A stretch of DNA of 61,249 bases, filler included, from Globobulimina sp. (GCA_003354225.1; 18 parts of 18 records of this genome joined end to end with filler, not necessarily neighbours in it); one strand, 5' to 3'; numbered from the whole stretch's first letter, positions 1-61,249 are shown. Notes: generated by a model not told the origin, from the letters alone. A program made the numbers and translations.

Positions 1-273
1 TTTGCCGATTAATTCATCACTGATTGCAACTAACTCGTTGCTGTCGCCATGACCTTTAAGAATATGAATGTAATCATTCAGCAAATTATCATATTTCTCG
101 CAACAAAATGCAATGAATAAATCACTATTATCCTTATCACCACATAATAAATCGTAATATTTCAATGCCACACTCACTCTTTTTAATGCTGAACAATTTG
201 AGATAAAATCAGACTTACATTCCTTACAAAGTATTTCTGTCGATTCAAATATACTAAAATCAATCGCATCCAT
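1..273 (-). CDS. Hypothetical protein, N-terminal part (runs off the contig)
   Basis: ATG at 273 opens MDAIDFSIFESTEILCKECKSDFISNCSALKRVSVALKYY...YDNLLNDYIHILKGH. The Cys/His pattern resembles the N-terminal region of the protein at 23876. Confidence 0.6.
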   Translation of the reverse strand, partial: MDAIDFSIFESTEILCKECKSDFISNCSALKRVSVALKYYDLLCGDKDNSDLFIAFCCEKYDNLLNDYIHILKGHGDSNELVAISDELIGK

Positions 274-425
274 TGTTTTTTTTTTTTCAAAAACCCTTTT
301 GCTTTGCTTTACAGCTTTAGTGCATCATAGGTTTGTGACTTTGTGTAGCACCAAACTTAACACACAGTCACAGTGAGTCGATATTGATTGATTTATAATT
401 ATAAACAAGCAAGCAAAGCCACACA

Positions 426-3129
426 ATGTCAGCAGATACACAAAACGTATCGCCTCTCAGTGATGCCATGGACGTCGACGCCTCGAATAAGCAGAACAAC
501 AAAAGCAACAATACAATAATGAATGGCTCGCAGTCGTCGCATGAGGCAATAAGCGTTAGTAAGAAAGAGAGAATTCGCAAGATTGGCTATGATTGCAATG
601 GAGAGTTAATGTCAGGATTTGAGGATGTGAATGACGATGAATTGGCGTTTTCGTCTGAGTCTGATTTTGCAATATTTATTAAACAAATCTCATCCGAAAT
701 ACCATTACAACGAGTTAGGTGTTGCGAAAATGCGTTTGCTTCGATTCCACAAAATAAATAAATAAATAAAATGAATGAAATAAAATAAACGCAGTTAGTG
801 GCCGTCAAACGAATGATCAAATCGTGTCATTTGTGGGGAGTCGAGGCCGTTTTGTCTGTATTGCCGCGCGTCAAACAATTGTCGTGCGACAAAGAGATGG
901 TTATTCGGCAGGCCATCGCCGAGGTTTTGGGGCCTTTTGCCAAATATTTGGTGCAATACAACGAGCAGAATGACTTGGAAGGGCAGCAGAGGACATACAA
1001 TGTGATGATCTGCGAGTTGCTGCCTTTGATCAAAGAGATGCTGAAAGACGCCATGGAGGTGAGACAGGGCGCCGGTTCCTCTCTGATTATCATCGCAGAG
1101 CTCTTGAACAAGGAGCAAGTCTACGAACACATCCTCAAAATTGTCCTCCATATGGCCCACGACGACAGCGACGATCAGAAAATCACGGCGCTCCCTGTTA
1201 AGTAGCCTGGATTTGCGAATTTGCGCACAAACCAACAACAAACAAATAAATAAATAGTTATTAGGCGACTTGGCGCCCATCGTCGGCTCCGCTGTGTGTA
1301 AAAATTATTTATCCGCCGATTTGCACGCCTTATCTCAAGATAACTCCTTTCGAGTTCGCAAGGCGACGGTGCAATATTTCGGGCCGATTTGCCAACAGTT
1401 ATCGTGCACGGATTGCAGCGAGTGTTTGTTGCCCATTTTCCTGAGCTTGTGCGGGGACAGCATATGGAGTGTCCGCAAAGGCTGCGTCGAGTCCTTTGTC
1501 GACGTCTCTTCCTCCATCGGTTTGGCGCAGCGCATCCAATTAATCCCCATAATGGAGAAATTCCTCAATGACAGCAGTCGTTGGGTCAGGAACACCGCCT
1601 ACGAGATATTGGGCGCTTTTTTGGCGACTTTGGATTCAGACTCCATCTCTGCCGACTTTCTAAAGTATTTCACCTCCATTCCCCATCTAAGCAGCGCCGA
1701 AGCCGACGCTGATTGCAGCAATCACTGCGCCTTCAATTTGCCGGCGGTGGCCTTGACCATCGGGAAGGAGCGGTGGAGTGAGTTGCAAGATACCTACAAC
1801 ATTTTATGTCGCAAAACCTTCAAATCGAGGAAGACTTTGGCTTGTTCCATACACGAAATCGCACTCATTTTGGGGCCGCAGTTGGCCAGCAAGTACTTGT
1901 TAAATTGCATCGAGTTCTTCTTGAAGGATATTGACGACATTCGGCAGGGAATCATCGACAATCTGTGGAAGATCCTGTCCATTTTCAACGAGAAATTGAA
2001 GATTGAATACATCTCAGTTTTATGGGAATTGGCGTCTGAATCGGACGTGAATTGGCGTTTTCGTCTGTTATTAGCCAAGCAGTTGGACGAAATCTTGTAT
2101 TTGTACACGTTTGACGGGAATAAGATTATTATACAACAGCTCATCCCGTTAATATTCCAGCTATGCCAGGACCGAATGGCGGATGTTCGCTACGCGGCGG
2201 TCTATCCCATCGCCGATGCCATCAACATATTGCACAAAGCCTCGGATTCCTTGCTGTGCATCACGGAGAAACTCAAAAATATCTATAACGGACGCACGTA
2301 CTCCAAACGATTGCTGTATATTCGGATCGCGCAGTCTTGCTTTGACAGACTTGATCGCGCCTTGTTTGACGAGCTTTTTTTGCGCGATTTGTTGCAATAT
2401 GCACAGGATAAAATATTTAATGTTCGCTACTGTTTGGCCCGCTTTCTGGCGCAGCATTTGCTTGACAGCGAAGACGAAGCGGTGCGGAGCGCGATGGAGA
2501 TATTGAAAGCGGACGAGGAGGATATCGAAATTAAGCGCTTTTTTATGAACGAATATGAGATCGAACACTGGTTAGCATTTAAAAGAGCAGAGCGAAAAAT
2601 GAAAGAAAGTGTCAATATGAATGGCAGCGAGAAAATGAATGAACACAAACTCGGGAACAAAGACTTGGATTCCACGGATTCTTCGTTATATTCGTCGTCG
2701 GATTCGGAGGATTTGGAGGATGCGAATGACGATTCTTTGAATGAGGATGATTTGGATGACGAGGAAGATGATTCAGAGGAAGATAGCACGGACGCAAAAT
2801 TAAAGTCGGTGTCCGCAGAGTTGTTGGCTATGGATAGCAATTTGAATAATAATAAGTTGAGCAATATGGATATTTCAGTGATTGGTACGAATAAATTGAC
2901 GGAAGAGGAACAGGAGGAAGTGGGTAATGAGAATAGTAACACATTGGATTTCTTGCAGCATCAAGATACGCCGTATAAGTTGGAGATAGCACCGGAACTA
3001 AAAGAGGATGATGTGATAGATACAAATACCGGCAATTATGGCTTGCCATCGCCGGTCAATGTGGTGGTAGTGGAGGAGAGCGAGAATAACAATAAACAGG
3101 AATCTATCGCGGATGCCACGGATACATAA
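426..3129 (+). CDS. PPP4R1: HEAT-repeat Ser/Thr phosphatase regulatory subunit (PP4R1 / PP2A-A like), 3 exons
   Basis: Exons 426-713, 795-1196 and 1258-3129 join in frame across GT-AG introns 714-794 and 1197-1257. HEAT motifs DNSFRVRKA, DSIWSVRKGC, DSSRWVR, CAFNLPAVALTIG, NWRFR, DRMADVR; acidic C-terminal tail. Confidence 0.8.
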
Positions 3130-3311
3130 AGAAAAGCTCTCGTTTTTAGTCTGTGTGTTGATTAATTATTTTTGAGTTTTTGTGTTCGATGAAATAAATT
3201 GTGTCCTATGTTTACAAGTTTTTATATTTTTTGTTTTTTTTCATTATTGTCGTAGAAATTTATTACGTAAAGACGTATAGAAATGTTTCTGTCCTTTTTT
3301 TTTCTGTGTGT

Positions 3312-3411
3312 NNNNNNNNNNNNNNNNNNNNNNNNNNNNNNNNNNNNNNNNNNNNTTAATTAATTAANNNNNNNNNNNNNNNNNNNNNNNNNNNNNNNNN
3401 NNNNNNNNNNN
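3312..3411. other. Artificial contig linker (44 N + TTAATTAATTAA + 44 N); first of 17
   Basis: The same six-frame-stop spacer starts at 3312, 6723, 10134, 13545, 16955, 20365, 23775, 27185, 30595, 34005, 37414, 40822, 44230, 47636, 51040, 54444 and 57847. The intervening contigs fall in length from 3311 to 3303 bp. Confidence 0.99.
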
Positions 3412-5949
3412 TGGACAAATTGGAATAATATTCAATATCTAGTGTTACATTCAACATTTTCAGATAACAATGGCAATTTAAATGAAATTCCATTTGCTAC
3501 CTCAACCTTTACCAAACTACAACACTTTGAGCTAAATTATAATAATTTCGACCCAGAATCAAAAATATTGGATATTGTTTGTAATTTTCGTGATATTGGA
3601 TATATTTCCACATCAATAACCGGACAACTTCCTAACTGCATAATCTCATTAGATAATGTTGAATATATAGACATGTCCGGAACAGAAATTGTCCATTCCG
3701 TCGATATCAATCTTTTATCTATGACGTCGTTAAAAAAGTTCTCAATGATAAGTGTAGCACATCTTGATATAAATTCATTTAATATTAAATCAAATGATTC
3801 ATTTAAGTTCCATCCAACTGCAAAATATTCATTTCAAGGAACTGCGTTATGTCTCTCATTTATGGGAAATAAAAAAATAAAAATGAACAATGACTCTGAC
3901 TCTAAATATTGGAGCCAAGTCAAAGACATTTATTATAACAATTTATACAATTTTTTAAATGAAACAAATGCGTGTCAACGATATTGCAATTACAGCGAAA
4001 GTAATTGGGGAGATGTGGCGTCTTGGTGGTGTTTAGAAAAAAGTTACGAAAATGGTATCTGCGATCCGGGCTGCAACTCATTTGAATGTCATTTCGATGG
4101 CGGAGACTGTACACAATTATGTGAATGCGACTTGTCGCTGTTGACCAATAATAAATGTGATGTCCAATGCAATACAACAAATTGTAACTATGACATGAAT
4201 CAATGTGTGCAGAATAAAAATGTGGATTGGGACAAATGTTTCAATACTACCAAGTGTGAGAAGTCATGGATCAATGATGGTTTTTGTGATGATTATTGTC
4301 GAGTGGATGAGTGTAACAATGATGGTGAAGATTGTGACATATGTTATAATTATGCGGACGACGTGGATGTTATTAATGATTTGTGTCAAAGAGAATGGAA
4401 TTATTTTACTGTTGCGGACTTGAACGGTGACTTTGAAATCGATGTAGATGAAGCATGCTCATATTGGCACGAATTGATTGCATTATTGAGCGATCAAACA
4501 ATATTTAAATATATGAACTGTTCCACTGTGGTTTCAATTTATGACATTGATGCAAATAATAAAATGAATGGCTTTGAGTTTGCGAATTTTGCGTCAACTG
4601 CGAACGGCCAATGTACAAAAATCGGATCTGTCAATTGTAGCAAGTGTGCATTTGAGGTGGCTCAATGGTATGGATACAATCCATTGTTTTATATGGATGA
4701 CGTCGACAGTAACAAATCAGCATATAATTTATCTAAAAATATAGAATTCTGCAATATGATTTATTCAGATCCAAACAATAACAATTCAGATATAAATAAT
4801 ACGAATTACAAATACAACAACAGTTGTTTCACAAAGACGCAATGTGAAAAAAGTTGGATTGGCGATGGGTGGTGCGATTATAATGCGTGTTATAATGTAT
4901 TTTGTGGCTATGATGGTAGAGATTGTAGCGATTGCTCGACTTCTCCAAACTGCAATGAATTAATGTCCTATTTTGAGATTGTAGCAAATACGTTTTCTGA
5001 AGATGATGAAATTGAAAATAATGAAGCTTGTTCATTTTGGGGTTTACTAAAAGCTTCCTGGGATTCCATTATTTTTAATCATTTAAATTGTACAGAAGCA
5101 ATTTTTATATTTGATTTAGATAACAACGACAAATTAAATCAATTTGAATTAACAAACTTTGCGAGTGCGGCGGACGCGGATTGCTCAAAAATTGGCAAAG
5201 TAAATTGTTCTTTATGTTCCAGTAAAAATATTAGTCAATATTACGGATATAATGATATATTTTTTATTCAAGAAAAATATGACTTGTCCAAAAGCATTAA
5301 TTTTTGTAACATGGTGTTTGCTTCAAATATAACAATAAATCCAACAATTTCGCCGATAATAAATCCAACCATTTCACCAACAATAATTAATGCAACGTTA
5401 TCGCCAACAACATCGGCAATAACAAGTGTCCCCACAGTATCATGCCAGTCCAACTCCAACCAAACGCAATGTGTCAGCAGTTGGATAAATGATGGTTGGT
5501 GCGATGAGAATTGCAGATATTCTGAAATATGCCAATATGACGGAAATGACTGTAATGGAACATGTCCATTTGAATGCAATCAACTATGGACTAATTTTGT
5601 TGCCGCTGCCAATTTATTTTCAAATGATTATAAAGTGCAACCATTGGAATGTGATTTTGTATGGAATACTTTGGTCAATGCATGGAATTCGACAATATTC
5701 AATTATTTAACATGTAGTACAGCGATAAGTACATTTGATTTGGATAACGATAATGCGTTGAATGGATTTGAATTGGCTAATTTTGCGAGTGCAGCAGATT
5801 CACAATGTCATAAAATTGGACAGGTAAATTGCTCCTTTTGTGCCGATTCAATGCAACAGTTTTATGCAAATAATTCCATATTTTATGATGGATCAAATAA
5901 TTATGATTTAACAGCATCGATTAACTTTTGTAACTCTGTATATGCATAA
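3412..5949 (+). CDS. Cys-rich LRR + LNR (Lin-12/Notch) + EF-hand repeat protein, 5' partial
   Basis: Frame open from the contig start. LRR-like N-terminal part, five LNR-type motifs (e.g. CEKSWINDGFCDDYC...CNNDGEDC), three repeated modules with EF-hand loops (DLNGDFEIDVDE, DLDNNDKLNQFE, DLDNDNALNGFE) and a PT-rich linker. Confidence 0.8.
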   Translation, partial: WTNWNNIQYLVLHSTFSDNNGNLNEIPFATSTFTKLQHFELNYNNFDPESKILDIVCNFRDIGYISTSITGQLPNCIISLDNVEYIDMSGTEIVHSVDINLLSMTSLKKFSMISVAHLDINSFNIKSNDSFKFHPTAKYSFQGTALCLSFMGNKKIKMNNDSDSKYWSQVKDIYYNNLYNFLNETNACQRYCNYSESNWGDVASWWCLEKSYENGICDPGCNSFECHFDGGDCTQLCECDLSLLTNNKCDVQCNTTNCNYDMNQCVQNKNVDWDKCFNTTKCEKSWINDGFCDDYCRVDECNNDGEDCDICYNYADDVDVINDLCQREWNYFTVADLNGDFEIDVDEACSYWHELIALLSDQTIFKYMNCSTVVSIYDIDANNKMNGFEFANFASTANGQCTKIGSVNCSKCAFEVAQWYGYNPLFYMDDVDSNKSAYNLSKNIEFCNMIYSDPNNNNSDINNTNYKYNNSCFTKTQCEKSWIGDGWCDYNACYNVFCGYDGRDCSDCSTSPNCNELMSYFEIVANTFSEDDEIENNEACSFWGLLKASWDSIIFNHLNCTEAIFIFDLDNNDKLNQFELTNFASAADADCSKIGKVNCSLCSSKNISQYYGYNDIFFIQEKYDLSKSINFCNMVFASNITINPTISPIINPTISPTIINATLSPTTSAITSVPTVSCQSNSNQTQCVSSWINDGWCDENCRYSEICQYDGNDCNGTCPFECNQLWTNFVAAANLFSNDYKVQPLECDFVWNTLVNAWNSTIFNYLTCSTAISTFDLDNDNALNGFELANFASAADSQCHKIGQVNCSFCADSMQQFYANNSIFYDGSNNYDLTASINFCNSVYA

Positions 5950-6138
5950 TTATTATTAAAATAATCATAGTTCACATATTTTTCCTGTCGCACTTTTTCC
6001 TTATTCACATAGTTCACTTTTTCCTGATAGCTTCGCAATCGTATCCTTGACAATCACTTATTTCCTCTTTGCTGACTAAAAACGATAAAATCGTGCCAAC
6101 CCTAAAAAAAAACGCTTTCTCTGCAAGTACAGATATAG

Positions 6139-6722
6139 TTAGTTTGTTATTATAGCCATTCTCACCGTCCATTTAGGCATCGAAACAGTGAATGATGCTG
6201 AAGACGGTTTGTTACTCACAGTACCCACATAATCCAAGCCTTTACTCTCATCAATTCCATACAATTGAATCTCCCCATTTGTCGTAAATGCAGTCCCTTT
6301 TAAATTCACTGTCAAATCAGTCGATCCTTGATCTTTATTATACAAAATAACATACAAATTTTTTTTATCCGATGTCTCGAATGCATAGCCTGTAGCAGTT
6401 TGAATATCCGATGTTATGGTCCCCAGAGCATTGGTTGTAACATTCTCTGCGTTGCTAAATATCGAAGCGCCCTTTCCATCATAGTTTAGAAATATTTTAT
6501 ACGCCGCAATCACCATCGAACCTACACTCGGTTTGCTCCATCGCGTCGATAGTGACACGCCGTAAGTTGCATATATAGCCAACACCTCACAATGTGCGAT
6601 AGTCGATGTAATGCACGTATCTCCGCCAAAATTGTATTCTGAAATCGCTAACTTAGTGCCTGGGTAATATGCATCCACCCATTGCTTCATTCGCTGTATC
6701 ATCACAATGGGCTGATCAATCC
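6139..6722 (-). CDS. Glycoside hydrolase family 44 (endoglucanase/xyloglucanase), C-terminal part
   Basis: YYPGTKLAISEYNFGG matches the GH44 nucleophile region, followed by AHCEVLAIYATYGV...RW and NYDGKGASIF. 5' end lies beyond the contig. Confidence 0.8.
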
Positions 6723-6823
6723 NNNNNNNNNNNNNNNNNNNNNNNNNNNNNNNNNNNNNNNNNNNNTTAATTAATTAANNNNNNNNNNNNNNNNNNNNNN
6801 NNNNNNNNNNNNNNNNNNNNNNT

Positions 6824-7387
6824 GCAACACAAAAAAGTGCATTTAACAAAGATTTTATTATAACTCCCCAGAAAATGGAGCAGTTGTTATTGTCAACAAA
6901 TGTTATAATTGAAAAAGACGCGGACGATTTAACAATTATTACAGATGTTGATTTTATTGTTAATTTATTAATAAATGAATTTAATAAACAGATGTTTTGT
7001 GTTGATTGGAAAATATTTGATTTATCCATTGGGCAAAAAAGTATCGAAGATGCAAAATTATATTTAAAAAAAGAAATTAATTCAAATCGTTTACAGGTTT
7101 TGACGAATCAGAAATGTTCTGTTTTAGGTATGAGATATATTGATGAGAGACCTCAACTAACTCAATTATACATTTATGGATTGGAAAGGGATGGATTATC
7201 TGCATTATTAATGATGAATAATTTATTCAAACAATGGAAAAATAAAATGGATGGTGTCGTATCAAATGAGAATGAAACATATTTCATGTTTGTTGATAGA
7301 GATATTGTGGAAAGTTATTCAAAAATGGATGTATTGCGTAAGGACTTTAGCTCTCTTGTTTTAATACAAAAAGATTTAAGTCAATAA
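6824..7387 (+). CDS. Hypothetical protein, 5' partial
   Basis: Frame open from the contig start to TAA at 7387; no family recognised. Confidence 0.55.
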   Translation, partial: ATQKSAFNKDFIITPQKMEQLLLSTNVIIEKDADDLTIITDVDFIVNLLINEFNKQMFCVDWKIFDLSIGQKSIEDAKLYLKKEINSNRLQVLTNQKCSVLGMRYIDERPQLTQLYIYGLERDGLSALLMMNNLFKQWKNKMDGVVSNENETYFMFVDRDIVESYSKMDVLRKDFSSLVLIQKDLSQ

Positions 7388-7739
7388 TATGCATTCCTTG
7401 ATAAGAAAAATCCAAAAACTTTTCAACTCAAGTTAACTTATTATGGGAACATGCCTTTCTCGCTCAGATCATATAATAGAAGTAATCCATGTTGTGAATT
7501 TTGTTCAACATGTAGTAATTTTGTGAGTTCTATTGTAACTTTAGAGATACAACATGTTGAACATGTTACTCAAATGTTCCCACAGTTTTAAAACCCCTGA
7601 GAAAGTGTCCACACTCTTAGGAAAATGTGGTGCCACCGATTACATTTATGTGGTATGTGTGGCAGTACGCGTTGCGAATAGATCATGGACAAACGTTTTC
7701 GCATTATTTATACATGAACTATTAAATTTAATTAAGATA

Positions 7740-8744
7740 TTATTTACAATCAGAGGCAATATTATTCATAACACCATTTGCTTGATCTGCCGCTAACTGA
7801 GTTGAAACCACATGCAATGCATTTAAATCATCATTTTGATATAAGGTGGCATACATAAATGATGAATAATACTTTACAACAATGGCATGCTGCGTAGCTA
7901 CAGGAATATTATGCTGATACGATATTCCGTTACATCCACTTGATTCCGTGTTGGAACATGCTCCATCTTCCACAGGCCCCGTATCTCCAAAATGGCAATG
8001 CGTTCCATTTAATATCACTGCCAAAAATTTACAGGTTGTGCTTGGTATATAAGTATAATAATTATCCGCATCTTGTGCAGCTGGACAAATACAATCATGC
8101 GAACCACTCATTATCAAAGATGGTAAACGATCGGCAGTTAAGGCTGATTTAACATTGCCGCATCCACTCAATGTCATCAACGCATCGAATGTATGGTTAA
8201 AAGTCTCACCTAAAGAGTTTGCACTCGCTGCTAACATTGCAGCGCCACCACCCATTGACATGCCTAGCTCAGATATATATTTAATATGTGATTGGTTAAA
8301 AACATAGTTTTATTAAAAACACATACCGGAAACAATTGCTTTATTCATCACAATATTATATAGCGGACATGTTGCATTCTTTGCACATTTATCCCGAACC
8401 CAATCCAATGTATACCTTTGGTCTTTGGCGAAATCTTTTTCATTTGATGCATATTGATGACTTGCTAAAGATATGAAAATATATCCCTGTGGCACCATTC
8501 CTTTGTAAATGTAATCGTACCATGTAGCTTGTGACTCTGCTGCATGACCAAAAATTAAAACGGGATATCGGTTCGTCTTTTCACATGGAAAATAAAGTAA
8601 TAACGGTATATCATGACTAGCTCTTTGTGGATCAACTATTGTTGTCTTGGCATTACAAATTGTGTGATTAGCCCCTGTTGGATTTGATATACATGATGAT
8701 CTTACAAAAAATATTAACGATAATATCGTGGCAACAACGATCAT
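7740..8744 (-). CDS. Secreted alpha/beta hydrolase (chlorophyllase / cutinase-like), 2 exons
   Basis: Signal peptide. GT-AG intron 8264-8326 joins AIVSG to MSMGGG, creating the G-M-S-M-G elbow; candidate Asp (GSHDCICP) and His (GTHCHF) complete the triad. Confidence 0.8.
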
Positions 8745-8860
8745 ACTGAAACAAAGTGCTAGAAGCGAAATAGAAAACTAATAAATGTTTTGTCAACACC
8801 AAAAAACTTGAGTCTTCAGTCATTAGTTTAATCCTGCAATCAAAGGATATATTGTAGACA

Positions 8861-9768
8861 ATGTCAGGCAGACAAGGCGGTAAAAAAGGGAAAAAACAAC
8901 GTGGTGGTCAACAAGAACAAAAACAACAAAAACAAAAACAAGGAGGGGCAAAAGGAGCAAAAGGAGGGAAAGGAAAAGGAGCAAAACCAGCAGCAAAGCA
9001 ACAAAGAAAACAAAAAGAAAAAGTGTCCGCCGGTGTTGGTCGCAAACGAAGAACCAAAGGACAAACCAAAGGGAAAAAAATTGATTTAGCGCAAGCTCGC
9101 TTAGATTTAATAATACGTTCAAAATATCAAAATCCCGGTCAACCCGTCCCGTCTCCGTTAGAGTCGAGAATCTGTCAATTATTGGTCGATTTGGAGGCAT
9201 CGTCCCGAGATTTAAAGCCTCATTTACGAGATTTAGGAATAGTCTCTGCCCGAAAAATAAGAGTAAGTCACGACAAAACTGCCATTGTTATATTTGTACC
9301 AAAATTACAACACCAACGATGGCAAAAATTACAGGACAGATTGGTGAGGGAATTGGAGAAGAAATTTAGTGATGAAGACGTATTATTTATTGCACAGCGA
9401 AAAGTAATGAAATTATGCGTATGTTCAGTGCTAAATATTTTATTTTCTATTCATTTATTCAGCAAATTACTTGATGCGAATCTGCGAACTAAAATAAATA
9501 GCAAATTGATCCGAAAATAAACGCGCCTCGGCCTCGAACACAAACTATAACTGCGGTCCAGAAAGAAATATTGAATGATGTTGTATTTCCAACCCAAATT
9601 GTTGCGAAAAGAACGCGTTTCCGAGTGGGTGGCAGGAGAACGTTAAAAGTATATTTAGACCCAAAGGATTCAAAGGATATCGAAGCGCGTATCCCGACGT
9701 ACGAGGCTGTCTATAGGAAGTTGACAAAGAAAAATGTTAAATTCTTATTCCCAAGATATGTAATTTAA
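8861..9768 (+). CDS. RPS7: 40S ribosomal protein eS7 with a long basic N-terminal extension, 2 exons
   Basis: Intron 9404-9501 (GT-AG). Motifs RLVRELEKKFS, VLFIAQR, RPRTQTITAV, YEAVYRKLTKKNVKF; about 269 aa. Confidence 0.93.
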
Positions 9769-9993
9769 AATTAATTACTGATTTAATATGAATATCAACC
9801 TAAAATGACTGAGAAAATAAGAAAATTAATGCATGGTTGTTTTTTTGTATTAAATTCAAAATTGGAGGAACAACCGACGTCCCTTTTTCTTTTGTGCTGC
9901 TTGCGCAATATTTCTAGAGTCTTTGTCCGCAAAATACAGGGATTAAATTGTAAAAACTCTTCACTAATACAGTACAATACTTGCTTGATAGTC

Positions 9994-10133
9994 ATGTCGC
10001 GACTTGAACAATCTGAAGAGAAGCGCGAATATCACGATGCATGCGGATTTGTGGACGTGTTCCGTAACCCAGGTTCATTAATGTCCTTCAACATTCATCA
10101 CGGTTATTTAGAAGCCATCTTACGTGGATTTCG
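9994..10133 (+). CDS. VMA6: V-type ATPase V0 subunit d, N-terminus (partial)
   Basis: FNIHHGYLEAILRGF matches the conserved N-terminal motif of subunit d; truncated by the contig end. Confidence 0.8.
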
Positions 10134-10233
10134 NNNNNNNNNNNNNNNNNNNNNNNNNNNNNNNNNNNNNNNNNNNNTTAATTAATTAANNNNNNNNNNN
10201 NNNNNNNNNNNNNNNNNNNNNNNNNNNNNNNNN

Positions 10234-10612
10234 TGCCGTTTGTAAGTAAACCATGTGGATGGTGTTTGGGTGGATTGCTGTGTCTATTTCGGTTATTTTC
10301 TTTTTTAATGTGTCTGTTGGTGTGCGTGTGATGGATATTTGGAGAGGAACGACCCATGGATAGTGAGGACAAATGGTGGTTGTGGTTGTGATTAGGAGAT
10401 TGGGTGTGTTGTAGGGAGGATTTATGTTCGTCGAAAGAGGCAGAAAAAACGGGTGAGTTATAGTATGGTTGTTGATTGTTAAAATATTGGCCATGGTGGT
10501 TGTTCGAGTTTGTGATATATGGGGATTGATGGTGAGAGTGTTGTTGGTTGTTAGGTCTATATAGGCTGTTATCCTCCGATTGATGCTTAAAAAGTGGTCG
10601 TTTTTTTGACAT
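10234..10612 (-). CDS. Low-complexity His/Asn/Ser-rich protein N-terminus (partial)
   Basis: ATG at 10612, open to the contig edge; no domain visible. Confidence 0.55.
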
Positions 10613-10935
10613 GGTTTAAGTACAAAAAATCTTTAAAGCTAAAAAAAATCACATCAAAGTGCTTTGAATCATTTTGTTGCATTGTCGCAATGAACAGCGG
10701 TTCAATGTTGTTAAATACTTAAATTCCAGCAGTTTTTTTATTTAATATTATGAAAGTTTTGGATCCAAAAATTCTTTGATACTAAAAAATTCTGCAAATG
10801 TTTCAACAATGACTTTACAAAAACACATGGCTGAAAAAAAAGCATTTCCCATATTTCGATTGTTGTCGTAAACGTATGGAATAAATATCAGTGAAAAGTG
10901 TGGTTATTAGCAAGAAAGCAAGAAAACAAAAAGAA

Positions 10936-11185
10936 GGTTCAGTATCTCAAAAGATAGAGGATGTGTCTGCGATTTCTATCGTTTCTCCAAATAACAATTT
11001 GTTTCGCGGCGTTCGAATCCCGCCTATACCCTCACAGGTATAGTGGCTGAGTGGTCTAAAGCGTTTGGTTAACACCGAATTTCAACACAATTGAATTCGA
11101 TCATGATTGATACATACATATGTTTCACAAATATAATATTTAGCAGCAATTCACATTGATGTAGGTTTAAATCCTACCTGAGCCA
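10936..11185 (+). tRNA. Outer tRNA-like gene A (anticodon GCG as written) with a ~177-nt anticodon-loop intron
   Basis: 5' half: GGTTCAG (10936-42), D arm TCTC/GAGG, stem TGTGT, loop CT-GCG-A (10967-72). 3' half: TCACA (11151-55), TTGAT, T arm GTAGG-TTTAAAT-CCTAC, CTGAGCC-A (11178-85). Acceptor pairs 7/7 with one G.U. T5 run follows at 11203-07. D and T loops are non-canonical, so it may be a pseudogene. Confidence 0.55.
10986..11074 (+). tRNA. Inner circularly permuted class II (Leu/Ser-type body) tRNA-like gene B
   Basis: 3' half first: CCAAA (10987-91), variable arm AACA-ATT-TGTT, GCGG(C)G-TTCGAAT-CCCGC, CTATACC (11024-30). After 6 nt (CTCACA) the 5' half: GGTATAG (11037-43), TGGCTGAGTGGTCTAAAGC, G, TTTGG (11064-68), TT-AAC-A. 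Acceptor 7/7 and anticodon stem 5/5 Watson-Crick. Confidence 0.65.
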
Positions 11186-11202
11186 AATGAATAGTATATA
11201 TA

Positions 11203-11207
11203 TTTTT
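11203..11207 (+). terminator. Candidate RNA polymerase III terminator (T5)
   Basis: First run of four or more T after 10936; starts 18 nt after the 3' end of tRNA A. Confidence 0.45.
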
Positions 11208-11499
11208 ATATCAAAAAAAATGCCACACTGAATTAAATAACTCCAAACCGCTGCGGTATAATGAACAACACAAAGCTATGGTAATTTGATGACCTTTATA
11301 TTTATCTGAAACATGATATTCTTTCGATCATTGTTGGTTTCCCTGTTATGTCATATAAGAAACATTCGGACAGTTCGACACTCATAAACCGATTTGCCGT
11401 GCATGTTTTTTCGTCCATGCTTTTTATTTGTAGTTAGGATTTATATGATAAAGTTTTCGACTTTGAATTCCAAATAACTGTATTCTTCATCGTGCTACA

Positions 11500-13544
11500 A
11501 TGTCAGTCTCATATCATGAAAATCTGGACGTGTTGATACTGGGTGATAGTGGCGTAGGCAAATCGACATTAATAAACTGTTACATAACGAGGAATTTTTC
11601 ATTTGTCCCGTCAGGTGCATTAAAATCAAAAATTGAGCTCCCAGGAACAGAATATGGCTGCAAATCAGTCAATATACACTTATGCGACACAGCAACCTAT
11701 AACCAATGGAATGAGAATTTAGAGAAATTAATCTTATCCTCCTCCATAGTCTTAATTGTCGGCTCTTGGGACAATCCGCAGTCAATAAACCGCATCGAAA
11801 ATCATTGGTTGCCATCATTGTTGAACAAATTTTCAATTCCAATCATTATACTGATAAATAAGTCAGATATGTTGGGTGATTTGGATAACATTAATTATAT
11901 GAATCACGAGTACAGAGCCGCACTATGCCAGCAATTACAAAATTATGATGCTGGGATAAAGCATGTCTTTCAGACCTCGTGCATTCAAATAAAATCTGTG
12001 ATCAATGCGTTTGACGTCGCCATTCAATTAATTATATTCCCAGTACACATTTTAAAATCAAACAATTATCTCAATCTAATCAATGCATTGAAGCGTATAT
12101 TTCATATTTTCGACCGTGATAACAACGCTTTGCTAACCGGTATGCTACGAATAAACTTGACATTTCTTGCAATTTCTAACAAAGTGGCTGGAATATACTG
12201 TATACAGATGATGAGATATTGTATTATTATCGACATTGTTTGACATTGAATTCAATGAAGTCGTTCCAATTGGACAGAATCAAAAAATATTTACTTTCAA
12301 AGCAAAGCCAAAGTAATCAATATATCCTTAGCAATAACATCACTTTCAGCGGATTTGTGAAGTTACATTTGATTTTAATAGAGATGTCGCAGCATGATAT
12401 GGTCTGGAAATCGCTGCAAAAATTTGGCTATGCTCGCAAAAACCTGCTAATTGTTCCAAATATTTATCCCAAAATGCCCAATAAAAGGCAATTTACAAAC
12501 TTCTGTTTGCGGCATAATCCAATATTACGCTCACAAAAACAAACAAAAAGCAGTCGATTACAATACGAATTGAGTCCAAATATCTTAGGCTTTTTAATTG
12601 CAATTTTTACAGAATATTGCGAGAACAGACACGATGAGTACAATGGATCTGAATTTAATAACAACATTCATGAATATTCCACGTGTTTTATCACTGAATC
12701 CGGATTAAGTGAATTGTTAAATAATTATAATTTAAATGAGTTCCCATTTAACTCTGACGATTTGGAACTGGTCGGCTCCAAAACAAAGACATTAACATTA
12801 ACTTGCTGGTTATCACTATGGTCGCTATTGATGCATTTTGAGACCGAGAGGGCATTACAATGCTTATTGTTTATGGGCGGACCGACCATATTTCCCTCCA
12901 ACAATTTGATACCAAAATGGAGTGATTATGTAAACGCGCAAATGGCTGCACCTTCAAATACCTACCAACGGTTTTATAATTGCTTAGTTGTGAGCTATCC
13001 GAAGGAGCGGCATTTAATAAATGAATTTATCCGCTGCTCAGTGGGTGATTTTAGCGGTGATAGCCACAACGACACAGAGTTAATACAGCGGTTAAACACG
13101 ATTTTTTTATTAAAACCAAAGGATAAAAAAGCAAATTGTAATAATAAATATTCGTACGGAATGTTGAACGATGCAGGAAAATCACAAGAAATTTATCAGC
13201 AACATCACAATTTCCTGCATAAAAATGAAAATAATAAACGAAAAGCATTGATTCAAATCAATGTTTTGGACACAAATCATGGCATTGATATTTATCATAC
13301 GCTGTTGGAAGCATTTGAGGAGAACTTATTGACGGAAAAACAGATAAAAAAATATGACGCCGTCATATATCTTCATACGGCTCATTCGTTAAGAAAATGT
13401 AGGAAGAAAATCAAAAATTTATACAATATTTGTAGAGATAATAAAATGGCGATAATTACGGTGAATGCGATGCATAACGAGAGTGATGATGGTGATTTGG
13501 AGGAAATGTTGAATTTTTATGATTTGCCGTTGAAAATAATTAAA
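11500..13544 (+). CDS. RHOT: Mitochondrial Rho GTPase (Miro)-like protein, divergent, 3' partial
   Basis: P-loop GDSGVGKST, INKSD, and LKRIFHIFDRDNNALLT-DDEI EF-hand rebuilt across intron 12140-12207; ITFSGFVKLH, VWKSLQKFGY and LTCWLSLWSL match Miro. Confidence 0.82.
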
Positions 13545-14948
13545 NNNNNNNNNNNNNNNNNNNNNNNNNNNNNNNNNNNNNNNNNNNNTTAATTAATTAA
13601 NNNNNNNNNNNNNNNNNNNNNNNNNNNNNNNNNNNNNNNNNNNNTGAGACTGATAATGACCATGATTATGACCATATATTGGATTATATAAACCATAAAA
13701 TGGAAACCGTATGAATGACGATGACAAGACTCAAAAGCACGGGACCAAAGATCGCATATTGCAAGGTACCCAGTGCTCGAAGTCTCGAACATTATCACTG
13801 TTATAAAAATAGATACAATACAAACAATAAAATTATTAAAATCACAAAGAATGTTATATCTATGTAATGACATAGCACTGAACATACACAATTAAATAAT
13901 AGTAATAATAATCAATAAATGACGTCAGTATACCATGTAATGGAGATATTGATGAAGACTTTGTCTTAAAAGAAGCGATTGTGACTTTGTAATAACTACC
14001 AGTGTTTTACTTGTAAAGTTTTTGATATCTAACTTAAATTCATCTTACTAAACCTTAGCATTTGTGAGAACCCACGAAAGCAAGTTTACAAATGGAGGGT
14101 GTGACCGCATGCCTTTTCGGTTTTCCGTTTTCTTTGAAAAAGGGGCGGAATCAAGAGTTCTATTTACAGCAATTAACAAATCAATTACACGAATTAACAA
14201 ATCAATTTATACAAATTAATTAATATAATAATTGATTGCTTCATTCGATGCATAATAATATACATTTATCTGCTTTATTTGAAATATATAACAATATGTA
14301 ATAATAAATTTAGCATAAAAGCACGCAGAATCATATTTAATGAGCAATCAAGTAAGATATAACAACGTACAGTACGTAGCATATAATTGAATAATTACAT
14401 TACGTGTAAACATTTTGTGCGTACTTATTAACACGTTTTGAATGATTGTTTAAAGTGTTTGAATGATTGCTATTTATGTTATGTCAAAGCGTTTGAATGT
14501 ATCAAGTGTTTGAAACTTTGAATATGTCGAATGTTGCTGTTTGTAAATATTTTGAGAATGATATATTAATTATCTATATTTGATTTATCCAAATCGCTCT
14601 CAATGATACATTTTCAAATCAAAAACGAAAATGATATTTATAATTATATAAATTAGTAATAAATGAAATGGTTTGATAAATACTATAAGAAACGTTTTGA
14701 ATGATTGCTGTTTGAATGTTGCGTTTGTGAATATTTTGGTTTGAAATACACCAAATCACTAAAAGTACATCAAATCACTAAAAGAGCACACCAAATCACT
14801 AAAAGTATTTATTATTATTTGGTATTTGATACAAACAAAGCGTTCAATGATAGAAGCAAGCATTTTAAATATGTATTTGAGAAAGCAATTTGTCAAATAC
14901 GGTGTTATTTACATTTTTAATATTGATCAATAAAAAGATTTATAAACA

Positions 14949-15650
14949 TATATTTATGTTTGTTTTGATGATAAAATATCAAGCAATGATCATCAAATTG
15001 TGATTAAAACCAATAACAATAAAATAATAAATCCAACATTGTAACCAACGATAAACACAACAATAAACTCAACAAAAAACCATACAATAAACACAATGTA
15101 TTATTCATTGATAGTAACTATGAAAGTATATAAATTACAGTGAGTTATATGCTCCAAACACATTGAAAATACATTAGTTATTATCATCAAATAATGCATA
15201 AATAATGAGTCTTTTTAATTAATTTATATGTATATTGTTTTCAAATATTAAATTCGTAAAATATAGTCCATTTATATTAAAATAATATATTTTATTATGA
15301 TTGTTTGGATTGAACACAGTAACATTAGTTTAGAATGCTGTATTTGGTTCAATCCAAATCGATACTCGATTATAGCATATATTTATTTTGTTTTGATGAT
15401 ACAATAAAGCAATGTTCATCAAATTATGATTAAAATAACTTATAATGATTCATATTTAACGTTTCAATAATAACAAAATTGAATTAATTGATATTTTGTT
15501 ACAATTATTTAATCTTAAAAATGTTTTGGATTTCATAAGATTTTAGAATTAATAATAATGACACAGGATTCACTGAGTATACTTCATTGTAAACAGTGTA
15601 TTATCCGCAGAGTCAACCAACAATAAATCCAACATTAAACCCAACATTAA
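14949..15650 (+). repeat. Degenerate ~430-bp-spaced duplication and decayed PT-type coding repeats in an ORF-poor contig
   Basis: TGTTTTGATGATA...AAGCAATG.TCATCAAATT.TGATTAAAA occurs at about 14960 and 15390. CCAACA-based repeats at about 15030 and 15620 translate as PTIN/PTLN with stops. Confidence 0.5.
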
Positions 15651-16469
15651 TGATAACAAAATCAACCATTATTGCTGTCAAATATATTTTGAGAATAATC
15701 AATTTATTAATTTATATATTTGGCAAATTAATAGCTTGAATTGGCAATAAATTAATTGCAACGCAAACTGATATCAGTGATGCTGCAGATATATATTAAC
15801 TAAGTTTTGATAATAAATCCGAAGATATTATAACTATTAATCAACGCAACAAAATCTAATAATATCATAGAACATAATAATAGAATGTTTTATATGTATA
15901 TATATTTATAATTTAATACATTTATTTATTCCCATTTGCTTTGAATAGTTATAATTATTAAAACGATATAAAGCCTATTCGAAGTGTTGCAAGTTTAGGT
16001 AGAAACGAAGAGGAAGAGGTTCATAATGATATTAATTGAATATATTCGTTTTTAAACAGAATAAAATTACTTTTAAATATACAACAACAATAATAATTTG
16101 TTTTAACATTTACAAATATTTATCAAATGAAATAAAATGTAATCAAATATATATATCATATGCATCAAACCTGATATAAATATAAATAATTTTGTTGATT
16201 ACATATTACATTTGACAATCAATAATGTATGTAAACCAATTAATAAACCAATCAATAATAGAAATTACCGATTACAAAATAAAATAAATTTAGTTTAATA
16301 AAATAATTAATAATATTTAATGAATTAAATTTATAAATAATATTAATTATAATGTGTTCGTATCGAATGATATTAAATAAAAATAGTGAATAAAGCAATA
16401 TTAATACCAATTATATAAATATGTAGTATGTTAATGTTGTTGGCAAATTAATTTAATATTAATACCAAC

Positions 16470-16758
16470 GTTTCACTGCTTCATTGGAAGCATAATAAAT
16501 GTCCTAAGTTTCACTGCTTCGCAGGAAGCATAATAAAATATTCTGGTTTCACTGCTTCGTAAGAAGCATAATAATATATACAAGTTTCACTGCTTCATTC
16601 GAAGCATAATAAAAATAACGTCCACTGCTTGATTTGTAATAAATTAAAGCATGATAAATAACATGTGCACAAATTAATATTTTCATTCGACTGTATAGAT
16701 AAAAATGTACATATTCGAATAAATTTACATTTCACTGCTTCATTTCGAAGCATAATAA
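16470..16758. repeat. Array of hairpin repeats TTTCAC-TGCTTC-N4-GAAGCA-TAATAA
   Basis: Four units at exact 38-nt spacing (16471, 16509, 16547, 16585), a degenerate unit at 16621 and a sixth at 16730. Confidence 0.92.
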
Positions 16759-17303
16759 AGATATTTCCCACATTTAAATGCCTCTGTTAATGAAATGATA
16801 GGCGATGTGGTAATAAATAGTACTATTAGCAATGCATTGTATACAACACAACCATATTTTATAAATAAACAAATATTAAAAATATTAATTCCAAGAACTA
16901 TCCTACAAAAGAGCTCTATAGAGGACTGATCACCCTCTTTGCTTTGCTATCAACNNNNNNNNNNNNNNNNNNNNNNNNNNNNNNNNNNNNNNNNNNNNTT
17001 AATTAATTAANNNNNNNNNNNNNNNNNNNNNNNNNNNNNNNNNNNNNNNNNNNNTTCATATTTTGGGTTTTAAATGTAAATAAACATTGTAGAGTGAAAA
17101 CTGTCCATCGTGATCTCCATGAACCAATATGTCTGCCTACAGATCATATGTCAAATAAGAATCAATTTAATAATATATTACTATTTAACTTTTTTTCTGT
17201 AGCAATCCTTGTTTGATGATATGGCTTTCATCGACTGCTTGTTGATTAGCAGTTGACATGCTTTTATCTTTTCATTTTTGAGTGACGAAAATTCTATAAA
17301 GCG

Positions 17304-18248
17304 ATGAGTAGCGTATTGCTTAATGCGCTTGTTATTCATTTAGTGGTCGGAATATGCTTATGTTCATATCCTGATACAATAATAAGAAGTATCAATACAT
17401 CATTTAGCATAACAGATTATGATAATGCAACAATATACATTCCAACAAGGTTATTGTTACCAGCAAATGGAACAGGAGCATGTATAATTTTTTTGCATGG
17501 CAGTGGTGGTTTATATAAAGATGATGATCCCAACGAAGTGATAAATGAAAATTTTCGAAGATGGGCAGATATGAGTTATTTACGAAACTATATTGGCATA
17601 TTTATAGATAGCTATACACCGAGAGGTGGCAAAAACAATGCGGATGAAGTTAATAACAGACCACTTGATGTTTACGGAGCTATTAATTTTATAAAAACGT
17701 TTGGTGTTTCTGTAAATCATATATTTATCTTAGGATGGAGTCATGGCGGCTCCTCTGTGCTTGCTTCAGTGTCGAATACAAACATCGAGAAAAATGCAAT
17801 TTCAGGAGCTGTTGCATTTTATCCTGGATGTGGTTTAGATTCACGATTTGGTGGTATTTCAAAATCAACATATTGCCCAAATGCTGCATTGTGGATTCAT
17901 GCGGCACAGTTAGATTCGTTATATACTGGCGGGAATTGTGATATTCGTATTAATAGAGCGAGTGAAATAGGCTGTAATTCATTATTTGAAATGACAGTGC
18001 ATGAAGGAGCAGATCACGGCTTTGATCAAGCAGAACAGACTGATATTGGTAGCAAATATACTCAACAAGATTATGATGCACATATCAACGCTGATCAACA
18101 CGTTTGGAGTTTTTTTGAATCAGTACGAACAAACAGCACCATTCCACCCACTACATCTGCAACAACAAGCAGCGTAGCGACAACATGTTCAGTATCAATA
18201 TGTTTAATGTCAATATCAATAATTGTTGGAATAATACACAATCAATAA
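17304..18248 (+). CDS. Secreted dienelactone hydrolase-family alpha/beta hydrolase with possible GPI/membrane tail
   Basis: Signal peptide, LHGSGG, IDSYTPRG, LGWSHGG elbow, AFYPGC, GADHGFD, then a Thr/Ser linker and hydrophobic C-terminus; no intron. Confidence 0.82.
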   Translation: MSSVLLNALVIHLVVGICLCSYPDTIIRSINTSFSITDYDNATIYIPTRLLLPANGTGACIIFLHGSGGLYKDDDPNEVINENFRRWADMSYLRNYIGIFIDSYTPRGGKNNADEVNNRPLDVYGAINFIKTFGVSVNHIFILGWSHGGSSVLASVSNTNIEKNAISGAVAFYPGCGLDSRFGGISKSTYCPNAALWIHAAQLDSLYTGGNCDIRINRASEIGCNSLFEMTVHEGADHGFDQAEQTDIGSKYTQQDYDAHINADQHVWSFFESVRTNSTIPPTTSATTSSVATTCSVSICLMSISIIVGIIHNQ

Positions 18249-18444
18249 ACGTTACGGTTTTTTGTTTGATTTGTTCATCTTTTGCATATTTATTGTTGTT
18301 TGGATTTTGTCTGTTACTTCCACGTTGTTTCAGCTGATTATTTTTTTAACATGACACACAACTCCGATATCAAATACTTTACGTTGCTACTATATGATCG
18401 CAGATATATACTTTACTTAAAATGTTTTCACAGAAATAAAGATA

Positions 18445-20364
18445 ATGGATTTGTCTTTATCACAGTTGCAAGAATATATTCATTATTATGCAATTCACAA
18501 AAACTGGAAAGAATTAGAAATATTAATATCAACAACAAAATGGAATGACAATGAATTATGCAAGTACTGGAATGCAATTTGTTGCCTTAAAAGGGGAAAT
18601 ATTATCCAATCCCGTAATTTGTTCAAACAAATAGATCCAAATTCTAATTATAACCTTGCCTCAATTTGTGGTTTGGTTGAAACATATTTAATCACAACAG
18701 AAGACGATGAAGAATTTGATGAATCACAAATGTCAATATCAAGATTGAAGTTAAACATTAAAAAATTATCCAAGACAGATAATGTAGACCGTTTAATGAA
18801 CACAGCAATATATTTCTGGCAAATGGGCCGATTAAAACAAGCCAGACATTATGCAGAGAAAGGCTTAAATCTCAATAAAGCGAATATAGATAGCATGGCC
18901 ATTTGTGGCTGGATACATTTAAACGAACAATCATCGAAATACAAAAAGAAAGCAACGTCATTTTTTGGTGCGGCTTTATCAATTTTACAGAAAACAAAGC
19001 AAAATAAAAACGATGAATTACCATTATTAGCAATATACGGATTAGCTCGATGCTATCAATTAAAAGGAAAATTGAGAAAGGCAATAACTTGCATCACCCA
19101 GCTCATTGTACACAATCCATGGTTTGTTGATGGATTAGCTGTAAAATCGGAATTACAAATATTAATCGGTCGACATAAAGAATGCATTGATACCATAAAC
19201 AGATTACATAATAATAATATACACGGTTCAGTAATAAAACTATGTTATTTTTTAATGTATAATGGAAATTATAAAAGCATTTTAAACCACTTACAATTGT
19301 TATACAACCTATTCATTCAACAATATAAATTAAATAAATATCCATCGTATTCAACATTGTTTTATAATATATCTAAAATAACATCAAAATTTGTGATTCA
19401 TTCTACAGAGATATTGGAAATGTGCCAAAAATTTATAAGTATTGCTGTTGAATTGGAGCCAGAAAATGCAGAATATTTGACATTGCAAGCAAATCTTTAT
19501 TTATATTTAGGATATATACAAACTGCATCATCATTATTCCGCGATGCGTCCAGTTTTGATGAGAATAATATTGAAGCACTGTGTGGCGCGATTTATTGTC
19601 GAGTATTAAAATGTGAATATTCAGAGGCAAATCAAGAGTTACAATTTCTCACAGAAACAATGGAAATAAATACAAATAAGTTATACATTTTCTTACAAGC
19701 AATAATTTCAGGCAAATTACAACAGAATGGAGATGAATTTAATGTGTATACAAAATCTGCATTAGAACAATATACAAATGATTTAAATAGTTGCTGTTTT
19801 TCACAGTACTTTGATTTGTGTGCATACGACCCTCGTTTTGTTGTAATGGTTGCTTCTGAATATTTAAAACATGGCCCATCAGAGCCTTTGTGTTCAACTG
19901 ATCGACCGAATAATTATTTAAATGAATGCAATATTGTATTGGAAGAATTATGTGGAAGAATACCAGGAATGATTGATGCTCATTTATTACATTCAAAATG
20001 TAAGTATTTGTCAGGTGATATCCATGGATCAGAATGTATACTATCAAAAGTAAAAGACGTTGATTCCAATCATTGGAGAACGCATTTATTACAATGTCAG
20101 GTTGCTTTATATACACAAAGTAACAATGAAGCACAAACATGCTTGGATATTGTCATTGGATTAAATTTTCAAATTCAAACAACTTTAATGTATCATATAA
20201 TTAAAGCAAAATTACTGAAATCAAATGGTTTGCATCAAGATGCTATCACATTATTAGAAAATATTACTGATAAAATTTATTCTTATTTTGATATAAAAAA
20301 TGAAGGAAACGTAAATCGTCAGATTTTAGCACAGAAAAAAGCGATTTTATTTTCCAAATATGAA
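18445..20364 (+). CDS. TTC21B: Intraflagellar transport protein IFT139 / TTC21B, 3' partial
   Basis: TPR-rich ORF with YIHYYA at the N-terminus, GWIHL, DENNIEALCG, PSEP, PGMIDAHLL, HLLQCQV and GLNFQI. Confidence 0.8.
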
Positions 20365-20464
20365 NNNNNNNNNNNNNNNNNNNNNNNNNNNNNNNNNNNN
20401 NNNNNNNNTTAATTAATTAANNNNNNNNNNNNNNNNNNNNNNNNNNNNNNNNNNNNNNNNNNNN

Positions 20465-21167
20465 ATGGCAGTAAACCACGATGTCAATCCAAATATTATC
20501 AGTGCAATCACTGTGGTCGACACTCCAATAATGGATAAGGTCACATATCGCGCAATAATGGACACTGTCACATTGAGATGTACGTTATGATGATTATAGA
20601 AAACAGTAAATAATCGTCGGACAAACAGCACGCATAAAATCGTTGATATACAAAAATCGCAACCTAACGAATATAGAAATGTCCAGAATGATGATATGTT
20701 GCCACAAAATGTGATATTAAATTCTACACTGTGCACTAAGACACCTTTTCCCCAAATGGCATGTTCAGATATTTGTGTGGTATAAGCAACGCTCATCATC
20801 AAATACAGGAAAATAAAGAATTTGTTTGAGAATTCATTTGAAGAATCAATACTTTGGAAAGCAATCTGCAAACAGGAAATAAAAAAGAAATACGTCATCA
20901 ATCTAGTGGTTAAATAGAAGTATGGCCGAGAAACACGTGCAATGTACAATTGCCGATGCCGTGTCCGGATATTGATCTTTGTATTCCATAACAGATTGAA
21001 AATATAAAGGTTCCCAACGCAAATCCGTGCATTAATATAGTTAGCAGCACCAATTTCTTATGAGGTCGACGTACCCTTTTTTTATTTTTCAGATATATTT
21101 GTAACGATAATATTATTAATAAAATCGATGCGATTGCAATAGCTGAAAATAAAAATATGCGATCCAT
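20465..21167 (-). pseudogene. Multi-pass (7TM-like) membrane protein with a 1-nt frameshift near 20918
   Basis: Two overlapping hydrophobic ORFs join as ...FLGHT / YLTTRLMTY... only with a frame change and no room for an intron; pseudogene or sequencing error. Confidence 0.55.
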
Positions 21168-21219
21168 CCATTAATGTTTGAAAACGTTTTTCTACGTTAG
21201 CTCTGACTCTAAATTTAAA

Positions 21220-22718
21220 ATGTTGAAAACGACTACAGCATTTGGCAGGAAATATAACAGAGTTTTATGTTGGAAATCACAACATATTTTGTGTTATAAA
21301 AGTAGATTAAATGAGTCAAATACAGAAAATGTAAATCAATTATTTTCACCCAAAAGTATCAATGTTGATTCTTTAGAATCTATGCAATCAGACATGTTAA
21401 CACGATCAGACTTTGGTTTTTATCAAAAATTGCTGCCAATTGATAGTGTCCAAGAACTCATATCATCGATAAACTTTCTATTTGGTAAACTTTATGAAAA
21501 TTCCGTAAAATTCTCTATATAAAATTGTCTTTTTCTAAAAATTATATAGATATTCCTTATTACGCAATAATATTAACACTGCCCTTCATCACTAAATCAT
21601 TGATAACGATGCCAATTCATATACGTCAACAAAAAAAGTATGAATCTCGATTGCCTACGTTAGGAATGGCAGTGTATGAAATTTGCAAAATGTCGCATTG
21701 TGGAATAACTTCACGAAAACGAGGGGTTACCGGCAGTGAAGATAACATATTAAATACACGCAAACAAATACATACTAAATATGGATATAATGTGTCATTC
21801 ACCCAATTATTGCCATATACTGCTGTCATAATACAGCTACCTATACATTTAACAATGTATGTGTCATTAAACACATTCGAACATTTGTCATCACATAATT
21901 TATTATTGCCGTTATCGATTGGTTGCACAATGACTGTGACACAATATGTAATGTACAAACGCAACGTAAGCAACATCGGAATCAATCAGAAATCTCTATT
22001 AATTATGAATATGTTGGGAACAGTTTTGCTCACTGGTCTGTCTTTTAATTGGTACACCGGTTTTAATTTGTATATATTGAGCAATTTATCAGCTTTTATC
22101 ATGCAACAAACCTTGATGAATAGTGATATTTTTCGGAATATGGTCGGATTAAATAAATATTGTGAATTACAGCCAAGTATAAGAAAGTTGCAAATTATTT
22201 ATGAAGGGATTCAACTGTCCACCAAATATGATAAAGATCGAAGGACAAAATATGTGGATGATGGCGGTGAGAAAAAATCCGCCTATAATGTGGTGCCACA
22301 GTTTGAAAGGACATGGGATAATTTGTTACAGAGTCCGGCGGAGTTTGTGAATACAAATGCAAAACAGGAGGAGTTAGATGCCATTTTAAATGATATTGCC
22401 AATGTGGATGACATTGCCATTGTGGCTGCGGATGCGGATGATGTGGATGCGGACGATGTGGATGATGAGGATATCGATAATTTGGATAATAAGCAATATT
22501 CGTTGGAATTTGATGATCGCAATGAATTGAATGATCGAAGAAAGCAAATACAAAAAACAATTAAAAACACTACAATGAGATCATTTTTAATGGCACAAAA
22601 AGAAGAAAACCAACAAATGTATGACGAAAATGATCATTCTGATTTTGTTGATGCAGAAGAAGAATTTCAGGAAGTTACAATCCACGATGTTGACAGCAAA
22701 AATATGAAAAAAAAATAA
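21220..22718 (+). CDS. Oxa1/YidC/Cox18-family mitochondrial membrane insertase, 2 exons
   Basis: Basic presequence-like N-terminus. Intron 21485-21549 gives INFLF-DIPYYAII; ITMPIHIRQQK, IQLPIH, GFNLYILSNL...MQQ; acidic tail. Confidence 0.72.
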
Positions 22719-22954
22719 AAACTGAATGATTAATCTGTATAGTTTAGATAAAACTGAATAGCTTGGAAAACAGCATGGTCTCCAGTTTGAGAAACGTTTT
22801 TTTAATAACTCCGCGTATTTTCATTAAATCTGAGTATCAATAATAATTTTCTCGACGTTTGTCATTGTTTCAGTAAAAGTTATGAAAAAATAAAATAAAA
22901 AAATAGAATACAATAATATATAAAAGACACAACATAGAAAGGAAAAAACAAATA

Positions 22955-23755
22955 CTATGGATGAAGACAATAAAAATGCTTTACCAAAACCAATGTAGCA
23001 ATCCAATTCAACAAATACCAACAATATGCGGATAGAATTCGATGATTTGTATAGAATATTCTTTTTAATATAAATCCGAAACAACCACATGAGACTGCTA
23101 TAAAGTTCCAAATTGTTGCTTTACCACTAATTATCCACAAAGAAGTTGTAAATAAAGCAATTGGAATATTGCATTGCGGATAAAAGGAACGCATCATTTG
23201 ATAAATAAATTTATTTTCTGTAATTAGACGGCAGTAAAACAAAATGAATATCAGTGTCGCCGTAAAATACATGTGAATGGCCAATGAAAATAAAATGTGA
23301 TTTGTTTCAATCAGTACTGCCGATAAATAAAATATCAATGTACAAATACTAGAGATTGAACTCCAATTATCCATTGCTTTAATTATTGGTGATTTTTGTT
23401 GGCGATAAACGTGTCCCCAAACACCAACAAATGGCATCAATCCATAGCTGAGTTGCAAAAAGGACCAGTAAGTGGTGCTTGGAATGTGTTTGTTACTCTC
23501 ATACCAATGGAATGAACTTGCTGCGATCAGAGATGTAACACCAGTCAGAAGAGCCATAATAATGAGGGCAACTTCTGAACATGTTAGCTGCTGGAATGAC
23601 TTGCTCCTCTTTCTGTTGCAAATGACTTGCTCCTCTTTCTGTGGTGTTTTTGTGAGTTCTCCATTATATCTTTGTTTATGTCGATACAATGCTAATACTT
23701 TGCTGTCACACCACTGATTTGTGCAACTTTTTATTTTCCCCACACCGTAATCCAT
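22955..23755 (-). CDS. Multi-pass membrane protein, possibly a divergent PAQR/haemolysin-III family member
   Basis: About seven hydrophobic segments; KAMDNWSSISSICT resembles the RxLDH motif region. May extend beyond the contig. Confidence 0.45.
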   Translation of the reverse strand: MDYGVGKIKSCTNQWCDSKVLALYRHKQRYNGELTKTPQKEEQVICNRKRSKSFQQLTCSEVALIIMALLTGVTSLIAASSFHWYESNKHIPSTTYWSFLQLSYGLMPFVGVWGHVYRQQKSPIIKAMDNWSSISSICTLIFYLSAVLIETNHILFSLAIHMYFTATLIFILFYCRLITENKFIYQMMRSFYPQCNIPIALFTTSLWIISGKATIWNFIAVSCGCFGFILKRIFYTNHRILSAYCWYLLNWIATLVLVKHFYCLHP

Positions 23756-23875
23756 AATAATTTTAGCTGTTTTTNNNNNNNNNNNNNNNNNNNNNNNNNN
23801 NNNNNNNNNNNNNNNNNNTTAATTAATTAANNNNNNNNNNNNNNNNNNNNNNNNNNNNNNNNNNNNNNNNNNNNC

Positions 23876-26312
23876 ATCGAACAAATTCAAAGGATTGACA
23901 TTAGGAGTCATAACAAAGTAATTCCTTTTAATTTAGTCGGAAAAGCATGTTATGGCTTAGCATTAAATGGTATACGTAATAATGAGAACATATTATTGTT
24001 ATTTGAGTCAAATAATGCCAGGTTCGCAATGGCTACACATTTAGATTACAGTATTAATTGTATGTGCGAGCAAACCAAAAAAGCATCACTGAATTCGAAT
24101 ATTGAGTATAATAATTTTAACAGAGAAGAAAAAAAAGAAGAACGATATAAAGAATGTAATAAAAATTACTGTTGGTATTCATCAAAATTGATAAAATATA
24201 TGCGATTATACGAACAAAATCCAAATATATTGGATAATAATGAATTTAGAGTATCTACGCATGGCCTCGTGTTGCAATGTTACCATCATTGCAGGATTTA
24301 TCATAATGATTTGCCATCAAATGACTGTCAAATCCGGAATATTAACAACCATCACTGCACTTATTATTTGAGAAATTATAGAAACAGAAATGCAGAAAAG
24401 CGGCAGGAAAGAGATTTTTATGAACGGGTCAAGTTACGAGACAGCAGAGATGCGGCAAGACTTCAAATATTAGATTCAATTCATTGTTATTTGTTTCATG
24501 CTTCGCAAATAAATGATGAAAATAAAAGTAAGTTTATGAATGATTTTGAAAACATTGAAAACGATGTAAAAGCAAATGAAAAGAACCGGTTTCATTTTGG
24601 TTTACCGCGAGCATCACATACATCATTTCGTACGCGTGATACTGACGATTTAATAGAACATGAAAACATGTTCATATTGAACCGAAATAACAAACAAAAA
24701 CAAATTGTGGATAATTTCGGGTTTGGTGTTGATTTATCATATTGGAATGAATGGAATGCGAAAAAGAAAGCAGCCAATTTAGTGAAACCAAAATATGAAA
24801 CATTAAAAACCGAGTTAACAAAAAATAAAATATACAAATTGAGTGATGAACAGTACTATGATACATATAATAAAGCACAACTTTGGAACAAGGAAATAAA
24901 AATTAAAGCCAAAAATGTAGGAAGAACAAATAAAAGATTTAATATTCGACCAGGCGATGCATTGACAGTTAACCATATAATTTCGTTGATGGTATATTGT
25001 AATTACACGGAATTACAATATAGGTTTAAACAGTTTAGTATTTGTTATAAAATAAGTAGTTTGTGAAACATTTGTGTCTATATATACCGGTAGACATTGT
25101 AGACCCTATGATAACGAGAAAATGGAGTCATTTCTACAACGGAACAGTGAAATTGCTCATTGGTGTAGGTATTTGTTTGAATGTGGTTCAATTTATGGGG
25201 AAAAAATGAATGGAAATGATACGTTGTATACAGGATTGACATCAAAACTATTATTTAGTTCATGGAATACACGTTTTTATTGTCCATTGTCAACAACACC
25301 GCAGTTGATGGTGGCTCAAAGTTTCTGTAAAACGAATAATGGGATAATAATTAAATTGCAACGCGCAGACGAAACGACAATGAATTTTGATGTATCATAT
25401 TTAAGTGACTACCCCGAGGATGAAAGATTAATCGTTGGCCAATCATTGAAGATTATGGATATTATACTGCTTGAAAATATTAACTTGAATAATGATAACA
25501 TGTCATTGTCAAAATGGATATTAGCATTGCATTTATTTGAGAAAATTGTAAATGGATTGTTTGTAGTTTGGGATAAAGAATTGATGAACAAACCTGTTCA
25601 TAAAAACTTATCATTGTTGATTGAACATCATTTATTACCAAATGACAAACAAAAGGCTGTACATTATATTCAACAGATATTTAATAATATGATAAAGGCA
25701 AAATTAATAGCAAACGATGGAAAGCCATGGCTTAATTTATTTGAATTAAAGAAATTGTATAAAAAGAATAAAAAATTAGCGACATATTTTTATGATATAA
25801 AACAACAAAAATTTGGGCCACTGTTTGTAAAACATAAATATAATAATGAAGAGCAAGTACGATGGGTAAAACAGTTCCGTTGGAAAATTGAAGGTAATAA
25901 GTTTATTCAACTTAAAACTACTACAAATAAATGGATATATTCCAAGGAATTGTATGTAAATGAAAATGGAGATAATCGGAAAAAGATTTCTTTCTATTTT
26001 GGGTGTCGAGCGATGTATGTATCTGGGATTAAGCAGTGTGAATTGTATATTTTTATCAAATCAAAATCAGTAAATTGTGAATCGATTAAAGAAATATCGA
26101 TTGGATATGATAGATTATGCGTAGAATATGATTATCATAGTTATATGCATTCAGAATGGATAAAATTTAATTTAAAGCATAATGTAGCCAGTCATGGCGG
26201 GAAAACGTTTGGTTTAAATGCAATGCAACTAAATAAATTATCATCTATTACATGGACGGTCGGCATTAAAATAATTGGTATTATTTTTAACGCGAATCAA
26301 AGTATTGTGTAA
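23876..26312 (+). CDS. Large protein with an ADP-ribosyltransferase-like domain, 5' partial, 2 exons
   Basis: Frame open from the contig start; GT-AG intron 25033-25093 gives YRFKQ-HCRPY. Motifs LYTG, PLSTT, VAQSF and FDVSYLSDYPEDERL. Confidence 0.7.
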
Positions 26313-26579
26313 TACCGCATAATGACTATTAATTATTTTGGTGTTGCAATAACACCTTATTATTAAATATACACATTATGATCGTTGAAAATTGTGTGGA
26401 ATATTCAGAATCATGATTCTAACAACTTTCTCGATCCATCATGATTTCTGATAAAAAAAAAAACTTCAACGCAAAATTAGTTTAGTACTCTTGTGTAATA
26501 CGTGAGTAACGACATCAGTTCCGAGATGAAATAACCATAGAAATCGTAACCATAAAAGTATTTATTATCCCGAATTCGA

Positions 26580-27184
26580 ATGGGAACCAGTATTTGTTAT
26601 TCTAAATCACAACTAAAACCTGTACATAGCATCGAAACCGTTGATGATGCTAAATCACAGCATATAGATATAGAGAAGAAGCAACCTGTCGAGTCGGAGT
26701 CGAGCAAGACGGAAACTCTGCAGTCTGCTTTAATATATCCATTTTTATTAATTGAAGCATTCATTCGTGACAATAAATTAAATTATCTCCATATTCCAAT
26801 ATCAATAACAAATGCAATCTCAATATATGTTGATCCGGTTACCAAAATATATCATGTTTCCAACAAACCCTTAATTCCTTCGAACTGGTACATTCATCAA
26901 AATAATTCAGGTCATATTTCTAATTTGTATGCATTTCCTTCACAGCATATGTTCACTGTGCATTATTCAAATGGTGACTTATTATTTTTTGCGGAGTTTC
27001 AAACGTTTCATGATCTCTGCAGTTTGAATAAATCCAATGTAATTTTGCGTTTATCAAATATATCAAACATTGATGTATTTAATGCTAGCAAAAGATCAGA
27101 ATTGATTGCATTTTTAAGTGATGATAAGAATAATATGGTTGGATTGCTTGATATAAATCGATATCAGATAATTCTTAATGGTCA
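26580..27184 (+). CDS. Hypothetical protein, 3' partial, possible N-myristoylation (MGTSIC)
   Basis: Open from ATG 26580 to the contig end. Confidence 0.6.
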
Positions 27185-27284
27185 NNNNNNNNNNNNNNNN
27201 NNNNNNNNNNNNNNNNNNNNNNNNNNNNTTAATTAATTAANNNNNNNNNNNNNNNNNNNNNNNNNNNNNNNNNNNNNNNNNNNN

Positions 27285-27533
27285 AATTTTACCATACTTT
27301 TTTTTATGTTGTGTTTGTTGTGTTTTGTGACATTTTTGTTGTTGTATAATGTATTTAAATCATTTTCGTTTAATATTAAATATTGAATGTCGTTATTAAA
27401 ATTTAAATATTGAAACATTGTTTGTGTAAAAAACAGATATAATAATAGTCAAAAACATAAATATCAGACATTTGTGCTTTTCATATTATGTCCTAAAAAC
27501 ATTTGTGCTTTCAACAGTCAGATCGATCTGTTT
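27285..27533 (+). repeat. Left arm of an inverted repeat at the contig end
   Basis: Reverse complement of 30317-30594; outer 119 nt identical, inner part has indels and substitutions. Confidence 0.95.
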
Positions 27534-27952
27534 TGAAATGAAAACATGTTCATCAGCAGTCAGCACATGATTTGTATACAACTTGGTGATAACACGAACA
27601 ACCTAACACAATAAATGTCATTGTCCGGTATATGCATGCATCAAATTATGCAAATCCAATAAAATCCGAACAGAGAACACCATCGCAAAATCATGTCATA
27701 TTTAATATGCGTGCAATATGATTATCTAAATATTCAACATCGCCACTTTCCGTAAAGCCATCTTGTTATCGTCGTAAAGTGTATGACAATTCATTACCGT
27801 ATCTTCAAAACATATCTTGAATTATGTTGTGAGATAAATTATGACCAAGATCTTTCTACAGCACTGTGACTGTGAGCTCCTCATTAATTATTAAAAAACT
27901 GTCCTCACTATAGCTCTATCAGTGCATTGCCATCCTGTGAACCCTCAAAAGC

Positions 27953-29714
27953 ATGCAATCTCTCCATGCAATCAACGCCAAAGCCGATGTAATCTCTTCA
28001 TTGCACGCATTGACGGCAAATATCTCGGCCGCCAAAGGCATCGCAAATGTTTTGAAAACGAATCTCGGCCCGAATGGCACATTGAAAATGTTAGTCGGTG
28101 GTGCGGGACAAATTAAATTAACCAAAGATGGAAATGTGTTATTACGAGAAATGCAAATCCAACATCCAACCGCCTCCTTAATAGCCCGTACCGCAGTGGC
28201 CCAGGATGACGTTACCGGCGATGGCACCACCTCTGTCGTGTTACTCTCCGGCGAGTTGTTAAGGAACGCCGAGCGATACGTGCATGAAGGACTACATCCA
28301 CGCGTCTTAGTGGAGGGCATGGAGTTGGCCAGGGACCAAACTATCAAATATTTGGATACGGTGAAAATAGCCATCAAATCCATCCAATCCCCCACCAAAA
28401 AAGTGGAGGAAAAATCGCAATTCAACGAGAAAAACGCCGACATGGACCGCGCCTTATTATGCAACGTCGCGCGCACCTCATTGCGCACCAAATTAAACCA
28501 GGAATTAGCGGACCATTTAACCGACATTGTGGTGGACGCGGTGTTGACAGTGCGTAACCCGAAGCATCCCAACAAGGGCAGCCAGATCGATTTGCACATG
28601 GTCGAGATCATGATAATGGCGCACAAATCCGAGTTTGATACCAAATTAGTTCGCGGCTTGGTGTTGGATCACGGCGCCCGTCATCCAAACATGTCCAAGC
28701 GCTCTGAGAATTGCTTCGTTTGCACCGCCAATATCGGGTTGGAATGGGAGAAGACCGAAGTGAATTCCTCTTTTTTTTGGTCGACGGCCGAGCAGAGAGA
28801 GAAATTGGTGGCCGCTGAGCGAAAACATGTGTTACGTTTTTTATATTTATATTATATTCTATTCTATTTTGATGACAAATGCATCCTTGCACTCACTCAC
28901 AATTAAATCGCACAGCAATGACAAAGTGCGCGGCATCATCGCGTTGAAGAAGAAAGTGTGCGGCGACGACTTGACCAAATCCTTTGTTTTGGTGAACCAA
29001 CAGGGCATCGACCCCATCAGTTTGGACTTGTTGCAGAAAGAGGGCATAATCGGGATCCGCCGCGCCAAGAAGAGGAACATGGAACGCATCCCGCTCGCTT
29101 GCGGCGGCTATGCCGTCAACTCCATCCAAGATTTGGTGCCGGAGTGCTTGGGCCACGCCGGTTTGGTGTACGAGCACGTTTTGGGTGAGGACAAGTTCAC
29201 GTACATAGAGCACGTGGCGAATGCCTTTAGTTGCACCATTTTGATCCGCGGGCCCAACCGGCATAGCATCAATCAGATAAAAGACGCGATCCGCGACGGT
29301 TTACGAGCTGTCAAGAATACCATCTTGGACGAAAACGTGATTTTGGGCGCCGGCTGTTTTGAGGCCATGGCTTATTTCAATTTGATGCGCTTTAAGAAAA
29401 GCATCGATGGCCGCAAGAAATTGGGCATTCAGTCGTTTGCTGATTCATTGTTGGCCATTCCGCGGACTTTGGTGGCGAATGCGGGCTATGACCAACAAGA
29501 CGTTTTGATCAAATTGTTGCAAGAAACGGAGAAAGGCAACAAAGTGGGCGTCGACTTGGAGACCGGCGATTTGTTGGATCCGCTACAGAGCGGCATCTTC
29601 GACAATTATTGCGTCAAGAAACAATTGTTGCATTTGGCCTCTATTATTGCGAGCAAATTGTTGTTGGTGGACGAGATTATGAGAGCGGGAAGGTCTATGG
29701 GCAAGAAACAATAA
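27953..29714 (+). CDS. CCT6: T-complex protein 1 subunit zeta (CCT6), 2 exons
   Basis: [56 protein letters not shown]; intron 28831-28915. Confidence 0.96.
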
Positions 29715-29812
29715 AACGTAAATTGTGCACTATTCATATATTTTTGACTCGACTCTGACACTTTTTTCACAGACTACAGTTTAATTTGATTCAATTTAAT
29801 TCATTAATCCAC

Positions 29813-30256
29813 TCACCACATGTGGTAGATTTTTCCTTTGCCTTTGAAGTTTAAAGTGCATTCGAATTTGGTGCCATTTACGACGTTTTGCTCGAAGAAT
29901 GTTTTGCTTTTTAACAATTTACGACAGTTTTCTCTGTTTATTAAGACTGTGCTTGTTGAGAATTGTTTTAAGCCTTTTGTTGGCTCACTTGACATGCAAT
30001 TTGAATATAATGCTTTTGCCAAGTCATTGGGATAAACATCAAACCGTTGATAACCTCCAGTGCCGTCATCTCGCTTTATTAATACGTAGAATGGCCATTT
30101 CTCTCCAATCACAAAGGTTGCAATTAATATGCATACGCTATCTGGTAACTCGTTATTATAATTACATGATGCAGCAATACATTGTGATATGATTTTGATG
30201 CCATTTGAGAAATCCAGAGGACACCAATAACTGTCAGCAGATCCAGATTGTGACAT
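29813..30256 (-). CDS. Small hypothetical protein, possible F-box-like motif plus ubiquitin-like domain
   Basis: Likely start MSQSGS at 30256, since the upstream frame runs into the inverted repeat. LPDSVCILIATF, then a ~80-aa region with LLKSKTFFEQNVVNGTKF. Confidence 0.45.
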   Translation of the reverse strand: MSQSGSADSYWCPLDFSNGIKIISQCIAASCNYNNELPDSVCILIATFVIGEKWPFYVLIKRDDGTGGYQRFDVYPNDLAKALYSNCMSSEPTKGLKQFSTSTVLINRENCRKLLKSKTFFEQNVVNGTKFECTLNFKGKGKIYHMW

Positions 30257-30316
30257 GCGCGCTGCGCTGAACTTTGAGGCCTTCGAACTGACTGAAAAAC
30301 TGCAGCTGAGGTTATG

Positions 30317-30594
30317 AAACAGATCGATCTGACAGTTGAAAGCACAAATGTTTTTAGGACATAATATGAAAAGCACAAATGTCGATCTGATATTTATGTT
30401 TTTGACTATTATTATATCTGTTTTTTCCACAAACAATGTTTCAATATGTTGATGTGAGAATTTTTGAGATGTGAGAATTTTAATAACGACATTCAATATT
30501 TAATATTAAACGAAAATGATTTAAATACATTATACAACAACAAAAATGTCACAAAACACAACAAACACAACATAAAAAAAAGTATGGTAAAATT
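30317..30594 (-). repeat. Right arm of the inverted repeat
   Basis: Mirrors 27285-27533 and carries an extra duplicated GATGTGAGAATTTT segment. Confidence 0.95.
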
Positions 30595-30902
30595 NNNNNN
30601 NNNNNNNNNNNNNNNNNNNNNNNNNNNNNNNNNNNNNNTTAATTAATTAANNNNNNNNNNNNNNNNNNNNNNNNNNNNNNNNNNNNNNNNNNNNTACCAT
30701 CCCTAATAAAGAACTCTATTATAAAATCAGAATACAAATTTGCAATGGATAACAGCATCCGGTTTTCAGCGTCAGATTTGTATTGTTTCTGAGAAAACAA
30801 TGCACAGAAACGGTTTGCTTCGACTTCGTAAAAGATTTATTCATGCTGGTTTAATTTTAATTTAATTGAAGCCCTTCAAACAAAAAAATATGTACAAATG
30901 AA

Positions 30903-32513
30903 TTATTTGATATATTTATTAATTGTATTTACTAATTTGTCAATCTCTTTTTTGGTATTATGAGCATGTAACCAAACCCGAATCAGTGACAAATGTTTCG
31001 GTACAATGGGATAATGTAAACCATATATAAACATATTATTGTCCCATAAATGTTTCATGATTTGTTCACATATTTTATCATCACCAATTACAATTGGTTG
31101 AATATGTGTATTTGATAAATATTTACACATATTTACAGGTAATACTTTATTGCATGATTCAACAAAATACTCTTTTAATTCAAATAAATATTCTCTACGC
31201 TTTTCATATTTTCTTGTCCTCAAAAAATCATATCCGCATTTAATTGCTAATAAACTTGTATTGGGCAGGAAATATGAAAAAATTGTGGTTATTGAATATT
31301 GATTCAAATATTCACATAAAACATTGCTATTACATAATATCGCAGCGCCTGAACAAACCAAAGCTTTTGAATATGTTACTAAAATACCACAAACTTTAGG
31401 ATGTTGACACAAATTATATTCATACATTAAACCTAATCCATCTTTTCCATACATACCAAATGAATGCGCCTCATCCACATATAAAAACGCATCATATTTC
31501 TCGCAACATTCAGCAATAATCTCTTTTAAAGGAGCAATATCGCCACGCATAGAATATATACTTTCAACACAAATAACAATATTACCGCTGTCATTACTAT
31601 CGTCTCGGATTTTACTTACAATAGAAACTAAATTCTGAACATCATTATGTTTGAAAGGTATACATTTTTTTGCTCTGCTTAATTGCATCCCAGTTATCAT
31701 GGATCGGTGAGATTGATCATCGTAAACAATAAAATCATTCGGATGTGCGATACATCCAATAAATGATAAATTTGCAGTGAAACCAGATTTAAATATTAAG
31801 GCTCGTTTCATTCCATGATTTTTGGCGATTTCATTCTCGACTATGAACGGTAAATTATTTGGATAGGTTGATTTTGATGACACCATTGCTCGAGTTAGAC
31901 CATGACAAAATACATTTGATGCATTCTTAATTTTATTCAATTCATCTAAACGTTTACAACGCAAATCATAATCAGCTCCCATTGATAATGCGTCTGCAGA
32001 GCAAAAATCGATAACATTCTCGTTGAATGGATCTGGTGCTGTATTTACTGGATGTATACGATGTTCTTTTTTCCTTTTTTCTAACTTTGGCAATAAACTT
32101 ACATACAAACTACATAGAATTATGAAATGTTACATATAATCTGTTGGATAATGTTAATTTTTCAGCGTCAGAACTTAAATTAACATTTTTGTACAAAACT
32201 TAATATTTTCTGACGCTGAAAAAGGAGATGGGAACTTTTTCTCAAAGAACAAATGATTTAAATCCAAAACTTACCTTTCTTTTTCAAATCCATCAACTGT
32301 TTTTGATTCATATTTTTCTGGATTAGAATTGGTGCCGTCAACAATTTGTTTTTGTTCATCATCATGATCAGTCAGATAATTTGTTATTTCGTTTATATCA
32401 TTTGGATCAACAACATTTTCGATTGCATTGATAATTGCTTCTCTGGTTCCAGTGTTAAATGTAATTAACTGTTCAATCAAATCTTCATTGTAAACAGATT
32501 TATTTGAAGACAT
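30903..32513 (-). CDS. Alpha-oxoamine synthase (AONS/BioF/SPT-like PLP enzyme) with a short helical N-terminal domain, 2 exons
   Basis: SGFTAN, SHRS, ESIYSMRGD, VDEAHS, TYSKAL, HAHNT. The 80-aa ORF at 32271-32513 splices in frame through intron 32110-32274 (AG/GTAAGT...TGTAG). Confidence 0.82.
32158..32223. repeat. Short inverted repeat inside the AONS intron (MITE-like)
   Basis: TTTTTCAGCGTCAGAA (32158-73) and TTCTGACGCTGAAAAA (32208-23) are perfect 16-nt reverse complements; a third TTTTCAGCGTCAGA lies at 30763. Confidence 0.8.
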
Positions 32514-32641
32514 CCGAAAGTGCCTGATGATGACTAGCTTACTCCGTGAAAACTTAAAAAAAAAATCCTAGCTTCAGTTGCGACACAGCATTATATTATA
32601 ATATAAAATGAAAGAATCCCTCACTCACAAACGACAAAGAC

Positions 32642-34003
32642 TTATATAATTAATTGTTGCGTTGCGTTGACAAAGTCAGCAATGGCATGTTTTGGCAATA
32701 CACTGTGGAATGTTTCTTTTTTAGCTGATGTTACATGTGATGGAAGTATTGGTAAATGAACAGCACATCCACTAATACCAATATCTTTGAATAATTCCAA
32801 TCGTTGTATACCATATTCATATTGAACAGTACCCAATATTGGTTCAACTCGGTCAGGAAATCTATGCAGTAACATCCCACCCAAACAACAACTAAATATT
32901 TTATCCTTTGGTAACTCACTCCAAACTTTGATCGATTCCACATTCTTTTTAGAACCAATCATTAAATATTGCAGTGAATTTCCTTTTATTTTTGGCATTT
33001 GAACACATCCAGCTTCTAAAAAAAATATATCTTTTTTCTTTTTAAATCTCGCCAATGCTTTATTTGTATCAAAACAATGTGGAGCAGAATCATCACAAAT
33101 AATACAGCCTGGTTTTAACTTATCAATATTTAATATATTCGCTTTATTGGTCGCACCAATCACCAATGAACATTCATAAAATAAGTTGTTTACAGTTTCT
33201 TCATCTTTGGATATTAGAATATGAATATCAACATCACCACAATATTTCAGCTCATTTTCTAATTTATATTTTAGTTTCTTAACTCTTTCCACTTTTTTCC
33301 CGACATCACATAATAATATTTTCCTTGGATAACAGTCAAATGTTGATATTATGGTTAATATGGAACCATATCCAATTGAGCCACATCCTAAAACACCAAC
33401 AATTTCATTTGATAGCTCTCGTTTGGTTTGGTTTAAAATGTATCGACAATTTGTAGCAACACAGGCGAGTGTTGTTGCATGCGATGTTGTTAAAATTATT
33501 TTGTCGTTCCATGTTCTAATAATTTTAACAATATCTAATCCGTAATGTGTGGCAGCAGGAATTATTCCTAATAATGTTACATGATATATTCCTAAATCTA
33601 ATCCATATTTTATACATTTTATAATTAAATGTAATAATTTCTTTTTATCAGTAAATGCTTCGTACGGTGTTATTGGTAGGAACATTACCAACTGATTTCC
33701 AATGTAATTTGACATGATATAGCCATTACAATCGAGTGGCAATTCTGTATGATTCTCATTATCCGGATGGTGAGTGTTTAGATGCGATTTGAAAGTTAAT
33801 AATGCCAAAGAATGGATGATGAGCGTTTTTTGTTTGGTGCACTCTTTTAATTCTTTCGATGTTAAAGATGCTGTTGAGTTAATCACTGCTGTTTGATGTT
33901 TGTTAAATATAATTTCTGTCTTACTGTCGTATGTATCTTTCTTCCTTTTCTCGAACTTTGATAATAAACTTACATGTGAATATATTTTGGCTCCAGAATT
34001 GTG
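32642..34003 (-). CDS. Acyl-ACP-reductase-like NAD(P)-binding domain protein, 5' partial
   Basis: Open to the contig end. LGIIPAATHYG, TTSHATT, Rossmann GVLGCGSIG, IGATN, DDSAPHCF, FLEAG; recalled similarity to C-terminal domains of bacterial NRPS/PKS proteins. Confidence 0.65.
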   Translation of the reverse strand, partial: HNSGAKIYSHVSLLSKFEKRKKDTYDSKTEIIFNKHQTAVINSTASLTSKELKECTKQKTLIIHSLALLTFKSHLNTHHPDNENHTELPLDCNGYIMSNYIGNQLVMFLPITPYEAFTDKKKLLHLIIKCIKYGLDLGIYHVTLLGIIPAATHYGLDIVKIIRTWNDKIILTTSHATTLACVATNCRYILNQTKRELSNEIVGVLGCGSIGYGSILTIISTFDCYPRKILLCDVGKKVERVKKLKYKLENELKYCGDVDIHILISKDEETVNNLFYECSLVIGATNKANILNIDKLKPGCIICDDSAPHCFDTNKALARFKKKKDIFFLEAGCVQMPKIKGNSLQYLMIGSKKNVESIKVWSELPKDKIFSCCLGGMLLHRFPDRVEPILGTVQYEYGIQRLELFKDIGISGCAVHLPILPSHVTSAKKETFHSVLPKHAIADFVNATQQLII

Positions 34004-34104
34004 ANNNNNNNNNNNNNNNNNNNNNNNNNNNNNNNNNNNNNNNNNNNNTTAATTAATTAANNNNNNNNNNNNNNNNNNNNNNNNNNNNNNNNNNNNNNNN
34101 NNNN

Positions 34105-35339
34105 ATTACAAATTCACTGATTAACATTTCATTCAAGCGATTGCAATTTATGTCAATCGCCTCGTTATAATTAGTATTAATATCTTTATTATCGTTATTA
34201 TTACAATTCCGCTCGCGTTTAATTGGTGAATGTGAAATAAATGCCATAATTTGAGTCAATTCATCTTCGAATGAGTCGCGAAACGAATCCAATGCATCAT
34301 CGATTAATTTTGAATGTTGTTCTTGTTTGGATTGAATTGATTGCAATAAATGTTGGATCTGTTCAGTTGATTCGTGGCTCTCTTTCAATTCATTAAGTTT
34401 CCGATCAATTTTCTTATAAACAGTAATTATTCGTTGATCGAGTTTCAATGAACGCAAAAACTTTGTCAATCCATCGATTTTATCATTGGTGGTGCGATTA
34501 TATGATTGGTTCATTGACGACATGGATGTGTTGTTGCTAAACGATGTATTTATTGATTTTTGAACAATTTCTTTTATCATTGATGGGCAATTCAGACTGA
34601 CGCTGGATGTCTGGAGCAGTTTTTGCATCTCATCCTGTTCTTCGATTACTTTATCAACGGCTTGCCGTAATTTCGCAAATTCTGCTAATTGCATTTTACC
34701 CGTTTCTTTAATATTTGTTATCGTTTTTTTATTTTCGTCAGTAACAATTTGTAAGGTTTCCTTTTGTAAACAATTTGCGTTATCAATTTTTTCGCACAAT
34801 TCGGTTATGCCCATAATATCGCGATATTTGGCAAAATCATCACTGTACGTTAACGTTTTATCGCTGATTGATGACTGTGACAAACTGATCGAATTTATAC
34901 TATTATTGCTGTTCTCTACCTCTTTATTTGCAATTGAGATACTCGCAATTGATGTGTTTGCAAAGGATGCCGATGTATTTGCAATTGCCGGTTTATCATC
35001 ATTTAGAATCGCATTGGCATGGTCAGCGAGTATATCTCCGTCGATCGCGACGTCCACTTTATCGTCTTCGTCTTCATCGTCGTCGAAACCCCAATCAAAG
35101 CCAGACGCACCAAATCCTGATGCACCTTGAAATATTGCTGGCAACTTTTCTTCTTTTGGTTTTAAATCCAACTTTGCTTTTTTTTTCTCAACTATGGTAT
35201 TTAATATTGCTTGATTTTTGCCATTTGTTTCTGTGTTTGTGTTGAATCTTGATCGAGCAAAAAGTTTTTTGTTCACTTTTCTGGCCGATAAAAATATCTC
35301 GGGATCAAATTGTTTTTGCGAATACTGTTTTGCTCTCAT
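34105..35339 (-). CDS. Coiled-coil hypothetical protein, 3' partial
   Basis: More than 400 open codons with heptad-like composition. Confidence 0.7.
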
Positions 35340-35625
35340 TTTAAATTGTTAAATATGTATCTATATTATACGTATACGACTATACGTCATTCGCTCAATA
35401 CATAATCAATTGCCTGACATAATCAGGTAACATCTGATCTATCGCTGAAGATGCCATGATAATAAGGTAATGTATATTTAAATCGCCGAATATTAAGATG
35501 CCATTAAATTGTCAAAATAAATCTTCACTAACTTTCTTTTTACAGTGAAAGTTTTCTTTTTTTTTCCTGAGTACACTTTGTTGCATGGTACATACTACAC
35601 ACTAAATCGCATTAGACTTGTCACA

Positions 35626-37413
35626 ATGTCAATGAATCAAAAGAAGAATCGAAACAAAGATAATTACCACAGTTTCCAACATAAAGTGGTAAAAGGTAAT
35701 AGTCGTCGAGTGAAATTATCTCGTCCCACAGATAACATCTTTATCTCTGGCCCCGTTCAATACGAACCCAGTAATCAACCAATAAGCCAAGCTAATTTTA
35801 TCCATGCTACAACTACAAATCATCATCATTCGTCACGTTCCACCAGAAATGCGTGGGCCAATAACAAAAACACAAATAACACAAACACCACCAATGTCAC
35901 TACACAAAACACACAAAACCCACATCCGTCCACGCAACAAAACATCGCTCCAATCCCGCGTCGCGATGTTGAGTTCCCCGCCTTGGCCGAAAACACCACC
36001 AAAAACAATAAAAACAACACCAAAAACACCACCAAAAAACCCACCAAACCTTCCATTATAGAACCTGAATCTTCGTGGCTTCAATACGACGACGACAACG
36101 CCATGGATAACATGGACGATTATGATAACAACTCAAATAACAATAAACCACATCCATCCTTACATACTAAGAACAATAATGACTCATCACAAATAAATAA
36201 AGATGTCGATAATAACACATCAACCAAAACCAACACAAACACCAACACCAACAGCAACACCAACACCAATGCCAATAACAATACTAAGCCTAATAGATTC
36301 CCCTCACATTATAATAGTAATAGATTCAATGACGACCAAAACCAAAACACCAACAACAATTATGACAACCAAGCCTCTGCCACTGCCTCCAACCAAGGCT
36401 CTAGACAGCATCAAAACTATTCGCGACCGCCATATCAACGCAGAGCGCCCAATAACATCATCAATGTCAATGTAGGCTCCTATGAACGTATGCAATTATC
36501 CGATCCATTATAGTTTATAATATATATTTATCTGCGAATTTGCGTACCACTCCATACCATACCAGGCCACGTCACTAAGAACAATGGCTATTATCAGCAA
36601 CAACACGCCGCCGTATTGGACGGATTCAATTCCAACAAAGCACGCCATGCCTCTAAAAAACGCCGCTATAACAAATACAACATCAAAATCCGTAAAACCG
36701 GGCGCGACGACAATGGAGATATCCATTGGAGCGCCAGCAGCAAAAAACGCTTTCTCCCCAACGGCAGCATTCAAAATTTCACGCCTGAATTCAAACCTTA
36801 CCGTCGCCCGTCGTACAACGCCTTCTTGCAAGCCATCAAAGACCGCGACAAACGCGACGACGAACAATTGGAGCAATTCCAGCGAGATCGCAAATATTTC
36901 GCCAAATTGCACAGCAATCAGCATTTGAGTCGCTTGAAACAGGCCAAATTAGCCGCAGAACAGGAAAAATTATTAGCGCAACACAGCAAACCCGCCCTCC
37001 TCTCCGCGGACACCCAAACGCAGCCACTGTCCCATACACACACACAGCCGCAGCGCGGGCGCAATATCTCGCGAACGCGCCATTTACTGCAACAGCAACA
37101 ATTGTATGCCTCGCAAATGGGACTCAACGCCTCGTTGTTGAGCAACATCCATCGCCCCTCGCCGCCCGGCATTGCGCCACACCCCGTGACCACCACTGCG
37201 ACCGCGGCAGCCATGGAAAATAACTTAAACACTTTGCTACGAAACATGAACATATCGAGCAGCAACACCAACACACCGCCCATCATTCCCTTCAAAGCGC
37301 CCACACCGACACAGATCTTGTCGTTGCAGCAACAGACGCAGTTATTGCATAACAGCCAGATCTCTCCCAACCCCGTGCCTCAATTGAGTGTAAATAGAAG
37401 CTTTCCATTTTAT
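35626..37413 (+). CDS. Asn/Thr/Gln-rich low-complexity protein, at least 2 exons, 3' partial
   Basis: Intron 36488-36565 (GTATGC...CCAG) joins GSYE-R-HVTKNNGYY in frame. Confidence 0.7.
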
Positions 37414-37517
37414 NNNNNNNNNNNNNNNNNNNNNNNNNNNNNNNNNNNNNNNNNNNNTTAATTAATTAANNNNNNNNNNNNNNNNNNNNNNNNNNNNNNN
37501 NNNNNNNNNNNNNAAAG

Positions 37518-37601
37518 ATTGCGAGGGAACGCAATAATATTGCGAGGGAACGCAATAATATTGCGAGGGAACGCAATAATATTGCGAGGGAACGCAATAA
37601 T
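37518..37601. repeat. 21-nt palindromic minisatellite ATTGCGAGGGAACGCAATAAT x4
   Basis: Four identical tandem copies, each able to form an ATTGCG/CGCAAT hairpin, upstream of a splice acceptor. Confidence 0.95.
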
Positions 37602-37635
37602 ATTATCTTTTTTTTTCTTGCTCATGTCCCTTTAG

Positions 37636-38059
37636 GGGCTCCGTATCATTCCTCATCACAGAAGTGATCTTTTACTACAGTCACAGGTGGGTCAGCAAGT
37701 TGGGCAGAAATGTGAAATCAATCAAAGACATCTAGGCACGTTTACCATGTTCAATGATTAATGTAAATCACAGATTACTGCACTATGGCCCCTTCTACAA
37801 GGCCATCCACAAGAAGCACCACGAGTGGCAGGCTCCGATTGGTCTCTCTGCTCTCTACGCCCACCCAGTGGAGTACCTTGTGGGCAATACCTTCGCCGTG
37901 GTGGCTGGTCCCCTCGTGATGAGGTCACACGTGCTGACCATGTGGCTATGGTTGTTTGGTGCCATGGTGGACACTATTTTTGCACACAGTGGCTACCACC
38001 TGCCATTTGCACCAAAGTCACCCCAGTTCCATGACTTCCATCACTTTCATGTGGTGTAA
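37636..38059 (+). CDS. FAXDC2: Fatty acid hydroxylase / sterol desaturase (FAXDC2-like) fragment, 2 exons
   Basis: EVIFYYSHR-LLH across intron 37687-37773, IHKKHHEW, YAHPVE, HSGYHLP, FHDFHH. More GC-rich than the rest of the contig and ends abruptly. Confidence 0.8.
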
Positions 38060-38188
38060 ACCCCGCATCTGAACACTCTTCGTCAAACACCTGCATATTT
38101 GTTATTTGTATACGCAAAGTGCTTTGTGTGACATATTAGAGTGCTTTGTATACGCAAAAGTAAACATATTGGAGTGCTTTGTGTGACA

Positions 38189-38755
38189 TCACTGACATGC
38201 CTCTGTTAACGTTCTCTGCAATGCGGTGGAATAAATGTTATAAATTTTACACATCGCAGGTTCAGTTGCTGTTGGAGTGTTTATTGGAGTATGTTTTGGA
38301 GTATGTTTTGGAGTATGTTTTTCTGTGTTACTTGAATCACTTTTAGTTTTTGTCGTGTTTTGTATTTTAATGAGACATTCGTTAGATTTGACTATTTCCA
38401 ATGAACGACCACGATATTCTTCTAATTCATGTGCAATGGATGCAATTTGCTGTTTTTTGGCAAAACTGCGTCTTATTCTTTCTTGCTCTTTTTGTTGACT
38501 GGATGTCTCCAGTTCATATACTCTGAATTCTAACGATGTTATTTTTTGCTGTTTTTGACTTACTTCGTGTCGCAACGATTTTATTTCTTTTTTATATGCA
38601 GCGTGCGCATCATCTAAAATTTTACTTTGCGATAATTGTTTAGACGATGAATCAATTTGTAATAATCGCATTCCTTTTTTTTGTTTAGTTATTAGCTGTT
38701 GCAGTTGTTGTATTTTTGTTATGTATTCATTTTCTTTTTTTTTGTGTTGCGCAGT
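38189..38755 (-). CDS. Coiled-coil hypothetical protein fragment
   Basis: Lys/Gln/Glu-rich frame with KHTP repeats; 5' structure unclear. Confidence 0.5.
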   Translation of the reverse strand, partial: TAQHKKKENEYITKIQQLQQLITKQKKGMRLLQIDSSSKQLSQSKILDDAHAAYKKEIKSLRHEVSQKQQKITSLEFRVYELETSSQQKEQERIRRSFAKKQQIASIAHELEEYRGRSLEIVKSNECLIKIQNTTKTKSDSSNTEKHTPKHTPKHTPINTPTATEPAMCKIYNIYSTALQRTLTEACQ

Positions 38756-39020
38756 TAATCTTAATTAAACCTCTTTGTATTTTGTTGAATTTTGGGCGTT
38801 TAAATTTTTCAAAATTTCTACTTTTCGTTTCAATATGAAATTCTCTGTTTGTAATGAATCTATGTGTTGTGCAAAGTGATGAGATAACATATTGCGTTAA
38901 ACATCAGTCAACATACTCTTGTTGGTAGAATCTGTCATGATTCGAATTCGAAAAATAATTTTCAGTTATACTCAGTCGCTAGAAACAGTCATACTCAGTA
39001 ACTACAACAAATTGTTCAAT

Positions 39021-40325
39021 TCAACACAAAAAAACTAATATAATCACAACACTCATCATTGAGATAATAAAATTACAATTAATTACAGTTGCACCATCAG
39101 TCGGGGCTGGTGTATTTGCAATATAATCACCATAAATTTCATTTAAATTCCATTTTGTTGGAGTCATATCACAGCCGGCTCCAACAATCTCATCCGGAGT
39201 TGTGTCTGTTTCATTCAATGATAACCAGTCTATGGCAGACATTGCTTCGTCTTCCGAATACATCAAAACACGGATATAATCACCAAATATTTCCACCTGA
39301 TCACTGGTCAAGGAAGAAACACCAGCATTAACCTCACTTATTAATTGATTTAAATCAGTGTCTACAAAAATATCCAATGGACAAAGAATTTCATACACTT
39401 CTAATTCTGCCTCACCTTCACATAAAACAAAAAAGTATTTTGCTGCTATTCACACATAAGATCACTGATATTAATATCCAGCCAAATGCTATATTTGATT
39501 GGATATTAATATGACATGAATTGAAGCAAAATTACCTTGATCATTGCATGAAAATATCCATGCTGGACAGTCCTCAGTCCCTTCAGATCTCCACGACGCA
39601 AATATACCTTCTATCATTTCAGTCAATTCAGTAAAATATTGATAAGCATTGGCGTCAAATTCTCCTAACTTAACACACGCGCATTTCGCATATGTTTGTA
39701 AATTATTCCAAAAAAATAAAGGACATTGCTGGTCCCAATCAGAGACATTGCATTTTATATATCTCATAAAATCCTGTGTTGCATAACAATCAGTAATGCT
39801 TAGAACAATATCTGTTACCTCCGGTCTTTCAACACAATGCGAAGTTGCATATATTGACTCTTTTTTTTCTAACAAACCATAAAATATTGAATTGCAATCC
39901 ATTTCATCCCCGTGACAACATGATAGCGACACATTGATGGTGACTAATGCTCCGACGTCAATGCATGCATCGTTAAGCAACCAGGCTGCCTCAAAACGTT
40001 TATCTGGGGCATGGAGGCGAATACAATCATAGTCCCACATATCTCCCCATTCACAAAATGCGTCCGAGTTACAAACGTAATTAGACTGCATTCCAATTGT
40101 TGTTTCAGGGAAATTATTCATATCTATTTGCAAATTGTACACGTCAAATATTAATTTGCTTGTGTTGGGTAAATTAAATTGTTACATGCCTGGATACATG
40201 ATTTTGGCAGCTTGAGCGATACAACTTTCACCTGCTGGGCAATTTGGATACGCTCGCGAACAACTATCTGATGCACACAGTTTGCAGAGACATGCAACTG
40301 TTAAAAAAGCAAGCAAATGTGCCAT
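39021..40325 (-). CDS. Secreted Cys-rich protein with a GPI-like tail, 3 exons
   Basis: Signal peptide MAHLLAFLTVACLC; introns 40124-40189 (GC-AG) and 39416-39535 (GT-AG) keep the frame; hydrophobic C-terminus. Confidence 0.65.
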
Positions 40326-40486
40326 TGTCCCGAAGGTTTATGTATACTTTTTCTCTTTAATTATCATCCTTGCCTTCATCCACCATGTCAGGTATATTAT
40401 ATATAATGTTTGCATTCTAATTATTATCCATCAGACGATAATAACCCAAACCAAACTTTACATAATAATTATAATTTATAAACAAG

Positions 40487-40781
40487 GCACCGGATGGAAT
40501 TGGGGTTTTAGTAACAACAATAATAATAACAATAACTCAAATAATAACAACAACAGCACCTCAAATTGGTCATGGAATAACACCAATAATAATAACAACA
40601 ATAGCAATAACTCAAGCAATAATAATTCAACTTTCAGTTGGAATGCTTCCTCAAATAATAATAACAATAATAATACAAGCAATAATAATTCAAGTTGGAG
40701 CTGGCCGTCTTCTTCCAACTCTTCCTCCAATTCTTCCAATAATAGCAATAATAATTCAAATTTCAGCTGGAATTTTAACAG
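40487..40781 (+). CDS. Asn/Ser-rich exon with Trp/Phe motifs (probably internal, partial)
   Basis: GTGWNWGFS-N(n)-NWSWN-N(n)-FSWN-N(n)-SWSWP-FSWNF with codon-phased AAT/AAC runs. Confidence 0.5.
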
Positions 40782-40921
40782 TTAATTATAACTTGTCTCC
40801 ATGTCTCCATTTCTGTAAACANNNNNNNNNNNNNNNNNNNNNNNNNNNNNNNNNNNNNNNNNNNNTTAATTAATTAANNNNNNNNNNNNNNNNNNNNNNN
40901 NNNNNNNNNNNNNNNNNNNNN

Positions 40922-43900
40922 CTGTCCATTTTCAATCATTGGCTCAATTGTTCTTGAATCGATTTCGTCCCTCAAATCTTGTGCGTACTGACCAAATCTT
41001 TCTGACTCTGATCTTTGACCCAAATTATGATAAATTTGAGATTGTATTCTTGCATTGTATACGGGTATTAATTTGATAATAGATTTTAGAAATGGCAAAA
41101 TATACATTTTCTCGACAAATTGCAATAAATATAATGTCATAAAATTCATTAAAAACGAGATTATTGTTTTTGATGCCATAATGATTATAAATTGAATACA
41201 TGTCATTGCCACAATGAATGGAGATGTAATTAATGAACTTTTAAACCATCGTTCTAATAATAAATAAATTATTAAATGAATAAATTTGAAAAATATTACA
41301 AAATATGTTATATTATTGTTATTCACATAAATATCTGAATAACTAAATTGTTGTAAATATACAAAAAATAAAGCAATGGTCAATGCAGCCATCATCAACC
41401 ATGATCGTTTCCATTTTATTGGAATGTCTGGTGCAGATTTGCAAGGAATTAACATCATAGCTCCATTATGAACAAAATATAAACCAAATAAAATCATAGA
41501 ATATCCTAATCGGCCCGCTCTATATTTTTCAATTCGTGTTGGAAGTAATTCTTCCACATCGGTATACTTGCCAGGAATATCAGAAAATGGATATTCGACT
41601 AAATATAAACTATACAACACTAAAATAACCATAATTGTCGGCACTAAACTTAACAAATAACCACTAATCAAAGGTTGTACATATAACCAACTTAAGTGTG
41701 TTAAATTTAGTCCTGGCGCATGTTTTAATTTTGTAACACATATTCTTTTAAATGACCATATTAAAAACATAAATATAACACAACCAATTCCAACTGTTAA
41801 ATATAACAAAATATAAATTGGAAATATATCAAAATGCAAATCATTTAAAATATCCATATAGCCAACTGCCTGATAATTGATTTGTAATTTATATCTTAAA
41901 TCAAATACATCGCCGTTGGCAGTTAATACCGAACCATTTTCATAAAATGAATCAATAACTAACATTTGCGTGGTTTCGTCGACGGGAACATCTTTCCATC
42001 CATCGTATTCTAAATAGGTTTCAATTAATATTTTGGTATCTACATCTTTCTGATAATAAAATATGTTCAAAGTAACAATAGTTGGTATTTGATTTTGATC
42101 TGTTACTTCTTGCGTTGATTTTGAAATGGTGACCGGAATAAATCTTACTTTCTTGTGAAATAATTCAGAAAATGCTGTCCATCCAGTTTCATATTCTTTA
42201 TTTTTATGTGCTTCGCGTGTTAAATAAAATATTGTTGTACCAACCGGTAACTCCCACCATCTCTTTCTCATATGAAGACCCACATTTTCTTCATATTGAC
42301 AGGTTATGTTAAAATTGCAATAATCTGTCACTGGATTCTTCATAAAATCATAAGAATAGACTGGTTTTAATTCGCTTTCTTTATCATATATTTTACAGCT
42401 ATTATTCTTATCATTATTATCATCGTATCCTCCTTCTAACATATAATTTATATATAATCTACTTTCGAAATCTAAACAATTTGACCAATATGGAAACCAT
42501 GCAAATACCAACATATCCCGCGTATCACTGCCCTGATAACCAAATTCAAAGAAGAATTCATCATGAAATAAATCCCATTCTTGAGGGTCTTGATACATAT
42601 CAGAAATACTTATATCAGCATCAGAGATCAGGTCAACAGTTATTGATTCAAAGGAAGAATTTGTAATTAAGTTAAATGGTAATCCCGAAGCTTGATCAAC
42701 AACATCTTCTTTTTTAATCACTGCATATATTGCCGGATTATCATTATTCCCACTCGATGTTTTTGCAAATCGCGATGGTTGAAACACGGAAATATTGACT
42801 GTATTTTGAAATAAATGGGTTAAATGGCGATATGTTCCATGAATAATCTCCACCCGAATAAATACATCAATTTTGCCTGTATTAAAAAATAAATTTAATT
42901 TGAATCTTCGCTTATGTTGAATAGTGTCGTCTCTTTGTTTGAACCATTCACCGATTGGGTATAAATATGGTTCTTTTGATCCGGAATCATCCAATGTATC
43001 CACTAAATATCTATGCGTATCATTTATACGCACAATGGATTCATTTGATGGCACATAATATATATTCATTACAAAATGTTTATAATACATTAGATAGACT
43101 GGAATGTAGCTCCAATCAATGTCCAAAATTAATATGCTTCCACTATTAAATGTTAAATTATTATAGCCAATAGTTTCATGGATTGGATTCGTTCTATTTA
43201 GCGTAGTACACAACGGAGCTATACAATTTAATTCACATTGAACCAGACTAGTCGCACTTGTACTTGTTGTGGTCCCTTGCGGACATTTAAATGCCTCACA
43301 ATCTGCGTTATATAGTATATGGTCACTATCATAACACGGTAATTGTACATGAACCCCGGAGTAAGAATGAGAAGGACAATAATAACCCTCTGGGCATATA
43401 TTATCAGACATGCTCAGATCAGAAGTACCATTTGGACAAAAATAACCAGCTAAGCACGGCGTATCCAATTTGGAATACGGCGTAGTGCCAACACCACAAT
43501 AAAAGCCGCCTGGGCATAATGTAACTCTTGACTCGTACAAATTTGTTCCATTCCCACATACAAAGCCTTGTGGACATAAAAAGTGTAAACTTGTTGGGTG
43601 TTGGGTTAAGCCTGGACTGCCACAGACCCATCCGGGTTTACATAAAATACACTCGCTTTCCGCACCCAAACCAGTCGAATTTGAATATGTGCCATCCGGA
43701 CATCGCGCACATTCGATACTATCTAAATCTTCGCGGAAATAACCACGATCGCATATGTCCGGTACAATTGTCCCACCATTCACACATTCATAACCTGGCG
43801 GACATATATCGCAATAATCCATATTACTGCAATTGGCATACGTTCCGGGTAAACATATCCATTCTGTGGACATTGCAAAGTGTGGATTATAATATCCAGG

Positions 43901-44227
43901 CTGAGTGATATTTGGTTGAATGGATCCTTCGGCGCAGAACTCGCCCGGTGCACAACGACCAGTTCCTTTGGCATCGCATGAACCCGCTCCACAGTAAAAA
44001 CCTTTTGTACAAATCTGCGGAGTAGTTCTGTCATAACGGACTGAATAATTTGCAGATGTGGCGGTGCCAGGACCACAATAATAACCTGCTTCACATAATA
44101 TTGGTGTAATTGCGTCTGTTTCATGTATAATGGTAGCATAACCAGAAATAACTCGTGTTACATTTGTTTTGTATGTATTTGTGCCAGGTAAACAATAAAA
44201 ACATGCTGGACATAATCTGTCAGGTTC
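40922..44227 (-). CDS. Large Cys-repeat (GCC2/GCC3, ephrin-receptor-like) multi-pass membrane protein, partial at both ends
   Basis: One frame spans the contig: many CPxG(Y/F)xC repeats, a luminal domain, then several TM helices. Confidence 0.82.
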
Positions 44228-44512
44228 TGNNNNNNNNNNNNNNNNNNNNNNNNNNNNNNNNNNNNNNNNNNNNTTAATTAATTAANNNNNNNNNNNNNNN
44301 NNNNNNNNNNNNNNNNNNNNNNNNNNNNNTCATAAAATAATTGTGTGATTTGCGAGAGAGTTTGCTATTTTATATTTTATTTTATTTTATTATATTTTAT
44401 ATTGCAACATACTTTTATTTTGTTTTATTTGTAATAAACAGATGTCAACGGCCTACAAGCAACAATATCGTGATTCTTACAAGCAACAATTTAAGTTAAT
44501 TAAATTAATTAT

Positions 44513-47494
44513 TTATTTCCATTTTTGAAACAGTTTTCTATTGTCACATTCCATGGATATCCTCAAAACTTTCATTAATAATTTCATTGACATAAATGTG
44601 CCGGCCAAGCGAAAGGATAATAACATTTTATTACCTTGTTCTGTGGCTCCATCATTGATATTCGACATTAATCCATTTCCATATTTGTAGCTTCGACAAC
44701 AATACAAATCACCACATTTATGACCATTTGCATGTGGCTCATCCATAGTAAATACTGTATTTTCAAAATATTTATATTCCCTTAATAATGCGGAGTCTTT
44801 TGTTTTGCATGGATTATCATATACGATATGTTCGGGTGCGACATCCATAGTGCACGTACACGCAGATATTACATCATCAACGCTCTCTCCATCCTTGCAA
44901 ACATGTGTTAATATCCCAACGCGATGCGGACAACGTCCAATCATTACAGCAGATGTCATTTGTGATTGTTGTACGTATGTTTTATTGCATTTTGAATCAT
45001 CCTTTTTATTATTTTTCCCATCAATACTATAATTCAAACGATATCTTTTTAATTTACCGCCATATGCAGAGCCAGAATTTTGATAATCACCAAATCTATC
45101 TGTGTCTGATTGTGACACTGTCATATCTTCTAATGTTGGATTTGTATCATTATATCTATTGGATAGGATTTCTGCTCTTATTGCAGCGGCTCTTTGTCCA
45201 ATCAATTGAATGAATTTAATAATGAATGGTGGAATATTTTTGAATCCATTATATATTTTAATCAATATTTTAATCAAATCATGTAATTGGATGCATTTAT
45301 TACAGAATAATTGGGTTTGTTTTTCCCAATCAATTGCCCCAAATTCAACTAAATGATCGATCAATTTTGGATGAGCTAATTGCAATAAATTAACAGAGCC
45401 AAACAAATGACGCAATATCGGATTTATATGATAAAGTAGTTGTGTATGGATGTCATCATTATTTTCAGCTTGTTTTATTGCATATATCCATTGAAGAAAA
45501 TCTTGCAAAATTATATTTCGACGTAAATATGCATTTAACTTATTAATTTCTGGCGCTTTGAGTGGTTTAAATGGTGGATCAATCCTTCGTTTTCCGAATA
45601 TGTTCACAGTTTTTCGTTCTAAATATTTACGGATTTTGACAACTTTGATAAAGCGAGTGCTATCTAAATATTTAATATTAACGATTTTTTCATGTGATTG
45701 ATTGGAAATTCTCGGTGTATACAATGCATCGCAATATAATTGTGAGAAAGTAATAAATGTTCCATCAAATAAGACAATTCTATATTGATTGGTGCAATTT
45801 GGATCACATAAAAAGCATCTAAGTCCATCAAACCATTCAAATAAATCAACACATACTGACCACATAGATATAAATTTCTTTTTTGACACAAATGAACATT
45901 TGCCTCTATTTAAATATCTATCGATCAATTGATCAAAATAACCACTAAATGTTTTATTACGTCCGCTGACAATGTATTTGGTGATATCAACAATAAGTTC
46001 GTGTGTGAATAATACTGTGTCATGATAATTAAATATGTGTTGTCCACGTCCGTCAAAATAATGTTTTTTGCCACATAAACAAAACCAATTAAATACTTCA
46101 ATTTCTGATATGGATTTGTGTACGTCGTAAATAGTAGCTTTGCACTTATTACTGTTTGTTACACAACCTTCACTTTCACTTGTTCGACTACAAGAACAGA
46201 CTTGCGTTTCAGGATAAAATTTTAAAGGATGACTAGCTGGGTGAACATATGCATAATAATTATTATATAATTCAGAATCACAATTATCATATTTTGTAAT
46301 CAATGAGAGTGGAACAGGGACGCTTTCCGTTGAGTATAAATTTTCTACTTTAAATGAATCACATCCAATCTCCATTATCCTTTGGTACTCTCCTTTTCCT
46401 CTAACAACATCATAAGCTGTATTATCCAATGCTGTTTTCAATGTATCATCCAATAATTTTGTATGTAAACAACCTCCACTGTTATTTTTATCTCTCCCTT
46501 TACTGCCACATTTACCACATTTCAATTTTCCTGTGTGATTTATCCATAAACTTATCTTGACTCCCAATCTATTCATGACAAACATCCATTGTTTTTTGCC
46601 ATGTTCCACTGCCTTAATCAAAAATATTTGAGGATCTTGCGATAATAATTCATCTTCGGTTATATCATGATAGTGAATTTGTGTTGGATTTGCATGTTCT
46701 GTTATTAAATGAGATACCATTCCATGAATACAAAGTGGCGATTTATCGCCATCTGACAAATTATTTGAAAACTTTCTGGCATTGAATTGAATACAATTTC
46801 TATCACAGGTCCACCGCCCATCTATTTTTGATACATTTAATAATTTACCAAATAAGATTTTATCCGTACTCAAATTATATTGACAAAATATCATCCATTC
46901 ATTGGACATTCTAAATACGCATCGATTATTAAATAACAATTTGTTGTGTGTTAAATGATCAACCTCAGAACACACGTATTGCGGATATGAACTATGACTG
47001 ATTGCTGTTATTAAATGAGTGAAATTAGTTGACTCTGTTTCGAATTCTAAAGGCGGTAAATCAATGGATTGATTTGTAGCGTGTGCCGCATCATCGATTT
47101 GTAAATCGTAAAATGTATCACTTATCATATCATTCGATCCATAATTGCATATTATTTGATCCATAAAATTGCATTGATTTATCTCATTTTGATATTGCGA
47201 CTTTTTAGTATGTGGTTGAGCTATATTTGGTGGTTGAGCTATATTTGGTGGTACAGCATTTGGTGACTTTGTTTTGGTGAAACAACTATTGTTGTTAAAA
47301 AAACTTGACCTGTATTCATATGATGATTCATATGATGAACCATTATTAATTATTTGTGGTTGTGTTCTTTTCGATGTTGTTGATGACAGCTTGCGTTTTT
47401 TGCTGACACGTTTCTGTGAGCCAGACAAAATCGCGACCCTTTTATCAACACGCGACGTTTTGCGTTTGTATTGATACGTTTTAAAATTCAACAT
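44513..47494 (-). mobile_element. KDZ (Kyakuja-Dileera-Zisupton)-type transposase with SWIM-like and CxC zinc modules
   Basis: 993-aa intronless ORF. WTCDRNC...CIH and CGKC...CLH, CSC...CLC, then VLFDGT, CPHRVG, GES, VYDNPCK, DEPHANGHKC and TEQGN, the motif order of KDZ/HMGXB3-like catalytic domains. Confidence 0.78.
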
Positions 47495-47536
47495 TATCTT
47501 TGTGTAATATCACTAATATGACATCACAAACACGTA

Positions 47537-47635
47537 TGATGGTTCATTGTTGTATTGGCTGTGGCGCGTTTGATGGTTCATTGTTGTATTGGCTGTGACG
47601 CGTTTGCTGGTTCATTGTTGTATTGGCTGTGGCGC
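47537..47635. repeat. 34-nt tandem repeat, about 3 copies, upstream of the transposase
   Basis: TGATGGTTCATTGTTGTATTGGCTGTGGCGCGTT at 47537, 47571 and 47605, running into the contig end. Confidence 0.9.
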
Positions 47636-48283
47636 NNNNNNNNNNNNNNNNNNNNNNNNNNNNNNNNNNNNNNNNNNNNTTAATTAATTAANNNNNNNNN
47701 NNNNNNNNNNNNNNNNNNNNNNNNNNNNNNNNNNNCTTTCTCGTCGCCGGAATATGTGACGGCATTGCATCCCATCCAAACGATATCGCTGTCGCCTCAG
47801 GAATTGAACCTGAATCTTCTGGATCAATGCAGTGCTCTGCTTGAGCTAGGCGACGTTTATCCATTATCGATTTTTTATGTGGAGGTTTATTTTTCAAATG
47901 AATTATAACCCATATGGAGAGACAGTAGAGGCAATAGAGTGAGGACGATTTATTAATCCACGCTGCTGGCAAGCAATCCTCTTAGACATAAGTAGACTTG
48001 AAATGTAACGGTCTCGAAAAAAACTTAGTTAGCCATAGTCTAATCTACAGGGAAAGTATTCGGTTGTTAGAATGGAGACATATTATAAAGGAGAGAGCAT
48101 TGTATATTAACTAGAATTACATATATTCAGTTGACAAATATTAATTGATTATTTACAATGTCAATCATCATTCAACACTGTACATTTCCATTCCGTCATG
48201 AGATTGAGACGTCGTTGATTTTGCTTCAGCAATTTGTTGCTCTGCATCCTGAGTCATAAGAATCAACGCAATCCTTTTATCCC

Positions 48284-48996
48284 TCAACACTTTGCCACCA
48301 CAACATCCATAATGACACCTTGAACACAACATCCATAATGACATTCATAATATTTTTCATTTGTTTTCAGTGATATTGTCATACATAATGTGTCTAAAAA
48401 CACATCCAAAGCCAATCCAAATATCGCTAACATTTGTACAGTCCACCAACTATAATCTGCAGAAATACCCCAAACGGGAATAGTTACCAAAAACTAAACA
48501 TGACACAAAATACTGATAATATGCCATATTTCCTTATCAATGACATCCATTTAAGATTTGACTCAATGTCTGTCGAATTAGCAGCTGTCTTAAAGGTTTG
48601 CTGTAATTTAATGATAAACATCCACGCCAACACCTGGGAGCTTATTAAAATGAGGATTACCATAAACGCACCGAAGCCCAATATCAACTGAGCAGGGACT
48701 GACTGACTGACATACGCTGCAAAATAAATTCCACCTAAACTTAAACTGATAATCCAATCAATATAAATTGTGATGGAACAACATTTGGAGATTGACTGCG
48801 TTGTGTCTTTAAATATGGATTTTAAGCGTAAATATAATAGTACTTCAAACCAAAAAAAGTGCATTCCATAGGATATGAATAATAATGTAAACGATGGTCC
48901 ATACAATATGCTGTCGAGGCAGCCTGTAATGGAGGAGGTGATGCGGAAGATTCCAAATGTAAATGAAAAGAAATAAAATGATTTATGGCCATATTT
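48284..48996 (-). pseudogene. 7TM-like membrane protein with frameshift and stops
   Basis: LYLRLKSIFKDT, FIIKL, KYGILS, LDVFLDTLCM; frame change at the T run near 48490 and upstream stops. Same style of family as 20465-21167. Confidence 0.55.
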
Positions 48997-49650
48997 ATGA
49001 TTATTATTATGGTTTCATGCCAATTTTATGTTTGTTTTTTATGTACGTTTTTTTGTCATAACATTTTTTTGATTGGTTTTGTCATTTTTTTTTGTTTGTC
49101 ATAACATTTTTTTGGTTTTGTTTATCATAACATTTTTGTGATTGGTTTTTCTCATAATTTGTGAGTGTTTGAGAGTGGTATCTGTTTTTTATTAAACAGT
49201 AATTGTATACACACTCTGTTTTAATTTTCAATTTTTAACTTGTCTTTTTAACCTTTCAATAGACATTCTAAACATCAAATTATTACAATGTAATCTAGAA
49301 TATTCTAAAAGACAAATTATGGTTGCACTAGACGAACGACATTTTTTTCTACAATTTATAATATGTATTTTTTTTGTACCGGAGGGTTTCCACCGCATAT
49401 GGTGGATATAAACATGTACAAATCGCTGAATTGAGTTACACACATTATTTTTATAGAGCAATGTGACAGATTGGAAGCAAATGGATATGAAAGAGTTCTA
49501 TTATTAAATGGTAATGGACTATATCCGTTGGGTGGACTGCAAATGATACACTAAAACAAAATATATAAACGTCCTTATACAAATTGAGCATCCAGCGCCA
49601 TCCACAGTATTCGATACCATACAACAATAGATTCAATCGCAAAAAAATCA

Positions 49651-50421
49651 CTTAATCCGTTGTTTCTTTTTAGGCGGCTGCTTACTGTTTGTATTTGTCA
49701 ATTCTTTTTTCCTTTGTTTTTTCTTTTCTTCTCTGTGAGCCTTTCTTCTTTGTTTCTGAACCTCTTTACTCAAATTTCCTACCTTCAATTTTGGTAACAC
49801 TCTGTGTATATTCAATAACTCAAACATCAGATTAACTAAATCTGAAACATTATCAAATTTATACAAAAAAATGGTGTACAAATTCTCCAGATATTTGTTT
49901 GATGCGACACGTAACGCTTTTCCATAAAATTCACAATAATTATCCGAATATCTACCGACTTGTACGCGTCGATATGAATCCACTGCATTATTTTCATCAA
50001 AATATCTTGCCAAATATTCATATTTCTCAAGAAAGCTGCTAAACTGCTTTCGATACGAAGAAAATTGTTGATATTCAACGTACGAAGAAAATTGTTGATA
50101 TTCAACGTAAATTTTTGCATGTCCATACAATAGATCTGCATTACTTTTTTCCTGGTTTTTGAATCGAAGTTTGTACTCAACACTTTGCTGGTTTTTGAAT
50201 CGAAGTTCTTTAACATTAAGCTCATGTGCCATGAAAAAATCCAATCCGCATTCAAAACCAATGAATTTATCATAATATTCCTCCAAACATCCTTTTTCTG
50301 GAAGACACAATAAATTTTCAGTTATCAAATAATTTATTCCACGATGTCGTATAAAGATGATAGGCTCAAACTGAGTGTTTGAGATTTCTTCTTGTTCTTC
50401 ATTGAAATCTCTGTGAAACAT
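49651..50421 (-). CDS. Hypothetical protein with basic C-terminus and short internal duplications
   Basis: Likely start MFHRDF; YVEYQQFSS x2 (exact 27-nt duplication), LRFKNQ x2, NLS-like PPKKKQR. Confidence 0.55.
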
Positions 50422-51140
50422 TTTGATTCTATATTTGAAAATAATTTTTAAAAAGTTTAAATTTAGAATTATGAAATAATTATGAATGGCAGCTGCCAAC
50501 TACATTTTTTAATATCGTGGTCTGTCTGAAAAACATAAAAATATCGTTGAACATAATTTACAAAAATAGAATACTAAAACCATCACTTCCAAAACCTACA
50601 GATCGTGGCACAAATTACACCCCCTAAGGCCAGAAAAGAAAACAAGATCAGAAACGCCGGCTAAAACGTTAGTATTTTGTGCAGCATCATTATTTACATG
50701 AAAATGGGAGAAATTAAAGTACATATTATATTTAATCCATCCTTGACAATGGAATCCAATTGGATTATTTATGCGAATACGCCATGCCAGCAACCAGTGT
50801 GTTAAGAAACGTGTTGAACTATAGTCATATTACCAAAAACGAGAAATATTTAAATTGCAGTGCTGATGAAAATGATCTATGCACAAAGATGATTTGATTA
50901 CGCAGGAATGTATATACATTGTTGGAATACTGATAGCATATATTTGTGGCGCTGAGCTTACGTCCTCCCAACAATAGAATGCTTCCACTTTTTTGCAAAC
51001 AGCACAGTGCGTAGCCTTCCATCAGTAATAAGTCGCTGCNNNNNNNNNNNNNNNNNNNNNNNNNNNNNNNNNNNNNNNNNNNNTTAATTAATTAANNNNN
51101 NNNNNNNNNNNNNNNNNNNNNNNNNNNNNNNNNNNNNNNT

Positions 51141-51392
51141 ATAACATTAGATTTTTTATTCCAATCTTGGATATTTTTAGATAATATAAATATAAAAAAA
51201 TATTCTTTAATAGTAAAATTTATAATATCAAAATTGATAACAACTACAACATCACAAATTTTATTTATAATTTATATTAAATATTTTAAGATTAAAAATT
51301 TTGATAATACTTTTATTAGAATTATAATATCTATTTTAGTATTTTTATTTTTAGTTTTTCCATTAAGTAAATATTTTGTATTTTCAGTTTAA
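51141..51392 (+). CDS. GtrA-like small membrane protein, 5' partial
   Basis: Unlisted frame ending RIIISILVFLFLVFPLSKYFVFSV*; hydrophobic helices and a terminal KxFVF motif typical of GtrA. Confidence 0.55.
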   Translation: MTLDFLFQSWIFLDNINIKKYSLIVKFIISKLITTTTSQILFIIYIKYFKIKNFDNTFIRIIISILVFLFLVFPLSKYFVFSV

Positions 51393-51410
51393 TCTATTTT
51401 CTAAAAATAG

Positions 51411-52697
51411 TTAAAAATTCTGTATACGAGGATAAAATGTTAATGTGTATCCACCAGGCTTGGGGAGGGTTTCAACACCTGGACCTGATGTAACACCAAT
51501 CCCAATCTTTGTTGCCCCATGGCCCGATTTACCCCCTGGCATGACATAACTGATTGTTCCATTTAACATCCATTCGATGTTAACATCTTTAGATCCTTTG
51601 AATCTATAGGCTGTTAGATCAGATACATCATTAACTTTATTCACGCTCAGAATTCTTTGGTAATCACTTAGTAAAATTCCTAATGTAAATGTTTGGCCAC
51701 CATCGTCGCTTCCGATGGCATAAAATGAAATTGGGTCTACTGTATTAGGTCCAGTATTTGGTGGCGTTGGGAGAATAGGTATTGTTGGTGGGTAAAATAG
51801 CAATGCGTAACAGGTCTTATCCTTTCCATTGTCACAGATACTCTTGCCCGCGCCTGGCAGCGCAGCATTTGGATATCCACCTGATGTAACATTAAGATAA
51901 ATAGTGTTGGTGGGGGGCGTGGTGGTGCTGTCTTGGTATAATAAAATTTCTCCACCTAATGTCCATGTTAGAGGTTGGTTGCCAGGGAGGGTGGCGGCGG
52001 AGAGGGAGGATACCGTAAATCTATAGTTTTTTAGCGCAGATGCATCGGTATTTGTACCAGTAAGTCCATTCGCTAATAGAAATTTTTTTTCGTAGGTATC
52101 CACTGATATTCTAAGACCAATAGGGAATGGATTGCTGAATGGTTTGGTGATGGGATCACCAACTAGAATCACAAATTCTGAAACACCAGTTACTAAATTC
52201 ACTCCTGGTCCAGGTGCAGGTGGGGGAGGTATAGGTGGAGGTACAGGTACAGGTGAGGGAGGTGTAAGGTTAGAATCAGTATTTTTTTCTATACAAGTTA
52301 GAAATGCAGGAATATTATTAATTCTTCCAATTTTCAATATATCAGATTGTGTATTAGGATTGGTATATGTTCCATTTTGTCTTTGCACAGCATATGTTTG
52401 ATGTCTTTGATGAGGATTAGATTTAACTTTAGATAAATAATTATAAAATGATGTTTTTTTTAAGCGTCCATCCACATTAGACATAGGTCCACTTCCTCCA
52501 ATAGGTGGAACTTTATTTTCTAATACTAAATTTTTAAATTTTTCTTGATTTATTTGCATAGATTTAATAAAATCAAATCCACTAACACCATTACCTAAAT
52601 TACAATTACCTGGATCTCGAGTCCAAAATCTTTGTGGATCAGTCCAAATTTTTCTTTTATTAGGAGGAACTATACATAGTGAAGAATCTATAGTCAT
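51411..52697 (-). CDS. Pro-rich hypothetical protein with a duplicated domain (virus-like)
   Basis: PPSPVPVPPPIPPPPAPGP linker and two related domains sharing YRF...WxLxGxI...VTSG...LP...LxFYP. Confidence 0.75.
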   Translation of the reverse strand: MTIDSSLCIVPPNKRKIWTDPQRFWTRDPGNCNLGNGVSGFDFIKSMQINQEKFKNLVLENKVPPIGGSGPMSNVDGRLKKTSFYNYLSKVKSNPHQRHQTYAVQRQNGTYTNPNTQSDILKIGRINNIPAFLTCIEKNTDSNLTPPSPVPVPPPIPPPPAPGPGVNLVTGVSEFVILVGDPITKPFSNPFPIGLRISVDTYEKKFLLANGLTGTNTDASALKNYRFTVSSLSAATLPGNQPLTWTLGGEILLYQDSTTTPPTNTIYLNVTSGGYPNAALPGAGKSICDNGKDKTCYALLFYPPTIPILPTPPNTGPNTVDPISFYAIGSDDGGQTFTLGILLSDYQRILSVNKVNDVSDLTAYRFKGSKDVNIEWMLNGTISYVMPGGKSGHGATKIGIGVTSGPGVETLPKPGGYTLTFYPRIQNF

Positions 52698-52762
52698 TTT
52701 TATAATATTAATTTTTATTTTAAATTACAAATTTAAAATGATAATTAATATATTTAATTAAA

Positions 52763-53758
52763 ATGATAAAAAATATAGGACAAAAAAAAGATAGTAAAAT
52801 TTTTGTTTCAATAGCTTGTTTTATGGATAATGATATCCTTAATACAATAGAGGATTGTATTAAAAAAGCTGAATATCCAGATAATATAGTATTTGGTATA
52901 TGTTTTCAATATGATCCTGATGATGATTATTTAAATATATATAATAATAATCCACAATTTAGAATACATAGAATGCATTGGAATGAGGCAAGAGGACCAA
53001 CATATGCAAGATATTTTTGTTCACAATTAATTAAAGATGAAGAATATTTTTTACAAATTGATTGTCATACCAGATTTTTTGATAAATGGGATTCTAAAAT
53101 TATAAATGAATTAAAAAAATGTAATGAAAAAACGGATAAAGCAGTTATTTCATACTATCCTTTAAATATTAAGGATATGAATAATCCTGAAATGCAAAAA
53201 AAAATTGGACATATAACAGCATTTAGATATATTGGAACTGATGCTATTAAAAGTCATAGTTTCTTAGAATTAATACCTAATGAACCAAAAGAAAGTTGGG
53301 GAATAATGGCTGCAATGATATTTATGAGAACAAAAGTATTAAGAGATGTTCCATATGACCTTAAATTATATCATGGTTATCATTCTGAAGAACAATTTTA
53401 TTATGCTGTTAGATTATGGACTCATGGATATCAATGCTATTCTCCAAGTTGTCATATTTTAGCTATGGAATATGTAACAAACCGTGATAGATTATCAAAT
53501 TTAGCAAAAAAGCATTTAGCAATAGGTCTGCATGAATGGCATGAAAAAACATGGAAAAAATGTAAATATTATTTAAAATTAGATTCTTTTAAAAATGTGG
53601 ATTGTAGAGAATATAAAGACGATATTATAGAAAATCATAATATATATGGATTAGGTAAAGAGAGAAATATTATTGATTATTATAAAATGACAAATTTACA
53701 TGATAGATTATGTATATTATTTCCTTATTATAATGAATATCAAAATTTATATATTTAA
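52763..53758 (+). CDS. GT60-family GlcNAc transferase (Skp1-hydroxyproline GlcNAc transferase / Gnt1-like)
   Basis: IFVSIACFMD, KAEYPDNIVFGIC, ARGPTYARY, EEYFLQIDCHTRF...WD, VPYD, SEEQ, RLWTHGY, YGLGKER. Confidence 0.85.
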   Translation: MIKNIGQKKDSKIFVSIACFMDNDILNTIEDCIKKAEYPDNIVFGICFQYDPDDDYLNIYNNNPQFRIHRMHWNEARGPTYARYFCSQLIKDEEYFLQIDCHTRFFDKWDSKIINELKKCNEKTDKAVISYYPLNIKDMNNPEMQKKIGHITAFRYIGTDAIKSHSFLELIPNEPKESWGIMAAMIFMRTKVLRDVPYDLKLYHGYHSEEQFYYAVRLWTHGYQCYSPSCHILAMEYVTNRDRLSNLAKKHLAIGLHEWHEKTWKKCKYYLKLDSFKNVDCREYKDDIIENHNIYGLGKERNIIDYYKMTNLHDRLCILFPYYNEYQNLYI

Positions 53759-54443
53759 TTAAAAGGATATACTAAACTATTTTTAATATTTCTCTCAATA
53801 AAAAAATTACTTTTAACTCTATTTACCTCATTACTTTCTGGATCATTAGGTTTTTCTGTACAAAAAAAAGTGATAATTGTCTTTCTTGATCCTGATATAA
53901 TAGGATTTACTTGATGAGAGCATATACCAGGAAATACAATAGCTGTATTAGCTTTTGGTTTTAAAGATTTATAATATTCAGGTAGCACTAATTCTCCACC
54001 TTCAAAATCATCATTTAATATTAATGACATAGCAAATTTTCGATGTTGATGTGGATATGGAGTATCTCTATGTGGAGCAAATCGTCCATTAGTTTCAGAA
54101 TTATATGAACATATTTTGTATAATTAAAGATATTGTACCTCAAAATAAAAGATTTTTTTAATTTCTGGAAACAAACTTCTTGATAACTTATTATCAATCA
54201 TTTTTTCTAATTCTAGATCAGGATATATATGTAATCTATTTTTATTACAGGTATTATGAATTTCCTTATTAGAGGTATTATTATAATAATCTAAGACTTT
54301 GTTTAATAATTTTTTGTCTAAGACATTTTCTATAATTAAATAAGGAATATTTTTAGATAAAATATTTTTTTCTATTTTTAAATCAATAATTTCTTGTAAA
54401 ATATTGAATTGTTGTATTTGTTTAATTCTTCTATTTGCATCTA
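53755..54443 (-). CDS. 2OG-Fe(II) oxygenase (prolyl-hydroxylase-like), 5' partial, with an in-frame TAA at 54124-54126
   Basis: RFAPHRD (HxD), LNDDFEGGEL, SHQVNPIISGSR; the same frame continues to the contig end apart from one stop. Confidence 0.8.
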
Positions 54444-54543
54444 NNNNNNNNNNNNNNNNNNNNNNNNNNNNNNNNNNNNNNNNNNNNTTAATTAATTAAN
54501 NNNNNNNNNNNNNNNNNNNNNNNNNNNNNNNNNNNNNNNNNNN

Positions 54544-54826
54544 CGAAATACCTTTGCGTTCAAGAATAAAAATCATCGACTTTGGGTCTGCGGTGTATGA
54601 AACCGTGAAAAGTAAAAAGAAATACAAATGTAACAAACATTTGATACAAACACGGCATTATCGCTCACCCGAAGTGGTACTGGGAATGGCATGGAATCAG
54701 TCGGTGGATATTAGAGTTGGTATATGTTGGTATATGGATATATGGGTGTTTATTACGCACTGTCCCATCGATCATATAAATCAAATGGCTCATTTTTTGC
54801 GGAACAGAATTGTGGAGTTTTTTTAA
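54544..54826 (+). pseudogene. CLK/LAMMER-type kinase fragment, degenerate
   Basis: IKIIDFGSA and IQTRHYRSPEVVLG, after which the expected DIWSxGC motif is disrupted and the frame ends. Confidence 0.65.
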
Positions 54827-55047
54827 ATACAACCTATATTTTATGACATATGTTTGCCATAATCTTATGTTTCGCCATACACATGGAATCTGCAACTTAA
54901 GTTCATGTCACAGAAAAAAGTGTGCTACTAAAAGGTCTAATGCTTATCATCCTCTACTTATTATTGAATGAAAAACATCACTGCAGACAGCACTGCGGAC
55001 ATAACTATTGATCTTTCTACACTATATATGTTTGTTATACTGTACAT

Positions 55048-56945
55048 TTAAAATAAAACAAGGATCCAACAAGACATGATATCTTGATGTTGGTCTGTCA
55101 ATACACTGTCATATAATTCAATGAAGTTGTCATATGTTGGGATAGTGAACATTAAAAATGTAACTGCAGCCATGATCACATTAACCAATGTTCCCAATAA
55201 CGACGTAAAAAACATCCATTTATTTATTTGAATACCTGCATTATTTGCTAAATTCTGAGTCAAATTTCTGAGTTTAATGACACAAACAATAAACATCACA
55301 ATGGATAAAAATGCTTCAAACCACGATAAAAGAAGTATTTGTTTTATGTTACCACATATCAGATAACACTACATCTGCATAACGCGAAAAACACTCATTG
55401 TTCAATAATGTGTTTACATTCTCCAACATAGCAAAACCAATTACAACTGAAGCAGCAGCCACCTCCAATGGAATATCAATAAAAACAAAAATAATCTGTA
55501 AAATAAATAAAGTTTTAAATATGCACTCCCTAAATCTCCATCTGTACCAAGGAAGCATTAGTAACAATTCAATGAAAAATGTCAACGATTCAAACAACGC
55601 ATTTACTAAATTCAATAGAAACAATACATGTATCCCTTTGGATATAGTCTTGCTTTCCACACAAACAGGAGAACAAAGTTCAGATTGTTTTTCATATATA
55701 CGCGATGCTGCAAAATCATAACAATATGCATTGTTAAAATCACAGTCATCCAATAAGAAAGGATTCATTCCCAATGAAGTTGTTGGCATAACAGTTGGTT
55801 CGAATGTGGGATACAATGTTGGTTCCAATGTAGGTGATGATGGAAACTTTGTTGGCTGAAATGTTGGTTTTGCGGTTGGTTTTAATGTGGGAGATTCCGA
55901 TGGATAATATGATGGCTTGCGGGTTGGTTTGAATGTAGGATATTCTGTTCTATATGCCGTAGGATAAAATGTCGGATCTGATGTAGGTGATGCAGTTGGA
56001 TGCAATGTGTCTATGTGTTTTGTCCAACAGCTTCGAATCTGTATTAACATAGTCACAGTTTTGTTGTATTCAAATAACATGTCACAGAACTTGAGGATTT
56101 TGGTTTGGATCATTAATCGATGCGGTCACAATGTCCCAATTTTCATGCGTTATTGAATTATTCACAAATGAAAGGCTGACAGCGGCTATGATGAAATATA
56201 TAACTCCGCACATATTTGGCAACATACATGACACAGTACCTATGTAACTGTCGATGTCTTCGATGTCTTCATCATCATTGCAGCTTTGTGATATTATGAA
56301 CAAAACAAATAGCATAAGCCCTGAAAAAGCTGCAGAAATCCAGGATGAATGAAGAACAAAATTCATCATTGCTACTAATGTTTTTGTATCAGAATGAATT
56401 GAATGGATAATATCATCTCCTTCAACATACTCAAAACAATCCATATTAACAATATTTTCTGTATAAGACCAATTAATATATCCTGCCAAACCATAACACA
56501 ATCCAAATATGATCGGAACAAAACCGCACTGAGATAATATATTTACCGCATCCGTTAACATTTCCGTATCCGTTAATAACATCCATGTTGGAATAACTAA
56601 AAAACTGACATATGCAATACTTAAAAAACACAACATTGCAATTGATGTATTGCGTGTCGACTTCTGTACAATTTGGATTTGATGTTCAAATAAATACGCA
56701 GCTTTTGAATACTCTTTACATAGAGACTGTGATGCGTTTTGTCTGCATATTACATATTCAGCGAGTTGTGAACAATTAAAGGAACACTTGCCATTGATAT
56801 TATTATAATCCATGTTGAATGCATTGCAACACACGACATTTGTGGTACATGATGCAATCAGAAAATCGTTCTGACTAAACGAAATATTCCAATTTCCAAA
56901 AGATATCACCACCCCCTGGGCAATATGTTGTATACATTTGGTCAT
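55048..56945 (-). pseudogene. Multi-pass membrane protein with a PT-repeat stalk, broken by at least two frameshifts
   Basis: Three consecutive ORFs join only with frame changes near 56100 and 55352; PTxx repeats at about 55780-56000. Confidence 0.55.
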
Positions 56946-56977
56946 TACACTTTACACTGAAAAAATACTAAATCGAA

Positions 56978-57298
56978 ATGCAATTCTGTCCAACCTGTGG
57001 TAACATTTTATTAATAGACGGATCTAAGAATTTGAGCACAGTGAATAGATTATTCTGTAGGACATGCACGTATCACATAGAAGTCACAAAAACAATCAAA
57101 CGGAAAATAATCACAAAACAGAAAAAAGAAGCAGATATCATGCAGGACATTGCAATGGGGGCAACTACAGAAGCAAAGTGTGCGCAATGTGGTCACATGA
57201 AAGCATACCTAAAGGAAATGCAAACAAGATCTGCTGACGAACCGGCTACATTATTTTTCAAATGCGAGAAATGTGGGTTTCAATGGAAGGAAGGATAA
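56978..57298 (+). CDS. POLR3K: RNA polymerase III subunit RPC10/C11
   Basis: FCPTCGNILL zinc ribbon and QTRSADEP TFIIS-like ribbon, 106 aa. Confidence 0.92.
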   Translation: MQFCPTCGNILLIDGSKNLSTVNRLFCRTCTYHIEVTKTIKRKIITKQKKEADIMQDIAMGATTEAKCAQCGHMKAYLKEMQTRSADEPATLFFKCEKCGFQWKEG

Positions 57299-57333
57299 TT
57301 TTTACACAATGAAAATCATAAATTATAAATTGT

Positions 57334-57846
57334 TTACTTTTTTATTTGTTCGGTTGTAGTCTGTGGTGCAAGGACAGATCCAATACAATCAAAATCTAAA
57401 CCTACATCAACATCCGCTTCAACTTCAACTTGTTCCATCATCCTTTCATGTTTTTTAATCTCATCCACACTGAACGCACACTGTACTTCCTCCGTTTTTA
57501 TCTCCATTGTGTCCTTTATATCTCCTCCATAACCACAATTATTATGATATTCATTCACATCTTGAGTCAAATAATTTGTTTTGATGATATATCGAAAACA
57601 TTGTAAAATGGCGCTATATTCCTGTTCAATTTCTTTATGTAATACTTTCCTAACCAGATTTTGATTGAATTTGGGTGTTTTTAAAAATCGTAACACCGAC
57701 GGCGTTTTTTTCCGTCCTGTGTCGTCCTGATATTTCATTATTTTTTCACTGATTGATAATGTTTGTCCGCGTTTTCGTTTTGTGTCTATAACCTCTCGTT
57801 TTTGAGAAACGTTTGTTTTTGATGGATAATTTCGTTTTCGTTGTTG
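57334..57846 (-). CDS. Hypothetical protein, C-terminal part
   Basis: Frame open from the contig end to TAA at 57334. Confidence 0.55.
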   Translation of the reverse strand, partial: QQRKRNYPSKTNVSQKREVIDTKRKRGQTLSISEKIMKYQDDTGRKKTPSVLRFLKTPKFNQNLVRKVLHKEIEQEYSAILQCFRYIIKTNYLTQDVNEYHNNCGYGGDIKDTMEIKTEEVQCAFSVDEIKKHERMMEQVEVEADVDVGLDFDCIGSVLAPQTTTEQIKK

Positions 57847-57993
57847 NNNNNNNNNNNNNNNNNNNNNNNNNNNNNNNNNNNNNNNNNNNNTTAATTAATT
57901 AANNNNNNNNNNNNNNNNNNNNNNNNNNNNNNNNNNNNNNNNNNNNACAAACAAAAAAAAAAAAACAGTTTAATTTTTTCCCACAATTTAAAG

Positions 57994-59022
57994 GATCGGT
58001 TATTAAATTACATGCGAATAGTTTCAATGTATGGAAGTAATGCGATCGATCGAAACCTAATCTCGTATAATGGTTTAATTCTATTCCATGGGCCTCCCGG
58101 CACCGGCAAGACCTCGCTATGCAAGGCATTGGCAAACAAATTATCCATTCGCTTAAGCAATCAGTATCGCAATATCCAGTTAATTGAGATCAACGCACAT
58201 TCGTTGTTCTCAAAATGGTTCAGTGAATCGGGCAAATTGGTACAGAAATTATTCAAACACGTCGAGGAATTGATTGAAGACGACGACTCACTGTTATTTG
58301 TATTGATTGATGAAGTGGAGTCATTATCGGCGGCTCGAACTTCGTCTATGAATGGCGCCGAACCATCGGATTCAATACGGGCTGTAAATGCATTATTGAC
58401 ACAACTCGATAAGTTACGAATGTATTCGAATGTGCTGATATTAACTACGAGCAATATATCAGAAGCGATTGATTTAGCCTTTATTGATAGGGCCGATTTA
58501 AAGCAATACATTGGATATCCCAATGAAAAGGCGATTTATTTCATATTACGATCGTGTTTGAACGAGTTATTGAAGAAAAATGTGCTGTTTGTTAAAGGTA
58601 ATGATGCATGCCATTATTTGTTGGAGTATGAGAAAATAAAAAGGAGGGTGGAATTGAGGGACAAAATCAAAATAAAGGAAGAGGAAAATGATATGGACGC
58701 AGTGATTCCATTTCCATCGAGATATGGTAAAAAAGAAAAAGAGATGAAAGTGTTGTCTCCCTTCGTGAGGGTCGATGACGGTGTTTGTGAGCGGCTCAAT
58801 GTGAATGAGGAATGTTCGGAGAAATTGTTAGAAATTTGTAAATCTTTGGGAGGTTTCAGCGGGAGAAGTTTAAGGAAATTGCCATTCATTACTTGTGTTT
58901 ATTATGTTGAAAGCGGTAAATGTGAATTAAGATATTTTATGCAATGTTTACAAAAAATGGCAATCATTGAAAAAGAACAAAGAGGAAAATTAAAATCGGA
59001 TAAAACTGGATTTGAATTATAA
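57994..59022 (+). CDS. PCH2: Pachytene checkpoint protein 2 / TRIP13 AAA+ ATPase, last exon
   Basis: HGPPGTGKTSLCKALA, INAHSLFSKWFSESGKLV, LIDEVESL, EPSDSIRAVNALLTQLD, GFSGRSLRKLP; acceptor AG at 57992-93. Confidence 0.95.
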   Translation, partial: DRLLNYMRIVSMYGSNAIDRNLISYNGLILFHGPPGTGKTSLCKALANKLSIRLSNQYRNIQLIEINAHSLFSKWFSESGKLVQKLFKHVEELIEDDDSLLFVLIDEVESLSAARTSSMNGAEPSDSIRAVNALLTQLDKLRMYSNVLILTTSNISEAIDLAFIDRADLKQYIGYPNEKAIYFILRSCLNELLKKNVLFVKGNDACHYLLEYEKIKRRVELRDKIKIKEEENDMDAVIPFPSRYGKKEKEMKVLSPFVRVDDGVCERLNVNEECSEKLLEICKSLGGFSGRSLRKLPFITCVYYVESGKCELRYFMQCLQKMAIIEKEQRGKLKSDKTGFEL

Positions 59023-59192
59023 ACGAATAAAATGACCTCATTTTTGTTTTTGTTTGAATTGTTTTAACATTATTATTCCCACCTAAATAGAATCAAGATA
59101 TTTTTTTAAAAATATTCGATTGTTGACTTGTCGCGTCATTTCTTTAGTATCCAAAAGAATTATTAAAACACTGTTCATCATCCTCGCTAAAT

Positions 59193-59953
59193 ATGTTCGC
59201 ACGTATCATCAAACGATCACCATATTCAAATCTTATGCATTTAACCAACAGAGCCTTAAGTGGCACCACATTGCCGTCTGGATCAGTTTAGTATATTTTA
59301 CTTGTGTTTTCGCGTACTTTCGTTCATTGTTTTCATGCATATAAAAATATCAATTAAGGTATTTCGTTTAACTGATGACGGACCAAAAAAAGTTCCAACA
59401 GATGATATTTTCAAGGGCAAAAAAGTTGTGCTATTCTCATTTCCCGGAGCATTTACTGGAACGTATGTATTGATTGTATTGTATTATCTCATTCAAAACT
59501 TAACATTCTGACCATCATAGATGTCAAATGAAACAAGTTCCATCGTTTGATGCAAAAGTAGATGCATTTAAAGTTAAAAAGAATCTCTTTATATTTTATA
59601 AAACTAATGATGTGAATTAACTGTGTTGTCATGTAAATTAATGTAAAAAAAAATATTTTTAGAAAAAAGGTGTGGATGATGTATATGCATTGAGTGCAGG
59701 CGATGTATTTGTATTAAAAGCATTTCAACAAGAAACAAAAGCAAATAATTTACAATTTTTGCAAGATTTTGATTGCGAATTTTCAGCATCGATTGGAAAA
59801 ACTTTTGATGGCAGCGGTATTGGTTTAGGAGTACGAACAACTCGCTATTCATTATATGCCGAGGATGGCCAAGTTAAACAGTATTTTGAAGAAACAAATC
59901 CAGGTGAAATGACATGCACAGATGCTGATACCTTATTGGACGCTATGAAATAA
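59193..59953 (+). CDS. PRDX5: Type II peroxiredoxin (PRDX5-like) with presequence, 4 exons
   Basis: Introns 59286-59358, 59463-59520 and 59573-59662 give GKKVVLFSFPGAFTGT-C...KKGVDDV...GLGVRTTRYS. Confidence 0.88.
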
Positions 59954-60034
59954 TCTAATATCAACAAAAATGACTAATTTATGTATTTGTAACTTATCTT
60001 CTTGCAGTAAAAACTATATTAAAAGCACCAATTT

Positions 60035-61036
60035 TTAAGGTTTCTTGTAATTTCTATCAAATACAGGCAATACTAATTTTGTGAATGGATGAAAAAACGC
60101 AGGTAAATATTGTTTGATATACGTGAATAGCAGCACTGGCTGGGTGGATACAACTGAATCTGCAATAGAATATTCCAACATAGTCACATATAATTCTGAG
60201 CAACGTTTCAATGTCATTCTACCACTATTTTTAGTCCGATTATCACCTCTTTTTATATCCATATTATCCAATGACGAACCTGTTGCATTCAAACTGTATT
60301 TATGCAATTGTATATGTCCCGGATTAAAGATATTAATATCAATGTTATTATCCATTATTTCCATTTTCAATGTTTCCAAATATCCATTTATAGCAAATTT
60401 ACTCATGGAATAAGCAGATTGTCGCGGCGATCCCAATTTGCCAGCAATGGATGATGTCAATGCAATTTGATGATGGTTGTTATGGTTTGGATCATATTTT
60501 TGCCAATGTCTTATCATGGATCCAATCATTGCAACAGGTCCAATGGTGTTAATTTGTAATATCCTCTGTAAAATATCAATATTGTTATCAACACTCCATC
60601 CAACGTGAATCATTCCGCTATTTACAACTAAAATGTCAATAGCATTAAACGGTATATCTTCCATCAATGTGGAAATAAAAACGTCATTATAACCATCATT
60701 CGTTGCAAAATCCAATAAATCTAATGGTTTGATTACAATTTCAATATCTTTTGCATTGTTTGTAAGTGAAAGAGCCTGTTGTTTAACTCTTTGTAATTGC
60801 TTTTCTCTCCGTGAGGATAATATTAATTTGGTACAGCCAGATTCAATTAACTCATAAACCAAAAATTCACCAATTCCTGATGACGCACCAACTACCCACA
60901 CGGATTTATCGCTAAGGCCGTGATTCCCCATTAATTGTCTATGTAAATCGCATGAAAAGGTTATGAAATCTGCATCGAACACGGCCAACCATATTCCTAC
61001 ACACAATGCAAGCAAGAGTGGAAATAATGGTGACAT
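60035..61036 (-). CDS. DHRS7: Short-chain dehydrogenase/reductase, DHRS7-like
   Basis: N-terminal anchor, WVVGASSGIGE, DILVVNSG, SSIAGK, catalytic YSMSK. Confidence 0.85.
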   Translation of the reverse strand: MSPLFPLLLALCVGIWLAVFDADFITFSCDLHRQLMGNHGLSDKSVWVVGASSGIGEFLVYELIESGCTKLILSSRREKQLQRVKQQALSLTNNAKDIEIVIKPLDLLDFATNDGYNDVFISTLMEDIPFNAIDILVVNSGMIHVGWSVDNNIDILQRILQINTIGPVAMIGSMIRHWQKYDPNHNNHHQIALTSSIAGKLGSPRQSAYSMSKFAINGYLETLKMEIMDNNIDINIFNPGHIQLHKYSLNATGSSLDNMDIKRGDNRTKNSGRMTLKRCSELYVTMLEYSIADSVVSTQPVLLFTYIKQYLPAFFHPFTKLVLPVFDRNYKKP

Positions 61037-61249
61037 TTACTCAACCAAAACGTTTTTTAGACGCTCTTAGGTTCAGCTCCTTTTATTAATCAACCTACAT
61101 TTGAGCATGTTTGTCAATGGACACACAAAGTACATTGGCAACGGAAAATTGTTAATGGTAATTACAAATTTACAAACAATCAAAACTAACATTTTATTTA
61201 ATTTTTTATTAACTCAACAATGCCATGTGATTTGGATATATTTGTAGTT

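Follow-up and report, generated by a model that had tools for sequence, protein, structure and literature searches.

Four half-tRNA segments were recognized by inspection of the sequence on the plus strand between positions 10936 and 11185 of the window, that is, of the whole stretch of 61,249 nucleotides that was analysed. They follow each other in the order A5', B3', B5', A3', where A designates an outer tRNA and B an inner tRNA-like gene. This order and the coordinates had been given in an earlier note on this DNA; the sequence matches them exactly and the stems proposed there are also correct. The elements of the locus are the following.

10936 to 10972, plus strand: A5', positions 1-37 of an outer class I tRNA, with the acceptor strand GGTTCAG, the D stem TCTC/GAGG, the D loop AAAAGATA (G18 A19), the anticodon loop CTGCGA and the anticodon GCG
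10973 to 11149, plus strand: intron of A, 177 nucleotides at the canonical 37/38 position, enclosing all of B
10973 to 10985, plus strand: leader of the permuted B, 13 nucleotides, with GTT at 10981-83
10986 to 11031, plus strand: B3', positions 38-73 of the inner class II tRNA-like gene, with the anticodon-stem strand CCAAA, the long variable arm AACA-ATT-TGTT, the T arm GCGG(C)G-TTCGAAT-CCCGC carrying one bulged C, the acceptor strand CTATACC and the discriminator C
11032 to 11036, plus strand: intervening sequence TCACA, 5 nucleotides, between the 3' end and the 5' end of B
11037 to 11074, plus strand: B5', positions 1-37 of B, with the acceptor strand GGTATAG, the consensus A box TGGCTGAGTGG, a D stem of 3 base pairs with a loop of 11 nucleotides (class II type), the anticodon-stem strand TTTGG, the loop TTAACA and the anticodon AAC
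11075 to 11149, plus strand: trailer of B and at the same time 3' part of the A intron, 75 nucleotides
11150 to 11185, plus strand: A3', positions 38-73 of A, with the anticodon-stem strand TCACA, the variable loop TTGAT (5 nucleotides), the T arm GTAGG-TTTAAAT-CCTAC (U56), the acceptor strand CTGAGCC and A73
11203 to 11207, plus strand: T5 run, the likely Pol III terminator, 18 nucleotides behind A73

Alternatively, the locus can be viewed as a dimeric tRNA gene with its two 3' halves exchanged. The pairing of the stems distinguishes between nested and collinear assignments of the halves. In the nested assignment, A5' and A3' form an acceptor stem of seven pairs out of seven, one of them G-U (GGTTCAG/CTGAGCC), and an anticodon stem of four pairs out of five (TGTGT/TCACA, with U31.U39). 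Concomitantly, B5' and B3' form an acceptor stem of 7/7 Watson-Crick pairs and an anticodon stem of 5/5. The collinear joints gave 5/7 and 3/5 pairs for the acceptor and anticodon stems of A5'/B3', and 6/7 (with two G-U) and 4/5 for those of B5'/A3'. The energies of the corresponding cloverleaves were -18.8 kcal/mol for A5'/A3' (20 of the 21 designed pairs formed) and -17.8 kcal/mol for B5'/B3' (24 of 24), compared to -4.0 kcal/mol for the collinear A5'/B3' (21 of 25) and -8.1 kcal/mol for the collinear B5'/A3' (18 of 20). When RNAfold was run unconstrained, the minimum-energy structure was the cloverleaf for both rejoined A and rejoined B (-21.6 and -20.0 kcal/mol, respectively), and the minimum-energy fold showed no cloverleaf in either of the collinear joints A5'+B3' and B5'+A3'.

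Both nested acceptor stems and both T arms are also present in the unconstrained fold of the whole 250-nucleotide stretch (-58.5 kcal/mol). Forcing the complete nested structure on this precursor places it 3.6 kcal/mol above the minimum, because the anticodon-stem strand of B5' favours a hairpin with its own trailer over pairing with B3'. This local hairpin of seven base pairs at 11063-11080 (GUUUGGU/ACCGAAU, 11063-69 with 11074-80) competes with the anticodon stem of B.

The classes of the arms agree within the nested pairs. A combines a D stem of four base pairs with a variable loop of five nucleotides, and B a D stem of three base pairs and its 11-nucleotide loop with a long variable arm. 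Furthermore, the tertiary pairs 15:48 and 19:56, as read from the sequence, are satisfied by the nested assignment only. In B these are G15:C48 and G19:C56, and the G18 G19 motif goes together with a TTCGAAT T loop. In A they are A15:U48 and A19:U56, the latter replacing the usual G19:C56 with one base changed in each half; the other tertiary features of A that can be read from the sequence (U8:A14, G18 and U54:A58) are kept.

Scores of the joined halves were obtained with ARAGORN. At default settings, rejoined A and rejoined B were both called and A5'+B3' was not. The values were 100.8 for A (Arg GCG), 109.9 for B, 103.2 for B5'+A3' and 80.8 for A5'+B3', on a scale in which two tRNAs of the metagenome locus L001 (see below) with Rfam scores of 66.7 and 50.5 bits reach 116.7 and 110.0. 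The value for B5'+A3' lies between those of A and B, and ARAGORN alone therefore does not reject this joint. Two passing tRNAs at once are given by the nested assignment only. The rejoined halves were compared with shuffled controls, a check put forward in the earlier note, and ARAGORN called 0/300 shuffles of rejoined A and 0/300 of rejoined B. With shuffling restricted to the 12 letters that the 3' half contributes to the stems, 2/300 (A) and 6/300 (B) were still called. The z-scores of the folds against shuffles were -3.0 for A, -0.6 for B, -1.1 for A5'+B3' and -0.3 for B5'+A3', values that do not separate the readings for B.

An ordinary dimeric gene read collinearly has to be weighed against the nested assignment. 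Its product would be a tRNA-Val(AAC) composed of B5'+A3' with a 75-nucleotide intron at 37/38, and A5'..B3' would be a decayed neighbour with a 13-nucleotide intron. The usual tRNA-Val pattern is AAC with A37, A73 and a variable loop of five nucleotides, and B5'+A3' would carry precisely these features. The Rfam tRNA model (RF00005) recognizes 11037-11185 (+) with 34.9 bits, for a gathering score of 29, and in a relaxed search A5'..B3' (10936-11031) with 15.5 bits, these Rfam/Infernal scores covering the sequence in its genomic order only. The ARAGORN score of B5'+A3' exceeds that of A, the consensus A box of B5' and the good B box of A3' stand in normal order, and the spacers of 13 and 5 nucleotides have the typical size of an intron and of the gap within a dimeric gene, respectively. 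However, B5'+A3' would have an A.A mismatch and two G-U pairs in its acceptor stem and a U.C mismatch in its anticodon stem, its D arm would be of class II but its variable loop of class I, and it would bring together G15/U48 and G19/U56. Its cloverleaf at -8.1 kcal/mol is not the minimum-energy fold, and the companion A5'+B3' obtains just 15.5 bits with Rfam and 80.8 with ARAGORN. Both collinear Rfam alignments show the anticodon stem as unpaired and flag mismatches in the acceptor stem. Neither unit folds alone as the units of a dimeric gene would (stem mismatches of 2+2 and 1+1, energies of -4.0 and -8.1 kcal/mol). Finally, a collinear gene leaves unexplained the perfect pairing of outer with outer and inner with inner halves. 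We consider it improbable. The claim of the earlier note that only the nested halves pair well is thus sustained by the stem counts and the energies; it was nevertheless too strict, the collinear pairings not being hopeless as 11037-11185 exceeds the Rfam gathering score. We conclude from these data that A5' goes with A3' and B5' with B3', and therefore that a permuted tRNA-like gene sits in the 37/38 gap of another tRNA gene.

Scans of the window did not return this arrangement. With default settings, ARAGORN found no tRNA in the whole 61-kb window, whether or not introns were allowed. With introns allowed and thresholds lowered to 90%, it listed 13 candidates in the window, including 11037-11185 as 'Tyr' with an intron; 10936-11185 was absent among these 13.

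The two 37/38 junctions were then compared with the geometry of a splice site. At the 3' junction of A, the loop bases CTGC (10967-70; positions 32-35) pair with GCAG (11143-46) to form four base pairs, CAA before the cut and T after it being unpaired. This helix had been pointed out in the earlier note; it is present, and a helix this long in the same geometry is given by 1.3% of all 12-mers of the window (p 0.013). It leaves a bulge of four nucleotides instead of three. At the B junction, the AAC:GUU helix with GTT at 10981-83 comprises three base pairs and leaves the canonical three-nucleotide bulge (T and C before the cut, T38 after it), with U32 and U33 unpaired. The pairing of the B anticodon with its leader, also proposed previously, is thus possible but weak, as 14% of the window 12-mers do equally well (p 0.14), and the local hairpin at 11063-80 competes with it. 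The splice-site helix is convincing for A only.

A further hairpin behind B5' (11076-11099), which the earlier note had described, appears in the constrained fold. No TTTT occurs from 10761 to 11202, and the first run of at least four T after 10760 is the T5 at 11203. This statement of the earlier note is borne out, but it is weak evidence because 10-15% of the 267-nucleotide windows of this DNA are also devoid of TTTT. Four predicted promoter elements would succeed each other along the genome: a weak A box belonging to A, a good B box belonging to B, a consensus A box belonging to B and a good B box belonging to A. The first two of them would be spaced as in an ordinary intron-bearing class II gene.

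The exons of A join at 37/38 into the cloverleaf of a class I tRNA of 73 nucleotides with the loop CTGCGAT and the discriminator A73. Twenty of its 21 pairs are intact, the sole exception being U.U at 31:39. With the standard code, the predicted anticodon GCG would specify Arg, and the G34 that A uses for a four-codon box is unusual for eukaryotes. GCG results from the canonical 37/38 cut of A; other junctions, which would read GCA (Cys), came into consideration because of the 2-4 bases that A3' copies in run X1 (see below) share upstream of 11150. The idea that A is a mitochondrial insert was rejected, since tRNA genes are absent from the mitochondrial genomes of retarians, according to the portion of PMC10127745 that was available.

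B is a class II tRNA-like gene of 84 nucleotides with the loop TTAACAT, the anticodon AAC and the discriminator C73. It is permuted at 37/38, so that the 3' half, the 5-nucleotide intervening sequence and the 5' half succeed each other on the same strand. Rejoined, the halves give a full cloverleaf with one bulged C in the T stem, and all 24 stem pairs are intact in a DNA of 32% GC. To our knowledge, a class II body with AAC, A37 and C73 fits no standard identity set. In its junction, class and intervening length, B fits the pattern of permuted genes described in the accessible sections of PMC3978253. There, class II tRNAs tend toward permutation, the junction 37/38 is the commonest permuted type in green algae and in the nucleomorph, and the intervening sequences extend from 1 to 74 bp, those of both Bigelowiella natans nucleomorph genes being of 5 bp.

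The peculiarities of B also suit another history, in which the architecture is real but an accident placed a permuted class II copy into the anticodon loop or the intron of A. B would then be a fossil or a passenger that is not matured to a working tRNA, and A would possibly still be spliced. One route to this state would be a mis-ligated or circularised splicing intermediate copied back to DNA, and the origin of permuted genes by reverse transcription of circular or permuted pre-tRNAs is a published scenario in the sections of PMC3978253 at hand. The bulged C of the T stem, C73, an anticodon outside the class II identities and a junction helix that is not significant (p 0.14) are all consistent with such a loss of function. 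However, B with 24/24 and A with 20/21 pairs have kept their stems in AT-rich DNA (32% GC), and the tertiary pair A19:U56 is compensated; the intact stems therefore point to selection or to a very recent origin, and thus against decay. Moreover, the loop-intron helix of A (p 0.013) and the placement of the terminator suit a working gene.

The other tRNA-like sequence of the window bears on the same question. Even at a relaxed E-value, the Rfam tRNA matches in the 61 kb are confined to the region 10936-11185 and to 47789-47855 (-). The latter, 65-67 nucleotides long, obtains 38.7 bits with Rfam and 97.1 with ARAGORN as Ile(GAT). Its acceptor stem is perfect, its D loop has five nucleotides, and its anticodon arm is shortened and mismatched. 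This degenerate state indicates that decayed tRNA copies occur in this DNA, which would suit a fossil B. The sequence adjoins an N gap at about 47700-47735 and lies just behind an open reading frame of 993 amino acids (44513-47494, -) that contains a CxC4 domain, of a type associated with KDZ transposases.

The continuity of the locus was analysed in three public runs of the sample. Run X1 alone holds the stretch, and X2 and X3 contain next to none of it. An X1 contig covering 10890-11096 spans A5', B3', the link and B5' with zero differences. A second one (11052-11175, one other letter) leads from B5' via the 75-nucleotide spacer into A3', and a third (11146-11650) continues from A3', so that all junctions are bridged by X1 contigs. 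Neither a joint nor a variant was reported among the X1 contigs over the locus. The depth of X1 at the locus is around 4-7, and its contigs were probably built from the same reads as the assembly; the agreement is therefore a matter of consistency and not an independent proof.

An origin of the order of the halves in assembly or amplification has to be taken into account, since the coverage is low and patchy, chimeric reads may occur and a repeat of 40 nucleotides lies at A3'. The depth of about 4-7, the lack of the locus in two of the three runs of the same sample and an N gap within the window would be compatible with such an artefact. The contigs that meet at 11146-11175 are joined through about 30 common bases within the repeat. 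On the other hand, a single contig runs through A5', B3', the link and B5' without difference, and another passes from B5' through the spacer into A3'. Furthermore, an artefact would have to break the sequence at three points, twice precisely at 37/38 and once precisely at the tRNA ends. We regard this explanation as very improbable, even more so than a collinear dimeric gene.

The repeat at A3' is itself visible in X1. The summed depth rises to 120-164 (bins 11124-11201), compared to 4-7 beside it and 4.1 at A5', and about 11 further X1 contigs are 90-99% alike to A3' (11147-11186). The loose ends of these contigs start at 11146-11154 and stop at 11182-11189, and the AT-rich flanks differ on both sides. 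Only the own contigs of the locus contain A5', B3' and B5', which are single-copy in X1. Since A3' is multi-copy and A5' is not, A3' may belong to a dispersed repeat, and it resembles a dispersed unit of about 40 nucleotides that extends from the anticodon loop to the 3' end of the tRNA. The A3' copies in X1 share 2-4 bases upstream of 11150. These units could be the 3' halves of many long-intron or disrupted genes with more diverged 5' halves, or alternatively a repeat unrelated to working tRNAs. The dispersal of A3'-like pieces in many copies, A5' not accompanying them, is a further point in favour of a fossil or passenger locus, which we hold to be a tentative alternative, short of the preferred status but to be taken seriously.

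The window consists of eukaryotic nuclear DNA with a GC content of about 28-39%. Among its open reading frames are matches to TTC21/IFT139, to Miro, to a HEAT-repeat protein and to LNR and EF-hand domains. For the HEAT-repeat frame, the top-ranking named homologue is a transcriptome protein labelled 'Ammoni...' (61% identity), followed by Reticulomyxa filosa (38%). A foraminiferan is thus the most likely source, as the earlier note had supposed. An IFT139/TTC21-like frame at 18445-20412 (+) has one relative only, of 62% identity, in a large protein collection; the lineage is poorly sampled there. A weak U6 snRNA-like match at 50829-50923 (+) reaches 20.1 bits for a gathering score of 44. In the window, no further copies of the locus segments were found at up to three mismatches, and the repeat, promoter and terminator scans around the locus yielded only short matches at chance level for a target-site duplication or a terminal repeat.

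A search outside the window was performed with k-mers of A3'. A 24-mer matched neither viral contigs nor prokaryote genome contigs (0 in each), and a 20-mer retrieved two loci, L001 and L002, in a metagenome scan. L002 was discarded as a relative of A3' because it is a chance match inside a coding frame. L001 shares 26 nucleotides with A3' (T arm, acceptor strand and A73); it was rejected as support, since this tRNA cluster is a different one of phage- or prokaryote-like appearance, in which CCA is encoded and the 5' half is unlike A5', and it belongs to another organism. In its region 1-900, tRNAs and tRNA-like units that have long inserts are clustered. In two of its parts (132-281 and about 740-885) the acceptor strand comes first and is followed by TGGCGGAA.

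The nested assignment suggests a scheme for the expression of the locus. Pol III would initiate just upstream of A5', transcribe through 250 nucleotides free of any T4 run and terminate at the T5 (11203). The nested acceptor stems would bring the two mature domains to fold, and the four 37/38 sites would be cut by the tRNA splicing endonuclease. The ligase would then convert the exons of A into a linear tRNA and B into a closed circle, from which RNase P and tRNase Z would remove the 5-nucleotide intervening sequence before the addition of CCA. We infer these steps, from the Pol III start to the addition of CCA, from the order and pairing of the halves.

The degree of confidence differs between the parts of this proposal. 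The interleaved architecture is very probably real at the DNA level. The outer tRNA A is somewhat more apt to be made than not. The complete statement, in which a real architecture is combined with the expression of at least A via this route, comes close to an even chance and falls slightly below it. It appears doubtful that both tRNAs would be made from the locus. We likewise see as unlikely, though conceivable, that one Pol III transcript would yield through nested endonuclease cuts the linear outer tRNA and, via a circle, the inner permuted one. Of the interpretation given in the earlier note, the structural half, a permuted B within the 37/38 gap of A, is thus supported by the pairing, the folds and the ARAGORN scores, and its maturation half takes the lower grades just stated.

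The nested layout of a tRNA in an intron was previously undescribed, the permuted kind of gene being itself known. The earlier note knew of no description of such nesting, and our search of the open-access literature agrees, as we found there no report of a tRNA gene in the intron of another tRNA. In the accessible sections of PMC3978253 and PMC3728597, 'nested' refers to introns or BHB motifs; elsewhere 'nested tRNA' designates an unrelated tRNASec inside selB. Permuted tRNA genes are so far known only from a few algae, one nucleomorph and one archaeon (PMC3978253, PMC13578239, as far as the consulted parts of both extend), and a review from 2026, in its available part, lists them solely for algae, a nucleomorph and archaea (PMC13578239).

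If the proposal is true, the locus would provide the first case of a tRNA gene housed in the intron of another tRNA, as well as the first permuted tRNA from outside algae and archaea. The transcription of permuted genes is an unsolved question, given that their A and B boxes stand in the wrong order; a permuted gene in the intron of a host tRNA would solve this promoter problem by borrowing the transcription of the host. The nesting would couple the output of two tRNAs and show that the eukaryotic splicing endonuclease and ligase are able to sort the four halves of a single precursor. The intermediates proposed in the origin of permuted genes would moreover have a living example in it. The orphan A3'-like halves would suggest that long-intron, permuted or otherwise split tRNA genes occur commonly in the lineage, and such disrupted genes would escape the standard tRNA finders. 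The standard tools read the present locus as one weak tRNA-Val with an intron, or as nothing, and foraminiferan tRNA sets may therefore be under-called.

The closest relatives of B are the permuted type II (37/38) genes of prasinophyte green algae and of the Bigelowiella natans nucleomorph, the other junction types being those of Cyanidioschyzon merolae and Thermofilum pendens (sections of PMC3978253). B shares with the type II genes the 3' half placed upstream, the 37/38 junction, the class II body, the 5-nucleotide intervening sequence and a predicted maturation via a circle opened by RNase P and tRNase Z. In contrast to them, B is devoid of flanks of its own, of an upstream AT-rich promoter and of a T stretch because it lies within the intron of another tRNA. 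The host is apparently a foraminiferan nuclear genome and not an alga or an archaeon. The junction helix of B has only three base pairs, and its AAC, C73 and T-stem bulge are atypical. Nematode nev-tRNAs resemble B in having a class II body with an anticodon of neither Leu nor Ser, but their genes are ordinary and contiguous (PMC3333845, available part).

A compares best with the canonical 37/38 tRNA introns removed by the splicing endonuclease and with circular tRNA introns (tricRNAs, PMC4536317, in part). The interruption lies exactly at 37/38, and the loop-intron helix of four base pairs stands beside an unpaired 3' junction. Unlike these introns, the A intron encodes a second tRNA-like molecule, its 3' bulge has four nucleotides and not three, and 31:39 is U.U. 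Its 177 nucleotides exceed the 11-69 bp given for C. merolae introns in the available part of PMC3728597.

Processing sites that lie inside one another are found in the nested pre-tRNA introns of archaea and in split and tri-split tRNAs (PMC3978253, PMC3728597, PMC13578239), and the pairing of distant segments brings the halves together in split tRNAs as it would here. However, in the parts of these sources that were consulted, the archaeal arrangement is an intron within an intron of one tRNA, the halves of split tRNAs are located at separate loci, and in neither system does a complete second tRNA occupy the intron. Dimeric tRNA genes are exemplified by the S. pombe tRNASer-tRNAMet and the S. 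cerevisiae tRNAArg-tRNAAsp, and in the S. pombe dimer the A and B boxes of the leader gene drive the whole precursor (PMC2566860, as available). Similarly, the locus has two tRNA-sized units a few nucleotides apart with one shared terminator, and the A and B boxes of its leader unit could drive the entire transcript. Whereas each unit of the known dimers folds alone, the 3' halves are swapped here, and therefore each tRNA needs one half from each unit.
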